A DNA stretch of 12,959 nucleotides from Caldisphaera sp. (GTDB taxonomy: Archaea > Thermoproteota > Thermoprotei_A > Sulfolobales > Acidilobaceae). This document shows positions 1-12,959 of this stretch, one piece after another. Positions within the stretch are counted from its first letter, which is position 1. Every line of letters starts with the position of its first letter. Under the pieces are notes generated by a model. That model saw only the letters and a program-made list of their open reading frames with translations, made no database searches and was not told where the DNA came from. A program made the position numbers and the translations under genes. Where the stretch lies: positions 1-12,959 of the forward strand of contig JBMFKU010000031.1 in NCBI GenBank assembly GCA_049971805.1. Direction: 5' to 3'.

Positions 1-82
1 ATTTCATAACCCCGATTCTGCTCATGCCGAATATCTCTGCAACATCGCTGGGGGATTAAGTATCTCTCACGGCGTCCTCCAC
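1..82 (-). ncRNA. Candidate structured non-coding transcript 5' end (unidentified sRNA, or possibly an rRNA operon 5' leader); runs off the window
   Basis: Positions 1-80 are 50% GC (40/80 by hand count) in otherwise very AT-rich DNA. The - strand folds: TAATCCC (58-52) with GGGGTTA (13-7), and ATGTTG (45-40) with CGGCAT (29-24). These stems use G-U pairs that work only on the - strand. A TATA box lies about 25 nt upstream. Confidence 0.4.
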
Positions 83-104
83 AGTATCTAGAAGTTATTA
101 AAAA

Positions 105-116
105 TATTTAAAAGTT
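105..116 (-). promoter_or_regulatory. TATA box (AACTTTTAAATA) for the leftward transcript
   Basis: TTTAAATA at 112-105 on the - strand, about 25 nt from the start of the GC-rich segment (about 82). Confidence 0.5.
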
Positions 117-245
117 ATGCAGAAAACGTATTAGTCTATTTCTATTGCAATGAAAGTGAGATCAATAGCATCTTGAAAAAAGTTGTAATTCTTGAGGCCT
201 CAAAAACTTTTTTCAGGGAAAGGGCGAGTTAGATAAATAACTATA

Positions 246-287
246 GGAAATTATATAAATTCTAAACATGTAAGATTTATTAAGGAG
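246..287 (+). promoter_or_regulatory. BRE-TATA promoter and SD of the ttuA/ncs6-like gene
   Basis: GGAAA (246-250), then TTATATAA (251-258), then AGGAG (283-287) 8 nt before ATG 296. Confidence 0.6.
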
Positions 288-295
288 TTATAGTA

Positions 296-1297
296 ATGGC
301 AAATAAAAATCTATGTGAGGAATGTGGAATTAGACAAGCAGAAATATATCAATCGCATAGCAATAGAAAGCTGTGTAGAGAATGCTTTATAGAGGATGTA
401 AGCAAAAGGGTAATTAATGAAATAAAGAAATGGAATATGATAGGCAGTAATGATACGATTTTAATGGCATTAAGTGGGGGAAAGGATGGTTATGTATTAC
501 TTGATGTATTGAGCAGAAATTATAAATCTAATAAGCTAGTAGGATTGAATATAATAGAAGGGATTCATGGGTATAACAAAGAAGAAGATGCAAAATACTT
601 AGCAAATACTGCAAAGGAAATGGGAATTGATATAATAATTACCAGTGTAAAAGATTACATTGGATATAGCATGGATGAGATTGTTAAGAAATCATTCGAT
701 GCCAAAACTAGGTTAACTCCATGTACATATTGCGGATTAATTAGAAGAAGGATTATGAATTATTTTGCAAGGGAAATTGGAGCTACAAAATTAGCAACGG
801 CTCACAATCTTGATGACGAAAGTCAGACTGCAGTAGTAAATTTACTGAAAGGAGATATTTCAAGCCTGCTAAAACAGCATCCTAACACGAAAATTGTAGA
901 AGATGATATGTTAGTACATAGGATTAAGCCTTTGAGGAAGATTTATGAATGGGAAACAGCCACTTATTCTTTTTTAAAGGGATTTCATTTACAAGAGACA
1001 GAATGCCCGTACATAAATATGGCACCAACTCTAAGAGCAAAGGTCAGAAGGGAGCTATATAATTATGAAAAAGAAAACCCAGGCGTATTGTTAAAATTTA
1101 TGGATACATTAGATGAGATATTGGAAATGTTTAATACAAAAAATACTTTAACAAAATTAAGTAGGTGCATTAAATGCGGTGAGCCCACCGCTATAGGTAG
1201 AAAATATTGTAAGCTTTGTGAGCTGCTATCGAATATAGGCATAGATAATCCTAAGTATGCTTTATTAAAATTGCCAAAGAAAAACGTAGTGATATGA
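296..1297 (+). CDS. TtuA/Ncs6 (NcsA, TIGR00269-like) tRNA 2-thiolation PP-loop ATPase
   Basis: N-terminal Zn finger CEEC...CREC, PP-loop SGGKDG, CTYC plus ECPY cysteines (Fe-S ligands in this family), ATAHNLDDE motif, C-terminal Zn finger CIKC...CKLC. Confidence 0.9.
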   Translation: MANKNLCEECGIRQAEIYQSHSNRKLCRECFIEDVSKRVINEIKKWNMIGSNDTILMALSGGKDGYVLLDVLSRNYKSNKLVGLNIIEGIHGYNKEEDAKYLANTAKEMGIDIIITSVKDYIGYSMDEIVKKSFDAKTRLTPCTYCGLIRRRIMNYFAREIGATKLATAHNLDDESQTAVVNLLKGDISSLLKQHPNTKIVEDDMLVHRIKPLRKIYEWETATYSFLKGFHLQETECPYINMAPTLRAKVRRELYNYEKENPGVLLKFMDTLDEILEMFNTKNTLTKLSRCIKCGEPTAIGRKYCKLCELLSNIGIDNPKYALLKLPKKNVVI

Positions 1298-2358
1298 AAT
1301 TGGTCTGCAATATTTCATTAAATAAATATTCTAGATTTTTTGGAAAGGATTTGTATTATATTGATAAACCAATTCCTTTAATGGGTCACATAGCATTTGG
1401 GATTATAGATAGAGGAACGAATGTAATTCAAATAAGACCTTCAACACTGTGCTTTCATGATTGTATATTTTGTAGCGTTGATGCTGGACCTAACTCAAAA
1501 AATAGGAGAAACGAATATATAGTAGATGAATATTGGCTAAAGGATTGGGTTGAAGAAATATCAAGAATAAAAGGAAAAGGGATAGAAGCTTTAATAGATG
1601 GTGTTGGAGAACCAATAACTCATCCGAAAATCTTAAAAATTATTTCATTGCTTAGGCAAATAAAGGAAATTGATAATATAGTAATGGAAACACATGGAGG
1701 ATCTTTATCTTTTATTTTGGCTAAACAGCTTGAGAAAGCTGGGTTAAATAGAATAAATCTTAGCATAGACACATTAAATCCAGAAAAAGCAAAAATTTTA
1801 ACGAACTCGTATTGGTATGATGTATCAAAAGTTTTAGAGGTTGCTGAAAAAATTATAAAAGAAACAAATTTAGATATTATATTAACGCCAGTAATTGTAC
1901 CAGGTTATAATGAAGAAGACATGAAGCAGATAATAAATTGGGCAAAAAATAATAAATTGGGCAAAAAAAGCAATTTGCCAACTGGAGTTTTGATACAAAA
2001 GTTTGAAGTTCATCATTTTGGAAGGAAACCCAATAAAGTGAAGAGTTGGTCATGGGATAAGTTCTATAGCTATTTGAAAAAGCTTGAAGCAGAAACAAAT
2101 TATAGATTAATAGTTAGACCTGATGAATTAGGATTTAGAAAGACCACAAAAATAGAAGTTCCTTATAATATAAATGAAAAGGTAAAAATAAATATAATAG
2201 GTGCAGGCTGGTTAAGAAGCGAATATTTGGGTGTAGACAAAAATTGTTTAAGGGTTATTACAGTAATATCTCCACGTCTAGAGCTTAAGGATAATACGGA
2301 AATATATGGTAAAATAATTAGAAATAAGGATAATATATTTGTTGCAAAACTTTTATAA
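1294..2358 (+). CDS. Radical SAM protein, archaeal uncharacterised family (COG2100-like) with probable C-terminal TRAM-like beta domain
   Basis: CxxxCxxC (CFHDCIFC), DGVGEP, ETHG, RINLSIDT motifs and N-terminal FGIIDRGTNVIQIRP. The C-terminus is beta-rich, ending IIRNKDNIFVA. ATGA overlap with the upstream stop. Confidence 0.85.
   Translation: MKLVCNISLNKYSRFFGKDLYYIDKPIPLMGHIAFGIIDRGTNVIQIRPSTLCFHDCIFCSVDAGPNSKNRRNEYIVDEYWLKDWVEEISRIKGKGIEALIDGVGEPITHPKILKIISLLRQIKEIDNIVMETHGGSLSFILAKQLEKAGLNRINLSIDTLNPEKAKILTNSYWYDVSKVLEVAEKIIKETNLDIILTPVIVPGYNEEDMKQIINWAKNNKLGKKSNLPTGVLIQKFEVHHFGRKPNKVKSWSWDKFYSYLKKLEAETNYRLIVRPDELGFRKTTKIEVPYNINEKVKINIIGAGWLRSEYLGVDKNCLRVITVISPRLELKDNTEIYGKIIRNKDNIFVAKLL
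1930..1968 (+). repeat. Perfect 19-nt tandem direct repeat (TAATAAATTGGGCAAAAAA x2) inside the CDS
   Basis: 1931-1949 is identical to 1950-1968; period 19 also holds at 1930/1949. Confidence 0.95.
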
Positions 2359-2410
2359 AACTATAAATTAATTTTATTAAAAGATCTAAGCGTAGCGAGA
2401 GAAAGGGGAG
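2346..2410 (+). promoter_or_regulatory. Probable internal promoter and SD for the hypothetical-ileS-cas4-moxR-vWA unit
   Basis: AAAAC-TTTTATAA (2346-2358) overlaps the radical SAM stop. There is an alternative TTTATTAA at 2373-2380 and a GGGGAG SD at 2405-2410 before TTG 2415. Confidence 0.4.
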
Positions 2411-2414
2411 AAGG

Positions 2415-2666
2415 TTGCAATACAAAAAATTATATAGGATTTATTACACGGCATTCGATGATAAAATTAATGAGATCGTTGTAAATGAACTTAAAGAAAA
2501 ATATAAAACCAACATAAATATAATTAAATCCATTTTAGTCCCAGAATTTAGGGCCTTGGAGTTAAATCTTAATAAAGAAGGATTTAGTAACGAAATTAAA
2601 GAACTAGTCTCTTCATTAACTAATTCAAAATATGTAAGAGTGGATTTTATAGATACATCTATTTGA
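2415..2666 (+). CDS. Small hypothetical protein (83 aa, TTG start)
   Basis: Fills the gap between the radical SAM gene and ileS, has a good SD, and its TGA overlaps the GAGGT SD of ileS. The hydrophobic pattern suggests an alternating beta/alpha fold (inference). Confidence 0.7.
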   Translation: MQYKKLYRIYYTAFDDKINEIVVNELKEKYKTNINIIKSILVPEFRALELNLNKEGFSNEIKELVSSLTNSKYVRVDFIDTSI

Positions 2667-2677
2667 GGTAGTTAAAA

Positions 2678-5600
2678 ATGAAAATAAATGAAAAGATATC
2701 TAAGGAAAAATATGATCAACGATTTATAGAAAGTTATGTAAAGGATTATTGGGAGAAAAACAATGTTTATCAATTAATAAAGGAAAAAAGCAAACTATCA
2801 AACAAAAAGTTTTATTTTCTAGATGGTCCTCCTTATGCAAATGCCAATACAATTCATGTTGGTACATTGTGGAATAAGGTTTTAAAGGACACATTATTAA
2901 GGTATTATAGAATGAAAGGATTCAATGTTTGGGATAAGCCAGGATTTGACACACACGGCTTGCCAATAGAAGTTATGATAGAGAAGGAGCTTGGTACAAA
3001 TAATAAAAAGGATATAGTAACAAAAATAGGAGTTGATAATTTTATTAATAAATGTTTAGAATTTGTTAAAGGTAATATAGATGCTATGTCAAAGGACTTT
3101 AAAGAAGTTGGAGTATTTATGGATTGGGAAAACCCATATATAACATATGAAAACTCATACATAGAATCTGGTTGGTATTTAATAAAGAAAGCCTATGAAA
3201 AGGGGTTATTATATAGAGGAAGAAATGTGTTACACTGGTGTCCTAGATGTGAGACGACTTTAGCAGACTATGAAGTTTCTGAGTATAGAGAACTAGAAGA
3301 CCCTTCTATTTATGTTAAGTTTAAGGTTAAAAACGAAAAGAATAGATATTTATTGATCTGGACTACAACTCCATGGACTTTACCAGCAAATGCATTTGTT
3401 ATGGCGCATCCTGATGTAGAATATGTAATAGTCAAAGTAAACGATGAAGAATTAATACTATCTAAAGATAGACTAAAAAAGGTTATGGAGGAAGTCAATG
3501 CCAAAAATTATAATGTAATAAAAGAATTAAAGGGAAAAGACTTGGAAAATCTTGAGTATATACATCCATTAGAGGATGTTGTTAATGCCCAAAAAGATTT
3601 AAGAAAATATCATAAAGTAGTTATGGCACCAGAGGCAGTAATAAGTGGCGAAGGAACAGGTCTAGTCCATTCAGCTCCTGGGCATGGAGAAATAGATGCC
3701 ATTGTAGGATCAAAGATTGGTGTGCCTTTAGTTAGCCTGGTAAATGATCAAGGATATATGGTTAGTGAAGCAGGTAAATATGCAGGGCTATACTTTAGAA
3801 CTGATGCTAATGAAAGAATAATTAAAGATTTAAAAGAAAAAAATGCTTTATTTTATTCAGGAAAAATAAAACATAGATATCCGGTTTGTTGGAGATGCAA
3901 AACACCTCTACTGTTAAAAGCAACAGATCAATGGTTTATTGCAGTTTCTAAAATAAGAGATCAACTTGTAAAAGAGGCGGAAAATATAGAATGGGTTCCA
4001 GAATGGGCTAAGTCAAGATTTATGAATATAGTTGAAAATGTAAGAGATTGGGTTATAAGTAGGCAAAGATTTTGGGGAATTCCTTTACCAATTTGGGTCT
4101 GTGAAAATTGCGGCCATATAGAGGTTTTAGAGAGCACTGATGATATAGAAAGGCTTGGTGGTAAAAAGCCCAAGAACTTGCACAGACCTTGGATAGACGA
4201 GGTTACATTAAAATGTCCCAAATGCAATTCAAATATGAAAAGAGTTGAAGATGTTTTAGATGTTTGGTTTGATAGCGGTATATCATTTTATGCAAGTTTA
4301 GGTTATCCAAGGATAAAAGAACTTTATGAAAAACTTTCTCCAGCAGATTTAATTTTAGAAGGTCATGATCAAACAAGGGGCTGGTTCTTCAGTTTATTAA
4401 GAAGTGGAATAATTGGCTTTAATAAATCGCCATATAAAAGAGTGTTATTGCATGGTTTTGTATTAGATGAACAAGGTAGAGAGATGCATAAATCATTGGG
4501 AAACTATGTCTCTTTTGAAGAATTGATATCAAGATATCCTAGAGATGTAATAAGATATTATGTTCTTCAAAACACTACCTGGGAGGATTTAAGATTTTCA
4601 TGGCGTAATATAGAACAGATATCGAGAAACTTTTCTATAATTTGGAATGTTTTTTCATTCTCATCTATGTACATGAGTTTGGATAAATTTGATCCAAAGG
4701 AAAATGATATAAACAACTTACCATTAGAAATGGAAGATAAATGGTTGATTTCAAGAATTAACAGTTTATTGAGAAAATATAACTTATTGTATTCGTCTTT
4801 AGATGTCCATAATGTAGCAAGGTTATTGTTTGGATTTATTATAGATGATGTTAGTCATTGGTATTTAAAGTTAATTAGAAAGAGGGTATGGGAGGAAGAA
4901 GATAATCCAAGCAAAAGAGCAGCTTACGCAACTTTATATTATGCGCTTAAAAACTGGTTGTTATTAGCTTCACCAATAATACCCTTTATCTCTGAATATT
5001 TATATCAAAATTTCATAAAATTGGCAGAGCCTGAATTACCAGACAGCATATCTTTATTAGAAATACCCGATGCCGATATAACAAAGGTAGATGAGAACTT
5101 AGAAGAAAGAATGGATTTAGCTAGAAAAATAGTAGAAGCCATTATATCAGCAAGAATGAAAGCAGGAATAAAGATAAGGTTTCCAATAAAAAACGTTATG
5201 ATTTCATTAAATAATAAGGAATTAGCTGAAAAAATAATATATATGGAAAAACCAATTAAAGAATTGGCTAATATTAAACAAATTCAATTAGTTGGTCCAG
5301 AATTTTTTGAACAAGCAAAGATTTACAAGCTGGAGCCCATTTACAAAGAACTTGGACCATTATTTAAAAAAGATTTACCTTCAATACTAGATTCTATTAA
5401 ATCTAAAGAAGAAGAAATAGGGTTATCATTAATTAAGCAAGGTAGCTATAAGTTGAATATAAATGGTAGTACATTTACTTTAGAACCAAGGCACTTTAAA
5501 ATACAAGCTTCATACCCCGATTGGTTGGAGGTTGTAGATGCAGATTTCGGAATAATAGCAATTGACAAGAGATTTAGTGAAAATGAATATTTAGAAGGTG

Positions 5601-5851
5601 TCGCAAGAGAAATAATTAGAAGAATACAGTATATGAGAAAGCAATTAGATTTACCAGTTGATTCATTTATAGAAACATGGATTTATGGCGATGAGGAATA
5701 TATAGAAGACATAAAAAGATCAGAAAAATATATTAAAAATGAAACTAGAAGTACAAATATAGTATATGATAACCCACCTAAAGATGTTTTTGTAAGGGAA
5801 TGGGAGGTAGAAGAGAAACGTATAACAATAGGAATAAAGAAAAAGCAATAA
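2678..5851 (+). CDS. ileS: Isoleucine--tRNA ligase (archaeal/eukaryote-type)
   Basis: FLDGPPYAN, HIGH-equivalent HVGT, GFDTHGLPIE, editing-domain WTTTPWT and GTGLVHSAPGHGEID, DWVISRQRFWG, DVWFDSG, EGHDQTRGWF, KMSKS-equivalent EMHKS; 1057 aa. Confidence 0.97.
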   Translation: MKINEKISKEKYDQRFIESYVKDYWEKNNVYQLIKEKSKLSNKKFYFLDGPPYANANTIHVGTLWNKVLKDTLLRYYRMKGFNVWDKPGFDTHGLPIEVMIEKELGTNNKKDIVTKIGVDNFINKCLEFVKGNIDAMSKDFKEVGVFMDWENPYITYENSYIESGWYLIKKAYEKGLLYRGRNVLHWCPRCETTLADYEVSEYRELEDPSIYVKFKVKNEKNRYLLIWTTTPWTLPANAFVMAHPDVEYVIVKVNDEELILSKDRLKKVMEEVNAKNYNVIKELKGKDLENLEYIHPLEDVVNAQKDLRKYHKVVMAPEAVISGEGTGLVHSAPGHGEIDAIVGSKIGVPLVSLVNDQGYMVSEAGKYAGLYFRTDANERIIKDLKEKNALFYSGKIKHRYPVCWRCKTPLLLKATDQWFIAVSKIRDQLVKEAENIEWVPEWAKSRFMNIVENVRDWVISRQRFWGIPLPIWVCENCGHIEVLESTDDIERLGGKKPKNLHRPWIDEVTLKCPKCNSNMKRVEDVLDVWFDSGISFYASLGYPRIKELYEKLSPADLILEGHDQTRGWFFSLLRSGIIGFNKSPYKRVLLHGFVLDEQGREMHKSLGNYVSFEELISRYPRDVIRYYVLQNTTWEDLRFSWRNIEQISRNFSIIWNVFSFSSMYMSLDKFDPKENDINNLPLEMEDKWLISRINSLLRKYNLLYSSLDVHNVARLLFGFIIDDVSHWYLKLIRKRVWEEEDNPSKRAAYATLYYALKNWLLLASPIIPFISEYLYQNFIKLAEPELPDSISLLEIPDADITKVDENLEERMDLARKIVEAIISARMKAGIKIRFPIKNVMISLNNKELAEKIIYMEKPIKELANIKQIQLVGPEFFEQAKIYKLEPIYKELGPLFKKDLPSILDSIKSKEEEIGLSLIKQGSYKLNINGSTFTLEPRHFKIQASYPDWLEVVDADFGIIAIDKRFSENEYLEGVAREIIRRIQYMRKQLDLPVDSFIETWIYGDEEYIEDIKRSEKYIKNETRSTNIVYDNPPKDVFVREWEVEEKRITIGIKKKQ

Positions 5852-6492
5852 TTTATCCAAGCGAAATACATTCATACTTTTATTGTCCAAGAGTATTTTT
5901 CTTTGAAAAACACCTTAAGAAAAAACCTAGCTTAATGAATAGATTTAGGCTTTTTTTAGGTACGTTGTTCCATTTATCTTTTAGAATTAGAGATGTTATT
6001 AAAAGATATTCTTATGAGATTCCACTTGAAACCGATTTAGGAAATGTAAAAATCAGAGGTAGACCTGATGCATTTAAAATAGATAATGAATTAGCTTATA
6101 TAATAGAAAGAAAAAGTTCGAAATCACCATATAAAGGAGCTTGGATAAGTGATATAATGCAAGCTACTGCGTATGGGATTATCATTACTAGAGAAAAACA
6201 ATTATCACAAGCTAAAATAGAAATTAGATATCCCAATGATAAAAGATATTTCTTGATGGATTCCAAATTAACATCTCTTGTCTTAAAAGGCATAGATGAT
6301 ATGATATTGATAAAGTATTATGGCATATTGCCATATGCAAAAAGAGGAAATAGATGTAAGACATGCCCGTATAGAGATGAATGCTTTATGTTAGATGAAG
6401 ACATGGACGATTATAAAAATGATTTATTTGAAAATGGAAGTTGGATAGAAAAATTAAACTTATTGGTGCAGGAAGATCACTCTAATACTTAG
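5800..6492 (+). CDS. cas4: Solo Cas4-family PD-(D/E)XK nuclease with 4Fe-4S cysteines (start codon uncertain)
   Basis: PSEIHSYFYCPR (Cys 1), GTLFH, GRPD, IERK (ExK), QATAY (QxxxY) and CKTCPYRDEC (Cys 2-4) give the complete Cas4/RecB-like signature. No other cas genes or array in the window. Confidence 0.85.
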   Translation: MGGRRETYNNRNKEKAIIYPSEIHSYFYCPRVFFFEKHLKKKPSLMNRFRLFLGTLFHLSFRIRDVIKRYSYEIPLETDLGNVKIRGRPDAFKIDNELAYIIERKSSKSPYKGAWISDIMQATAYGIIITREKQLSQAKIEIRYPNDKRYFLMDSKLTSLVLKGIDDMILIKYYGILPYAKRGNRCKTCPYRDECFMLDEDMDDYKNDLFENGSWIEKLNLLVQEDHSNT

Positions 6493-6508
6493 AAAGGGAT
6501 AGTTGAGA

Positions 6509-7441
6509 ATGTCAGAAAATGAAGATATAATTGAGAAAAAAGTACATGAAATTTATAGCGGGATAGCTCAGAAAGGGTTAATGATTAGAGACCCAAAAGA
6601 AGCTGTTAAAATACTAGAAAAAAATTATAAGCTAATAGTTGATGAGAAAATTGTAAAACTAGTTTATGCTTCATTTTTAAATGGTAAACCAGTTTTGTTT
6701 GAGGGACCACCTGGTACTGGGAAAACAGAAATTGGTGAGGCATTACTTGAATTATGGAGTGGTAAGAAAAGTTTTTTGCTTCCTTGCAGTGAAAATTATG
6801 ATGAATATAAAGTTATTGGAGACTTTCATCCTTTAATGGCAATGAAGATGGGCTTTACTGAAGAATCCTTTGTTCCAAGGCCAATGCTAGCTGCGATGTT
6901 ATTAGATGCTGGTATTTTGGTAGACGAAATAAGAAGAAGTAGCGACGAGTTTCAGAATTTATTGTTAGATATAATTGATAAGAGAAGAATAGTTGTTCCA
7001 GAGCTTAAGAGAATTTTTCATGCATCAGGGTCTGGATTTCAAATAATTTTTACGAGCAATCCTGATGATGTAGCCCAAAACGAGTTAAGCGATGCATTTT
7101 TAAGGAGAGTTATTAGAATAAAGTTTGATTATCCAAGTAAGGAAATTGAAAGCAAGATAGTTAAAATAAGAAGCCTTGACGAGCCTAATATATCGAATGA
7201 TATGATTAACATAATTTTGAAAATAATAATTAAATTAAGAGAAAGTTCAATATTACATAAACCTGGGGTTGATGAAACGGTTACTTGGGCAAAAATGGCA
7301 CAATTTTTGGCTAAATTAGAAAATGAAGATCAAGTAAGTATGAAGCATATAAAAGAGTCTGCTATTTCATTATTATCCAAGAGATCCGAAGATGAAAAAA
7401 TAATTGAAAATGTGATAAACGATGTCATATCCCAGTATTAA
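6509..7441 (+). CDS. MoxR-family AAA+ ATPase
   Basis: Walker A GPPGTGKT, Walker B ILVDE, FQNLLL, sensor TSNP, Arg finger LSDAFLRR, lid KPGVDE. ATG 6509 is preferred over TTG 6503 because of its spacing from GGGAT (6496-6500). Confidence 0.9.
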   Translation: MSENEDIIEKKVHEIYSGIAQKGLMIRDPKEAVKILEKNYKLIVDEKIVKLVYASFLNGKPVLFEGPPGTGKTEIGEALLELWSGKKSFLLPCSENYDEYKVIGDFHPLMAMKMGFTEESFVPRPMLAAMLLDAGILVDEIRRSSDEFQNLLLDIIDKRRIVVPELKRIFHASGSGFQIIFTSNPDDVAQNELSDAFLRRVIRIKFDYPSKEIESKIVKIRSLDEPNISNDMINIILKIIIKLRESSILHKPGVDETVTWAKMAQFLAKLENEDQVSMKHIKESAISLLSKRSEDEKIIENVINDVISQY

Positions 7442-9356
7442 TTATAATAAGCTTCTTAAAATAATACCAGATATAATGGAAAAGCTAAGAAATAGGGGAT
7501 TTAAATTTGGGGCTAGCTATTCGTTACAAATATTAAACTTAGTAAATGCCTATTCATTATTTGATAATACCCAAGTTCTAAGTTATAACGATGTAGTTCA
7601 AATATTTCTTTCTGTATTAGCTAGAAATAGTCATGAAGAGAAGATAGTAAAGGAATTACTTAATGAAGAATTTTTTGACAAAAACGATTTTATAATAAAG
7701 GAATTATATTTGATTAAGGAAAAATTTGAAAATAAACAGATTTTGCCGGAAAAATTAAATGAAAAAGATTATGAGCATTTTGTTATATTAAAAGCATTAA
7801 ATGCTGTGAGAAAGCAAGGTAAGTTTTATAGGCTTGTAAATGAGTCAGATTTTAAAGAAATAACAAGAATAGCATCTGAAATGGAAGAAAAGGAGATAGA
7901 GGATAAAATTATATCTTTAATAAGATCAATGAATCCAGAAGAAATTGTAAAATTGCAAAGGAGCGACCTATTTTATAAATCTTTAAATTATTTGCCAATT
8001 AAGAAATTAGAAGATTTAGGACTGCTATTAAACAAAAGACATAATAAGAAAGCAGTTATTGAAATAGGGAAAGCAATTAAAGAAAGGGTAATTAAAGGAG
8101 AAAAGGTAAATGCTAAACAAGTATGGGATTTGTTAAAATCCCTCGATATGCTTGATGACATTGTTGAAAAAGAATTAATGTTGCAAGAACAATCTTTAGT
8201 TAAAAGGTCAAATCTCAACTTAAATGATATTAATAAATTAAGTGGGATAGAAAACGGAGAGCTGGTACCAATGTTAATAAATAGATATATAAAATCTGCA
8301 AAAACTAGAAATGATATAATTAATATAATCAGAAATGTTAATCCTAAGGATTTATGGAAGTTAAATAGATCTCCAATCCAAGGAGACGAAGGAGAGCTAA
8401 TTAATGCTGCAATATATTCATCAATGGCATTAAAAGAAAGCTTAGAGTATATTAAAACTAATAATGAAGGAAATAAGATAATGTCTAGGTTCTATTTAAG
8501 CAAAGCCCAAAATACATTAAATAAATTAGAAAATAAAAATATATCTTTAGGAAATGTGAACAAATCTTCGATACTTTCTATCATAGTTAAAGCAGACAAA
8601 TTATTGGATTTCTTGGAAAAGGGAGAAACGGCTTTTTTAGATTCCTTCGATCTTCCATTGGCATTTGATATTTTAAGAAATATGTACAAAAGATTAGATG
8701 GAGAGCAAAAGATAAAAATAGAAAGAATTGCAAAAAATTATCTGATAAAAACGTTAAGCCTGAAGGGATATAAAAAATTACCTATAAAGAAGAAGTCTAC
8801 AATAAAATCAGGTAAACTGTTAATTAAGGAAACATCAATGAACATAATAAGAAACAAAGAAGATTTTTTAGTATATAAGAGAAAAGTAAAAGGGAAGCAA
8901 ATATCATTGGCATTAGATATAAGCAGCTCGATGGCAGATTACTCATCTTGGGCATTGAGCATTTCGTCAATATTTTTACATAACATAAATAAACTGGTTT
9001 TATTTTCATCAAAGCCTATTGTATATAAAGGACTTAGCTTTAATAAGATAGTTAAATTGCTTTTGTCTTTAGAATTTTCAGGATATACAGATATATCATC
9101 TGCTTTAAATGAATTAAAGGATAAAAATAATAATCTTGGCGTGATTATTACAGATTTAAAGCAAACAATTAAAAACAGAAATCCTGAGTCTATAACTAAA
9201 GAATTAACAAATTATGGTATGAAGTTAATTTTCATTTTACCTAAAAATCATGATAATAGGGAAAAACATCTAATAGAAGAAAATGGGGGTATAGTAAAAG
9301 TTGTTTCTTCCCCAGAAGGTGCTGCTAGAGAAATAATAAGGATATTAAGGTATTAA
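7422..9356 (+). CDS. vWA (MIDAS) domain protein, CoxE/ViaA-like partner of the MoxR ATPase
   Basis: C-terminal LALDISSSM (DxSxS), GYTDISSAL and IITD MIDAS motifs, with a long predicted helical N-terminal/middle region. Overlaps the ATPase by 20 nt; GTGAT SD-like site at 7412-7416. Confidence 0.85.
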   Translation: MSYPSINYNKLLKIIPDIMEKLRNRGFKFGASYSLQILNLVNAYSLFDNTQVLSYNDVVQIFLSVLARNSHEEKIVKELLNEEFFDKNDFIIKELYLIKEKFENKQILPEKLNEKDYEHFVILKALNAVRKQGKFYRLVNESDFKEITRIASEMEEKEIEDKIISLIRSMNPEEIVKLQRSDLFYKSLNYLPIKKLEDLGLLLNKRHNKKAVIEIGKAIKERVIKGEKVNAKQVWDLLKSLDMLDDIVEKELMLQEQSLVKRSNLNLNDINKLSGIENGELVPMLINRYIKSAKTRNDIINIIRNVNPKDLWKLNRSPIQGDEGELINAAIYSSMALKESLEYIKTNNEGNKIMSRFYLSKAQNTLNKLENKNISLGNVNKSSILSIIVKADKLLDFLEKGETAFLDSFDLPLAFDILRNMYKRLDGEQKIKIERIAKNYLIKTLSLKGYKKLPIKKKSTIKSGKLLIKETSMNIIRNKEDFLVYKRKVKGKQISLALDISSSMADYSSWALSISSIFLHNINKLVLFSSKPIVYKGLSFNKIVKLLLSLEFSGYTDISSALNELKDKNNNLGVIITDLKQTIKNRNPESITKELTNYGMKLIFILPKNHDNREKHLIEENGGIVKVVSSPEGAAREIIRILRY

Positions 9357-10214
9357 TTTATTAAATTTTCCTTTTCTTAGGTCCATCACAGTTTTAACTA
9401 GACTTCCTATTCCAATTGCCCCAACTACAAATACTACTAATATAAAACCTATATCTATAGCGCTTAGATTAGGTATTGGATTACCAGTTGATATAGCTAG
9501 GTTATCTATGGAAGGTAATGCAAGAATTAAAGCGCCTATAATTGAAAATGCTAGTCCTCCATAATAAAGTGTATTTCCTGCAGTCTTTAAACCTACATAT
9601 TTTATTTGAGATTCATTATATCCCATTTTTTTCATTAATCCACCAAAAAATGCCCCTATGATTATTTGCATTGTCATTGTTCCTAGACCAAAGAATAGAC
9701 CTGGTAAGGGAGCATAAATAATTGATGGTACTTTAGGTGCTAAAATAAATGTTATTATAGTTGCATATGCTCCAAAACCAAAACCTGCTATTAGTCCATG
9801 AACTACAGTCATTTTTAATGGAACATCTTTCTTTGGTTCAATTCTTTCAGCCTTTTCTGTGTGTCTATGGGTTGGAATTAAATGAACATGCAAATATTTT
9901 CCATGCATTACATATGATCCTGCAATAAACATAACTATACCAACTATTATGTACACAGGACCGTCTAGGTTATATACTTGATAAATCCTTGCTAAACCTA
10001 TATAGCCGAGGGTAGTAAGAAAGGCTCTTTGTATTGTAAACCCGAGAGAAAACAAAAGACCTGCTAAAAGGCCTCCTTTTGTGCTATATTTTCCTACAGC
10101 ATAACTAAATGTTATTGGCCATGTATGTTCATCTGGAGTAATTCCATGTAATGTACCTAAAATATAAGATATTGCTATAATAGCACCTAGTGTTAATGTT
10201 CCTGAAGGATTCAA
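9345..10214 (-). CDS. Membrane protein of NiCoT/UreH-like (nickel/cobalt transporter-related) type; 5' end interrupted by an in-frame stop, possibly a pseudogene
   Basis: Multiple hydrophobic segments, LGTLHGITPDEH (HxxxxD-H-like) motif, His-rich loop HGKYLHVHLIPTHRH and a second motif VHGLIAGFG. The annotated TTG has no SD of its own. The SD-led ATG at 10235 is in frame but is followed by TAA at 10220-10218. Confidence 0.7.
   Translation of the reverse strand: MNPSGTLTLGAIIAISYILGTLHGITPDEHTWPITFSYAVGKYSTKGGLLAGLLFSLGFTIQRAFLTTLGYIGLARIYQVYNLDGPVYIIVGIVMFIAGSYVMHGKYLHVHLIPTHRHTEKAERIEPKKDVPLKMTVVHGLIAGFGFGAYATIITFILAPKVPSIIYAPLPGLFFGLGTMTMQIIIGAFFGGLMKKMGYNESQIKYVGLKTAGNTLYYGGLAFSIIGALILALPSIDNLAISTGNPIPNLSAIDIGFILVVFVVGAIGIGSLVKTVMDLRKGKFNKLIP
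9366..9378 (+). terminator. Possible archaeal oligo-T terminator of the ileS-cas4-moxR-vWA unit
   Basis: Pyrimidine tract TTTTCCTTTTCTT about 10 nt after the vWA stop. It lies inside the convergent CDS, so it could simply reflect Lys/Arg codons on the other strand. Confidence 0.3.
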
Positions 10215-10245
10215 TATTTATTCTAGCAAGTTCATTCTCTCACCT

Positions 10246-10283
10246 GTGCACATTTCATTCTATTCTTTATTGGAAATGTGCAC
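10246..10283. promoter_or_regulatory. Perfect 11-bp inverted repeat GTGCACATTTC-N16-GAAATGTGCAC, candidate repressor operator
   Basis: Arms 10246-10256 and 10273-10283 are exact reverse complements. The element sits precisely between the - strand TATA box and the SD AGGTGA (10245-10240). Confidence 0.75.
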
Positions 10284-10299
10284 TTTATAAGCTTTTCTT
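10284..10299 (-). promoter_or_regulatory. BRE-TATA promoter of the transporter gene
   Basis: The - strand reads AAGAAAAGC-TTATAAA; the predicted transcription start is near 10260. Confidence 0.65.
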
Positions 10300-10407
10300 A
10301 ATATTTTATAGAAGGTATATTTTATTTTATATAAAGATTTATAATTTATAAATTTATAAAAGTTAATTTTTTTAAGGATTAATTTAATTTAATATTAGGG
10401 TATAAAA

Positions 10408-12321
10408 GTGAAAAATCCATTCGTCGATGCAGTGGAAACTATAGCAAAATCTATTTCGGAAAATTTAAAAATTAATTATGCTGATGTATTTAGACTTCTT
10501 TTAGAGCCAGTTAAAGAAGAGTATGGAGATTTTGCCTTCCCTTTATTAAGATATACAAAAAATCCAGATACAATCATTTTCTATGTAAATGATAAATTAG
10601 ATAAAAAAGACCTAAATATAGTTAATGAAAAAATATTGTCAGGTTTTATAAACTTTATATTCAAAGAAGACGTACTTTTTAAAAAAATAGTTGAGTACAT
10701 AGGTTATGGAAATAAAATAGAAGTTGAAGCCACTGAAAATCCTAAAATTATAGTAGTGGAGCATACAAGTGCAAACCCTATACATCCATTGCACATGGGG
10801 CATGCCAGAAATGCATGCATTGGAGATACTTTGTTTAGACTTTTATCTGCTAGAGGGCATAAAATAAATACTAGATTTTATGTTGATGATATGGGTAGAC
10901 AATCAGTTTTGGCTGCTTTGGGCTTTAAGATAATAGGAAAAAATCCAATGGAATTATCTAAAGAACTTAATATAAAACCAGATAAATTAGTGGGATGGGT
11001 CTATGCAGTATCTACTACTACAATTGATGCTATGGAGGCAAAAATGAAAAATGATATTGAGGAGGCAGAAAAGCTTGGTTCAGTACTTGTGAGGCTAAGG
11101 TCTCAGGATCCCGGAAATATTTTTGATTTACTTTTTAATAAATTGAATTCATTAGAAGATCCTGAAAAGGAAATATCAAACATAATGGTAAGGTATGAAA
11201 AAGGATTAGAACCTGAGAAAACGTTAGTAAGGTCAATGGCAAATTCAGTATTGGAAGGCTTCAAAGAAACGCTGTCTAGATTAGGTATATTTTATAATGA
11301 TTGGGATTGGGAAAGTGATATATTATGGAAAGGACTAGTAGACGATATGGTAGAAAGGGCCAAGAAAAGCAAATATTTTATTAAATATAAGGATGCAGAC
11401 GCAATAGATATACCAAGGATAATAGAGGAGATAGTTAAAAGTAATGATATAATTTCAAATATCATAAAAATACCTAAGGGTTTTGATATGCCTCCTCTTA
11501 TATTAAGAAGAAGCGATGGCTCTACCTTATACACAACTAGAGACATGGCATATACAATTTACAAATTTAAAGTTACAAATGCAGATAGAGTTATAAATGT
11601 TATTGGCACAGACCAAAGATTACCGCAACTACAGTTACGATTAGCATTACTTGGGTTAGGATATGAGAGGGAATCATTAAATCTTATGCATTATGACTAT
11701 GAAATAGTTAGACTACCAGGTAAGGCAATGCATGGTAGAAGAGGGGAGTATGTAACATTAGATGAAGTTCTAGATGAAATAAAAAATAGTGCAATAAAAG
11801 AAATTAAAAATAGAAATCCAGATTTTGATAATAAAACAATTAATGAAATAGCAGAAAATATATCCATTGGGGCAATAAGATATGCTATGATACAGCTAAA
11901 TGCATCAAAGCCATTAACTTTCGATATTAATAAGGTATTAAATCTCAGAGAAAGTAGCGGTCCATACTTACAATATACTTATGTTAGATCAATAAATATA
12001 TTAGAGAAGCATGGTGAAATAGATTTTAAATCGATTGATTATAATGCCATAAAGAATAAATTAAGGAGGTCATTATTTTTAAAATCACTAAAATTTTCTC
12101 TTGTTGCTGCAAAAGCTTCTGATGATTTATCTCCTGAGGATTTAGCTAGCTATTTAATAAACTTATCAGACTTATTTAATCAATGGTATGAGGCTGATAG
12201 TGTTTTGTATGAAAAAGAATATAATGTAAAGGAAGCTAAGGCTTTTTTAGTTTACTTAGTCAAACAGGTTCTTGAGCAAGGAATGCATTTATTGGGAATA
12301 CCTATTGTTAAAAAGCTTTAG
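10408..12321 (+). CDS. argS: Arginine--tRNA ligase
   Basis: YGDFAFP N-domain, VVEHTSANPIHPLHMGHARN (HIGH), FYVDDMGRQ, RRSDGSTLYTTRD, MHGRRG, and DALR-domain SGPYLQYTY. GTG start with AGGGT SD. Confidence 0.97.
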   Translation: MKNPFVDAVETIAKSISENLKINYADVFRLLLEPVKEEYGDFAFPLLRYTKNPDTIIFYVNDKLDKKDLNIVNEKILSGFINFIFKEDVLFKKIVEYIGYGNKIEVEATENPKIIVVEHTSANPIHPLHMGHARNACIGDTLFRLLSARGHKINTRFYVDDMGRQSVLAALGFKIIGKNPMELSKELNIKPDKLVGWVYAVSTTTIDAMEAKMKNDIEEAEKLGSVLVRLRSQDPGNIFDLLFNKLNSLEDPEKEISNIMVRYEKGLEPEKTLVRSMANSVLEGFKETLSRLGIFYNDWDWESDILWKGLVDDMVERAKKSKYFIKYKDADAIDIPRIIEEIVKSNDIISNIIKIPKGFDMPPLILRRSDGSTLYTTRDMAYTIYKFKVTNADRVINVIGTDQRLPQLQLRLALLGLGYERESLNLMHYDYEIVRLPGKAMHGRRGEYVTLDEVLDEIKNSAIKEIKNRNPDFDNKTINEIAENISIGAIRYAMIQLNASKPLTFDINKVLNLRESSGPYLQYTYVRSINILEKHGEIDFKSIDYNAIKNKLRRSLFLKSLKFSLVAAKASDDLSPEDLASYLINLSDLFNQWYEADSVLYEKEYNVKEAKAFLVYLVKQVLEQGMHLLGIPIVKKL

Positions 12322-12352
12322 TGAAATAGGTATAATATAATTAAAAATCTTT

Positions 12353-12395
12353 AAAAATTTATAAATACACAATTAACACAACTATTCTGCGGCGA
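12353..12395 (+). promoter_or_regulatory. BRE-TATA and SD-like site of the aminotransferase gene
   Basis: AAAAA-TTTATAAA (12353-12365) and GGCGA (12391-12395) 5 nt before TTG 12401. Confidence 0.5.
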
Positions 12396-12400
12396 CAAAC

Positions 12401-12959
12401 TTGGATAATAGTGAATTGTTAAATGATAATGTTGATATAAATATGGCTTTTGGCTATCCTGGTTCTGAACCTATAAACAAAGATAAAATAGCTGAGATTT
12501 TACATAGGTCAATAAAAGAAAGTGGAGAATCCTCATTGCAGTACACACCTGCATCAGGACTAAGTTTTGTAAAAGATACAGTAAAAAAATTTTTAAGCGA
12601 AAAAGGAGTAAAAATAAATTCTGATGATGAGTTAATTTTACCTCCAGGAGGGACATCTGCTCTTTTTTACACATTTTTTGCAACTTTAAATCATAAAGAA
12701 TATGTAATAGTTGAATCCCCTACCTTTATTGGGACGTTGAATACATTAAGATTTTTAAAGTCAAATATAGATCAAGTTAAACTTGATGAAGATGGACTAA
12801 ATATAGATTTGCTAGAAGCAAAGATTAAAGAAATTAATAAAAATGGGGGCAAGGTAAAATTAATTTATACAATACCTACAGCCCATAATCCAACAGGAGT
12901 TATTATGAATGATGACAGAAGGAAGGAATTGATAGAGGTAGCAAATAAATATGATTTAT
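12401..12959 (+). CDS. PLP-dependent class I/II aminotransferase (ARO8/LysN-like), 3' truncated by the window edge
   Basis: Hand translation from TTG 12401 is open to the window end: INMAFGYP, SLQYTPASG, VIVESPTFIG, LDEDGLNIDLLE, KLIYTIPTAHNPTGVIMNDDRRKELIEVANKYDL. It is absent from the ORF track because there is no stop within the window. Confidence 0.92.
   Translation, partial: MDNSELLNDNVDINMAFGYPGSEPINKDKIAEILHRSIKESGESSLQYTPASGLSFVKDTVKKFLSEKGVKINSDDELILPPGGTSALFYTFFATLNHKEYVIVESPTFIGTLNTLRFLKSNIDQVKLDEDGLNIDLLEAKIKEINKNGGKVKLIYTIPTAHNPTGVIMNDDRRKELIEVANKYDL

Follow-up and report, generated by a model that had tools for sequence, protein, structure and literature searches.

The window, a 12,959-nt stretch of Caldisphaera sp. 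DNA (contig JBMFKU010000031.1), most probably carries two independent gene units side by side: a housekeeping solo Cas4 linked to ileS, and a separate MoxR-vWA chaperone pair. We put the probability of this reading at about two in three. The first unit would comprise ileS and a vertically inherited solo Cas4 nuclease. In the second, a MoxR-type AAA+ ATPase would be paired with a large vWA/MIDAS adaptor of CoxE-like type, an architecture resembling that of NorQ-NorD or CbbQ-CbbO. Both units are probably read on one transcript. With this, the attractive but poorly grounded idea of a novel nuclease or defence system falls away, and attention shifts to a slowly evolving MoxR-vWA pair that many hyperthermophilic archaea carry inside their ribosomal-protein operon.

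Gene layout and the solo Cas4

Four genes, ileS, cas4, moxR and vWA, lie co-oriented and tightly packed on the plus strand of the window. The gene for isoleucyl-tRNA synthetase (ileS; 1057 aa; positions 2678-5851; Pfam tRNA-synt_1 at 4.5e-123, together with Anticodon_1) shares its last 52 nt, 5800-5851, with cas4 (230 aa; 5800-6492). The end of cas4 is separated by 10 nt from the TTG at 6503, which opens the 312-aa moxR reading frame (6503-7441), or by 16 nt from an ATG at 6509; the latter, where the alignment with orthologues begins, is the likely start of moxR. The moxR gene in turn overlaps the gene for the 644-aa vWA protein (7422-9356) by 20 nt (7422-7441). This arrangement agrees with that given in an earlier reading of the sequence alone, which had described three packed, co-oriented genes with overlaps of 52 and 20 nt and a gap of 16 nt. 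The gap of 10-16 nt and the 20-nt overlap suggest co-expression of cas4, moxR and vWA.

A small conserved gene on the same strand, orf83 (2415-2666), precedes ileS. At many loci, tblastn and blastp matches to it (36-67% identity) lie immediately before ileS, and in most relatives ileS is preceded by orf83. This gene is part of the ileS-cas4 block and not of the MoxR-vWA pair; neither Pfam nor NCBIfam provides a credible family for it. Searches of the window found no RNA family from Rfam and no CRISPR-like repeat array.

The Cas4 identity of the 230-aa protein, a PD-(D/E)XK nuclease, is supported by its scores against TIGR00372 (72.6 bits, cut-off 65) and PF01930 (37.8 bits, cut-off 22.7). The Cas4 models of PADLOC match it at 2.9e-21, and its closest solved chains are 4r5q (1.4e-9) and 4ic1 (9.1e-9). 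In 25 sequences, residues D90, E103, K105, Q121, Y125, C186, C189 and C195 are invariant and C29 is nearly so; we take the four cysteines to be those of the Fe-S site and the other residues to be the D, ExK and QxxxY motifs of RecB type. The window's genome, which is 96.6% complete, contains this single Cas4 match and no match to Cas1 (PF01867) or Cas2 (PF09827). Given the lack of Cas1 and Cas2 in the genome and of an array-like repeat in the window, the protein is therefore a solo Cas4, and it has no CRISPR role in this genome. The sequence-only reading was thus correct in the gene identities and in the solo status of Cas4, and the absence of cas1 and cas2 that it noted in the window extends to the genome.

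Isoleucyl-tRNA synthetase is encoded directly upstream of Cas4 in 20 of 26 Cas4 loci. According to a survey of these genes (Hudaiberdiev et al. 2017, PMC5704561), solo Cas4 genes are mainly inherited vertically and evolve like ordinary cellular genes. To judge by its sequence and those of its orthologues, the window's Cas4 is most likely a family-wide housekeeping enzyme, an Fe-S PD-(D/E)XK nuclease of DNA end processing or repair. Such a solo Cas4, overlapping ileS, offers a clean case for the role of solo Cas4 in genomes without CRISPR.

The MoxR-vWA pair and its ribosomal neighbours

The MoxR protein scores 69.8 bits against AAA_5, for which the cut-off is 22. Its GPPGTGKT motif (residues 68-75), D141, N186 and R201/R202 are invariant in 20 sequences and E142 is nearly so; presumably these are the Walker A motif, the Walker B motif (D141/E142), the sensor and the arginine residues. 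Orthologues share 50-77% identity across the class, and by this measure MoxR is very slowly evolving. It falls below the cut-offs of the named equivalogs GvpN (TIGR02640, 52.7 vs 266.8 bits) and MadB (NF047784, 107.7 vs 475 bits). Its best NCBIfam match is 'MadB family AAA-type ATPase', a model whose cut-off no control genome passes and on whose meaning the literature searched held nothing relevant.

The vWA protein is made up of an all-helical N-terminal region of about 465 aa (7422-8816) and, at its C-terminus, a VWA domain of CoxE-like type whose MIDAS is complete (8817-9356). The domain matches VWA_CoxE (PF05762) at residues 473-610 with 25.7 bits, just short of the 26.4 cut-off, and the same family is matched by all 34 aligned orthologues at E<=1, with a best value of 2.8e-16. 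A model of residues 490-644 superposes on solved VWA domains with Z 14-15 and an rmsd of 2.6-3.0 Å over about 152-156 residues, and the MIDAS residues D499-x-S501-x-S503, T556 and D578 are invariant in 34 sequences. The N-terminal region has no Pfam or NCBIfam family. Its AF2 model reaches a pLDDT of 88.9 and, searched alone, gave no specific fold match. Among 1.84 billion proteins the region has 126 representatives at E<=1e-3, and short CoxE-type VWA proteins share its positions ~8-100, a first module of about 90 aa. A search of genome contigs with the vWA protein found no relative, at least two proteins came back when the vWA alignment was used in a word-based search, and the Protein Atlas offered generic VWA clusters only, below 0.9. 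The orthologue alignments confirm the earlier statement that the key motifs of Cas4, MoxR and vWA are intact.

Among the 45 MoxR loci examined, which like the Cas4 loci were picked from search matches and are not a random sample, the vWA gene comes next in 43; the exceptions are L143, at a contig end, and L153, with a short, divergent vWA. Together with the AAA_5 score, the VWA fold and the MIDAS, this upholds the earlier assignment of the two genes as a MoxR-vWA chaperone pair. The gene for S19 follows vWA directly and on the same strand in 26 of the 45 loci, with gaps of 6-246 nt, and lies at most five genes away in 35. Three loci (L040, L145, L146) have the order L3-L4-L23-L2-MoxR-vWA-S19-L22-S3, and five more (L144, L147, L148, L053, L153) carry MoxR-vWA within the L3 to S3 order with one short ORF before MoxR; the pair also adjoins S19 in other orders of the class (L136, L138, L140). 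The most constant neighbour of MoxR-vWA is thus the ribosomal gene S19, and not Cas4.

Across the class, the usual place of the pair is immediately ahead of the rps19-rpl22-rps3 ribosomal operon, frequently with rpl2 on its other side; the orf83-ileS-cas4-moxR-vWA block of the window's genus has moved away from the ribosomal genes. By analogy with NorQD, whose mechanism is taken from PMC13036017, the ATPase hexamer would pull on the vWA adaptor, and the MIDAS site and helical N-domain of the latter would hold the client. Because the pair normally lies beside the ribosomal operon, this client is more likely to belong to the translation machinery than to be Cas4; from gene neighbourhood alone, a link of the client to translation is probable. 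A more specific and rather unlikely proposal is that MoxR-vWA might use ATP to assemble or remodel components of the archaeal translation apparatus, acting on a ribosomal subunit, a ribosomal protein or IleRS. It would then be a two-protein functional counterpart of Rea1/midasin, kept in the ribosomal-protein cluster of many Thermoprotei, and in Acidilobaceae it may have taken on the Cas4 linked to ileS as a facultative partner with nuclease function. We are aware of no AAA+ remodeller dedicated to ribosome assembly in archaea, and if the gene-order link reflects function, the pair would provide a testable prokaryotic parallel to midasin. The pair is absent from many families (0/41 genomes in f13, 0/33 in f3 and 0/17 in f5), and it is therefore not a universal ribosome factor.

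Distribution and the relation between the two proposed units

The class was sampled by 251 genomes, in which MoxR orthologues were called at E<=1e-40 and Cas4 orthologues at E<=1e-15. MoxR was found in 95 genomes and Cas4 in 55, the latter by a search with a single query protein, which more divergent solo Cas4 in other families would escape. Cross-reading of the two lists shows that in the window's family (f1; n=45, including G000) both are present in 27 genomes, Cas4 only in 17, MoxR only in none, and neither in one, which is 87% complete. Outside this family (n=206), 67 genomes have MoxR only, 10 have Cas4 only, 128 have neither and one, G048, has both; here Cas4 and MoxR lie on different contigs, and the MoxR locus (L140) is without Cas4. 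As far as these sequence searches define them, the distributions of Cas4 and MoxR-vWA are independent. The sequence-only reading had proposed that the trio forms a single chaperone-gated nuclease or defence module; the 17 family members with Cas4 but no MoxR, the 67 genomes outside the family with MoxR but no Cas4 of this kind, and S19 as the most constant neighbour of the pair speak against this proposal.

The separation of the units is also visible at close range. Two of the 17 family members with Cas4 only (L042, L043) are species of the genus to which the window belongs; there the radical-SAM gene comes immediately after orf83-ileS-cas4 and only moxR-vWA is missing. In the sister species L023 and L024 moxR-vWA lies between cas4 and the radical-SAM gene. 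Cas4 is 67-68% identical to the window's protein without the pair and 68-70% with it. Related genomes are kin, and neither the adjacency nor its absence amounts to many independent events.

That cas4, moxR and vWA nevertheless work as one module, in which MoxR-vWA would mature, metallate or gate Cas4, for example with the acidic tail of Cas4 at the MIDAS, is unlikely. The trio's order does recur, with Cas4 directly upstream of MoxR at tight spacing in 18 of the 45 MoxR loci and in at least two families; in f1 and f6, every assembled context in which both units were found has them next to each other in an unchanged order. Cas4 remains with MoxR-vWA where SufBCD has been inserted and ileS displaced (L028), and also where ileS is absent (L032), a pattern that fits a facultative link. 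Furthermore, MoxR-VWA pairs are known metal-insertion chaperones (PMC13036017), and Cas4 has a predicted Fe-S site with four conserved cysteines. However, common descent within one lineage can explain the adjacency, and each unit often occurs without the other; the earlier idea of a three-gene nuclease system is only partly borne out. In the 17 family genomes without MoxR-vWA, ileS-cas4 is kept and Cas4 is intact and equally conserved, with invariant catalytic residues; outside the family, MoxR-vWA does without a window-type Cas4 in 67 of 206 genomes. Nor does the tail track the pair. The tail LDEDMDDYKNDLFE comes after C195; the C-terminal extension is 34 aa long, and in orthologues it bears a conserved motif, LDExL...EPGxW. 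The motif is kept in genomes without MoxR-vWA (L042-L047) and missing in L048, which has the pair, and this speaks against the suggestion that the tail serves as a MIDAS handle.

A broader alternative would place ileS, cas4, moxR and vWA in one translation-linked process, such as RNA or ribonucleoprotein quality control, in which Cas4 would supply the nuclease activity and MoxR-vWA the remodelling. We regard this as decidedly unlikely, even though ileS lies directly or one gene upstream of MoxR in several families (L035, L039, L036, L048), MoxR-vWA adjoins S19/L2, and ArgRS and a tRNA-thiolation gene are encoded elsewhere in the window. In Foldseek the top match of the full-length vWA model is Ro60, which acts in RNA quality control (E 1.1e-6), but this match has a TM of 0.2-0.27 and an rmsd of about 20 Å, and the N-domain alone does not retrieve it. 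Known Cas4 enzymes, moreover, act on DNA (for background, see PMC5704561). The independent distributions of Cas4 and MoxR-vWA stand against this alternative as well.

A new type of anti-virus defence system, with vWA as the sensor beside nuclease and ATPase, is highly improbable: although MoxR-vWA modules reportedly occur in conflict systems (PMC7159879), the neighbours here are housekeeping genes, the gene order is stable and passed on vertically, and the class-wide identity of MoxR is the opposite of what fast-evolving defence genes display. Solo Cas4 has been suggested to serve in uncharacterised defence or repair (PMC5704561). The PADLOC check that the sequence-only reading had proposed yielded Cas4 adaptation models only, with nothing credible for MoxR (best 2.7e-4) and 0 families for vWA, and against PF20030, the model of the bpMoxR ternary conflict systems, the score is 18.5 bits, under the cut-off of 27.

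Comparison with known systems

In its family scores, which exceed the cut-offs, the window's Cas4 is like the archaeal solo-Cas4 proteins (COG1468, PF01930, TIGR00372) described by Hudaiberdiev et al. (2017, PMC5704561); like them, it lies outside CRISPR-cas loci and is inherited vertically within its family. It differs from them in overlapping the 3' end of ileS and in carrying the conserved tail, and the terms MoxR, vWA and isoleucyl are all absent from the main text of that paper. In the open-access papers and bioRxiv preprints searched, no account of the cas4-ileS or the MoxR-vWA-ribosomal arrangement was found. With the archaeal solo-Cas4 proteins and the solved chains 4r5q and 4ic1, the window's Cas4 shares the four cysteines, D-ExK and QxxxY.

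Several systems share elements with the MoxR-vWA pair. Ro60/TROVE proteins consist of a helical ring and a VWA domain and bind misfolded RNA, and the vWA protein likewise has a helical N-region and a C-terminal VWA/MIDAS; the profile match to 1yvp is weak (E 0.0077). Homology of the N-domain to Ro60/TROVE was not upheld when this domain was folded and searched alone, and there is no TROVE match in Pfam. Rea1/midasin, an AAA protein that serves ribosome biogenesis in eukaryotes and combines six AAA_5 modules with a MIDAS domain, has in common with MoxR-vWA the AAA_5 module, the MIDAS domain and a link to ribosomal genes, here by gene order, and MIDAS-domain entries (8ql1_C, 6qtb_D) are among the fold matches of vWA. 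Midasin also ranks first in the PDB profile search with MoxR, at 97.7 bits, but this value is a sum over several modules, of which the best single one reaches 30.8 bits, no better than CbbQ; midasin was therefore rejected as the closest relative. The window has one AAA module (312 aa) and a separate vWA protein in place of six fused modules, and the likeness is at most a functional analogy. CoxD-CoxE, the pair of MoxR ATPase and VWA protein that matures CO dehydrogenase, shares the VWA_CoxE domain family seen in all 34 orthologues, although the window's own protein stays just under its cut-off and no CO dehydrogenase gene occurs in any locus examined.

NorQ-NorD and CbbQ-CbbO (CGN-type) differ from the window's pair in context, with ileS and ribosomal genes here and neither nitric oxide reductase nor rubisco genes in the vicinity, and in the N-terminal 465 aa of vWA, which have no detectable relative outside a narrow family. 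The layout is nevertheless the same: the gene of an AAA_5 ATPase comes first, and next to it that of a roughly 70-kDa partner whose C-terminus carries the VWA/MIDAS. In the PDB profile search MoxR matches CbbQ with 35.8 bits and NorQ with 32.4 bits, and the vWA model matches the NorD VWA domain (9qh8_G) with Z 14.0 over residues 406-644.

Gene content and conserved residues

The window, one full contig of 12,959 bp from an archaeal genome bin of 1.52 Mb (96.6% complete, approximately 30% G+C), carries nearly all of its genes on the plus strand. The first two (plus strand, 296-2358 together) encode a TtuA/NcsA-like tRNA thiolase, associated with tRNA 2-thiolation, and a radical-SAM protein; they overlap by 4 nt and are kept together in relatives (L022-L024, L042-L044 and L155), where the pair is sometimes inverted with respect to the ileS block. 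These are followed on the same strand by orf83 (2415-2666; 83 amino acids), ileS, encoding IleRS (2678-5851), cas4 (5800-6492), the gene for the MoxR-type ATPase (6503-7441) and that for a vWA protein of 644 amino acids (7422-9356). The minus-strand gene orf289 (9345-10214) is convergent with the vWA gene, with a 12-nt overlap at the 3' end of the latter; ArgRS follows, and then the start only of an aminotransferase gene. The spacing of the central genes is the same as that described in the sequence-only reading: ileS and cas4 have 52 nt in common, moxR overlaps the vWA gene by 20 nt, and between cas4 and moxR there are 10 nt if moxR starts from the TTG at 6503, or 16 nt if it starts from the ATG at 6509, which is where MoxR orthologues begin.

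No credible family could be assigned to orf83; most loci of the window's family have it immediately before ileS (36-67% identity), and it is still in place in L032, a locus from which ileS is missing. For orf289, no family was found in Pfam, NCBIfam or PADLOC; in all the examined species of the genus it shows 77-85% identity and adjoins either ArgRS or orf83.

Cas4 passed both TIGR00372 (72.6 bits against a cut-off of 65) and PF01930, and MoxR passed AAA_5 (69.8 bits). The vWA protein reached 25.7 bits for VWA_CoxE, slightly below the cut-off of 26.4, and the same family was matched by all 34 of its aligned orthologues. The catalytic and metal-binding residues are invariant or near-invariant in the orthologue alignments (25 sequences for Cas4, 20 for MoxR and 34 for the vWA protein), and together with the family scores this shows that the gene identities and intact motifs first reported for the three proteins are real. 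The window was also said to contain neither cas1 and cas2 nor a CRISPR array. No CRISPR-like repeats were found in it, and the absence of Cas1 and Cas2 extends to the 96.6% complete genome, which gave no match to either protein and a single match to Cas4, that of the window.

Separability of Cas4 and the MoxR-vWA pair

From this arrangement, the sequence-only reading had proposed that the trio forms one module, in which the MoxR-vWA pair gates or matures the Cas4 nuclease. The trio does recur in part of the tree, but its members are separable. An initial set of 41 related genomes yielded Cas4 in 26 and the vWA protein in 24, with MoxR in 35 at E<=0.001 and in 25 when high-identity orthologue matches (52-79%) were counted from the match list. 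In a second sample of 251 genomes, drawn evenly from the class, MoxR orthologues (E<=1e-40; 50-77% identity) were present in 95 and Cas4 orthologues (E<=1e-15) in 55. Cross-reading of these two lists gives, for the 45 genomes of the window's family (G000 included), 27 with both proteins, 17 with Cas4 only, none with MoxR only, and one, 87% complete, with neither; among the 206 genomes outside the family, the corresponding numbers are 1, 10, 67 and 128. The sole outside genome with both, G048, carries the genes on separate contigs, and its MoxR locus is without Cas4. In the smaller sample, the complete ileS-cas4-moxR-vWA order is present in G029, from another family, and a family member that is 55% complete (G017) shows ileS-moxR-vWA with no Cas4 between (L039). 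On contig C2 of G029, the cas4-moxR stretch is found at 17174-18787 and at 53086-54699, in opposite orientation and with equal scores, which points to an inverted duplication or, alternatively, an artefact of assembly.

The window's own genus is informative as to dependence. In two of its species (L042 and L043), 10-48 nt separate orf83-ileS-cas4 from the radical-SAM gene that comes next, and in two sister species (L023 and L024) moxR-vWA lies at exactly that place, between cas4 and the radical-SAM gene. Where the pair is absent, Cas4 shares 67-68% identity with the window protein, as compared with 68-70% where it is present, and the active-site and cysteine columns are invariant whether the pair is present or lost. 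Furthermore, in the genus g11, MoxR is found in 3 of 8 genomes and Cas4 in all 8. Because these clean losses leave the identity, active site and presence of Cas4 unchanged, Cas4 is, as judged by sequence comparison, not dependent on the MoxR-vWA pair. At L028 (G008), a divergent SufB/SufD/SufC Fe-S assembly cluster sits between ileS and cas4, and Cas4 remains beside moxR-vWA, apart from ileS.

The acidic tail of Cas4, which had been suggested as a handle for the MIDAS site, does not track the chaperone. The region after the last cysteine aligns as a conserved motif, LDExL...xLxEPGxW, that six Cas4 proteins whose genomes lack MoxR-vWA possess equally; the Cas4 of L048, a locus with the pair, is without it, and in those of L051 and L052 the tail is far less acidic.

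Genomic setting of the pair

The neighbours of MoxR were surveyed at 45 loci, including the window, by Pfam annotation and BLAST-labelled gene maps. The vWA gene follows MoxR in 43 of these; S19 comes after the vWA gene on the same strand in 26 (gaps of 6-246 nt) and is no more than five genes away in 35; MoxR is directly preceded by Cas4 in 18; and IleRS is immediately upstream in 20 of 26 Cas4 loci, all of which counts represent a conserved ancestral layout rather than independent events, since search hits supplied the loci and the genomes are related. They show that the constant partner of MoxR-vWA is the ribosomal-protein operon, rather than Cas4.

Three loci (L040, L145 and L146) have the order L3-L4-L23-L2-MoxR-vWA-S19-L22-S3, and five more (L144, L147, L148, L053 and L153) have the same order plus one short ORF before MoxR. 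At these loci, from other families of the order, moxR-vWA splits the otherwise universal L2-S19 junction. The link to S19 is also seen in further orders of the class (L136, L138 and L140), and most genera of the window's family read orf83-ileS-cas4-moxR-vWA-S19-L22-S3. From orf83 to vWA, the block has moved out of the ribosomal operon in the window's genus, and the pair does not adjoin ribosomal genes in the window; in the window's genome, that operon is on a different contig, preceded by MetRS and a small regulator. No description of a MoxR-vWA pair within a ribosomal operon was found among the open-access papers and bioRxiv preprints covered. PMC4124505, considered as an account of such a pair, was set aside, its subject being a viral MoxR.

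Together, these observations better support an ileS-linked housekeeping solo Cas4 adjoining a separate NorQD-like MoxR-vWA pair. According to PMC5704561, archaea commonly carry solo-cas4 genes, which are inherited vertically and whose function is unknown, and the words MoxR, vWA and isoleucyl do not occur in the main text of that paper. The three genes as a chaperone-gated nuclease amount, at best, to an association that is facultative and lineage-specific: the genes and motifs are real, but Cas4 is kept without the pair and the pair also occurs without this Cas4. A role in defence, also raised earlier, fares worst, as nothing suggests a defence island: PADLOC matched only Cas4 adaptation models, the vWA protein giving no match and MoxR none that is credible; MoxR also scored under the cut-off of the bpMoxR conflict-system model; housekeeping genes surround the trio, and across the class MoxR keeps 50-77% identity.

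Cas4 itself is unremarkable, and the more interesting lead is a chaperone pair that, from its synteny, would be linked to the ribosome. Gene order suggests that the client of MoxR-vWA probably belongs to the translation machinery.

The pair beside known MoxR-vWA systems

MoxR consists of one AAA_5 module, and its top curated matches, MadB (107.7 bits) and GvpN (52.7 bits), are both far under their cut-offs, that for the best NCBIfam match, 'MadB family AAA-type ATPase', being 475; no relevant literature on MadB was found. The closest relative among named records is 76% identical ('Acidilobaceae archaeon UBA158'), and others are from Aeropyrum, Thermogladius and Desulfurococcales. Midasin, although ranked first among solved structures at 97.7 bits, was rejected as the closest relative: this score is a sum over tandem modules, the best single module giving 30.8 bits.

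The AlphaFold model of the vWA protein (pLDDT 89.5) has a C-terminal domain that matches solved VWA domains with Z of 14-15; this domain is CoxE-like, with a full MIDAS site. Ahead of it is an all-helical region of 465 amino acids for which no family was found and whose profile retrieved 126 representatives among 1.84 billion proteins, mostly of 620-710 amino acids. Ro60 came first for the full model (E 1.1e-6), yet with a TM of only 0.2-0.27, and the likeness is taken as one of architecture only, since the N-terminal domain alone does not recover it. Folded alone (pLDDT 88.9), this region gave nothing specific, with a best E of 1.2e-3 in Foldseek and a Z of at most 8.8, over 78 residues, in VIA. 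Its first ~90 residues (residues ~8-100; window 7422-7700) form a helical module that also starts shorter CoxE-type VWA proteins of 400-460 amino acids (P0104-P0129), and this module may be the part that docks to the ATPase.

Among solved structures, the MoxR profile matched CbbQ at 35.8 bits and NorQ at 32.4 bits, and residues 406-644 of the vWA protein matched the VWA domain of NorD with Z 14.0. In NorQD, according to PMC13036017, a VWA finger enters the pore of the ATPase, which strains a linker of the adaptor. By analogy with NorQ-NorD, the MoxR hexamer would act on the vWA adaptor while the adaptor holds its client.
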